A stretch of DNA of 64,000 nt from Fimicolochytrium jonesii (taxonomy: Eukaryota). The translations under genes were made by a program, and so were the position numbers. This document shows, piece by piece, positions 1-64,000 of the stretch (within the stretch, counting starts at the first letter, position 1; the number at the start of each line of letters is the position of its first letter). Under the pieces are notes generated by a model. It saw only the letters and a list, made by a program, of their open reading frames with translations. It did no database searches and had not been told where the DNA came from. The stretch is taken from NCBI RefSeq assembly GCF_025526975.1, contig NW_026515669.1:1860001-1924000 (forward strand), written 5' to 3'.

Positions 1-1951
1 AGCACCAATGATCCCGACATTCAGCCTCTTGGTCGACGCCGGCGGAGGGTGTGCCGACAGCGAGTACGCGCGGATTTGTGGCCGAAGCGGGTGGCTCTTC
101 GTCGAGGACACCCGACCACCGACCCCATTCGTGGAAAGCATCACAGGCGGACCGTCACGGCGTGGAACGATCTTCAGATTCTGCGGCACATACGGGTTCG
201 GCTTCGGGTATTTCACCTCCGTGCCCGGTCCCAGCCCCGTCCACCGCGCAACCTCGTCAGCAATCGGTCGGTTTGCATATTTCGCGCCCATCCACTTTTC
301 GGTCCTATCAAGCTTGACCTCTGCGTTGGGCGGCGCGATTATCGTGTACATGCATTTATTGGGGACCAGCTCGGTGAACAGGGCGCGCGCGGCGTCTGGA
401 TCGAAGCGGTCGATGAAGTAGGAGCGGCGGGGGAAGGTCTCGAGGCCTTCTTTGCGGAGGAGGCCGCAGAAGTGGGTTGCGATGGAGGAGTTGCGTTGTT
501 GGTATTGGTAGCCTATCTTGCGCATGTAGTTTTCCTCCTCAAAGAGGTGCTGCGAATGAGGGACGTCTTGATCAGCACGGCGCTGGGGTGACTGAGCCGC
601 GACTCGGATCGCAAGACCGCAATAGAATCGACCTACCTCGGGATACGGTTGCTCCGCCAATGCATTGATGGCCTGAAAAACGCGAGAAACCACTCCCCTC
701 CATTCCCTAACCCCTTTCTCCGTCAACGAGATGGACACCTCAAACAGCAGGTTATCAGCCCCCAGATGGCTTTTCCCAGCCGACAACCCCTCCGCAAGCT
801 CATGGGCCCTCAAAAGCGACAACAGCGAGTTCGTCCCTTCGTACCCCAACACCTTCGAGGCGAGGTTAGCAGGCTTCGTCGACATGTCGTGGTATTTGAA
901 CGGAATCTCCCATGAGAGCGTCAGCTCCCGTAGGTTCTTGATGGGCTCCACCCACGTCAGGGTGCCGTGCAGGGAGTCTGGGAACACGCGTCCGTTGGTG
1001 GTGGAGAGGATCGGGACGTCGCTATTTGGGATAGGACTAAATGCCGCGGCTGCCTTTTCTGCAAGCACCGGGATAGAATCTTTCCCCAGCAGTGCAAAGT
1101 TCATCAGATTCGCACTGTAGTTCTTCCGAAACCAGCCCTTCAAGTAATCTTGATCAATCAGCTTCATCGTCTCCAGATTCCCCGTGTTGAACCCCGCGAA
1201 CGGATGTTTGGGGTCGGCCAGTTCTTTTCGCACATGCAGTACGCGCCATCCGTCCTGCTCGATGTTCTTCTTGAACTCCTGGTCCACTGCGTTCATCTCG
1301 CGATCGACGCACGACTCGTTGAAGAGCGGCTCGTAGAAGAATCGCGAGAACCGGTCTAGAGCGCCGTCGAAGGCATCTGGTGTCACGGATTGGAAGTAGT
1401 AGAGGGAGTGGTCGGATGCTGTGTACCCGTTCAAGGCACCATTGTGGTCATAAATGAATCGTTCGTAGTCGTATTCATTGGGATATGTTTTGGTCCCAAG
1501 GAACAGCATGTGTTCTGTAAAGTGTGCCGTGCCATCGTGTCTACAGATGCATAGATATGGGTAAGAACAAGCAAGGGAGGAGACCCTAAACCCCCATGAT
1601 TATATCCCCTGCAACTAACATGCCGTCCATCCAACTTCCTGCCTCCACCGACAGCGAGGCTCCTGTGACGGGCGACTCCTTGTCGGAGATCACCACCCCC
1701 TTTATCCCATTAGGCAGCTCCAATTTCGCAATCTGGCGGTTCTCCAGCTGCTTTGTGAGAACTGGGATGTTGAGGTCCACCGGCAGCAGCTTGTATTTCG
1801 GTGCCGGAGTCGGTGAAGTGAGGGTGCTGGAAGTGAAGGTCCTCACTGACGCTGCTGCTCTCCGCCTCACAATGGCGACAGAGGCGGGGTATCTCCAAGG
1901 CCCCAGCCGCGAGGCAGGCGGCGGTCGCTGGGAGAGGAGCCGCCTATGCAT
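1..1951 (-). CDS. Insulinase / protease III-like M16A zinc metallopeptidase with N-terminal mitochondrial-type presequence (3' end lies outside the window)
   Basis: Exon 1 LELPNGIKGVVISDKESPVTGASLSVEAGSW; after an intron (~1545-1620) HDGTAHFTEHMLFLGTKTYPNE (inverted HxxEH zinc motif), then ALDRFSRFFYEPLF, VDREMNAVDQEF and HPFAGFNTGNLET. The N-terminus is Arg/Ser-rich with no acidic residues. Confidence 0.9.
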
Positions 1952-2134
1952 GTGGGGTCCTCCTCGTATCAGTATGTACTATATGCAAGTACAGCTCTAA
2001 GGAGTCCAATGTCCACCGTTCCCGTCCTCTTCTGTGCGGAACCTCACGCGAAACGCGCGCCAAAAGCTTCACCCGGAACGGAAGGACATTCCCAGTCTGA
2101 TTCCCAGTCTCTCGACAGAACGACCATAACAGCA

Positions 2135-3398
2135 ATGGCAATCGAAAATCCCCTCAGGGCGCTGCACAGGGCCCTGCCCCTGTACCGTTTCCCTGCTTCC
2201 AAGCGCACCAGCGCAAACCCCGCAGAAGCCGCAAACTCACCCGTCCTGTTCATCTTCCCACGGAGCAAACACGCCGTAACCTCAACAGATGTTGAGTGCG
2301 TCAAATACCAGGTATAGTGGATGCCGGGTAGTTTGTGTCAATGAGTGTATCTAACTCGTTGAATTGTGAGCTCTAGGCGTTTCTGACGTTTTCAAATTAT
2401 GCACATATTACACGGGATTGCCATGAACCGGAAATGTCCCCGTCGGGTATGGCTTTCTGTGACGTCCTACTGAACCTATGCATGAGCTATATGCATTGAC
2501 TGTGTCTTCCAAACAGGGAGACTTCCGTTCCTCGCACTACCGGACGGGAGGATATTGACGGGGTCGGGGATAGTGGAGGAGGTCACAGCAACGGTACACC
2601 CGGTGGGGAGGGAAGGAGGAACCGGAGTCCGTGCGAGGACGCTGACTGCGGATATCTTCACAACCGCTACAGGCAGGCGACCTAGAATCGAGATTAACAG
2701 CAGAGGAAAAGTCGAAAAGCAGGGCATTCGTCTCTCTCGCCGAGGCCAAGTTGGAGGTTGCGCTGGTACGTGAGAGCTTGAACCTCTTCCATCTTCAACG
2801 TGTCGTTACCCTGCGGGCTCACTGGCATCCCAGCTATTCACAATGTGGTTCGACGTCCGGATACGAGACACCGTCACGTACCCGCTGTTTGAAGCGCTGT
2901 ATCCATGGCCGTTGAATAAGGTGCTTACGTGGACTGCCAAATCGGAGAAGACGGAGTGGATGTTGAGCAGGAAGACGGTTTTGCAGAAGGATGAGGTGTG
3001 TTCTGGGGAGTGGTCTTGAATTTGTGTCACGTCTTGGCTCTTGAAGGACTGATTGTGGTGGTTGGCCCAGATCCTGGGTGAGGCAAAGCAGGCGCTCGCC
3101 GCACTCTCCACGTCACTTGGGGAACAGCAGTTCTTTGGTGGATCCAAGTACGTTCCCCCTTGGCGGAGAAGTTTGCAGTCTCCCACGAACGCTCACTCAC
3201 TCTCATATTTACCACGCACACAGAGCAACATTTCTCGACGCAACCATCTTTGCCTACCTGCACATCATCCTCTCCCTACTCGCATTACCCTCCGTGGAAG
3301 TCGAACTGAGACAGGCTGTGTTGCGGCATACCAATCTTGTGCAGGTATGGAGAAACATCGCCCCTCCGTCGTCAACAGGGGCTATCACTGGGTGTTAA
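2135..3398 (+). CDS. Metaxin / Sam35-like GST-fold mitochondrial outer-membrane import protein (multi-exon)
   Basis: Exons give PLYRFP, STDVECVKYQ, ELPFLALPDG, ALAALSTSLGEQQFFGGS and ATFLDATIFAYLHIIL...HTNLVQ, which fit metaxin N- and C-terminal domains. Confidence 0.75.
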
Positions 3399-3868
3399 CA
3401 TGTGGGTGATTGAATAACCCTTGTAGTACGCGCAAAAAATCTTCAACACATTTTTTACCACCACCACCACAACCACGACCACCACCACCACCGTCGCATA
3501 AGGTCCTGTGACCATACGTGTCCGACCCTACGGCGTATCGGGAAGACTTTATTCCCCTTGTCGGGCGGCCAAACATGACTCCGGAGTACGGGTTACAGCC
3601 CTTTCACTTGTAGTTAGAGTAGATGGGCAGCCATCGGGTGCGCGTTGTAGATAATGTCGTGGGGAAAGCCGTACCGTAGAACAACCCATATCCCCGTGGA
3701 TACCGCATGTCTGGCGTTGTGTCGATGTATAGCGAGAAAGCATCCTGATCGATGGAGGGAGAAACCTCCCCTGCCCGCATGAAGGGAAAACGCGTCGGAT
3801 AATCGCGGGGGGGGCATCCTTCGCACTCCTCCAAACAGTTCCCACAATCACAATCACTTATCCCCAAA

Positions 3869-5667
3869 ATGACCCTGCAAACGCACCTCCTCCTATCCCG
3901 CACAGCCTGCAGAGCCCGCCCACGCTCCTGTCGCTCCCTCTCCTCTCTGCCATCCCTATCAATATCAACCCATCCTCGCCTCCGCCCAACCATCCTCCGC
4001 ACCCCCCTAGACAGTTCCCCTCTGGGAATACATCGGAGACAGCATGGAACGCATAGCCATCACCATGGCGTGCGGATGGAGACGCGGGAAGGTATCAGTT
4101 TCATTTCATCACCTCGTGGAAATTGATCCGAACGGATGCTAAGATTTTAGTTTCGGCATTAGGCACGAGGGTGACGATAGCGGGGATAGGAGTCAATGTC
4201 GGGTTGACGATCGCGAAGGGGGTTGGCGGGGTGTAAGTTGAACGAGAGTCGCGTTAGGGTGCATGGGCCGGAAGATAGGGGAACCATATGTGAACGTTGC
4301 ATCTGGTGCGATTACAGGGCGTGGCAGTCTGCGTCGCTTATCGCAGAAGCCGTGCACTCGTTGAGTGATCTGCTCAGGTAACGTTCCATCTCAACGTTCG
4401 CCTATGGGTGTACCCAAAAACTGAAATGAAGCCCTTTTCCCGACAGTGATTTCGTAACCCTCTTCACCTACGGCAAAGCGCGCGCACCACCATCACAAAG
4501 GTTTCCATACGGGTTCGGCAAACTGGAGCCTGTCGGGGGGTACGAGTTCGCACTCGTCGCATCCCTGTCCGTTCACTTTCCGTGTGGCGCTAATTCCGTG
4601 TTATCATTGCCAGGCTGGTGGTATCGGCGTTACTGGTAGCCGCCGGCGCCGGGATCGCCGTGCATTCCTACGAAGTGCTTCTTCCCTTCATCATCTCCCC
4701 AACCTCCACCCCGACCCCAACACCACCCCATCATCTCCCCACCGCAGCCCTCCAAATAATGCTCCTCTCCGTCCTCTCCAAAGAAGCCATGTTCCGTTGG
4801 ACGCGTTCCGTCGCCACACGAACGCACAGTTCGGTGTTGTTGGCCAATGCGTGGCATCATCGTGTGGATGCGTTGAGTAGTCTTGTGGCGTTGGGGGGCG
4901 TGGCGGGGGGTGTGATGGGGGTTGGGTGGGCGGATGCTGTGGGGGGTGTTGTTGTTTCTGGTGGGTGATCTATGTCGTATTGGGTATGGGGTAGAAGGGC
5001 GTAGAACGGTGAGGGTGATACTTATCTGATGCGTGTGTAGGTATGATTGTGAAGGCGGGGGTGCAGGCTGGGTGGCCTTCTTTGTTGGAGTTGTTGGATG
5101 CTGGTGAGTGAGGCGTGGGGCTGATGATGTGAGGGGTGGATGGCACTGACGATTGAGTGATTTGGAACCACTAGCCGCCCCACCGGAACTCTACACCCAA
5201 ATCAACACCGCTCTCGAGTCCTTCCGCGCCCATCAGGGCCACATTACGGCCGTCCGCAATCTACGCGTGCGCAAGACGGGACCGTTCAGTTATGGTTCGT
5301 GCCCTGCAACAGATGTTTGCCTTTCTCCCACCTGAGATGATGCTTATCAATGTATTATGGTTTTCTAGCGGATATGCAAATCATCCTAACCCCGTCAACA
5401 TCGGTCTCGGAGGCTAGTCAGGTACGAAAAATGACACAACCATATTCATATTCACTTGCCCCGTTGTGAGCCCATCATCACTAAACTGGATTGTGTGCAA
5501 ATCACACCCAGATCGCGAATGACCTGCGTGAGAATCTGATGCATGCCGTCGACGGCCTGCAGGAGGTGCTTATCGAGATTCGGTGCGATGACGGGAGTGG
5601 GCCAGGGACCAGTACTATGACTACGGCACATGCGAAAGAGTATGATGGGGACGGGCATGGACACTAG
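3869..5667 (+). CDS. Mitochondrial cation diffusion facilitator (MMT1/MMT2-like metal transporter)
   Basis: Presequence plus HGTHSHHH; VNVGLTIAKG, SASLIAEAVHSLSDLLSDFV, FPYGFGKLEP, LLANAWHHRVDALSSLVAL, LRVRKTGP; stop at 5665-5667. Confidence 0.88.
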
Positions 5668-5814
5668 AAGATCACGTCGTTGATGCGGTCGGTAGAGCGT
5701 GTATATAGACGTTCATCTAGCGATATTCCAAGTTACTTTTGTCTGATGCAGGCCTTAATGATACATAGATGCAGAATAGAGTGTAGGGTGTGGTGTATGT
5801 GACTTGGGGTGTAC

Positions 5815-6886
5815 CTATTGCGCTTTGCCTAAATGCACGTGGGAGAGAGAACGAGTCAGCAAGTGCCTGAAACCAACCACCACCCCATCGAACCAAAGAA
5901 AACATACTTCTGAAAAACGTATAATGCAGCGTGATGGTCTTAACATCCTTCATCCACGGATCATACGCAAACTCCGGATCAATGTAAAAGAACACGGGCA
6001 TATCCACCTCCTCGCCGGCCTCCAACTTCTGCTCCTCAAAGCAGAAACACTGGATCTTATTGAAATACTGCGCCGCTTTCGCGGGGACGACGGAGTAGGT
6101 CGATATGCCGACGATATCCTCCTCGGTCGGGTTATGCGCCGTGTAGAACGCGAGGGCGGTTTCGCCGGGTACGACGTGGATTTCGGGTGAGACCGGTGTG
6201 AATGACCATCGCATGTGGTCTGAGACCGAGGACGCGAATTTGATTTTGAGTTTCTGGGCGTTTGCGAGCGGGATCATGGACTCTGGCTCGAATTTGTGGC
6301 CGGGGGAAACCATGGGCGTGCCGTCGAGGCCGGTGTCGGTGCAGATGAGTTTGTAGAGGGGGACGGCGGCGTAGGAGGCGCCGATGAAGAAGACGATGAT
6401 GGCGCCGGTGTAGTAAAGAGTGGATTGGGTGTTGTGGGCTTGGGCTTGCCGGGCGGCGAGGCGCGGGTTGCGGGGGTGGGAATAGTGGGAGTGGGCGCCT
6501 TGCGGGAAGTGGGTGGCGGTTGCGGTGGCGGCGCGGGCGGTTGGCCCGGGGGATGAGGGGGGTGGTGGTGGTGGTGCTCCTGTGGCGGACCGTGGGTATA
6601 TTGTTGTCGAGAAAGGTCGTAAGGAGCGAAGGGTCCGTGGAACTGCAAATGCTTCACGATGTATAGTGCTGGTCCTCAGTAGCCCCTGCGGCAAACTGTG
6701 GGACGAGAGCCCAGCCGTCGGCACGGCGCTCTTTCCTCGTATCCGCAGGCTCTGCAGAAGGAATAGGTAAGTAAGATGCGTTTTGGGAGATAATGTCGGG
6801 CGGAGAAAAAGAGGACTTCTTACCGGAAGCAGCAGACCTGAGGTTGCTTTGGACAGGAAGGTTGGACACCTGCATGTGGAGGCCAT
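5815..6886 (-). CDS. COX11: Cytochrome c oxidase assembly copper chaperone Cox11
   Basis: SYAAVPLYKLIC, VVPGETALAFY, YFNKIQCFCFEEQ (CFCF copper motif), VDMPVFFYIDP; terminal intron ~5829-5908 then a short last exon. Start codon uncertain. Confidence 0.95.
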
Positions 6887-7318
6887 TGCTGCAGCGTATG
6901 TGTTCCGACTGGCCAGGTGTTGGTTGTCTTATGTAGATCAGCCAGATATGGAGGTGGGCACTGGGGATGCCTTCTGCCGTTTGTTCCTTTTGTTCAGCTT
7001 TTGGGAGCTTCTCAACTTGCGCGGACTGAAGAGGATTCTTGCGCGTCTTCCGACTTCCCACTGGCCCGACATCATTGCGCTCATCGACTTTCCGAAGTTA
7101 GCAAAAGAGGACCCTCTACACATATACTTCTCGCCCTTCGCATACGGCTGCCCGCTGAGAAACAAGGACGTGATATCACCGCTTACTAGAGCCTTTTGGG
7201 ACTCTGGAGGGGACCGGCTGGCAGCGAGTCCAGCACGTTACAAGCAGCTGCATATCTCAGAGTTGACGTGCAGCACACAGCACACGCAGGGAAGAACTAT
7301 AGAGCTTTCGATAGGACA

Positions 7319-7858
7319 ATGAAGCCGCTATCCACCGCCACCGCTCCCCTGAGCGCCTTTCCACCCGTCCAATGGGACTTGCTCGACAAGATCTGGATCC
7401 TTGTGGATGTCGAGAACGGCGCGGTCAAATTCATGCGGTCAGCGGAGGCTGCCAAATTAACGAAAAAAAGCCCATTCCGGATCTTCAGCTTTTCTTCGAA
7501 ATCGTTCAACGCCAACGGAGAGCAGAAGATGAAGCTTGTTTCAGAAGGCGCTTACCACCACTTCAGAGCACTTAGCGACGACTCCCAAGCTGCCGACAAT
7601 CTCCTCGTTTGGAAATACTTCCAGGTTTTGCAGAATCCGGTCACTGTTCACCACATATACATCGCCGCTGGCGGAGACGCGCGATACTCTTCTCTGATTA
7701 AGGAGGGGGCGGGAAAAGGCATACGGGCAAGCCACTTCAATACGCAAGGCGCGAAGGGTACATTCGAGCACCTGATGGAGCTCATTCGAGCGGAGAATGT
7801 GCGAAGGAAAGCGAATTCTTCCTTGGTGGCTGCCGAGTCTGCATCAGCGCCAATTTAG
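7319..7858 (+). CDS. Hypothetical PIN/NYN-like nuclease-domain protein (intronless)
   Basis: Motifs ILVDVEN ... QAADNLL ... IYIAAGGDARYSSL match the spacing of acidic residues in NYN/PIN-like folds (DxEN, AAD, S/GD). Confidence 0.5.
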   Translation: MKPLSTATAPLSAFPPVQWDLLDKIWILVDVENGAVKFMRSAEAAKLTKKSPFRIFSFSSKSFNANGEQKMKLVSEGAYHHFRALSDDSQAADNLLVWKYFQVLQNPVTVHHIYIAAGGDARYSSLIKEGAGKGIRASHFNTQGAKGTFEHLMELIRAENVRRKANSSLVAAESASAPI

Positions 7859-8367
7859 CAGGAGCGAGTGAAAGGGGTTTTATGATTGCACTCCGAGCCT
7901 CGCTACAGTTCGACCTCGCAGCTCAAAGGATGTCAATTGGGCATACCGCACAGCAGCGAGCTCCAACCGTTAGCCGTTGCTCTGACTGTAATTTGACGCC
8001 TCATCAATGTAGCATACAGTCGTTTTTGGAATATACATACTGTACATTAACAGATGAGTGCTGATGGCAGCCGTTTCGTGGCGATACATGGAAAAGGCCG
8101 TGAATGGAGAGCTCTAGCTTGCTGATACCCTTCCCAGAAAAGGCCTTAGAAAAGGTATACGATGGAGAACATATGCTTGCCTTGCTTGAGGAGTACCTCA
8201 CGGCAAATGGTTGAAGGAAACCCAGAAGGAAACCGACCTTCGCGCAAGCGAGCCTTTTCGACCCGCGCGTTCTTCCGACTTTTTTGCTCAGAACCTGCCT
8301 GGCTCAGAACGACGCCTGGGAAAAGGTGGACGGCAGACAAACGCAACGGCTCCCTTCAATACACACA

Positions 8368-9980
8368 ATGAGAATACCGCAAAGGGCCTGTGCGGTACGG
8401 GCCCTACCTCGTAACGGCGCCGCTGGGGGCAGGTATGAGTGTCTCGCCGCGGCCGCGCAACAACGCCGCCATGCTTCCACCACCACACCATTGCACACTC
8501 CCGCCGCCGATGCCCCAACAACGCAGGCCCCCACAGCAAAAAGCAATAGCGGCTCCAAACCCACCCGCCGCCGCTTCCCCTCTCGCACCCTCTCCGGAAT
8601 CCAACCCACCGGCGTCCCCCATCTCGGCAACTACCTCGGCGCCCTCTCCAACTGGGTCAAACTCCAAGATGATCTACCCGCCTCCTCGACCTCTCCCTCC
8701 TCCATCTCCACCCTTCCTAGCTCTCCCATCTCACCACCCTCAACCCACCTCTACAGCATTGTCGACCTGCACGCCCTCACTCTCCCGCAAGACCCATCCC
8801 TCCTCCGCGAGAACGTGCTGGATATGGCCGCGTCGCTGCTAGCGTGCGGGATTGACCCGAAGAAGAGCGTGCTGTTTAGGCAGTCGAGGGTGCATGAGCA
8901 TGCGGAGCTGGCGTGGTTGTTATTTTGTAGGACGCCGATTGGGTGGTTGAGTCGAATGCATCAGTGGAAGGTGTGTTTCTGGGGTTTGAGGAGGAGGAGG
9001 GCGAGGACTTCCTGATGTACTGATGCGGGGTTTGGGTTAGACGAAGCTACAAATGATGCAGCAGAAATCAGGCACCTCCACAACATCAGCAAACGCAACC
9101 CTCGCCATCACCTCCGATCTCAACCTCGACGATCCATCAGCCCAATCCGACGAAGCCGGGCCAGGGCCCAATGTCGGGTTATTAGCGTACCCGGTGCTGC
9201 AGGCAGCTGATATCCTCATCTACCGGTGCGTTTACATTTCCCCATTCTTGTTCGTGGGCAGGGCATGGAACTGACGCGATGTGATATCCAATGTAGGGCG
9301 ACCCAAGTTCCCATCGGCGAAGACCAAGTCCAGCACATGGAACTCACCCAGATGGTCGCACGGAGCTTCAACGCGACCTACAAGAAGGACGTCTTCCCCA
9401 TCCCGCGTGGGATCTACGGTAAAACGCCTCCCTTTCCACTTCCCCACATCCCCACGCCCTCGCTCACCCCCACTATATCTAACCCCTTGATATGTTAGCG
9501 TCCACCCACACAAAACGCATCATGTCCCTCCGACAACCCACCGCCAAAATGTCGAAATCAGACCCCGCGGACGCATCCCGCATCAACCTCTCCGACACCC
9601 CCGAGCAGATCCGCGCCAAGATCCGAAAAGCGACCACCGATTCCATACGCGGTATCACCTACGATCCGGTGACGAGGCCGGGGGTGGCGAATCTCTTGGG
9701 TGTGTATGCTGGGTGCATTCACGAGGCGGAGCTTGCGCAGGGGGATGAAGGGAGGTTGGAGGACTTGGCGGCGACGTTCGGGAACCATACCACCGCGACG
9801 TTCAAAGACGCGGTTGCGGACGCTGTTATTGCAAGGTTGGGGCCTATGCGGGAAGAGTTGGTGCGGTTGAGGAGGGATAGGGGGTTTGTGGAGGGGGTTT
9901 TGGAGGAGGGGGAGGAGAGGGCACGGGCAGTTGCCAGGGAGACTTTAAGGGATGTTTGGGGGGTTGTTGGGTTGAGGTAA
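8368..9980 (+). CDS. MSW1: Mitochondrial tryptophanyl-tRNA synthetase
   Basis: [17 protein letters not shown] (HIGH-like), [36 protein letters not shown]; three introns. Confidence 0.95.
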
Positions 9981-10430
9981 GGACCTAGAGGGATGGCGTA
10001 GATTGGCATCTTAGCTGTAGATAGGCTGTATCTCCCTTCGTAGTGGTTGTTGAGAGAACGTGTATTTCTTCACTACCCTCGCGATAATACATACACGAAA
10101 AACGACAAAAAAAACGCCCCAAAATGGTTCTCCCAACGGCTGAAAAGCTGACATCCGCTTCCTCATTTCCCCTAGCCGCCTCCCCTTTCTTTCTAGCCCC
10201 CCTCTTCGCTTTTCCTTTTCCCTTCCCTTCGATGAGGTAACCACCGGCGGCCAACATATATACGGATGATGGAATGCAAGTCGGCTGCATTGAGATCGCG
10301 TATATGTCGCGTTTTTGATTCCAGTTATTTCGTTTTCTTGACTCCAACCCAAGTATGTAGTGGAGCTTGGCGACGCGAAGGGGAGAACACATGTATGAGC
10401 GTCGGACGGGATGTTATGGGGGTTGTCGGT

Positions 10431-10961
10431 TTATGATCCTTCGCCGAAGAGTCTTTGCACGCGTTTCAAAACCGAGTCCTGCGAAAACCAAAAAACCGAA
10501 CACCGTTAAATCTCGCGAATCGCTTCCCCTCACCACCAACCACCCCCAACCACACCCCCCCCCCCCCCCCCCCTTCCCCCGCAACGTACCTTCGACGGAT
10601 CATAAGGCCTATCCTTACTCGGAATCTCCAACACAGTTGGAAACGCCTGCTCATAGTCGTCCAACAAATGCCTAATCTCATCCGCGACCTGCTGCGTAAT
10701 CAGGATGATCGCAATGTCCTTGCGGGACGTGAACTCCTGAAACGTTTCTTCGACTTTGGGTAAGGGTGTTTTGGAGTCGACGACGAGGAAGTTGGGCTTG
10801 GATTTGGTGTCCATGTGCCCGATGCCCGCGAGTAGGAGGCCTGTCACTGAGTCCTGGGGAAAGAGGGGTTAGAGGGTGGGGAGGGAGGAGGGGAGGTGGG
10901 TTTTACGGACCTCGTCGCCGATGGCGGCTAGAAGGACGCGGTCTTTTTGTGGGTTTGCCAT
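10431..10961 (-). CDS. VMA7: V-type ATPase subunit F
   Basis: Spliced: [20 protein letters not shown]...[16 protein letters not shown]...[27 protein letters not shown]. Confidence 0.95.
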
Positions 10962-11840
10962 TTTTGAGGTGCTCGCCCTCTGGGTTTGAGGCCTAGATCT
11001 CTATCTTTTCGTAACTAGTTGTTTGATGTGTGCGTTTAGCGTGGATCTCTTTGGGTTCTGTAGATGGGAAACACAGAGGCAGGTGAGCGGGTGTTGGGGT
11101 TTAAGGTGGTCCTCCCTTCTCTTCCCCATGCAAAGTCATCGAGCCCATGCCGCGGACCACGTTCATTCATTGAGCAGCGTTATACAGCAAGCGGACTTCC
11201 TCCCGTGCAGGGTCCATCCTTCCATCCAACGACCATGGCTGGTTCCCACGCGATCGTCATCGTCATCCATCCTCTCTTTCAGAGGCTTTCACGCAGACTC
11301 TCCCCATCCAGTCCCTCTATCCCCCATCCACGCCTCCAGCCAATATCCCGATTCCCATGGCGCTGGTGGTGCTGGTGCGTCTTCCCACCGGTAATTGCGC
11401 GACCGACCCTGTGTCATCTTGACTCTCTTTTCCGGAGATATGAGGGGTTCGTCCCGTTCTGGTTCACCTCAGTGGATGGTGGGGATGGGTGTGAGGTATT
11501 GAAGAGTTATGTACGTACCTGGTCGTGAGGGTGTGCTGTGCGGTTTGAGAGTGCGTAAGGGGCGGACGTTCCAAGTTCCCACGGGAATGAGACGAGAAAC
11601 CGCCTCGGCTGCAAAGTTGCCCAAAAGCCCTTCTTGCGTTCTCAGACCCGCAGCCCCAGTCGCAGACACCACCTTACATACAGTATATACAGTAGTGCTG
11701 TACATACAGACAGTACATATCCTTACAGCTTCGGACCGCCGCCGTCCGTCGTTTGAGCCGCCACTACCAACCGGAATTATCCTCACTCGAGTAGTTCATG
11801 CGACACCCATAGCAATTTCAGAAAACACAAACGAAAAGCA

Positions 11841-12777
11841 ATGGACAACTTCTTACCAGGCTCGGCGAGTTTAGTGGATTGCGTCGACAGTGCGTTTTGG
11901 CCTCGAGATTATCCCACGTTGTGTCATGCGCAATGTTCATTCGAGGACGGTCTTCTTACCGTTTTGCGTTGATATTGCAGAGAAACTGCTGGTGATACTA
12001 CGCGACAGCCGCAAACTGATAGGGTGGTTGCGGTCCTACGACCAATTCGGTATGTGGAGGGGATCCTCAATTCAAGAGGGTTGTCATGGTGCAACGGGTC
12101 AAGGGCTCAGCGCCGGCGATCTCACACCCCCCGTTCTTCCCTTACAGCAAACCTGGTACTGCAAGATACGGTCGAACGAACCTATGCGGAGGACAACACG
12201 TACGGCGATGTGTACAGGGGGATCTTCTTAATACGCGGGGAGAATGTTGTTATGTTGGGTGAGATTGTATGTATCGGTGTCTGGATCGAGGAGAGTGGAC
12301 GGGGATATCGAGAGTGATGGGAAGTCGACGGGAGAGGAAGTGTTTGGAGGTTGGGATGTGTATCGTTGATGGAGTGGGACATCATGCGATGTGGGAGAGA
12401 CCGCGAGGCGTGCCTTGTCAGCATGTCTCCGGCGCAGGAACCCACGAAAGCGGTGGCATGAGCAGACCTTACTAGACGGAACATGTAGGGAGTCCCGTCA
12501 TGAACCACCATCCGCAGACCAAGGCGACAAGCATCTAATCCGAACGGCGGCGACCCTCCATCAAAGGCACTAACCACCACTCCTTCCCCTCCCTCACACC
12601 TAGGACAAAGAGAAAGAAACAACTGTAATGTCGACCCTCCAGCAAGTCCCCATCGAGACCGCCAAAGCGTCTGCAAAGAAAGAGCTCGACAGGCGGAAAC
12701 GGAACGAGAAGGCCCAGAGGCGCGCGTTGCAGGAGAGGGGGTTCTCGGTGGATGGGGTCGAGGGGGATCAGTATTAG
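11841..12777 (+). CDS. LSM1: Sm-like protein Lsm1 (mRNA decapping activator)
   Basis: Four exons: [16 protein letters not shown] / [22 protein letters not shown] / [10 protein letters not shown]...[17 protein letters not shown] / DKEKE...GDQY. Confidence 0.93.
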
Positions 12778-13572
12778 GGGTGTGGGGGATTGAAGACGAT
12801 CAAAGAGGAGCGGAAGGTTCACTATTGATGGAGCGATGTTGGTGGTGGCTTGGCAATTCCTGGGGTGCCGTTGGTGAACGGACAAGTGCTCTTGCTATGT
12901 TTATGCCGTCCCATGATGGCCGCTATGTGGAGACCACATCCGGCCGCCCCGACGGGTGGCAAAGAGAAGCGCCGAGGAAATGCACATACCTTCGGACGAA
13001 ATCCCGTGCACATCGCAGCACCACATTACATAGTACAGCACCCTGACTGTACATTGGGAAAGATCAAACACTTCGGGTGGACGTGGTTCAAGAAATACAG
13101 AATCACATCTTCCTTGTTGCGCAAAGATACCTTCGCTGGCAATGATGCATAATGGTTCGTTTCATATCGTCATAACACTCCCGCTGCAGATAAAATCCCT
13201 CACTACAGTACCCCCTACGTACCACCACCACCGGACTCCTCTTTCTCTTCGTCCGGACTCCGGTATGCAAGGGCGAGGAGTGTTGCACACGTGGGGAGGT
13301 GGTGTTGTCGTCGTCGTCGGAGGCTTTGGAGAACGAGCCGCACGCGTCTGTCGAAGTTGTTCTTTGCCCAATGCCCCGCCCGCCCCTCAGCACAACCGCC
13401 TGCCAGCGACGATTAGCACAACAGTCAGTGCAACACCCACCACACCAACCCTGATACCAACCTTGCATACCGGGATACCTCAGATACCCCTTCCACCTCG
13501 CTTCCTAATCTGCCACCTTTCACCCTGTCACAAAAACGCTTTTCTCCGACGCCGGACACGCCGATTCCAACA

Positions 13573-14290
13573 ATGGGGCAACACCACACCCCTAACCCGA
13601 CACCTCCACCATCCACCTCCCACCCCGCCCCCTCAACCCCCTCCCCCTCCTCCTCAAACGCACCACCGCAATCTCCATCACAACCACCACCACCAACCCC
13701 CGGCCTCCCCTTCTGGGAACAACGGCGCGCCGCCTGGACCGCCAACCACACGCCATACACGGAGAACCCCGCCCCCGTGACGGACCAGTGGATCAGAGAT
13801 AACCCGGCGCTGGCGGATGTGGATGCGACGGCGTATGATGCGATTTATGCGGCGCTTGTGGAGGGGAGGAGGTTTGCGAGGAGGACGCCGTTGCCGTTTG
13901 TTACTTCTGTGCTGGTAGGTTCTGGATGGGAGAGAGAGAGGGGTGGCACTGAAGGCTGGGCCGGGCACGAGGGGCAAGAATTGCTTTCGGTTGACGAGCC
14001 ATAGGCGAGCCTCGGCGAGCGTTGGAATTTCGCGAACCAAGCGGGCTTAGGGGAGTCGTGCGGTCGGGCAGGATGGTGGTTTTCATGCGTACATGCGAGC
14101 GATTCGAATATGCATCAACCAACCTCGCCCGATTTCCTTCCGTTCACAGGTCCACGGATGGAAAAAGGAAGGTCTCTGGGCACCCGCAACAGGGATAGGA
14201 GGATCGAACAGTAATCCGTACCCGCTCGCCGACTCGAATAGCAATTCGCAGAACGTCTCTTCTGGTGTCATTTCTGGGCAGCGGCAGTGA
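13573..14290 (+). CDS. DUF4050 / Gag1-like clamp domain protein
   Basis: GLPFWEQRRAAWT, YDAIYAALVEGRRFARRTPLPFVTSVL, intron, then VHGWKKEGLW. Start uncertain. Confidence 0.7.
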
Positions 14291-14518
14291 GCGAAGAGTG
14301 GAATGGGGTTGGTTTCTCTCATAGAAGGGATTGGCAAGGGGCTCTGCAACGGCCTCGACAGTGGCGGCTCGACGGGGAGAAGCATATCATATAGACAGCG
14401 GGACTGTCTACATTCGCACGGGGGGGTACAGATGCGCCATGAATTAGGGCACGCGAGGCTAACTAATAGAAGTAGGGATTCATGGAGGCGTTAAGCGCCC
14501 TAGCGTCATTAGGGTGCA

Positions 14519-14700
14519 TAGTTTCCGTTGGGTAGTGTAGTCTTTGCAACAGCTCGATATCGAAAAAGGCTGACACCCCTGCTGTTGCGGCTTTGCACTC
14601 ATCATCATTTGGTAAACTACATAATACAAGTTGCCATCATCGGCGATGCCTCCGGCAGAGGTACAATGATGTGGATGGCAGATAACCACCACGGAAAATT
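14519..14700 (-). ncRNA. Putative Fanzor omegaRNA scaffold (candidate guide continues to ~14499)
   Basis: Begins immediately after the Fanzor stop codon. Nested inverted repeats (plus-strand coordinates): TTTCCGT 14522-28 / ACGGAAA 14691-97; TGTAGT 14536-41 / ACTACA 14616-21; GCAACAGC 14546-53 / GCTGTTGC 14581-88; TGCCATC 14632-38 / GATGGCA 14674-80. Sense strand starts UUUUCCG and ends GGAAACUA. Confidence 0.7.
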
Positions 14701-14705
14701 CTAGA

Positions 14706-17700
14706 CTACTGGTTACGGGAGAATGCGTCTGGTCTGCCATTGCCAAGCATCACCGAACGCACAATCGAGAGGAAATTCTTGGTACTTAGGACGTCCCGAT
14801 TGTGCACTTTCATCCGTAGTCGTAGTGGTCGTCGTCTTCCAGGAATCTCAAATGGCGTCCAGTCTTGGTTGATACATTCGGGGTTGGGGCAACCCACCAA
14901 TCCATGGACGTATTCCATTCTTCCCCTTCTAGCTTGCCACGGCCGAGATGACAGCCGCCGTCGGATGTTTTTCTTCACACGACCGTGGCAGTTGGGGCAC
15001 ACGGACGACGTTCGATACTCATCTAGCAAGTAACATGGAATGCCGTTTCTCGCAAAGAGTGTGCGGAATCTGTTCCATGATGAGTTAGCATATTATAGTA
15101 CATAAAAAACAATGATGGTCACTCACCCCTTGGTCTTCGATGACTCCTGAAAGCGCATCGTTTTCCCAGCATCGCTCCAATCACCCAAGATGACCGAAAA
15201 ATGCTTTCCATACCGGCGTCGCATGTTCTTAATGAGCTTGCTCTCAGACTTTTGCCGCAGTGAGAACGCCTTGAATCTGCGAGCGACGTCAATCTCATCC
15301 CGGTAAAACTCATCCAGGGTGGGATCTGGGATATGGATGGATGTCAGCCCATGTATTACTAAATTTGAAGATCAAAATTGAAGTAGAACATCATACCCGC
15401 ATGTACGTGATCCACAATGAACGCTGAGAACGCCTCGATGTGCATGCTCTTGTGCGACGGAATATGTGATTCCATCTCAGCGATGCCGGCATTGATCTTT
15501 TGCTCTCTCATGTCTCTTTGAAAGTACCGAGACTTTGTCTCGACCGCCCGTTGATTGGATGTGTATCTGATATGGGGTGGTGCATTGTGAGAACGCTGCA
15601 ACCGAATGTCGCCGCAATGGGGATGGTGGGGATAGGGGCGGTGGGAGCAGCAGCGGAGACGGGGGGGTGGCGGGCGGAGACGGGGGGCTGGCGGGCGGAG
15701 ACGGGGGGCTGGCGGGCGGAGACGGGGGGCTGGGGGCGGAGACGGGGGGGGGGGGGGGGGGGGGGGACAGCGGGGACAGCAGGGCAGTAGTAATCAACTG
15801 AAACGTACCGAAATGGCCGCTCCTTCTCGATGTCTCGACAGAACAGGAGGTCACGCTTGCCCGGATCAATGCAGACGATGTTTGGAGCCTCCCGTAGTTC
15901 CGCAATGTGGTGCTCAAAATACAGCTGCTTGACTTCTTCCCGCATTTGGGCCTTGCTGCGCTTCCGGGCCCGATACCCATACTTGAGCCCTGGCTTCTTG
16001 AAGTGGATGGTAATGGAATACCCGTCAGTGCTAATTGACCCATCGAACTTGAGACCAAGCTTCTTTCGATGTTTGAAGACCTTGTCCTATAATCCGTCAT
16101 TCAGCGACGTAATCTGATTGAAATAAGCACATAAGGATAGAGACTTACATTCACGTTGATAAACTGCCCCCACAGCTCCCGCTTGCGTTCATCAGTGAGT
16201 TTTCCCATGCGACGTCTGCTGACATCCAGGATATGAGTACTTAGGATCAGCGTGTTAATCCGAACAGACGACTGGATTCGAGATTTGCGCAGTGGGATAG
16301 CGGAAAACAGCCGCATTCCACGGCGCTCATAGAGGCGCGAGAGGTCACAGTAGGCACCTGTGATGAGGCGAGGCAGGTGCGGACCATGATTAGACAAAAG
16401 AGGGCACCGCAGGGGGGGGGGGGGGGGGGGGGGGCGGTTTCGCGTTATGTTTGGCGCGCGGCGAACACGTCGGCGGCGCTGGTTACGTTGACGCCATGGC
16501 GGTGGGCAAGAGCATCGGTCGCGCCCCGGGCCCGCTGTGCGCGCACTGGCGGCGTCGTCGAGGCCGGGGGGGGTGGGGGCCCCGGCGAGAGATACCCTAT
16601 ATGATGGCGATATCTATAATCGATGCCTGGTAGTTTTCGCTGGTCGAATGATGACTCGGTGAACACCCTCAGTGGTTTGTGGGAGCCAAGCGTGCGGGCG
16701 CCCAGCGCCAACAGCGCATCGCGAACCACGTCGGCCGGGGTCCCGGCGGGCAGCCACTGGGCGTCGGTGTACCAAGTAAGGCGCTCGCTCGCGTCGCTGC
16801 GCAGCCACCCACGAGTTGGGGGGGGGGGGGGGGGGGGGGGGGGTAAATATACAGGATGCAACTCACTTAAATATGGCATTGCGTCCACCGCAAGGCTGTA
16901 CGCAAGCGGTTCATCCTGGGGAGGAAACAGAGCCCATAACTCGTCGAGGAGAGTCTGCTCAAGTCGTGTGAGGCCGGCAAACTCCTCTTCCGTTGGGTAC
17001 TCTTCAAATGTCGCGTACTTTGTGAATTGACGGACACGACGATAATAGTGTCGCCGCTGCGCTCTCCGGAGATGCCGTTCGATTTGCTTCAAACCAAGCT
17101 TTTCATTGACGTAGCGCAGAAACATTTGCATGAAATGCTCTTGTACGTTAACTTTGAGGTTTGTGAGGATGCTCGTAGCCGTGTACGCTGCGGTCTGTTG
17201 GCAATTTCGCATGCGGATGGGGACGAATCCGTGAACATTACAGTACTCTTGAACCCGTGGACGCAACTCTTGCGCAATGACCGGATTGCCGTTGTAGCCT
17301 GGATTGTTTAGCAGCTCAAATATCACGCTGATGTGCTTGTCCGTGATGTCCGGGAAATCGTGCAGAGGATGATCAGCTGTGGTGGGCAGACGTAGTAGTC
17401 AGGACATTGTTTCAAGAAATATACAGTGTAGTGTACGCCAAAAACTCACCAAGGTAGTACTTCAGGAAGAAGGTGGTGTGGCGCGCAAGGATGTGAACAT
17501 TGCCGATGAATGTTCTGAGGCGCTCCCTTTGAACTTGATTCTGATGATTCTGATTATGGATTCGATGAAGGGAAACCTTGGTGCAGGCATGCGTCTGCGG
17601 GCGGGGTCGTTGAGCAGGGGGTGGAGGCGGGGGTGGAGGCAGGGGTTCATACACCAGGGATCCCGGTGTGCTGGGAAAACGGAAAGGGATGGGCGCGGGG

Positions 17701-17996
17701 AGGTTCAGTGGGCGCTGCAGACCCCTGTCCGCGGGTGAAAGCCCTCGCTGCGGCTGCTGCTGCTGCCCGTCTTCATCGCCGGAGCTCTCGCCAACCATGT
17801 CTGCAATTGCTTGGGGCAAGTGGCGATGGACAGAGGGCGGGAGCTCGAATCGTGGGGGTTGCAATAGTGTGGCTGGCAGACGTATGGGCAATCGCGGGGT
17901 AACCGGAGCAACCTTCCTCCTCTTCCGCCGTGGTGTGGTTGCTCCAGTAAAGATGCCACACCACAGGTGCCCCTGGAGCGCCTGGTGTGATGACAT
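14706..17996 (-). CDS. Fanzor1 (eukaryotic TnpB-family RNA-guided endonuclease), 7 coding exons, about 758 aa
   Basis: Manual splicing of exons 17996-17450, 17376-16867, 16357-16149, 16086-15809, 15566-15397, 15325-15127 and 15069-14706 (all GT-AG) gives 2277 nt in frame without stops. Motifs: FSAIPL, FDGSISTDGYS, RuvC-I CIDPGKRDLL, VILGDWS, RuvC-II LLDEYRTSSVC, Zn finger CPNC...CPNPEC, RuvC-III HNRDV, C-terminal RPDAFSR. Confidence 0.92.
15640..15780. repeat. 21-bp G-rich minisatellite (GGCGGGCGGAGACGGGGGGCT, ~4 copies) plus poly-G tract inside a Fanzor intron
   Basis: Tandem units are directly visible, followed by a G run at 15744-15766. Confidence 0.9.
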
Positions 17997-19617
17997 GATG
18001 GCTGTGCTGTGCTGTGCAGGCAAGTGGTGAGATCAAGGGGACCGAGCAAGGGGCCTGCTCTCGAGGAGGATCCAGGAATCCTGCTTACCTGCGATGTGTT
18101 GAAGGCTTTTAGAGGTTGGTTGGGGGTTTGCCTTGATGTGCGAGGGTGGAAGTGTGCGCAATTGTGGTTTGGTGGAACTACATAATATACCCGGTTTCTG
18201 CATGTTCAAAAGGGTCACCACGATCGCGATTGGCCTACTTCTCCACCCCTCCAACGTCTGACAGTCGGAGCGCGGGCCAGACCAGGGCAAACGACAGTGC
18301 AGCAGAATATAGGGGCGACAACGAACGCAGAGCACGAAACTAACCCTCTGTTGCCTCAACCAGTTCAACTGACGGCCACAGTGGGAGCTGCTGCTGGGAG
18401 CGCACGGGCGAAAACCCCCCTCTGTCGAGCCACGTCTGCTTTCAGAACCATGCATTCAGAGCTACGAAGTGGGGCCGGGGGGGGGGGAGCATGGGTAAAT
18501 CTATAATGCGCGCCTAGAGCCTGCCATATTGTTTGTTGTAACGGTCTGGCTACCGTTCTGTAGATGCCTGTGCAGTGTCAACCTCATCTGGGTCACATCA
18601 GAGTTAAAAAGTCTACCACAGTCCTTAATTGGTAAAACAATGCACTCTGGCTCGTTGAACTGTTGTTCACGTCGCGGTAGATCCCCTCTTTGGAGTTTCC
18701 GAGACGAGCGAGCTCTAGTTGAGGTGCGATGAAACGAGTGAACTCCTTGCTCCGCTTGCCGCTCCGACTCTCCCGGGGAAGAGGTGAAGCGGGACGTAGC
18801 GAAGCCAATGGGGCCTGCATAGAGCTAACCCACGCCGACGGCCATATCCAATTGCAGCGTAGTACTCTTCGTGCCCATTCTCCTGAATCTGTTCGTTTTC
18901 CCGTTCGCACAATCTGCAGCGTCTTGGAAGTGTGTTTCCGGTCGGTGTCGGATTGAGAGGACATGTTCCTTATTCTCTGAGTGGTCACTGAATTTGCTAG
19001 GCGCTTTGCTGGGCAATCCTGAACTCACCGGGCCGCATCGGGTACGCGGAAGCCGTCCGTCGCCTCAGAGGCAGTTTGAGCAATCCTCTGTGGAACTTCT
19101 CGAATCCAAGCCAAAAGTAAGCCGCACTATCGTCACTGAACACTTCCTCGATTCAACCGTGTCACAACGATATGTTATATATCTATGGTGCGTTTATTAT
19201 GCAGGCAATGTCCTCAGCAGCTGCAAAGGAGGCTGGCGTGGAGGGTTTTGGCGTGACGGAGGCGACAAGCGGGCGGGAGCCTCAGCGTTCGCGGGATTGC
19301 ATTCTTTGCGAATCCGGTAGAACTCACTTTACCTAGAACACAAATGACTCTTTGGTTTCTCGGTGGTCAGCGGCTTGAGAGGTCCAGTGGACAGTGGCGC
19401 CTATACACTCTGGAGGTTCCAGAACTCTCCGCGAGGTTCCCGAGAATGGAGAAGCGTGGAAAGGCCGTACTGACAGTTTGACAGGATCGCGTGAGTCGTC
19501 AGTCGCGTTGCGTCCGTCCGACAAGAGATCGACAATACAGGCAGGCACTCGTTTCCCCACCCTTTCCGTCGGGATTCAGATCGCACTCTCACAAGCATAA
19601 CGGATACACTCACAGCA

Positions 19618-22600
19618 ATGCCCATATATCATCCACTATCATTATCAGCACTCCTGCTCCCACTTCTCACTCTCATCGTCCTCACCGTCACCCTTTCCCC
19701 TCCGTGCGCAGCCGCGTCTTCAGACTCTCTCACTAGCGTCGCTCTCGCCAACTCAGCACTACTATCACACCCCGTCCCGACGTGCCCTACAGGACAGTTC
19801 TGGAATTCGGTATTGCTAAAATGTGATGGGTGTGCCGCGAATCAGGTCGTTGGTGTTGGAGGTAGGGCGAGCGATAGCGTGCATTCGTGGCTTTGAGGCG
19901 AGCGGTGCGCGATGATCTGCGGGGAGTTGCGACCGCGGCGGAGGGTCCCCTGCGCCAGAGGGGAATATCCCTATTATGGTTCTGAGCGAGCCGCACCGAG
20001 CGTTGAAAAAAACATCGCGAGCGAAGCTAGCCACGCCCCTCTTAAAGCAGCCCAACATTCTTGTCGCGAGCTCGGACCGAGCGCTAAATCATTCGTCGAT
20101 GGTTGATAGGTTGTTGATGGTTGTTGATTGTTGATGGTTGATGGTTGTCACTCTTCATTGAATTTAGGGAGATGCGTATGTGCATCTGGATACTACCGCG
20201 AACAAACGAACGGGACCGGCATATTGCCGGATCAGACATGTGTTGCGTGTCCTGCAGGGCAGGTAAGCAATGTGGGTCCAAACCACCATGTCCCTATACC
20301 TGATGTTTCTAAACCGATCGTGTCCCTTCATCTGAATGTGTTGATAGTACGCATCAGCAGACGAGACCTTCTGCCGCACCTGCATCCAACCCTCCGACCC
20401 ATCCCTATCCGGCACCCAATGCACATGCGGCGTCGGAGAGTATCTAGGTATGTCCCCCACCTCACCCCATCTTCCCTCCAATATCCTTGAATCTAACATC
20501 CTCTACTATCATCAGTGGACAGAGACGCCGCCACTGCTCTCCCACTTGCATCTGCAACATGCACTCCCTGCCCCATCTACGCCTACCCAACGCGTAACCT
20601 CACGACCTGCATCGAATGTCCGCAGCACGTCATGCAGGCCGTCTATGCGGCCGACTCGGGAACGTATGAGTGTGTGTGCCGCGGGGATTTGGGGTTTAGT
20701 GAGACTCCGGTGGGTTATTTGAGTTCGGTTCCGTCTGTTGGGAGCGGGATCCCATCTCGAAGCGTCAAGTGCCCGTCATTCCCTAACCCCTCCCACGCCT
20801 CATCATCCAGCAAGACGGCACATGCATCGCCTTAGCCAGTACATCCGCCATCCAATCCAGAGTGCCCGCCTCAAGCATCTACACCGTCACTTACAGGGTA
20901 TGATATCTCTCCCATTCCCTACATATGTAGCACTGTTCATCGATATCTACTTGACGGCACACAGGATATCCTAACTCCCAGCGGCACCTCGACAACCCTC
21001 ACCGCCCGCTCCGACATCTTCGCATCAACCCTTATCGGCGCCGCTGCCGGCTGCGAGGTAACATATGCCCATCTCTTTCCCATGCCCCATTACATCCCAC
21101 CACCCGCAACTCATCCCTATCAATCCACCATCAGTTCGACTGGGACACCGAATCCTGCCAACTCCTCGCGAACCTCTGCGTGCTGCAGCTCTACGACTCC
21201 TCGGCGTCGGCGTGTGCGCTTTACGCCCGGGTTGCGCAGGCTAAGGCGCAGGGGGCGGGTGAGGGTGATGAGTGAGTACGTTTGTGCGGGGAGGGTTTAT
21301 GGGCGAAGCGGGGAGGAGATGGTTGGCGTTCAATGTGGGACGGCAGTTCGAAGCGGAGAGAGCTATTCTGACCCTATTTTTGTGGAACAGGTTAAGAGGC
21401 CTCCCACGAATATACTACGGGCTCGGCACGACGCTAGAGGACTCGACGACCGTTACGAGCCAGGTGGTCACTCTACCGGCGGGGTCAGATACGGTACGCC
21501 GCAAGCAGACGAAACGTGCAGTGCTTGTGAAGTTGATTGATGCCCCACTGAAGGATCAGCTGAACCTTCCTCCTACAGCTCAACCTTCTCCTCGGCGCCT
21601 ACACACTCAACGGCACATTCCTAGGCTACGAGCCCGTCGGCGCTCAACTACAGGTTACATTCAAAATTCTCACCCCATCCCCAACTCTCGTAGATGCTAA
21701 CGAGGTGAAACGATGCACAGTACTGCCTCCAAACCCCGATCGACCAAACGACCGCCTGGCTGAAAATTGGGCATAACTTTGAGGGTTCATGTCGGGTGAA
21801 TCTGACCAGTCTCCTCCAGGGACGGGCAGGGGTTGTCTTTTATCAACTATGTGGGTGAAATATCATTCATTTCATCATCATATATACCGACACATCACTG
21901 ACCCAACCATATCACAACCCCCCCAGACATCCGCGACGCCACCTCAACCCTCCTCCCGATCCCAATCCGCCTCACCAACTACCGCGCCACGGGCGCCCGC
22001 CAACCCAACCTCGACCCCGACCCGCTCAGCTACGGCTCGTCAACGCTGTTCCGGCGGTTCTTTGTCACGGATGGGGTCAGTGGGGTTGAGGGGGGCGTAA
22101 GGAGGGCGGTTAGGGGCGTGCAGGGGGTGCGGGTTTGGTGAGTTGACCGTGCAGGGCAGGAAGGGGACTTGGGGTTTGGGGTGGGGCCTGATGGAGTTTT
22201 TTTGTAGGATAAGAAAAGCGCCCGGGGCGAGGAGCGTGTACATCCCTGTTGTGGATCTCACGTACTTTGAGCGGGACGTCAGCACGCTCTCGGGGGCCGA
22301 CGGGGGTTCCGATGTCTCGTTTCCGCAGGTAACTTCTTACATCCCCCTCCCCGTACACATCTTTCAATGTTGACATTCCTATCATGATACAAACAGGTGA
22401 CATTCGAAATGCACTACACCGCCCCCCTCGACTCCTTCTGGAAAGCCGTCAAGATCGTATTCGCGCTCGTATGCGTGTACGCCGGTTTTCTGGCGCTGTA
22501 TCGCGCGCGGGCGTGGAGCGCGCGGAATCTGGGGGCGGGGGAGGGGTGGGATGTTCAGGTATGTCATATCATCCATCCGCATCATCCACCCAGGATCATA

Positions 22601-24567
22601 TTTGGAGAGGACAGAATCTAATGTTGACATGATTTCTTTTTTTTTTTCAGTTTTTCGGCAGATGCATAATAATCCTCGCAGGCAGCCTCGCGCCCCCCGT
22701 CATCTTTCTCCTGCTCGGGATCTCCGCCTACTGGTTCTTCGCGTTCAAAAACACCGCCAACGCGCTGGACCACCTCTTACCGTGGTCAAGCGGGGATTTG
22801 AGCACGTTTAGTGCTGTTGGGGTTGTTGCTCTCTGCTGCTACGTAAGTCTTACTTTTTTCCATTCCTATGCTATTTATGATTGTTAATAAATTGATCACC
22901 CTTTTTTTGGAAGGCATTGTATATCCTAAAAGAACTGCACGCCCAATGCACCGCGGATATCTTCTTCATTGATTGGGAGCAGAGCAAAGGACGGATCTTG
23001 AGGAGTGGAGATGAAGGCAAGGCGCGGTTGGCGCCTGTGAGTGTGTGGCGGAGTATTTTTTTGATGAATGTCTGGGATGATATTCAGGTTCGTGTTGGGG
23101 ATATCATCTATCAATTGGTGGGCACTCTTGCTTCTTGTGTGGGGACTTCTTGACTAATGGACGAGATTTTTCGAATAGACACACAGACTCGTCAACATCG
23201 AACTCAACCTCCTCGCCATGTTCTTCATCCTCGACACGCTTCAAGTCCGGTACGCCGCCACCCCGCAGCCCGACCGGCAGGATCTCACGCCCGGTCCCAC
23301 TAGTCCAATATTGCTGTTTGGCGTCGAGGGGATGGTTTGGCTTGCTCTCTCCGCTGCACAGGTATGTAATGGTCCCGCCCTCTACTGAAGGGCCCATGAT
23401 CACCCCCCAACTGATATACGAATACGCGACACAAAACATGTAGGCATTATTCCGCCACCTCGTCCACGACCGCTTCTACCGCAACCGCCTCCTCAACTTC
23501 ATCGACGTCCTCTCGATGGCCAACCTCTCCGTGTTCGCCTTCGACGAGCAGTGCCATGGGTACTACATCCACGGCAAGAGCGTGCATCAGTGTGCGGATA
23601 CGAGTGTTGCGGAGCTTAATGGGTTTCTGCGGAAGGAGCAGGTGAGGAACGCGGATGCGCAACGTTTGCTCGTATTGGGTGGTTTTACAGAGTATTGACT
23701 TTTTTTTTGTGAAGGCGGACCTGGTACCACGAAGAGGCCTCCAAGGCTCCGACCAGCAATGTTTCGAAGTCCTCGCACAAAAAGAGTTTCGCGCGGCGTT
23801 TAATAAAGTCTACAGGGCGGTTATCGCGGATCTGGATCGGGGGGATGGGGCCGCGGCGAGGGCTCGTAAGTCATTCATCTGGCGAAACTCGATCCTTTTT
23901 GATGCGCCCTGACATCCTCTTTTTGATGTTTTCGATTTCTCTGAAGAACGCCTGACGATGGAACCCCGCGCGCGCCGCTTCACGGGCGCCGACGAGGAAC
24001 GTGTGCGCGCGTATGAGACCGTCAACCATTTCCTCAAATCGTTTTTCGACCAGGTACCAAAAGCACGTCACCCTATCAACTTCTCTCATTCACTTTCGCA
24101 CATACATACATACATACATGCATAACGTGCTAAACGAAAACTCTCTCCCTCTACCGCAGAATCTGAAAGATTACCCTTATGTCATCCGCACCCGGACGTA
24201 CTTTGAGCGGTTTCTGGCCAAGACGCCGGATGTGTCGCATACAAGCGTTCTCTTCCACGGTAAAATTCTAACCCTCGCCCTGCCTGTCCTTCTCTCCCCC
24301 CAACACCCCACTCACACCCCTCCCTTATGTTTCCCACTAGACACGACAGCAACCCCCTTCACCCCGCTCCTCCTCCGCGGCCTCGAACCGCACCTCCTCC
24401 TCCTCTACGCCCTGCTCTTCACGCTCGTCTCGCAGGCCGTGGACTCGACGGGTGTGGCGGTCGTGGTTGTGTATGGCGTCGATGTGGCGGTGAGATGTGG
24501 GAGGAGGCATTTTGGGAGGGGGAATGTGGGGAGGAAGGGGTTGATGGATGGGAAGTTTTTGGTTTAG
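19618..24567 (+). CDS. TMEM67: Meckelin (ciliary transition-zone membrane protein), multi-exon
   Basis: Signal peptide and Cys-rich ectodomain; ADIFFIDWEQSKG, VSVWRSIFLMNVWDDIQ, NFIDVLSMANLSVF, GYYIHGKSVH..ADT, LVPRRGL; C-terminus NVGRKGLMDGKFLV. Confidence 0.92.
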
Positions 24568-25137
24568 GCTGTGGGATGGAGGCGGTGGGATGGAGGTGTA
24601 CGTAGGGAGGAAAGGGGCGAGAGTTGGAGGACGCAGGGGGGACATTATCTACATTTATTTACATGGACAGTTTTGAGCAGCGGGACTGGGTCTGAAAGCT
24701 TGTTCGTAGCGCATCGTTTTCCTGGAACATGGGCGACAACTCCGCTGATCACGTACTTGCGTTCGGGTCAAGGCGAAGTTGCCACTTTCCGGATGTATTC
24801 ATAACCTCAGGCTTTCAAGTCATACACCTTCGCAACATCACATATGGGGGGTCATTATCCTCTATTTATTCCCTATGAGCTAAAGCCGAGTTCGTCCTGA
24901 ATAACTTGTTATTCTCTCCATTACGCCAAGTGCATGCAAATAAGAGGGGCAGCACATATACATATAACGATTTGTCTCCTGTGTCCTGGTTACTCGCCGC
25001 CGCCCTCGACAGCTCAGCACCTCCGAGCGTGCGTCTGCCGATGACTTGGCAAGCGTGCCGCCGTAGGAAACGGGTATGAACCTCACCCGGTTTCCCCGCC
25101 GCGGTGAGTTCCGACAAAATCCCACATCACCCCGGAA

Positions 25138-26449
25138 TCACCTCCACCCCCCCTCTCTCCTCCACCTGTCCCACCACCCCTGCCCCTCCACCCACCACCG
25201 CCGTCCATACATCACATAAAGCCACCCGACAACAGCCCCCGTCAAATGCGCCGCATGGTCAAACATCGCCCAGCCACGAACTAATCCAACAACGTCGAGA
25301 CCGACCATGAGCGGGAGGAGGTCGCCCATCGTGAAGTGCAGGCCGGGGAGGAAGATGATGCCGACGGGGAGGTGCGGGTACATTGCAGCGCAGCTGTGGA
25401 TGTGGGAGTGGATGGTGAGTGAGAGGTGGGTAGGGTAGATTGTAGAGGTGGGATTGACCGACTTACCCCGTCAATGTCGCCCAGATAGCCCCACTAGCTC
25501 CCAAACTCCCCTTCACGGCTCTATACTTCCCCAACCACAGTGTGGTGAACAGATGACTCCCCAAACTCGCCAACACCGCCGCGCTCACATAAAACGCGCC
25601 CATCTGCTCCGTGCTCCCCAACACGCGATCCTGCAACAACGTCCCAAACCCATACAGCGCATACATATTGAACGTAAGATGCAGCAATCCTTCATGGCTG
25701 AACGCGGATGTCAGCAAAGTGTACGAGCGCCCGGAGAGAGGGTGGTGAGTGAAATGGCGGAGCATGAAAGGTTGGAGTGAGGGAATGCGCCAGAGGAGAA
25801 AGATGGTGGTGTTGAGGCCGATGATGCTGTATACCAGCTTGAGGGAGGGTTTGGCGGTGTCCCAGGAGTGGGTGAGCATGGATTTGATCCGGAAGAGGGG
25901 TTCAGGGAGGTAGGTTTCCCAACTACCCGGTTTAGGTTTCGTGGCGGGTGTCGATGATCTTGAGTCGGTGCCGAAGAAGGTGTCGAGGTTGAATAAGGCA
26001 CCCAGCTTGGTTTTGTCTTCGGCTGCCCAGCGTCCGCGTGCGCGTTCGTAGGATGCGACGCCGAAGGATAGGCCCACGACGGCGAGGGAGAAGAGGATAG
26101 GGCGGAGGATGGTGCGCTTGGGGCTGGATGTGTGGGGGATGAGAGATGGGTCGGTGGGGGGGTGGTCGGTGGGGACTTGCTTCGCTAGTTGTATTCTGCC
26201 GAGTCGCTGACCTTGTTGGGGAGGGAGAGGGGATGGGGATGGGATGTACTGTGGTGGGGTATCACCCACCCGTCTTGATTTCGGCGGAGGTGTTCGCAGG
26301 AATCTGTGTATTGAGCCTGCACTCGGCCGTTGTGATGCCATCGCTGGTACATGTCCGCGGCCTGCTCTTATTGCCTGTGCGCACAATTGCAACCCCATCG
26401 GCCGTATGCTGCACTGTTGTACCGACGTCAAGCCCAGAGCCCACGCCAT
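25138..26449 (-). CDS. PCP1: Mitochondrial rhomboid protease (PARL/Pcp1-like)
   Basis: LLTSAFSHEGLLHLTFNM, catalytic SLGASGAIW, FDHAAHLTG; one intron ~25394-25466. Start uncertain. Confidence 0.88.
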
Positions 26450-26997
26450 GACTTCCAAGCGGTGTTTCCCTTTGTTTCGTTCCTTCGCTTGCCGACCGGT
26501 TTTCCAAAGGTATATCTATTTGGAAATCGTCCGCAGTGGGGACGATCGCAACCTGTGTCTCAACGATTGAAGGACTATGTGAGGTCGGTATTGAAACCAG
26601 GTTGTAGTTCTATATATATATGTAGACAGCGGACGGCTGCACATGCAGCGTGCGATTGAACAGGGAGGTTGTAAGTCGGCGGACAGTCCTGGGTTCTCTC
26701 GGGAAAAGAGCCACGGCGGAAGTGTGAAATTCGAGAAGGAAGAGCGGAGAGCGACTCGTGGCGCAGTTCCATTCGCACATCCATTCGCACCACACAGGGA
26801 GGTTTTCCTTCCGGCTTTCACAAACACAGGCATACCAGAGGGAGCTGGTTGAACATGATGGGGAGTGAACTCTCTACGGTGCCCTATGGATTGGATATGC
26901 TGCGTGATATACAAAAGAAGCGTCCAACAAATCTACGTAACAATGCATGATATGTAGTCCACCATAAAGATCGAAGGGACCCTCCCTCCACTCTCCT

Positions 26998-28863
26998 CTA
27001 CTTCCTCAACGGATCCCGCACAACAACAGCCGTCCCCTTCATCGCCAACCCACTCCTCTCACTCACAGCCCACAATTCATACTGTACTTCCCCATCCTCC
27101 CCGTCATCACTCCGTTCCGTCCGTTCCGTCCTCTTCCCACACAACCGCACCTCCTCCCCCACAAACAACGGCGCCAGCGCCCTATACCCAAACTCCCTCA
27201 CCACCATGCCTTCAGGTTTGCACTTCTCCAGCAGATCAAGGAGCAGTGTCGCAGTCAACGGGCCGTGCACAAGACACGCCGGATACCCCTCCACCTCCCT
27301 CGCAAATCTGTCGTCGTAGTGTATGAGGTGCGAGTTGAAGGTGACCGCCGAGTACCGGAAGAGGGTGACGGGGGTCGGTGTGAATGTGCGCGAAAAGTCC
27401 GGGATGGTTTTGATCTCCACTGCTCTCCGCTCGGGATTCGTATCCAGTTTGGGAAGGTAGACCAATGATCTCTTTTCAGTAACACACACACCCGCACTAT
27501 TCTTTATCGTCTTGTCCATCCACACCAACACGCTCGGTCCCCTCCCCCCCATTTTCTTCTCAACGCGGTCGAGGGTTGTGGTCTGTGTTACTGTTTCGGT
27601 CGTGTAGCGGAGCGGGTTGTGAGGGTTGAAGGTGAAGGAGCCGCCGGCCCACATGCGTTGGATGTAGGGGTGGGGAGGAGCGAAGTGGGTGTCGTAGCCG
27701 TCCGGGGCGAGGAGGCGTTCAGGGATGTGGGGGGGGAAGAAGGCGAGGTGAAAGGCGGGGGGGATGGGGGTGCCGAGCGTGGGGATGGGTGGGGTTGTAG
27801 CAGGCATTGAGGTGGAACCTATTGTTCCGTTTGGTTGACCGGGTCCGTTTAAGTGACCGCCCTGGAGCGTCAATGTCAGCAGGTGTCCGTGTCCAGGCGC
27901 TATCTGATCGTGATCTACGAGTCGTATCGACTTGACCTCCTCAATCCACGCCTCAAGCCTTGCATCTGCGTCCGCAACATCAACCGCGCTCGCGGCAGTC
28001 GTAGAGAACATAAACAGTTGTTTTGCTTTTGGTGGAGGACGCTGAGCAGGCCGCACATAAGGCCGCTGCCTATTATTATACGGACTTGGCGACCGATGGT
28101 TCTCCCACCCCTGCGACGCCACAACCGGCGGCGAAGGCCTCCGCACATCCCTCGAGTTCTCCCACGGATTCCTCGCCCTCAAAATCGCCTCCACATCCAG
28201 CCCTTCCTCAAACCTCCCCAGCATCCTCGCAATCGCCTCCCTCCCAACCCCATGCGTATTCATCTCCGCCATCGCATCCACATCCCGTTCCATCCACCAC
28301 CCCGTCGTGGGTTCCACAATCTTCACCGTATAGCCCCTCTCGACCGCCGCAGCGACGTACGGCTGCGCTTCCCAGGCCTGCATGGTGGTGTTATCGATGA
28401 TTACGGGGGATATACCCCGGTCGAGGGCAGCGAGGGCGCGGGATTGGTTCCAGGTGTGGGCGTGGGTGAGGTGGGATGGGTTGAATTCGTAGGCGCCGGT
28501 TTGGGGGGAGATGAAGTAGTCGTCGGTGCTGAGGATTTGGCCGGTGGGTTGTTGGCCGTTGATAGTGTCGCTGAAGGTTTGCAGAAGCCGCCGTGCTTCC
28601 GTTGACTTGCCTGACCCCGGTGCGCCCCTCATGATAACCAGAACTCTCTCAGCAACCCCGCGGTGCCCATTTCCACCGTTCTGTCCCACTATGGATGCCA
28701 TGGTCGAAAGGCTATTTGCAACAAGGACCGTCCGCGAGTGCTGTGGTTGGAATGAGTGTTGAGTGAGCGATCTCCGGGATGGCGCTAGACGCAAGTGTGA
28801 GAGTGGACGGACGTAGCGAATGGGTTGTTGCAGACGACGGGCCGGGAGGAGCCTCAGTGACAT
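26998..28863 (-). CDS. Fusion protein: presequence + N4BP2-like (AAA_33) P-loop polynucleotide kinase + HTD2-like hydroxyacyl-thioester dehydratase
   Basis: One open frame. Kinase: VIMRGAPGSGKST, ILSTDDYF, HTWNQSRA, VIIDNTTMQAWE, NTHGV. Double hot-dog: FHLAFF, APDGYD, RMWAGGS, LFRYSAVTFNSHLIHYD, LVHGPL. Confidence 0.85.
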   Translation of the reverse strand: MSLRLLPARRLQQPIRYVRPLSHLRLAPSRRSLTQHSFQPQHSRTVLVANSLSTMASIVGQNGGNGHRGVAERVLVIMRGAPGSGKSTEARRLLQTFSDTINGQQPTGQILSTDDYFISPQTGAYEFNPSHLTHAHTWNQSRALAALDRGISPVIIDNTTMQAWEAQPYVAAAVERGYTVKIVEPTTGWWMERDVDAMAEMNTHGVGREAIARMLGRFEEGLDVEAILRARNPWENSRDVRRPSPPVVASQGWENHRSPSPYNNRQRPYVRPAQRPPPKAKQLFMFSTTAASAVDVADADARLEAWIEEVKSIRLVDHDQIAPGHGHLLTLTLQGGHLNGPGQPNGTIGSTSMPATTPPIPTLGTPIPPAFHLAFFPPHIPERLLAPDGYDTHFAPPHPYIQRMWAGGSFTFNPHNPLRYTTETVTQTTTLDRVEKKMGGRGPSVLVWMDKTIKNSAGVCVTEKRSLVYLPKLDTNPERRAVEIKTIPDFSRTFTPTPVTLFRYSAVTFNSHLIHYDDRFAREVEGYPACLVHGPLTATLLLDLLEKCKPEGMVVREFGYRALAPLFVGEEVRLCGKRTERTERSDDGEDGEVQYELWAVSERSGLAMKGTAVVVRDPLRK

Positions 28864-29069
28864 TTGCCCGGTGGGTTGAACTAGAAGCGGAGGGCTTGCA
28901 GGTAGAGTCCAGTTTATATATCCCTGGGGGGGTGGGGTGGGGCAGAAAAAAAGGGGACGAGGAAAGAGGAGGAGAAAGCGTGCGCGGCGAGAGTTGAAAG
29001 CCTTGGACCACTGGCTGAAAGGGCTGAACACTCCACTGCAACCTCACGGCCACAGCCGGGCAACACACA

Positions 29070-31320
29070 ATGAAGGTTCCAACCGTCGACTCAACCCCCT
29101 ACTCGCTCGCAGCAGTCGCCCTCGCAGCCTCGGCACTGACTGTCTCCTCCATCCTCCTCGCCCAGCGCTTCAACAAGCAGGCTCGCATTCAGCGCATAAA
29201 GGACGAGCTGGCGGAGGCTATCGCTCAGTCCGACAACAGCGACGATACGGTTACGAGGCCGCGACCGAAGGATAAGAGGCCGAGACTCCCTGTGGAGAGA
29301 ACGCTCGACGAAGGGTTGATTAGGGAACAGTTGGCGAGGAACTATGCGTTTTTGGGTGAAGAGGTGGGTTTCCCACCGCGGCGACACTATGGGCAGTACA
29401 GTAGCGTGGGGCGAGAGGAACGAGGTGCAGGGATGCTTGAGGTTGATTTGCGATGGACTTGCGAGCGGGGCGAAGACGACCAGAGCGAACGCCTTCGCGA
29501 ATGAAGCGAGGCTGGCGAGCCATAGGCCAGTCATCGAGAGAGCGAAGCGAGTTCCGCGCCGCAGGCGCAATACTGGCGCCGACAGGGAATAATGGAGGTT
29601 TTCAGGCGAGCGCAACTAGCTCCCGCATTGAACTGCGGGGGACAGGCGAACGGGTCGTTTTTATTGCATGTTGGCCGACAATTCTGTAGCTTATCCTACC
29701 GTCACACATCAACCAACCAACGCATTCACTAATGGGGGACCCAATCATGGCAGGGCGTGGCGGATGTGCGGAAAGCGTTTGTTATAGTGGTTGGACTGGG
29801 CGGAGTCGGTAGGAGATTTTGACCTCTGACGAACGGAAACTGGATTCCGGGACTGATCAAAACCTGTTGCAGGGAGTCATGCGGTATGTTGAGGACGTTT
29901 CCTTGCGAAACAGAGGAGCAGGAACTAGCTCATATCAGGATGACCACACAGGCACATATGCTCATGCGATCAGGCGTCGAGGTACGGGCCCTCACCATTC
30001 ACTTTGCCTCCTGCCAACCAACAGCACGCTAACACCCCTCATCCCGCATCCCCCAGCGCCTCCGCCTGATCGACTTCGACCAAGTCTCCCTCTCATCTCT
30101 AAACCGGCACGCCGTCGCAACCCAAGCCGACGTCGGGATCCCCAAAAGCACCTGTCTCGAGCAGCACTTCAAGCAGATCGCGCCGCACGTCGAGATCGAC
30201 GCCCGCAATGAGCTGTTCACGCTGGATGCGGCGCCGGAGTTGTTGGGTGGGAGGCCGGATTACGTTCTAGGTGAGGGGTCAGTCTCTCTTTTACAACTTC
30301 TATACGGCAGTACCTTACATTTCTGTTGGGACAGACTGCATCGACAACCTCAACACCAAAATCGATTTAATCAAATACTGCAAAGACAACAACCTCCCCA
30401 TCATCTCCTCCATGGGCGCGGGCGCCAAAGCCGACCCATCACGGATCCAGATCGCCGACATAAGCGAGACATTCGGTAAGTCACCCTCCCTTCCCCTTCC
30501 TCACCCCCTCACCTCACTCACTCACGCATGTGATACACCTAGAGGACCCACTGGCCCGCGCCACCCGCCGCGGCCTAAAACTCAAAGGCGTCGAAAGCGG
30601 CGTGCCTGTCGTCTACTCCACCGAGAAACCGGGCGCTGTTAAATTGTTGCCGCTTGAAGACGATAAAGTCGAGGAGGCGAAGGAATACTCTGCTCTGCCT
30701 GATTTTCGTGTCCGGTAAGTCTAACATGATCCCTGCCCCCCCATCACCCTGGGGACATATACATGTATATTGACTATCTCGACTCGATTATCTTTTGAAG
30801 CATCCTCCCGGTCCTCGGCACCCTCCCCGCCCTCTTCGGCAACTCCATGGCGACCCACGTGATCACTTCCCTCGGCAACTACCCCACAGAACCGCTCGCC
30901 ATCAAATGTCGCGAAAAGACGTATGCGCGCCTGCATCGTGATTTGGTGAATAGGGAGAAGAAACATGGGGGTGGGGCGATGGGGTTGAATATTGCTGATG
31001 TGGGGTATATTTTCGAGGAGGTATGGGATAATACACTTGCTGCTGTTAGTCCCCCACTCCACACTAATCACATTGTCTTGCACACAAAGATATGGCGCGG
31101 TCGCTCAGCCCTCTCCGGCACCTTCGAAAAGCTCGCCCTGCTCCGATGGGACTCGTCGCAACCGATCTCGTTCCAGAACATCGTCTGTCTCACGCGCGCG
31201 GAGGCGGAGAAGCATGAGAGGGTGCCTCCAGGGGAGCTGGCGGGGCATTATGGGGAGGAGGTGCTGAAGTTTGTGAGGGGACGGTGGGAGGAGGAGAGGA
31301 GGGTTGGGGGGTGGAGGTAG
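29070..31320 (+). CDS. tRNA threonylcarbamoyladenosine dehydratase (Tcd1/Tcd2, ThiF family)
   Basis: N-terminal TM; LIREQLARNYAFLGEE, VVGLGGVGSHA, RLIDFDQVSLSSLNRHA, DCIDN, SSMGAGAKADP, VVYSTEKP, LPVLG. Confidence 0.92.
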
Positions 31321-32696
31321 AGTTGCGTGGGTGGTTGGAGTAGGGGTTGAGGTGGAGGGAGGCACGTGGATCTGCTCTGAGATGTATAGTGTAGGGCTTA
31401 TAGCGGTGTCTGTTTCAATATGTTAGATAGAGGCTGGCTTTATACCGGGTACGGATCGGAAATGCACTCCGCACCCTCTGAGCGTATCACATTTTCTCAG
31501 GGCCGTTGTGACTGATCTTCATGGATGTAGTGGGGGGGCGTTCCTGCACACCTCAAACATACAGTACTGTATACATGTACAGTATATAAACATATAGTCC
31601 ATAACGGCAATCCCCATAGCCAATAATAGCGGCACATATCCGGATAAGTGAATTCAGTTCTACGATACAAAAGGAAACGACATGGGTCGGGAGTTACGCA
31701 CGGATTGGTCTGTAGAGTGTGCATCATTATGTAGCGTCTCGGACACCTTCCCACCCCTCGCTTACCTCGACCAGTGCTTCCCTCCCAGCCGATGCTTCCA
31801 TCACTCCTCCACCTACATAGACGCTGAGCTGGCATCCCGGCACAGGTCTACAGTACCTCCAATACGGATAAACACAGAAGATGCTAGCAACCCCAAGGCA
31901 CTGTCATACTGTCAATTCTATTCGACCGTCGTTCTGCCGTTATGGAAAGATGAGCCCCACAGCACAACGAGGCAAGAGCCTCCGTTTGGGACGCTGCCTC
32001 GAGCCACCCTGCCCAACATGTGCATTTGTGGAGAGCGGCATCACGATTCACCACGCCTCACCGGCCATCTTCCCCCAACGAACAGAGCGGCTCCGGGTTC
32101 GAAGGCTCCTCCGGCTCCTCCGGCTCCTCCGCCATCTACCATCTGGGGTTTCTTCACTTCCCTCCGGTGAACCCGACTTCCGGCGGGGTATCTTTGCGGC
32201 GCGTGTGGTGGTTCGGCATAGCCCACTGTGAAGCCTTGCTCGACGAGGGCGGCTAATATCCCGGGTGTTACTGGTATGATAAATCGCAGCACCGGATGAG
32301 CCATTGACCTCCGGCGTGTCTCTTGCGTTTTTGTGGGCGCTTCAACGCGTGCCCAATGTGCCTCTCGTGCACACTGCACACCTTTTTTGTAGCGCCTGGG
32401 AGGCACACAGGTGTCTATGTATGTACACCTGATACTTGTTTTTCGCGGGTTATTGCGCTGTCCCAAAAGCCTCGAACGTGTGGGGCGGGCAAAATATGGA
32501 CTTCTTTGATGTGAGTCTGGAGTCATGCGCGTTGCTGGATCGTGCACAACGCGGCATTTTGCGTGTGATGAACTCTTGCTCTTGAAAGGCTCCGGCTATG
32601 GCAGGTTGTGGCTGTGGATGGGCCGCCGGTCGAAGGGAATGTATCCTATACGAGGGGTATGGACACTGTGGAGACACTCGAGACGACTAGATAGAG

Positions 32697-32703
32697 TATA
32701 AAG
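32697..32703 (+). promoter_or_regulatory. TATA box upstream of the catalase-peroxidase
   Basis: TATAAAA ~65 bp upstream of ATG 32766. Confidence 0.5.
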
Positions 32704-32765
32704 GCCAAGGACGTCGACGTCTTCCCCCGGCACACACAACCCCTGTCCATCCATTGCTTGAAAGA

Positions 32766-35261
32766 ATGTTCACATCCACAAGCAAGACCCTGCTAGCGGC
32801 CACCGCGGCCGCAGCGGTCTTCAGCACCACCATCCAAGTTGCCGACGCACTCTGTCCCATCCTCGCCGCTCGTGACCCCCGTCTCTCGATCCGCAACGCC
32901 GCACCTGCGCCGCTGCCGCCCAATCACCCTGCCGTCTCCAACCATTTTGCCGCGCCGGTCTTTGAAACCCGCGACGATGCGACGACGTACATCTCCAAGA
33001 TTGATTTCAAGGCCCTTGAGGCGGATATCATCAAGACGCTGACGGATTCGAAGGATTTCTGGCCCGCGGACTTTGGGAACTATGGCCCGTTTTTCATCAG
33101 GTTGGCGTGGCATTGTGCTGGGTCTTACAGGTCCTCGGATGGTCGTGGAGGTTGGTCTCCCTTTCATTGCACATTTGCTCACTGTTTGATCGTGCATGGT
33201 CTAACATCTCGTTTCTGCGAATCCCATAGGATGTGATGGAGGCCGCATCCGCTTCGACCCCGAACTCTCCTGGGCCGACAACGCCAACCTCGACAAAGCG
33301 CGCCAGCTCCTCGAGCCCCTCAAGGCCAAATACGGCGCTGCGCTCTCCTGGGGCGACCTCATCGCCTTCACCGGCACCACCGCTATCAAGTCCATGGGCG
33401 GACCCACCATCGGGTTCTGCGCCGGCCGGTCCGACGATGCCGACGGTCGCGCTTCCCTTCCCTTGGGACCCAGCAGCGAGCAAGAGGCGATTGTGCAGTG
33501 CCCTGTTAATGGGAACTGCACATACCCGCTGGGTCCGACTACCATTGGGTTGATTTATGTGAATCCGGAGGGACATATGGGGATCCCCGAGCCGAGTGGG
33601 AGTGTACCGGATATTCGCGCGTCGTTTGGACGGATGGGCATGAATGATCGCGAGACGGTTGCGTTGATTGGCGGTGGGCATTCGTTTGGGAAGGCCCATG
33701 GTGCTTGCACGGCTGGAGCTGGTAAGTTGAAACGCTAATGATGTCTGCCATGCAATGGGCGGAGAGACGACAAGCCGTGTGCCAACATCGGACTTCCCCA
33801 CATCCAGGCAAATGCGGCACAGGCCCCGACCAAGGCAAAGGCCGCAACACCTTCACCAGCGGCTTCGAAGGCCCCTGGACCGCCCACCCCACGAAATGGG
33901 GCAACGATTACTTCGACAACCTGCTCACTTACAACTGGACCGTCTTCATCGGACCGGGAGGACACCACCAGTGGCGCCCTGCGGCTACCGATACCGTTGA
34001 GCCCGCTGACGCGCATATCCGCATGCTCACGGCGGATGTTGCGCTGCTGCATGACCCGAGCTACCGCGCTTTGGTCGAGGAGTATGCGCGTGATAGACGC
34101 AGCCTCGAGAAGGACTTTTCTGAGGCTTGTACGTCAACCCCTTTTCGAATGTGCCTTTGTATTCGGATCCGCGAAACTGATATGTGTTTTCATTGTAGGG
34201 TACAAACTAACCACCCGCGACATGGGCCCGGTCACTCGCTGCCACGGCCCTACCGTCCCCGCCCCTCGCCCCTTCCAAAACCCGCTCCCCGCCCGCACGG
34301 CCCCGCTACCCAACTTCTCCGCCGTGAAATCAGACATTGGCAGATTGCTGCAGACGGACAAGGCGGCCGCGGCGTGTCCGGGCGATGGCCCCAATGGGAA
34401 GTATTACGGCGCCTTGTTTGTTGAGCTCGCGTGGAGGTGTGCATCGACGTTCCGTGCTACGGATTTCGCGGGTGGGTGTAATGGGGCGAGGATTAGGTTG
34501 GCGCCTGAGAAGGATTGGCCTGAGAATGTTGGGATCAATCAGGTAGGCCGTCTTGATTATCCCGTCTTCCGAATGAAAGAGACTCTTGTAAACGCTTGTG
34601 TTCCCCGCCGCTCAGGTCCTCGACGTGTTGCGCCCCGTGAAAGCCAAGTACGGCGTCGAACTCTCCTGGGCCGATCTGATCGTCCTCGCTGGACAAACCG
34701 CTCTCGAGAAAGCGGGTAGCAAATCCCTTTCCTTCGTCGGTGGCCGCGTCGACGCCAAGGACGGCAGGTTCGTGTCTCTCCTGCCCCACACCTCTCATCC
34801 AGCAAAGTCCACAGTGTGCTGACTCTTCTTTGTTATACAGCAACCCCCTCCCCCGCACCTACTACCCCAACGCCACCATCGCCGCCCACGACACCCTCTC
34901 CCTCCTCAACCTCACCGCCGCCGAATACACCGCCCTCTCCGCGCGTCTCCGCAGCCCAACCCAACAATCACGTCTCGGCCTCGGTTCCAAAACCTACACC
35001 CGCAACCCCGCGCGCCTCACCAACGACTACTTCAAAACCCTCCTGTCCCACAAATGGGCGCCGACGGGCGTGACCTCCAAATCGGGCGCGAAGCAGTACA
35101 AGGCGGTGGATGCGGAGGTTTTTGTGACCGATGCGGATTTGGCGCTGGTTTGGGATGGGGAGTTGAGGAGGGTTGTGGAGGGGTTTGCGGGCGATGAGGA
35201 GAGGTTCCGGAAGGTGTTTGCGCAAGGGTGGAGTAAGCTTATGACGGCGGATCTGTTCTAG
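32766..35261 (+). CDS. katG: Secreted catalase-peroxidase (KatG family, two peroxidase domains)
   Basis: Signal peptide; [71 protein letters not shown]-domain [25 protein letters not shown]. Confidence 0.95.
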
Positions 35262-35570
35262 AAAGCTTGTCCGGCCCACTCTTGGGTTGGGATTTATACC
35301 CTCTATCATACCCATCGAGTCTTTTGCATGGGGACGAAGCAGCTGATTCGCTTTCGTCACGGCGTACGTTTGTGTAGCGTAGCATTAGCATACTACCAGT
35401 AGCATTTTCATATTCCGCAAAGGTCAGACGAAGAGTGATAGTATTGCACAGAATCTTCAGGACCTCAGGTCTCTGCGCTACTTTATTAAACGAAGAAAGC
35501 TAAGTACAAGGACGTGGTGTGTCCGGTAACAGATGGTGTTGTCAGGTAACAGTTTATAAGGGAGAGGGGT

Positions 35571-36803
35571 TTAATTGTAGTACCCAACGATAACCATGGG
35601 CAGCAGGCCTCCAGGCTGTACGGACCAAGACCTGTGTCCCGCTATTTTCGTAACGAATTGGATCGTTCCGGAATGAGCCACGATGCCAATGAGGTCGTCC
35701 GAAACTTTGGGCCCAGTGAAGTTGCCGGTGGACGACGCAGGCGTGGTCATGATGGCACCAAGTACGCTCCTGACTCGTGCCTCGATATGCGCATCGGATT
35801 CCGGCTTAACGCCATTCCAAAGCGTGTCAGCGTCGTTAACCAGGTCGGAAAACGTAAAGTCGGGATACGTGAGAGCCAGCTCGGTCCGGTTATGGCGCTG
35901 ATCGCAGATATACGGCCCATACGTCTCACGCAGATCTTCATACACGCGCGGGTGGTATTGGCCGTGGGTGATGGTGCCCCAGACCAGTTGCGTGGTGTTC
36001 AGCGCACGGGAGAGCGGGGACGAGGCGATGAGGGAGGGGACGGGGAGGAGTTGGGACTGGATTTCGGAAGCGATGATGGCCGTGGCGTTTGCGAGTTGAG
36101 CGGTCCCGAGTGGGGTAAGAGGGGCGTCAAGGTAGAGGGGGAGCTTGCTGCGATACCAAGGAGGACAAGGAAGAATAGACGGTCAGTAACATCGATGGGA
36201 GGTTGGTTGATGGATGAAAACAACATCCTGCTCGCTCGCTTGCGGCAAGGATGCCGAGCTGTGGAGCGCTAAGCTCGCTAAGAGATGCGGTAAGAGAAGC
36301 ATTGCGCCTTTGGCGCAATGTAGCTCGCTCCGCTCGCAAAGGTGTTATCTTTGAATTCTCTGGGTGGTCTGCCTCAACATCCCTGCGCCTCCCCCGCCTC
36401 TCGCCTAGCTCACCCACCTATAATATTCATCCCAAGCTTTGATGCCGTACGTATCGACCGCGACGTTGTGAGTGCCCTGGCCATGGCGTTGAAAAAATAT
36501 CATCTTGACAACACCCTTCTTGCCAACGCGTTTCTTCAGCGCATTGAGCTTTGCGAACGCTCTGTTCCAGCGCCCGTCGGTTTTATCGGCGAGGCCAAGT
36601 GCGAACGGAACAGCAGGGTATCCCCTAGGATTGGTTGCAACGCTGCTCTGCTCAAAGAAGCCGTCGACTGCGGTGAATCGAACAGGCAGGAGACGGGCGG
36701 CGGTCGAAATTCCCGGAGCAGCGTCAACGACGGTCGAGATGACTGCCAAGAGGAACGAAAGACCTGCGAGGATCGGCCCGGCGCGAGATGGAATTCTGCC
36801 CAT
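35571..36803 (-). CDS. Histidine phosphatase (phosphoglycerate mutase-like, PMU1-type) with signal peptide
   Basis: IFFQRHGQGTHN, SSPLSRA, EDLRETYG..CD, IGIVAHSG; intron ~36176-36417. Confidence 0.85.
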
Positions 36804-48011: not shown

Positions 48012-51000
48012 ATGGTGACCGACGACTGGCTGCTCAGGCCCGGCGTAGGTGACCAACCGCCGCTCAGGGAGAAGGTGGTTTCTATGTACGAGGAGCTGTT
48101 CCAGGTATGGCGGATGGGAAACCTCTCGCCGCATACATTACAGTCTATCGGCGGCATGAAAAGCACTTTGGGCACAGCCCATCGAAAACAAGCATATGTG
48201 GGGTCTTACGCCATTTTCTTTCACGTAGGGCAGAGAAATACCGGCGGAAGACGACGACGAGTACTGGCAGGAGATATTCCTTTTGAAAGTGAACACAAGC
48301 TTTCTGTCCTCTGTTATTTCGAGCGCCTCCGAGCCAGAACTGCTCCATCTAGCGGTACGTCCGATTTCTTAAACTACGACCTATTCTGAAACTCCGATCA
48401 TTAAACCTCTGCATCCGTTCGATAGAGCAGCATCAGCGCCTTATTTACGAGAGCGATTGATACGCTGCATGATAGACTTCCGCTACGGCAGGGGCACGCT
48501 GCTCAAACGATGACGATATTGTTCGAAGCAGTGTACAAAAAGTTCCCGAATCGAAGCTTCGATGTCCTCAATGTGCTCACGGGGATGGACAATGCTGATA
48601 CGGCCTTCAAGGTAGGCGGCTCATCTGAAGGCTGTGGTGGGATGGGATGCAATAGGTCTGACGCATCCAAGACGTTGATAGCGAACATGGCGTTCATTTT
48701 GCTTAAAGAAGATTCAGGTAATGTCACTGTTCTTGCGAGGTTCACGCGGATTCGGCTCATATTTATGCTACGAACAGTTGAAGCACGGCGGCCCGTCCTG
48801 GCCCTCGCCAAGGCGATTGTAACGGCTAGCGATAATCTCAATCAAAATTCGTTCAACGAGTATTTTATGATGAACGATTTCTTCGACGCTCTGATACGGG
48901 TATGCATAACTGGTTATCGCATTCCACACATATCAGTATAACGCAAATTGCTAACAGTTTCCTCCTCGTCATCCGCTCGCAAAGCAAAGACCATAACGGA
49001 CCCCCTAACGCGCACCCTAGCCTTCGATGCGTCCATCCTGCTCGCATTCCTCTGCAGCTACAACAAATACGAGTCCAGCAACCCATACGAGAGCCGGCTG
49101 AGGGACGTGGATGACCGGGAAGTTTTGCAGGCGTTGGAAGCTGTCTGTTCGCTTGCTTGCAAGGATAGCCGGTCGAAATATATGGCGCTGGCGCCGGATG
49201 TTCAGCCACCTTCGGCTGGGCTTTTTGGAGCGATTGGATACGTTGGGGATGTTTTGTTTAGAAAGGATTCGCCGTCAAGTCCGCAGCTGGCTGGCACATT
49301 GGGGTACGCGCCTTCTCGGGTCACTCATGGGGAGTTGGGTAGCAGTATCGACTGAGCAACGCGGTCTCTTCAGGTGTCGGCAACTGGTGTTTGTCCTGCT
49401 CTTCTACGAATGCGTCCGCAACCATCGTTTTGTCGACACTCTAGCGATGACGTTCGCGTCCGTTATGAAGTTTGGCGCGCACAGCTCGCACTTGGCTGCT
49501 GGCGCCGGCCGCCTCAATCGATCGCAGTCAGATATCTTCTCCTGGACTCGCAGATCGAGCTCGGCGGGATCATACCCGCAATTGTTGCAGGGCGGTAAGG
49601 ATCTCTCCCCCACCTACTGCTTTTGAATGACGATTTACATTTCTGATTTTTCTTTGACCCAGACAGCGCGTTGGTGGACATCCTGTCCTTTACTTCCTAC
49701 CTGTTTCAGAACTCGCGGGATGGCAGAACGATGCTATACACCCGCCTGTGCCTCATGTCGCTCATTCGGCTAGTGGAGAACCCAGTGCTGTGCCGGATAG
49801 TGTGTGACATCAACATGGCGGTGGTGATCCGGTTGTGTCGGCAGGTATGATTTTCAACCCGGTAATATTCATCCTAGCCGGATTCTGATTGACACTTCTT
49901 GAAACCAGCGTGTTCCACACCTCCCACCAGCCTCAGACACCGCGCGCCCAGTCTCCCTCGCCATCCTCGACGTCGCAATCACATTCCTAAACCACAATCT
50001 AACGAAAAACCTAGACGTTACGGCCTACACACACTGTATAACAGTCATCCACCGCTTGCTGACATTTATCATCAGCAGCGCACGCGTTTCGCAGATCGAC
50101 AGACCGAAATCGTCGAAATTGACGGGCGTCGTCGCGTACCATTGGGCGCAGGTTTGGCATGCGATTCTGAATGTTGTCCGATTTGTTGTGCAGTTTAGGG
50201 AAGCGTTTATGATGAAGGATGATTTGGTTGCGGAGTTGTGGTCGCAGGTATGCATGATTGGGGTTGGTTTCTATGGGGCTGGTGAGGGCACTTTTACCGA
50301 GTTTGTATGGTTTTTCGTTGCAGATTGTATCCGTCTTCAACCTTTTCATGTGAGTAGTCTGATCGGTTTCGCTTTGTATCCAGTACCAAACGGAAAGCTA
50401 ACGTTGTCTTGTTCATCAGCACGTACGGCGACAACTTCCTGCCCGACTCGGACGGTCTGGACGTGCTCTACTACGAAATCATTCGCAATGCTCAGGAGCT
50501 TACAGCACTTGATGGTTCTGGTATGCCATCAACCTATATCCCATTTCATACGGCCCGGCAATGACAAATGCTCATTTCATTCTCCACCTCTTACTCCCAT
50601 CACAGTCCAACGGCGCCGCTCCTCCACCAACCTCTCCCCCACCCCCTTCTCCCCAACCTCCACCCGCTTTCAAACCCCACCATACCTCCAACGAACATCC
50701 TCCCACACCTCTCAACACCGCACCTCCTCCGACTATGCCAACATCGCAACCATCATCTCCCACTTCATGCCCAAAATCGAAGAACGAGCCAGCAACTCCG
50801 GCGGGATCTCGGCGTTCTTTGGCGCCTCGTCCTCTGATACCGATGTTGCTGATCCTTCTTCACCCACAACAACGACGCCGACAGCATCTGCGGCATTAAC
50901 ACCCAAAGTGGTTATCTCGATCATCCGTCGACAGCACGATACATTGGAGTTGAAGGATATGCGCGACACGTTACTTCCTGCCGGTGCAAATGTTGCGGCA

Positions 51001-51108
51001 ACGGCGGAGAACCCGTGGACGGGGACGGCGCTGTTGCCGTTACATGCCGAGCAGAGCTTCTTCAGAGCGATGCTGAGGGCGGTGTCGGCGGATGTGAAGG
51101 AGGGGTGA
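48012..51108 (+). CDS. ARMH3 / UPF0668 (C10orf76-like, DUF1741) armadillo-like helical protein, multi-exon
   Basis: PLREKVVSMYEELF, YWQEIFLLKVN, NLNQNSFNEYFM, LCSYNKYESSNPY, FITYGDNFLP...LYYEIIR, VISIIRRQHDTLELK. Confidence 0.8.
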
Positions 51109-51873
51109 TTGGACAGGATGCGGTGGTAATGCTGCACGGAATGGGGACGTAATGCAGGGATATCTTCCTGCCTAAGGCGGTCTCACGTTGCGGCTGGCCC
51201 ATCGCACGACAAGGAAAGAACTCTGTGGTCAACGGACCGCGCGTAGAAAGGATACGTGATGCTTTGGATACCGTAGACGTCTCGCAACCCGTTCCTACCC
51301 CACCCGAACGGCGTACTGGAGACCAGCTCTTCATTTTATTCTTATTTGCTGAGCTCCCCTAATTCCGGCAGATGGTTATTGCTCATTGAGTGCGTTCAAT
51401 CAAATGTACCTCTTGTGGTGCTTTTCAACATCTTAATGGAAATCATGAAAGCTTTCGATCCCCTCGGAATGTTTCCTCGATGTGATGGCGGTTCCTGTAA
51501 AAGATTGATCCTTCCTGTCCTTGGTTTATATGGATCTTTGATATAACAGAGCGCTTTCCTGCATTCATCTGGTCACATTTTTCATGGGAACTGGAAGAGA
51601 TTCGGTCAAAGGGTTGAGTCCGCTGGTGGAAAATGACACTTCTAACGGTCATGGAGACAGTCTGGGGCAGGTTCGACACAAGCAAGCAACGTCAGTCCCT
51701 AGCCATCTGGCAGTGTTTCATTTTCGTATACATAACTCACACTCAGTCAAAGCGCCGTGGATGTTCTCTAATACTCCAAACCCATCCCCAGTCCCAAGTT
51801 CCAACCACATCTGGTACCCCGCTTTCCAAATAAACATATCCTATCCACCCACCACCATTGCACAGTTCCTCAC

Positions 51874-55219
<3,346 letters not shown>

Positions 55220-56044
55220 TCCGATCTCCCTCGTGTCGTGGTATGAAGTTCCCGCTTCAGTTCCGCAAGATCATCACCGCTCCCCGTGTGTTTATGTCTT
55301 CCTGCGCTAATGAAGGCCTGAGGCCTGCTCCGAAAACTTTTGGGCGCTGGGAATACCCGTACGCTTCCCTACAGTATGTGCTGGCCAGGAGAGCGGTATC
55401 CTCCGGTGGACACCTGCTGGGTCCAATGTTTCTTTGGCAAAAGACGGACAACGATTCCTGTGACAAACAGAGCACACGCTGGCATGTCCGGAACCTGACG
55501 TTTCAGACCTGGTTTCAGACTTGGACATTTTCCCAGCGAGCGACTTGACCATGGCAGACCATGGTCGACGGCACGGTGACATCGACCAAGTCCTCTCCAG
55601 TTCCATATGTTATCCCCGTGAGACAATGCAACGCTATGTACGAATGATGAGTTCACTCTCACTGACAATGGCACTTTCATGTCCCTTTCCTCGCATACGC
55701 AGCAATGAAGAGTTGATACTACTAATACGTCGCCGGGGCCATGAGGGGTGCCTGCTCAGTTCTTATCGGCTGAAACTCAACTCTTCAGCACGTTCCTTTC
55801 GGAGTGTGTCTGTCTGTGACCACATGTCCAGCCAATGTCCAGCAACGTCCAACAACCAACGTCTGGCTCATTCCAGCAATAATGGGTCTGAGGTCTCAAA
55901 GAGGAAGCAGAGGAAGCGCGCAACTTCCCGCAGCTTCCGCCTTGCTGCTATCACCAGGAATGTCAGCCCGTCTTTGATTTCAGACAACCATAGTTCCACC
56001 GTAGTGTTATGTACAGCACATAGGTAACCTCGAACAACTCCAAG

Positions 56045-57604
56045 ATGCCGTCCGATACAGTACGAAGAGAGGCCTCCCACGCAGGATCGTGGTATACGGG
56101 CTCAGGTGGGTGTCAACCATCTTCCATCTCTACGATGGGTTGCTGTCAGGCGGGCTATCGGAGAGTCGTGATGGATGTGCGGCCAAAAAGTTCACGAGTG
56201 TCCGCGGAGGCTGTTGTGTTATCCCGTTGAGATCGTAGTCCACCATGTCGTCCCAGGGTGACTGCTGACCTTCCCACCCACTTGCAGGAGGCAAACTGTC
56301 CACCGAGCTCGACTACTGGCTCTCCAAAGTCCCGACGACCTCAACAACGGGGTCCCTGAGCTCTCATGACCTACCCATCTCCAAATGCCGCGCCATTATC
56401 GGACCGTGAGCTTGAATGCTGCTTGAGCTGTCATAAGGGGATATGGTGATGGAAGGTCTCACTCCGAGTTATTAGGCATGCGGGATACTCATACAGCGGA
56501 CCGACCGCGGCGTACGCGTACAAATGTGTAGATGCAGAGCCTATGTACGTACCTGAGTGTGATGAGAACATCGCATGCATTGACGACGGACATGAAGCTA
56601 AGGCTGCTCCCCCTTTCGCAGAAAACGCGTGTTCATTCTGGGGTGAGGAATAGCGCACTGCGAGACTTACAATGTCGGGAGCTGATTATCTGCTTCCTTG
56701 GGTAAAGGCCGAGCCATCATGTATACCTGGACGGATGTGCGCTGTCTCAGTGCACGGTCTATGAGACACCGCTGGGAGATTTACAATTGGATCTGGAGGG
56801 TTGGTTATTGATGGACACTTCACGGATGGAGACGTGAAAGGACTCATGTCGCTTCCGTCTAGTGATCGAGGAGCTTCGAGCGACGGGCAAGTTCTCGGAG
56901 ATGACCCTTCAGCAGGATGAGGATGAGCATAGCATCGAGATGCATATTCCGTATCTGTTCAAGATCATGGAGTCGTGAGTTGCCATCATACTACCCACGA
57001 AACCTTGCGCAGCTCTGGTCGTCCCAACGCTAACTTAGCAGATGTAACGCAGAAAGACAGAACCATACACCGTCATCCCAATCCTAGTCGGCTCCATCAA
57101 CGCCACCAAAGAAGCCCTCTACGGCAAGCTCCTTGCCCCGTACCTCTCCGACCCCACCAGCCTCTTTATCATCTCCTCCGATTTCTGCCACTGGGGCCGT
57201 CGATTCTCATACACCAACAAAGGCCCCGCGGAAGACAAAGCGAGCGGGATGCCCATATATGAGGGAATTGAGAGTTTGGATCGTGAGGGGATGGGGATTA
57301 TCGAACGCGTTGACCCGACGGCGTTTACCGAGTATTTGAAACGGACGAAGAATACGATTTGTGGACGGCACCCTATTGCGGTGCTGTTGAATTCTATTGT
57401 GGCGCTTAAGGAGGTGAGGCAGGTCTTAGGCGCGTTCTGCGATGGGAAGGAGACCCGTTCATCTTCGAAACCTCCCACCTGCAGGCAAACGCAACAAAAA
57501 CAGCAGAAATCAAGTTCACGCACTACGCTCAGTCTAGCAAAGTCACTAGCGACAAGGATAGTTCCGTATCCTATGCGTCGGCGTATGTGTATCTTGATCT
57601 CTAG
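56045..57604 (+). CDS. MEMO1: MEMO1 family protein (AmmeMemoRadiSam protein B-like)
   Basis: [63 protein letters not shown]...DSSVSYAS. Confidence 0.95.
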
Positions 57605-58793
57605 TACCGTGCTACAGCACGGCTCCGATCGACAGCGATGGGCGGCTGAGCGAGCCCAGCATAAGGAACTTCCTGCCCGAGTCCAACACATCGCCGCCAA
57701 GAAATGTATTATTTTGATAGTTCGTAGCCCTAGGTTTTTGTTCGGTTTTGGTTTTGAAAAGTCTCCCCGCTGTATTCTTTTTTTCTTTTTGCTTAGTAGT
57801 ACGTCGATAGCTGGTTCGGTCGCGATAATAATGTAAACCATGTACCTAAAGGAGGCATATTGCAAATTCAATTTCAGGCTATGGCTGAATGTGCTGCTGA
57901 GTTTTGGTCCTTTAGCATGGGCTAGATAGCTGGGAGCGCTCGCTTTGCTCGCTGATACTTCAACCTCTTGCCACATCACTTCTGCATAGCTTTGGGTTTT
58001 GGGGCCTCGAGGCTCCCATTTCTGCTCAACTTCGACACCATGTCACGCAAGTATATAAATGGAATAGATGACAGGAATACGACAGCGCGCTCCGACACCT
58101 TGTCGACAAACGCGTTTGAGGTCCCTTGCGCTGATTTTCCGATTCCTCACTCGGGAACCTGAAAAGGTCACAAAAACGATAAGAGGACCTGCATGTCGCC
58201 CCGATCCTTCCCCAGAGTCGAAACTCGCAGACGCACCGCTGCCGGGAAAACTGATGTCCATGGCAAACTGCTTGCTTGTGAACTGATATGATTCTCAAAG
58301 ACCGTAAACCGCAGCTGCCCATGGCTGTGGACGGCGCCCGGTTTGTAGACCGGAACCCGGAATACCCTGTCTGGCCCCATGGTAGGAAACGCGACCCAGG
58401 AAATCCCGGCCCGAGTGCCATGTTCAGTCGACAGCCCGCTCGCGTGCGCGTATGGACTGGTTTGCTATTCGAAATCCTCTTGATAGTGCTGCGAGGCTGC
58501 TGGTGACTTGCGCGGGCACTGCTGCAAACCCTCGTGACAGGAAGTACCGAACAAGCGCTAAGCGAGGGGTTTCTAAGCTCTCTCTTGCGGTGCCCCTATT
58601 GTCGTCTGACAAATCTGCATCGCCAGGGCCTGGATAGCTACCCGGTCGTGATCGGTAAGGAAAGATAGCCGGTGGCGGGAATAGTGACCAGACCGGCGAC
58701 AGGCTCGTAGCACAAGTCGTAGAGCTTCTCCTATGTAGGCCACTAAAGACCCTCCAGATGGCTGGACATGGCAGTTTAAGAGGACGGACTTCC

Positions 58794-58800
58794 TATAAAA
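58794..58800 (+). promoter_or_regulatory. TATA box of the secreted peptide gene
   Basis: TATAAAA followed by an A/C-rich 5' leader and ATG 58928. Confidence 0.55.
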
Positions 58801-58927
58801 GCCAGGGCAGATCCGCCGACATCCCTCATTTTTTCACCAAATCAAAACCAACCAACAGTCAAACAGCCATCCCAACAGCCATCTCAAATCAACAACCCAT
58901 TCCTGCTCCATCACCAACAAGCCCAAA

Positions 58928-59329
58928 ATGGCCCGTCCACTCTTCGTCTTCCTCGCCATCTTCCTCGCCATGTTCGTCGTCATCGACGTCGTGAACGCCA
59001 CGCCGACCAACACCCTCGAAGTCCGCTCGGGATGCTGGAGCTGCTGCAAGAGGTGCTTCTGCCAGTGCGTTGCTGTAAGTTCATCTGCAACTCTATTCAT
59101 ATATCTGGTATTTACAATCTACAGACGCTGACTTTATTTTCTTTTCCTCTCTGATAGCACCCACCTCGGGACCAGGTTGGCAATTACAACACCTGCGCGC
59201 TTCATTGCGGAAACAGTGAGTGTCGACATTCCATCACCAGATGTTTGAAAGGATATCGGCTCACAATTTTTTCTCGCTATAGAATGCACGGCTTGGCAGA
59301 TGGTCAAACTCGCCTTCCACCGCTGCTAA
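58928..59329 (+). CDS. Small secreted cysteine-rich peptide (83 aa, 10 Cys), 3 exons
   Basis: Exons 58928-59074, 59158-59215 and 59283-59329 splice in frame: MARPLFVFLAIFLAMFVVIDVVNATPTNTLEVRSGCWSCCKRCFCQCVAHPPRDQVGNYNTCALHCGNKCTAWQMVKLAFHRC. Confidence 0.75.
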
Positions 59330-60041
59330 AATACTTGGCTCAATGCTCGATAACCCAACGGCGCCTTCTCGTTTCAGCGATAGAGCCTAGTGCTCTTTCG
59401 AACTCTAGATTGAGATATTCCCGACACATAGACCTGTATAGACCAGGGGCTTGGCGCTTCCTTTTCCGCACATGTTACATAGATTTTCCTTTGCTTTTTC
59501 TGCTTGTATAGACTGGTGAATATGGAAGTAGATTTTTTGACGAATTATAACCAACCGAATGCCTTTATATGTGTACGACAAAGGCGGAAATCCGATCAGT
59601 AATATAGGTCTCATGCAGAAAGAAACCGAGTTGTCGAAAGCCGTCGGTGGGTGGGACAGAGCGAGCGCGATATGAACTTTTCAGCTACATGGACTTGCGA
59701 GAAGTGCAGCACATATTCCGTCTCTCGCATCCTCCCTCTCACGGCACTTGTTTGGCCTCTCTCACAGAGGTCTGACTATCCCGATATCTCGAGCGAAACG
59801 GTAAGCGGAAATAAACATACATGTTGGGGTTGTGGTTCCCCAACGAACTACCTTCCAAGATTTCCGCCCGCTTGACCAAAGGTGTCTGTTGACCCTGCTC
59901 CTCCTTGTAGATCACTCCCACGAAGCGTCGTTAACGACCTTTTCCGAAAAAGAGCCTTCGCCCGTTCTCTGGGGCGCATCCCTTCCCCCCGGCGCAACGT
60001 CCTCCAGCCACCACCACCCCACATTACCAAAATCACACAAA

Positions 60042-60863
60042 ATGTCTTTCCACGCGGAAGAACAATCCAACGAACTCGAAGCCCTCCTCTCCATCTTCCC
60101 CGACGAGTTCTCCCTCCTAGACGCCGGCCCACCCGCCCATTTCCACATCCACATCCAACCCGACGTCGAAAGCCTCATCCCGCCCTCGGACGACCATGAC
60201 GCCACAACACCCCGCGAAGCCGTCGAATTCTTCCTCGACATCACCTACACCGACACCTACCCCGACACGATCCCGTTGCTGGAGCTGACGGAGGTCGCCG
60301 GGTTCGACGCGGGGGAGTGTGGGCAGATCGTCTCGGAGCTGACGACGATGGCGGAGGAGAGTGTGGGGATGGCGATGGGGTTCACGTTGGCGGCCGGCGC
60401 GAAGGAGATTGCGGAGCGGGTGGTGAGTGAGCGGATCGCGGCGCAGGAGGCCGAGGCTGCCGCCCGGGCCGCGGCGGAGGAGGAGGCGGAGCGGATCCGG
60501 CATGCAGGCACGCGGGTGACACCCGCCTCGTTCGATCAATGGAAAGCGGAGTTTTTGGCAGAGATCTCCCACCTGCTCAAGACGAAGGGGGAGGAGGCGC
60601 TCTCGCCTGCGCAGAAAGCTGCGGCGGCCGTCGCGGGGTTGTTGGACTCCATAAAGGGCAAATCGGGCAAGTTGACGGGGCGGCAGTTGTTTGAGAAGGA
60701 TAGGACCCTGGCGAGCTCTGATATGGCGTATATTGAGGACGGCGATGTGACGGTTGATGCGGAGTTGTTTGAGGGGATGGAGGATCTGGATGTGGGGGAT
60801 GATGAGGAGGATGAGGAGGAGAATTCGGTTTTGGCCGGAATTAGGAGTAGTAGAGATGACTGA
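60042..60863 (+). CDS. GIR2: RWD-domain protein (Gir2/RWDD1-like)
   Basis: EEQSNELEALLSIF, YPDTIP, AEESVGMAMGFTL, GTRVTPASFDQWK, KLTGRQLFE, acidic tail. Confidence 0.9.
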   Translation: MSFHAEEQSNELEALLSIFPDEFSLLDAGPPAHFHIHIQPDVESLIPPSDDHDATTPREAVEFFLDITYTDTYPDTIPLLELTEVAGFDAGECGQIVSELTTMAEESVGMAMGFTLAAGAKEIAERVVSERIAAQEAEAAARAAAEEEAERIRHAGTRVTPASFDQWKAEFLAEISHLLKTKGEEALSPAQKAAAAVAGLLDSIKGKSGKLTGRQLFEKDRTLASSDMAYIEDGDVTVDAELFEGMEDLDVGDDEEDEEENSVLAGIRSSRDD

Positions 60864-61376
60864 GGAATTAGCGACGACAACCATACCCCCAGCTGTATCC
60901 GAGAATAGATTTCCCTTGCTGCATCCCCAAGGATCGAGTTTCGCATAGCAAGCAGCGGAAGGGGACGAACACTCCTCCACCACTTCCTTTTGCGATCGTC
61001 AACCTCACTTGCGTAACATTGTCAACTACAAGCGTAGACTCCCGTCATTAGCATTAGAAATAGGCGCATTAGCGTCACGTTCCATGATACCTGATACCGG
61101 TAACTTCCCGGTCGAAGCAAAAGCACATTGAACAAATGGGCCAAATGATTTTGAGTTATCCTGTTCGACAAAATGTTGATATATTGTTATCAACAGCAGG
61201 AAATTGGGGTTGCTTAACAACTAGTTTTTCTGACAACAAGACGGGGATGCCCACACAGGAGGTTCGAAAGCGAACAATTATTTACAGAGTAAGACCAACA
61301 GCCAAGAGGGAGGGGTCCATGGAGAGGATGTCTCTGGTGCATGTCAACGCAGACAAGGGGAGAAAAATTCATGTGT

Positions 61377-63940
61377 TTAGACCTTGGCCTCGAAAGCTTT
61401 GCTTCCCCATTCCGGGATGCCCTTCACAGGTTCCGGCGCCGAGTTAGCTCCTGCAGTCTGCGCAACCTGAGCAAGCTTCTCATCCAGAGTAAAGATGAAA
61501 TCCTTCAAGTTCTTCTCGATCGCGTTCTCGATTTGCTTCTTGGCGGTCTTGTTGAGGATAGGCTTAGCGACCTTGTACAAGATATCGTGGTGCGAGTCGT
61601 GCAGGCGCAGGTCGAGCGACTTGACGTTGCAGCTGACTTCCGAGGCGTTCAACCAGCGGCCGTCGGCGCCGGCTTCCGCAGCGCGCCCAGCCTCGTTACC
61701 GGGGGTGAGCTTGATCTTCACGCTGAGGCCGTCGCCCTTGATGTCAAAGTCCGCGAGACCGACGTCGCCGGCTTTGAAGAATCCCTTGTGTTTGTTGAAC
61801 AACCAGGCAATGTCGCGGGCGCTGGCTTCAATCTTGGAGATCTCGATCGTTACGGCGTTGTTGATCTGGTCGATGGCCTTTTCCTTTGACGCGTCGACGG
61901 TCGTGTCGGTCACGATGCGGATGTATTTGGGAAGGATGGTGGAGTGCAGGATGATGTTGTCGAAGATCATGTGGTAAGTGCCGTCGTCGGCCTCGACACG
62001 CGGGATTGGCAAGTACGCGAGCTTGTCGGCGATGAGCGGCACGACCTTGGCCAAATCGGCAAGGAGCTCGGGCTTAAAGGCGGGTTTGCCGCGCTCGTCA
62101 AGGAACAAGTCGTTGATCAACTGCGAGGTGTCGGACTGCAAGCGGGCAGTAGCCTTGTTGGCGGCCAAAGCAGCGGCAAAGGCTCCGGCCTCGTACGAGA
62201 TGTTTTGCGTGTGGTCACCGTACTTTTCCAACGCACGACGTCCGCGCTCGACCAACTCCGAGGCGTCCTTCTCGAAGGAAGACTTCTCGGTGTAGCCAGG
62301 CTGGCGGAGGGTCTTCTTCAAGTAGGTAGAAAGGTCGTGCCAGAAGGTGGTCAACTCTTTGTCGTCGCGAGCCTCGGAGGCAAAGTCGCGGATGACCTCG
62401 ATGAGAGGGTCGAGGGACTTTCCGTTGGCAATGTTCTCGATCAGCTGTTTCGCGTTGGAGATGGCGATGCGAGAGTCCTTGGAGGCCTGGATCTCGTCGG
62501 GGTTGGTGGGTGCTTGGGCTGTCTTCTCCACAGCCGTCTTTGTCAGGTCCTTAGCCTGGTACGCAAGGGGGGCAAGCAAGTCAATAAGGTCGTCGATGCC
62601 CTGCTGGAACTCGGGCTTTGATTGAAGCGTCTTTGCGACCGACTTGAGGCGGCGAACGATATCATCACGCTTGTCATCGGGCAAGTTGATAAGCTTGCGC
62701 GCGACACGCTCGCCCGTCTGGCGGACTTGCGAGGAAGGGTCACGGAGTTGAGAGCTGGCCTGGTTGGCGTAGTCCTTTGCCTGCGAGATGACGCCGTGAG
62801 CTTGCGCCTGGGCTTGCTGCTTGTAATCCCCAGTGGTCTTCTCGCCGGTGTACAACTGAGCTCCCTCACTGCGGATAGCGTTGGAAGCCTGGTTCACTTT
62901 GTCTTCGGGTAAGCGAGACTCGGCCTGGTCTGCCACGACATCGACAATGTTCTTGGCGGTGTCACGCAACGTGGCGCCGGATGCGAGGGAGTCTCCCGCC
63001 GTCTGGTACGTCTGCCTTCCAGCCTCCTGAGCCTCCTGCCCAGCCTGCTGGGCCTGACCTTGGACCTGCGCCTGGGTCCCCTGAACGGTTTGCTTTTGCT
63101 CCTGAACCTTCTGTTCGGCTTGTTGGCGGACGTCCTGGGCGGCACCTTGAAGGCTGCTGTGGGCTCCAACCTTGTCCCTGGCCTGGGCAGCGGCGTTACG
63201 GACAGACTCGGGTGCATTCGGGTCGCTGGCAAGGTCATCGCTTGCTTCCAAGACGTTAGAGCGGACGATGTCTTGTGCGATTGAGGAAATGTCGGTGAGG
63301 AGGGTGCGGAATTCGGGAGAAGTAATGATGATTTTTGCGAGGTTGGCGGAGGTGGCACCGGCTTGAACCAGACGGTCAGCAGCTTCGTTGGCCTCTGTAG
63401 GGTTCAAGAGAGTTCGTCGCTGGGCAGACACTGTGGTTGAAGAAACGGAGAAGGAAAGGTCAGATCAAATGCATGGGGTGTTTGAAGCGGTTTTGACGCC
63501 GTGGCAAAATGGAGCTTGCTTAGGGCGACAAAGCATCACAAAGAACTTACGATTTCCGTAGTAGACCACATTCTGCAATTCGTTGTGAGCGTTAACCTGC
63601 TTAAGAACCGTTTGCGTCGACTCCAAAATACGCTCAGCGTCGACAGCAATCTGTGGGAAAACGATTCAAGGAACGCGTGGGGAAAATGAGGTCAGGGAAC
63701 TGCGCAGGGAAACGAGTGCAACCTGAACGCGTGGGGGAGGCAGCAGAAAGATGGAGATTTCCAACTTACCCTCTTTCCCGATGGGCTCAAGTTCTCAGCG
63801 TTCTGATGCAGAGCGTTGGAAGTCTGAGCGTCGTGGAGACCGCCTACGATCTGGTTGGTCGTTGGGAGCCTGCCCTCCTGAAGCGCGCTAGTGACCTCAC
63901 GGGCCTTCTCGATACGTTCGCGTTCAACGTCGACGGGCAT
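61377..63940 (-). CDS. HAM1-like / DUF4449 (TULIP/BPI-like) protein
   Basis: ALQEGRLPTTNQI...LSPSGKR N-terminus; FLDERGKPAFKPEL, YLPIPRVE, MIFDNIIL, DVGLADFDI, HDILYKVAKP. Confidence 0.7.
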
Positions 63941-64000
63941 GATTGTAGATGTATAGTACAGTAGTCGTAGTGGTTTAGATAATGAGTAGATGGAGCTTGG

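Follow-up and report, generated by a model that had tools for sequence, protein, structure and literature searches.

A genuine omegaRNA locus, belonging to a known class of system and predicted to work like that of SpuFz1, lies in the 3′ flank of an intact Fanzor1 gene of the chytrid Fimicolochytrium jonesii. Gene and flank lie on the minus strand of the window, by which we mean the whole 64-kb stretch of DNA that was analyzed (contig NW_026515669.1, positions 1,860,001 to 1,924,000) and to which all coordinates refer. The predicted omegaRNA very likely begins at 14699, just past the stop codon, and we consider it somewhat more likely than not that its scaffold measures about 75 nt and ends near 14625, where a candidate guide (14624–14610) would start. 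The duplicated target of this guide, found on both sides of the gene, is the best lead at the locus. A previous sequence-only reading had described an omegaRNA of unusual length, a CATA target-adjacent motif (TAM) and a guide at 14518–14499; these proposals are either unsupported or undecided.

An intron-containing Fanzor1 gene

Judged from its exons and its translation, the gene upstream of the flagged stretch is an intact, intron-containing fungal Fanzor1, a predicted RNA-guided DNA cutter. It runs from 17996 to 14706 on the minus strand in seven exons separated by six GT-AG introns, and leaves an open frame of 758 amino acids. In the splice model, exon 1 (17996–17450) begins with the ATG at 17996, a start codon shared by the paralog models, and encodes a proline-rich N-terminal extension. 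Exon 2 (17376–16867) covers the REC region and matches SpuFz1 in the PDB (8gkh, E 1.2e-24), exon 3 (16357–16149) has exactly the junctions of the annotated F. jonesii protein P0229, and exons 4 (16086–15809, with the TDG motif and RuvC-I D496), 5 (15566–15397) and 6 (15325–15127) are given by the splice model together with P0229. Exon 7 (15069–14706) carries E655, a C4 zinc finger, D730 and the TAG stop codon (14708–14706), and matches SpuFz1 8gkh (E 1.3e-30); the PDB search with this exon returned only SpuFz1 and PpFz1 (E 7.3e-10), and the Pfam search just one sub-threshold match, to a Cas12f1-like TNB domain. The splicing of introns 2 to 6 agrees with P0229, since the final 410 residues of the model are identical to that protein, and a full-length F. 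jonesii paralog model is identical to the 758-residue Fanzor1 at 682 of 751 positions.

The predicted protein shares 281 of 617 aligned residues (45%) with SpuFz1. Its D496, E655 and D730 align with D383, E541 and D606 of SpuFz1, the glutamate lying just before the zinc finger, which corresponds to the RuvC D-E-D triad as defined in Saito 2023 (PMC10432273) and in a review (PMC13565253). The zinc finger (CPNC...CPNPEC) and the TDG motif of the WED domain (STDG) are both present in the spliced model. Four of the six TAM contacts of SpuFz1 are kept (Q129, Q130, R291 and Y345) while R96 and N133 are changed, the alignment around R96 being uncertain, and the magnesium ligand N385 is changed as well. 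In contrast to SpuFz1, the gene of the window is split by six introns, and its product is longer by about 110 residues at the N-terminus. This proline-rich extension (17996–17600), absent from SpuFz1, contains a basic cluster resembling a nuclear localisation signal. Introns 2 (16866–16358, 509 nt) and 4 (15808–15567, 242 nt) are long and contain poly-C tracts as well as a tandem repeat of 21 nt, and portions of them appear in mis-spliced paralog models, which indicates that they are present in other copies.

In the tree, the window Fanzor1 groups with four F. jonesii copies (100/100) and then with Gaertneriomyces P0017 (100/100), and the wider group with SpuFz1 is weakly supported (82/70); locus L002 entered the tree as a 70-residue piece and its placement was disregarded. 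The last-exon motif of the family occurs in 48 of 258 fetched proteins, all 48 of them named F. jonesii, so the family has dozens of copies. Intron-containing Fanzors are already known (Jiang 2023, PMC10530073), the Fanzor1 elements CRe-1,2,3 (PMC3627910) among them. A literature search found no link between Fanzor and Fimicolochytrium, the single paper that mentions both doing so in unrelated places, and neither the Saito 2023 nor the Jiang 2023 supplements searched contain the name; Repbase or the remaining Saito 2023 supplements may list the family. Scans of metagenome, viral and prokaryote contigs yielded distant relatives only, with at most 47% identity on the long query. One F. jonesii model, P0043, has a weak tyrosine-recombinase match (PF00589, E 5.6e-4, below the cut-off) fused to a Fanzor fragment, possibly a partner gene or a nested element.

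Leader and first stem-loop of the omegaRNA

By the definition in Saito 2023 (PMC10432273) and Xu 2024 (PMC11423790), a Fanzor1 omegaRNA opens at the 3′ end of the gene with an unpaired U-C-C leader and a first stem-loop (SL1) of about 7 bp. In SpuFz1, the protein contacts the unpaired bases U5, C6 and C7; next come SL1, a linker of 6 nt and a stem 2 that closes at A75 (PMC10432273). A corresponding segment is predicted at 14699–14671: numbered from 14699, it has U5, C6 and C7, then a hairpin at positions 8–29 whose stability stands out from that of shuffled sequence (z −3.44; 1 of 200 shuffles as good). The SL1 model used to scan the window was built from six relatives, L003 and the window itself having been removed from an initial eight rows; rows were picked by eye and relatedness was uncontrolled. 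Across the six, 86% of the cells pair and nine double-sided changes are seen, a value reached by none of 500 shuffles. Related loci have leader and loop in common and differ in their stems. The top match of the model in the 64 kb is 14699–14675 (17.4 bits, E 0.03 as a rough value; runner-up 11.6 bits). In eight held-out loci its best match lies at the gene end in three, and the hairpin of L003 is missed. An Rfam search gave a single chance-level match (E 3.5). The sole exact match to the SL1 18-mer among viral contigs (L024) was discarded, its surrounding context being unrelated.

The letters reported previously are correct: UUUUCCG at 14698–14692, ACUA ending at 14519, the 20-mer at 14518–14499 and CATA on the plus strand at 14517–14520; both ends of the flagged stretch do resemble the published ends of the SpuFz1 omegaRNA. 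Its minimum-energy fold is also multi-branched and closed by UUUCCGU/ACGGAAA, as described, but does not exceed chance: at 207 nt, 55 of 200 shuffles fold equally well (z −0.54), and at 180 nt 16 of 200 do (z −1.61). The closing stem (−15.5 kcal/mol) is matched by 89 of 556 random 230-nt window pieces and would pair off the leader, with the very bases bound in SpuFz1, together with the 5′ arm of SL1: in an RNA of 181 nt, SL1 forms with P=0.05 and U5 stays unpaired with P=0.01. For every 3′ end tested between 14640 and 14535, SL1 has P 0.51–0.96. Nor is the length unusual, as the Fz1 omegaRNAs published in Saito 2023 (PMC10432273) span 71–229 nt by their coordinates, and RNAs of 150–230 nt with extra stems appear in its supplementary table. 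What survives of an omegaRNA directly after the stop codon is the Fanzor1 3′ flank and the omegaRNA 5′ end, and not the closing stem, the CATA or the unusual length.

It is conceivable, at a very low probability, that the omegaRNA of this particular copy does not work, SL1 being a relic or the long-range stem trapping the transcript in an inactive fold. The SL1 loop of the window indeed deviates from the UURUCG pattern, several residues corresponding to SL1 contacts of SpuFz1 differ in the window Fanzor1 (W603, Y602 and R550), and SL1 is folded away in long transcripts; against this, the gene is intact and leader and stem are retained.

A direct repeat at the predicted end of the scaffold

We favour, with somewhat better than even confidence, a predicted scaffold at 14699–14625 (3′ base 14625 or 14624) laid out like that of SpuFz1, and a 15-nt candidate guide at 14624–14610, following scaffold position 75, whose first 10 nt match 18185–18176. 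The main evidence is a direct repeat whose copies flank the Fanzor1 gene. The right copy occupies 14626–14608 and the left copy 18189–18168, with 12 bp exact (14626–14615 and 18187–18176) and about 20 bp alike if one change and one gap are allowed. The left copy lies upstream of the gene, at a distance of 180 bp from the ATG, and reads TATA (18189–18186), a candidate TAM, and then the guide match. Two copies were counted where 0.05 were expected, and the local score of 28 is reached by none of 278 overlapping window pieces and by 2 of up to 5000 random pairs; a bare exact 12-mer is a weaker signal, being common to 69 of up to 2000 random pairs. In SpuFz1-like numbering, the right copy begins at scaffold position 74 (14626), and a 75-nt scaffold thus ends on TA, as does that of SpuFz1 (U74-A75). 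The likeness to SpuFz1 (PMC10432273, PMC11423790; PDB 8gkh) extends from a Fanzor1 protein, the D-E-D triad and a leader plus SL1 just past the stop to a favoured scaffold of equal length. The 3′ end itself reads UGUA, whereas that of SpuFz1 is ACUA.

Folding is consistent with this layout without singling it out. The pieces of 76 and 90 nt both adopt it at minimum energy, with z of only −0.72 and −1.12, a significance no better than that of the long fold; in the 90-nt RNA, SL1 pairs with P 0.87–0.94 and stem 2 with P 0.66, and stem 2 is missing from the minimum-energy fold when the RNA is exactly 75 nt long. The region past SL1 is unconstrained according to Xu 2024 (PMC11423790). Among 12 related loci checked, one (L002) has an end-anchored repeat, an exact 12-bp repeat whose first base is also the final one of the predicted ACTA end, with a perfect guide match of 11 nt; the ends of L002 and L003 are themselves predictions. 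A 12-mer in L019, considered as a second case, proved to be AT-rich noise. Translation of the flank, carried out in search of paralog read-through, found none.

A scaffold of about 181 nt is the principal competitor, doubtful in our view and still to be taken seriously. It keeps the boundary of the sequence-only reading with another fold, and would consist of SL1, an extra branched domain and a terminal stem ending at 14519, with the guide starting at 14518. In this case, binding by the protein would need to keep SL1 available in competition with the long-range stem, and the repeat in front of the gene would have arisen as an internal or filler duplication. In its 3′ domain (14619–14519), UAGUUUACC (14619–14611) can pair with GGAAACUA (14526–14519), a terminal stem equalled in 22 of 1276 window pieces and 46 of 1000 shuffles. 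An ACUA end is common to SpuFz1 and the predicted ends of L002 and L003, whose folds likewise place an extra hairpin ahead of the terminal stem, and the linker of L002 resembles 14629–14615 by eye. Long scaffolds are known, such as the 229-nt RNA of B. salamandrivorans (Saito 2023, PMC10432273), and 206 nt separate SL1 from the inverted-repeat end in L016. The long-RNA class that such a scaffold would join includes B. salamandrivorans Fz1 ID62 and GtFz1, which belong to other lineages and were compared by their description in PMC10432273.

Also in favour of this end, 14537–14519 resembles the right end of Spu-1, the element of SpuFz1, with 11 of 13 motif bases at 14537–14525; however, the window contains 4 matches to that 13-mer motif where 2.66 are expected, and one pattern for the likeness was drawn after the site had been seen. 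Holding SL1 together with a free leader would cost about 9.5 kcal/mol in ensemble energy, no left inverted repeat was found in the 1.6 kb upstream, and the 20-bp repeat is left unexplained. The corresponding guide (14518–14499), put forward by the sequence-only reading, has neither a duplication nor a TAM-flanked target within the 64-kb window, its one 10-nt match (4263–4254) being preceded by CCCA. The ACUA end, a UAGU/ACUA basal stem and the likeness to Spu-1 lend soft support to 14519 and its guide, which we rate below an end at ~14625. The CATA at the junction does not add to it: the CATA of Spu-1 marks the left end on the sense strand and not the right end on the antisense strand, the right junction of locus ID16 has no antisense CATA, and at 19 of the window's 215 ACTA sites the opposite strand reads CATA.

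The favoured scaffold, for its part, leaves the ACUA stem at 14519 and the Spu-like sequence to chance or to another element. The latter case can be spelled out as nesting, in which a short-ended Fanzor copy would have landed some 100 bp within one end of an older short element whose ends are Spu-like, and the plus-strand CATA at 14517 would be the left junction of that older element. Nesting would explain both end signals, CA followed by TAG is the left-end reading of Spu-1, and a weak partner end, TAGTTTCGT, lies at 18342. We nevertheless regard it as unlikely, as TAGTTTCGT shares only about 9 bases, which is near chance in 1.6 kb, the window contains no second copy, and the rebuilt empty site lacks the SL1 motif.

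With regard to its ends, the window element differs from Spu-1 in having no detected 30-nt inverted repeats and in being flanked by a long direct repeat: terminal inverted repeats of 30–33 bp with CA upstream of the left one were not found, and the frame, which in Spu-1 is single and uninterrupted, is broken by introns. The best inverted score in the 1.6 kb upstream, 18, is reached by 263 of 278 null pieces. Such a lack is also expected of a truncated copy, so this outcome fits truncation too. The first 8 nt of the Spu-1 inverted repeat recur exactly at 19129–19122 (minus strand) with GA before them, probably by chance. The protein model P0016 matches from ~18165 downward, which weakly fits a left element end there, a weak point since the start of P0016 may be spliced; a likeness of its N-terminus to 18440–18510 was dropped, being outside the top five in the window.

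Possible origin of the repeat

If the favoured end at ~14625 is right, the repeat would be a duplicated insertion site, the element would span ~18167–14627 and 14607–14519 would be flank beyond it. Processing of the Fanzor transcript would release the omegaRNA from its 3′ end. The RNA would use leader and SL1 for docking, and its last feature would be a second stem closing on TA. The complex would then cut the empty site, which presents TATA followed by the guide match, and repair would copy the element back, a transposon-restorative homing of the kind that a review (PMC13565253) describes for OMEGA nucleases, which cut the empty site. The left copy would likely be spared from cutting, as it matches the guide over 10 nt before two changes at guide positions 11–12. 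Published work on SpuFz1 (PMC10432273/PMC11423790) places its cut on the non-target strand after base 16–17 and its activity plateau at 13 nt. The repeat, equal to TA plus 17 guide bases, fits such a cut, and the perfect matches of 10 nt in the window and 11 nt in L002 fall below the plateau.

We propose, as a tentative and on balance unlikely analysis, that the repeat is the scar of Fanzor-driven copying. The nuclease would have cut the empty site about 17 bases past the TATA motif, and repair would have copied the element from its right end and halted early, leaving motif and target in front of the gene, where later changes at guide positions 11–12 would have ended self-cutting. Duplications of 7–19 bp after a fixed 4-mer, mostly at 5′-truncated copies, are described for CRe-1,2,3 in Bao and Jurka 2013 (PMC3627910), and Craig 2023 (PMC10288648) ties such duplications tentatively to Fanzor cutting. 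MCi-2 (PMC3627910) has 11–12-bp duplications and no inverted repeats, and likewise none were found at the ends of the window element. Unlike CRe, which has Helitron ends, and MCi-2, which comes with a Crypton fragment, the window element has no such ends or partner gene identified. The duplication feature is represented by one repeat in the window and one in L002. A transposase with a 12-bp stagger would leave the same repeat pattern; in that event, by analogy with Yoon 2023 (PMC10711439), the scaffold may take in the duplication, with the guide then beginning at 14614.

What the locus contributes in itself is useful and ordinary: one more intact Fanzor1, whose chytrid family is large and rich in introns, and a candidate TAM of the TATA type. 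The native role of Fanzor is a matter of speculation in Saito 2023 (PMC10432273) and Craig 2023 (PMC10288648), and with dozens of copies in one public genome the question can be addressed by plain alignment. If many F. jonesii copies show the scar, each would reveal its own TAM, guide start and cut site; left junctions made of a TAM and the copy's own guide target below the cleavable length would mean that the nuclease acts on its own genome and, if this is true across copies, would be direct genomic evidence for Fanzor homing in a eukaryote.

Related loci and neighbourhood

The Fanzor1 element is intergenic. On one side lies a plus-strand gene for a Gag1-like clamp protein (13573–14215; PF13259, E 1.5e-9), and on the other, from 19618 on the plus strand, a cysteine-rich gene with a hydrophobic start, perhaps meckelin-like. 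A scan for bacterial promoters and terminators, with models ill-suited to a fungus, came back empty.

Several related loci have ends of their own. In L016, a Fanzor1 relative, 35-nt inverted repeats with TA-CAGT ends lie at 542–576 and 4475–4509, and SL1 falls within the final part of the reading frame, with 206 nt between it and the right end. The 18-nt inverted repeat of L003 (2806–2823 and 4947–4964) could mark the true element ends, which would undo the end predicted at 4861. L009 has 135-nt inverted repeats (1721–1855 and 4446–4580) and an SL1 that overlaps the stop codon; from this arrangement, its RNA would either span about 230 nt or end inside the element. Finally, L011–L014 and L019 form one distant family, whose five copies lose their match sharply about 96 nt past the stop; as judged from this alignment, their right end is clean and their putative guides are variable.

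What the first reader, a model, noticed from the sequence alone, without database searches (positions are those of the whole stretch)
14706..17996. Intact, intron-split Fanzor1 RNA-guided nuclease hidden across seven exons
The ORF track shows only fragments, but six canonical GT-AG introns join them into one uninterrupted 2277-nt frame (about 758 aa). The RuvC triad is complete: D in IDPG (~15866), E in DEYRTS (~15019) and D in NRD (~14794). A CPNC/CPNPEC zinc finger and the Fanzor1 TDG motif are also present. Fanzors are established eukaryotic TnpB-derived programmable nucleases (SpuFz1 comes from the chytrid Spizellomyces). That this copy is expressed and active is inference; it would be a new ortholog with its own TAM and RNA.
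Basis: partly seen in the sequence, partly recalled or inferred. Interest (0 to 1): 0.92.

Follow-up and report, generated by a model that had tools for sequence, protein, structure and literature searches.

The report
Intron-split Fanzor nuclease in a chytrid
A chytrid fungus carries an unbroken seven-exon gene for a close relative of the known gene-editing enzyme SpuFz1; it likely uses an RNA encoded just after the gene to cut DNA, probably at a different target motif, so it is a useful new member of a known family rather than a new kind of system.

Summary
Confirmed. Six GT-AG introns join seven minus-strand exons (17996-14706) into one stop-free 2277-nt frame, 758 aa. The product is 44% identical to SpuFz1 over 639 columns (E 7e-173), with no gap at any junction, and keeps the RuvC triad D496/E655/D730 and four zinc-finger cysteines. 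A public Fimicolochytrium jonesii gene model equals residues 349-758 exactly: it uses introns 2-6 but misses the N-terminal half. It is one of 33 related gene models named to that species; introns are shared among copies, so the family likely spread as DNA. A 7-bp hairpin resembling the conserved first omegaRNA stem-loop starts 7 nt after the stop, but a blind model did not recover it, and its 3' end is unknown. No terminal inverted repeat and no transposase were found. Two of six TAM-reading residues differ from SpuFz1. Expression and cleavage are untested, and two conserved residues are changed. Intron-bearing Fanzors are published. Verdict: new member of a known kind.

The parts
17450..17996 (-). 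Exon 1 (aa 1-182): about 130 aa of Pro-rich, predicted disordered extension with a basic NLS-like RRKRRK stretch, then the first WED strand and start of REC
   Evidence: SpuFz1 homology begins at aa 132; residues 1-128 of the paralog model have pLDDT < 50
17377..17449 (-). Intron 1, 73 nt, phase 1
   Evidence: junction contiguous in 11 of 33 paralog models and in SpuFz1
16867..17376 (-). Exon 2 (aa 183-352): REC domain, with TAM-reading positions Q242, Q243, A246
   Evidence: 8gkh hit E 1.2e-24; residue map
16358..16866 (-). Intron 2, 509 nt, phase 1; about 370 nt of unexplained sequence between two poly-C tracts
   Evidence: junction identical in public model P0075
16149..16357 (-). Exon 3 (aa 353-422): REC/WED, with R400 (SpuFz1 R291) and the changed N387
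   Evidence: 8gkh hit E 6.5e-13
16087..16148 (-). Intron 3, 62 nt, phase 0
15809..16086 (-). Exon 4 (aa 423-514): WED with TDG, unwinding residue Y458, RuvC-I D496
   Evidence: 8gkh hit E 3.1e-17
15567..15808 (-). Intron 4, 242 nt, phase 2, with a poly-C tract and 21-nt tandem repeats
15397..15566 (-). Exon 5 (aa 515-571): RuvC helices
   Evidence: 8gkh hit E 9e-8
15326..15396 (-). Intron 5, 71 nt, phase 1
15127..15325 (-). Exon 6 (aa 572-637): RuvC with the GDWS motif
   Evidence: 8gkh hit E 1.2e-16
15070..15126 (-). Intron 6, 57 nt, phase 2; an in-frame stop follows at once if it is retained
14706..15069 (-). Exon 7 (aa 638-758 and stop): RuvC E655, zinc finger C662/C665/C698/C703, RuvC D730
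   Evidence: 8gkh hit E 1.3e-30; Pfam Cas12f1-like_TNB E 0.003, below its cutoff
14671..14699 (-). Candidate 5' end of the omegaRNA: U-run and CC, then a 7-bp hairpin (14692-14671) resembling SL1 of Fanzor1 omegaRNAs
   Evidence: fold z -2.95 for 40 nt, 1 of 200 shuffles as good; same layout after the ORF in L001, L004, L006 and in published Spu and Pp omegaRNAs (by eye); not recovered by a blind model
14548..14670 (-). Candidate rest of the omegaRNA scaffold; 3' end unresolved (possible ends near 14625, 14571, or beyond a hairpin at 14590-14548)
   Evidence: alternative folds by length; whole-region z-scores near 0
18012..18088 (-). Likely seventh intron, in the 5' leader (GT donor at 18088; three tandem acceptors ending 18012, 18007, 18002)
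   Evidence: sequence and branch-like motif; paralog model P0086 joins the two flanking blocks

Best explanation
This is an unbroken seven-exon Fanzor1 gene of the SpuFz1 clade, one copy of a multicopy family in a chytrid genome, whose protein likely binds an RNA encoded just after its stop codon and would cut double-stranded DNA matching that RNA's 3' end. Shown: the frame, the homology, the catalytic and zinc-binding residues, the paralogs, and introns shared between copies. Inferred by analogy with SpuFz1: the mRNA is spliced; the basic N-terminal stretch imports the protein into the nucleus; RuvC/TNB grips the SL1 hairpin; about 15 nt of flanking DNA transcribed past the element's right end act as the guide; REC/WED read a TAM next to the target (likely not CATA); and D496/E655/D730 cut. 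The cut would fall on an allele or site lacking the element, so repair from the occupied copy would keep or restore it. The element encodes no transposase here and was likely copied as DNA by an enzyme acting in trans. Odds: Fanzor1 gene with this exon structure about 0.97; omegaRNA starts at about 14699 about 0.75; this copy cleaves DNA about 0.55-0.6.
For: Stop-free 758-aa splice. 278 of 639 columns identical to SpuFz1, E 7e-173; triad 3 of 3; 9 of 13 heteroduplex contacts and 3 of 4 stem-2 contacts identical. The AlphaFold model of the 89%-identical full-length paralog P0082 (pLDDT 79, pTM 0.73) matches SpuFz1 at E 9e-51, TM 0.90 by target, then PpFz1 and GtFz1, with Cas12f/TnpB far behind; the model of this locus's own residues 349-758 ranks the same way. 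Quick tree: the window protein sits in a 100-supported group with 6 F. jonesii paralogs, sister to a Gaertneriomyces protein. 13 of 33 F. jonesii models held, this locus included, keep all three catalytic residues and four cysteines. Mis-spliced paralog models read into introns 1, 2, 4, 5 and 6 at the same sites. An SL1-like hairpin follows the stop; SL1 is the conserved part of Fanzor1 omegaRNAs and the rest is unconstrained (PMC11423790). Only 3 of 183 conserved sites are privately changed, within the range of other copies (1-13).
Against: N387 replaces an Asp invariant in 30 of 30 aligned relatives (this locus was not in that alignment), and D584 replaces a conserved His. SpuFz1's fourth metal ligand N385 is Gly here, as in nearly all F. 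jonesii copies. Only 8 of 17 SL1 and 5'-end contacts and 1 of 4 linker contacts are identical. The hairpin loop has an extra U inside the motif that is CGC in the other relatives seen. A covariance model from three relatives did not list the candidate among 10 matches at E <= 10. No inverted repeat or target duplication delimits an element, unlike Spu-1. The one intron-containing Fanzor tested in PMC10530073 formed an RNP but did not cleave.
Confidence: 0.72

Rival explanations
1. The gene is a recently silenced or mildly decayed copy: a real Fanzor1 frame, but no longer expressed, or cleavage-dead, kept intact only because the family amplified recently.
For: Non-conservative changes N387 and D584. 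Several paralog models lose the frame near the C-terminus or are partial. No recognizable element ends. Extra U in the hairpin loop.
Against: No stop or frameshift in 2277 nt, and 12 of 12 splice sites canonical. Triad and zinc finger intact. Many short paralog models may be annotation truncations, as this locus's own model is.
Confidence: 0.2
2. The family is domesticated or binding-only: the protein binds RNA-guided DNA targets to repress or mark mobile DNA and does not cut, the long disordered N-terminus serving as an effector platform.
For: Six or seven introns and a 130-aa extension absent from SpuFz1; no TIR or transposase found; N385 replaced by Gly.
Against: Triad retained in 13 of 33 models. 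Many dispersed near-identical copies fit mobile DNA better than a domesticated single gene. Asp-x-Gly is the usual RuvC-I motif of TnpB and Cas12 (recalled, not from a call).
Confidence: 0.06
3. The Fanzor is cargo of a TIR-less tyrosine-recombinase (Crypton-like) element, which would explain the missing inverted repeats.
For: One paralog model, P0102, fuses a recombinase-like region (PF00589, E 6e-4, below cutoff) to a Fanzor piece. A Crypton-linked fungal Fanzor family is described (PMC3627910).
Against: 1 of 33 models only. That region has no convincing match in the window. Its only full-length relative found also carries reverse transcriptase (P0112), which points to a neighbouring or nested DIRS-type retroelement.
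Confidence: 0.07

Closest known systems
SpuFz1 / Spu-1 element of Spizellomyces punctatus (PDB 8gkh, 9ceu-9cez; PMC10432273, PMC3627910)
   Same: 44% identity over the whole folded core; same domain order, D/E/D triad, zinc finger, Y345-type unwinding residue, Q129/Q130 and R291 TAM contacts; SL1-like hairpin just after the stop; multicopy, with no transposase in the element.
   Different: Six coding introns and a likely leader intron, against a single ORF in Spu-1; about 115 more N-terminal residues; R96 loop shortened and N133 is Ala (TAM likely differs); N385 is Gly; no 30-33 bp TIR or TA duplication found; scaffold beyond SL1 not similar; naturally K/R at 3 of 5 sites where K/R boosted SpuFz1.
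CrFNuc-1, intron-containing Fanzor1 of Chlamydomonas Helitron2 elements (PMC10530073)
   Same: Spliced Fanzor1 gene, multicopy, guide RNA expected from the 3' untranslated region.
   Different: No Helitron transposase in this window; sequence not compared here; CrFNuc-1 showed no cleavage in that paper.
PpFz1 and GtFz1 (PDB 9cf0-9cf3, 9cer; PMC11423790)
   Same: Same fold (Foldseek E 1e-29 and 8e-18 for the paralog model); SL1 conserved.
   Different: 16-21% identity; no FRI insertion; canonical third Asp, where GtFz1 has Asn.
IS200/605 TnpB and Cas12f
   Same: WED-REC-RuvC-TNB architecture; RNA-guided cutting.
   Different: 7-14% identity and weak fold scores (E 1e-5 or worse); larger REC lobe; eukaryotic gene structure.

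Membership tests
Fanzor1 (SpuFz1 clade) | Eukaryotic TnpB-homologous protein with WED/REC/RuvC/TNB order and enlarged REC | tested here: met
   44% identity to SpuFz1, E 7e-173; fold matches; tree (quick method)
Fanzor1 (SpuFz1 clade) | RuvC triad with the Glu placed just before the zinc finger, and four zinc-finger Cys | tested here: met
   D496/E655/D730 align to D383/E541/D606; C662, C665, C698, C703
Fanzor1 (SpuFz1 clade) | omegaRNA scaffold at the 3' end with a conserved SL1 | tested here: inconclusive
   Hairpin in the right place and register, single hit of a post hoc descriptor in 64 kb; blind model negative; no Rfam match
Fanzor1 (SpuFz1 clade) | Multicopy, mobile-element context | tested here: met
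   33 related F. jonesii gene models on many contigs, mostly 78-94% identical; sits between host genes
Fanzor1 (SpuFz1 clade) | Guide- and TAM-dependent dsDNA cleavage | not testable with these tools
   Needs an RNP assay
Spu-1-type TIR element | 30-33 bp terminal inverted repeats with TA duplication | tested here: not met
   No inverted match above 13-20 bp at chance-like scores between the flanks; a decayed or deleted left end is not excluded
Helitron2-borne Fanzor | Rep-helicase gene, terminal hairpins and short asymmetric TIRs | tested here: inconclusive
   No such family among 26 frames scanned (long ORFs and local frames, not every exon); a hairpin exists at 14590-14548, but the ends are undefined
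Crypton-type tyrosine-recombinase element | Linked recombinase gene, no TIR | tested here: not met
   No recombinase in the window; the single fusion among paralogs looks DIRS-like

The most novel reading that the evidence does not exclude
An active, intron-rich Fanzor1 with a new TAM that gained six or seven spliceosomal introns in its own lineage while still mobile, spreads as intron-bearing DNA without terminal inverted repeats (for example by self-cutting and repair from occupied copies), and is a naturally stronger editor than wild-type SpuFz1 because it already has 5 of 9 residues of the kind that engineering put into SpuFz1.
Probability: 0.15. Interest if true: 0.72.

Novelty: new member of a known kind. 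Interest (0 to 1): 0.42.

Why it matters
Fanzors are compact programmable nucleases of eukaryotic origin, and SpuFz1 is limited to a CATA TAM. A 44%-identical ortholog with changed TAM-reading residues is a ready candidate for a new targeting range. It naturally has K/R at SpuFz1 positions 300, 487 and 498 and the v3 residues at 373 and 469. It also allows a direct test of whether an intron-bearing Fanzor cuts DNA, which failed for CrFNuc-1. With an intronless relative of solved structure and relatives whose introns sit elsewhere, the clade is a tractable case of intron gain in mobile DNA. The corrected model doubles the public one, which lacks the REC lobe.

Tried and rejected
No whole genome is held, so DNA of paralogous loci, element ends, ghost copies and empty sites could not be examined. 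Sequencing-run search: no RNA holder listed; this is no evidence on expression, and no reads were laid. Pfam recognizes the protein only weakly (Cas12f1-like_TNB E 0.003-0.08, below cutoff) and gives nothing for SpuFz1 itself. The accession PF26935 precomputed for many relatives is not named by our copy. TIR searches gave only short or low-complexity matches; a 14-bp, 2-mismatch pair (18635-18648 with 14511-14524) was rejected as chance by a rough hand estimate of several expected. Window self-BLAST found no second copy of the element or its flank, and the omegaRNA start motif occurs once. Rfam: 0 matches in 12000-22000. A 29-position covariance model from L001, L004 and L006 (imperfect alignment, 3 pairs) missed the candidate; pair counts on those 3 rows were not significant (29 of 500 shuffles). 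The open frame inside intron 2 resembled RNase H by eye but had no Pfam or Atlas hit. A common origin of the introns (introner-like) is not supported: 1 of 21 pairs shares a 10-mer at shuffle p 0.005, the other 20 nothing. The recombinase link was followed up and judged incidental. The bacterial promoter scan is not applicable. Earlier-findings look-ups returned nothing. The careful tree did not finish; the quick tree was used.

Full report
Observation. Seven minus-strand exons between 17996 and 14706 give 2277 nt and 758 aa with one terminal stop, all six introns are GT-AG, and the named motifs lie at the stated coordinates. Exons 2-7, searched one by one against solved structures, each return SpuFz1 first and in colinear order. 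SpuFz1 itself (P0090; it matches the visible part of entry 16 of supplementary file 5 of PMC10432273) aligns from residue 132 to 757 at 278 of 639 identities and without a gap across all six junctions.

Where it comes from. A public model named Fimicolochytrium jonesii EV422DRAFT_583607 (P0075) is 410 of 410 identical to residues 349-758, so the window is most likely that species, a Spizellomycetales chytrid. That model confirms introns 2-6 as a gene predictor saw them but starts at M349 and lacks the REC lobe. Intron 1 is supported by 11 of 33 paralog models, including the full-length 761-aa P0082 (88.7% identical). These are predictions, not reads. The neighbours are host genes: LSm and Gag1-like clamp on one side, Meckelin on the other. 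No transposase family was seen in 26 frames scanned.

The protein. The triad D496/E655/D730 matches D383/E541/D606 of SpuFz1, whose roles are given in PMC10432273 and PMC11423790. Of six published TAM contacts, four are identical (Q242, Q243, R400, Y458); N133 is Ala and the R96 loop is five residues shorter, so a different TAM is likely. An AlphaFold model of P0082 is confident from about residue 130 and matches SpuFz1 at E 9e-51; the model of this locus's own C-terminal 410 residues ranks the same way. Residues 1-128 are predicted disordered and hold a basic RRKRRK stretch, the likely nuclear signal; such signals are common in Fanzors (PMC10530073). Against activity: N387 replaces an Asp invariant in alignment A1, D584 replaces a conserved His, and the fourth metal ligand N385 is Gly, a family-wide change. 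Three of five positions where K or R boosted SpuFz1 are already K or R here (background 8.6%, binomial p 0.006), but those sites were picked as tolerant surface positions, and 3 of 13 other proteins checked score the same (two are its paralogs). Two of four v3 substitutions (PMC13434818) are also native; this is partly circular, since that model was trained on UniRef homologs.

The family. 33 related gene models named to F. jonesii were collected; some may be pieces of one locus. 13 keep the triad and zinc finger. In a quick tree of 26 rows, the 7 F. jonesii rows group at 100, with a Gaertneriomyces and then a Phlyctochytrium protein as sisters (99, 99), apart from the S. punctatus proteins. 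Mis-spliced paralog models read into sequence matching introns 1, 2, 4, 5, 6 and the leader intron. The introns therefore predate amplification, and copies likely moved as DNA, not through spliced mRNA.

Introns elsewhere. Spu-1 has a single ORF. Of 22 metagenome loci, five cover most of the protein at 35-47% identity (L001 and L002 are the same element; L003, L004, L005). None shows an insertion at any of the window's six sites. L001 and L003 have GT-AG introns near residue 277, L005 has an insertion there, and further insertions lie near 697 in L001 and 647 in L003. Independent gains are the simpler reading; loss in other lineages is not excluded.

The RNA. Seven bases after the stop come a U-run, CC and a 7-bp hairpin (14692-14671; z -2.95 on 40 nt). 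It is in register with the SpuFz1 omegaRNA positions U5, C6, C7, U35 named in the paper. By eye, its arms differ in sequence from those of the Spu and Pp omegaRNAs while keeping the pairing. PMC11423790 reports a 7-bp SL1 in all three Fanzor1 structures and little constraint beyond it. A descriptor of this motif hits once in the 64-kb window, here, and once each at the ORF end of L001, L004 and L006, with none in L003 or L005, whose contigs end at or before the stop. It was designed from those sequences, so only its rarity counts. A blind covariance model from the three relatives missed it. The 3' end is open: a TA at scaffold position 75, a 12-bp closing helix ending at position 129 (core pair probabilities about 1.0 at lengths 129-144, lost at 160), or a longer RNA. 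The guide cannot be named. No TIR was found, so the element is not filed as Spu-1 type.

Mechanism. Most likely an OMEGA-type RNA-guided endonuclease kept by a non-autonomous mobile element: it would cut empty sites and so favour retention of the element. The homing role is taken from TnpB work (PMC10690162, start of abstract in the search listing) and is not shown for any Fanzor in what I read.

Novelty. Fanzor introns are known, up to about 9.6 per kb; this gene has 2.6 per kb of coding sequence. I found no paper that names this ortholog. 'Fimicolochytrium' gave 17 papers, 15 listed, none on Fanzors by title or abstract, and searches showed none. Supplements of PMC10432273 lack the name and the accession stems tried (one picture PDF not searched, one file too large). 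The negative in the PMC10530073 supplements is uninformative because 'Spizellomyces' is absent there too. Most subscription papers are not searched. Papers seen: PMC10432273 parts 1-3 of 8, and supplement 5 part 1 of 2; PMC11423790 passages and part 1 of 11; PMC10530073 passages and section 10; PMC3627910, PMC13434818 and bioRxiv 2023.08.09.552727 passages only.

Verdict. A real and well-supported Fanzor1 gene, a new member of a known kind, with practical value as a candidate editor and modest evolutionary interest. Interest 0.42.

Noticed in passing
window 16448-16816 (- strand), inside intron 2: A 123-codon open frame continues exon 2 between two poly-C tracts of 20 nt or more; possibly an insertion into a C-run. 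No Pfam or Atlas hit.
   Followed up: partly
window 18002-18203 (- strand): If the leader intron uses its third acceptor (18002), an upstream ATG at 18203 is in frame and would add 40 residues; most paralog models that reach the N-terminus start at the 17996 equivalent.
   Followed up: partly
window 14548-14590 (- strand): A strong 8+6 bp hairpin about 115-155 nt after the stop; could be part of the omegaRNA or a terminal structure of the element.
   Followed up: partly
window 16149-16230 (aa about 395-403) and paralogs: The WED segment around R400 (SpuFz1 TAM contact R291) varies strongly among paralogs (R, H, Q, C) while its flanks are conserved; copies may differ in TAM reading. Most paralogs also have TNG where this copy has TDG.
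   Followed up: no
protein P0102 (another F. jonesii locus): Gene model fusing a tyrosine-recombinase-like region to a Fanzor fragment; its nearest full-length relative has reverse transcriptase too.
   Followed up: yes
L006:3327-3420: An omegaRNA-like structure with a long second stem ending like the Spu scaffold (z -4.36, 0 of 200 shuffles): a clean further ortholog.
   Followed up: partly
L013-L018, L021: Distant Fanzor1 relatives share a conserved right end about 60 nt after the stop, followed by variable sequence: a multicopy element with readable guides.
   Followed up: no
window 14086-14268 (- strand): A short frame with a motif that recalls the N-terminus of Nop56/Nop58 (from memory); no Pfam hit.
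   Followed up: partly
window 43141-46334: Local tandem duplications (67-190 nt) with strong GC and AT skew, around a 572-codon frame (43855-45573 +) without a Pfam match.
   Followed up: no
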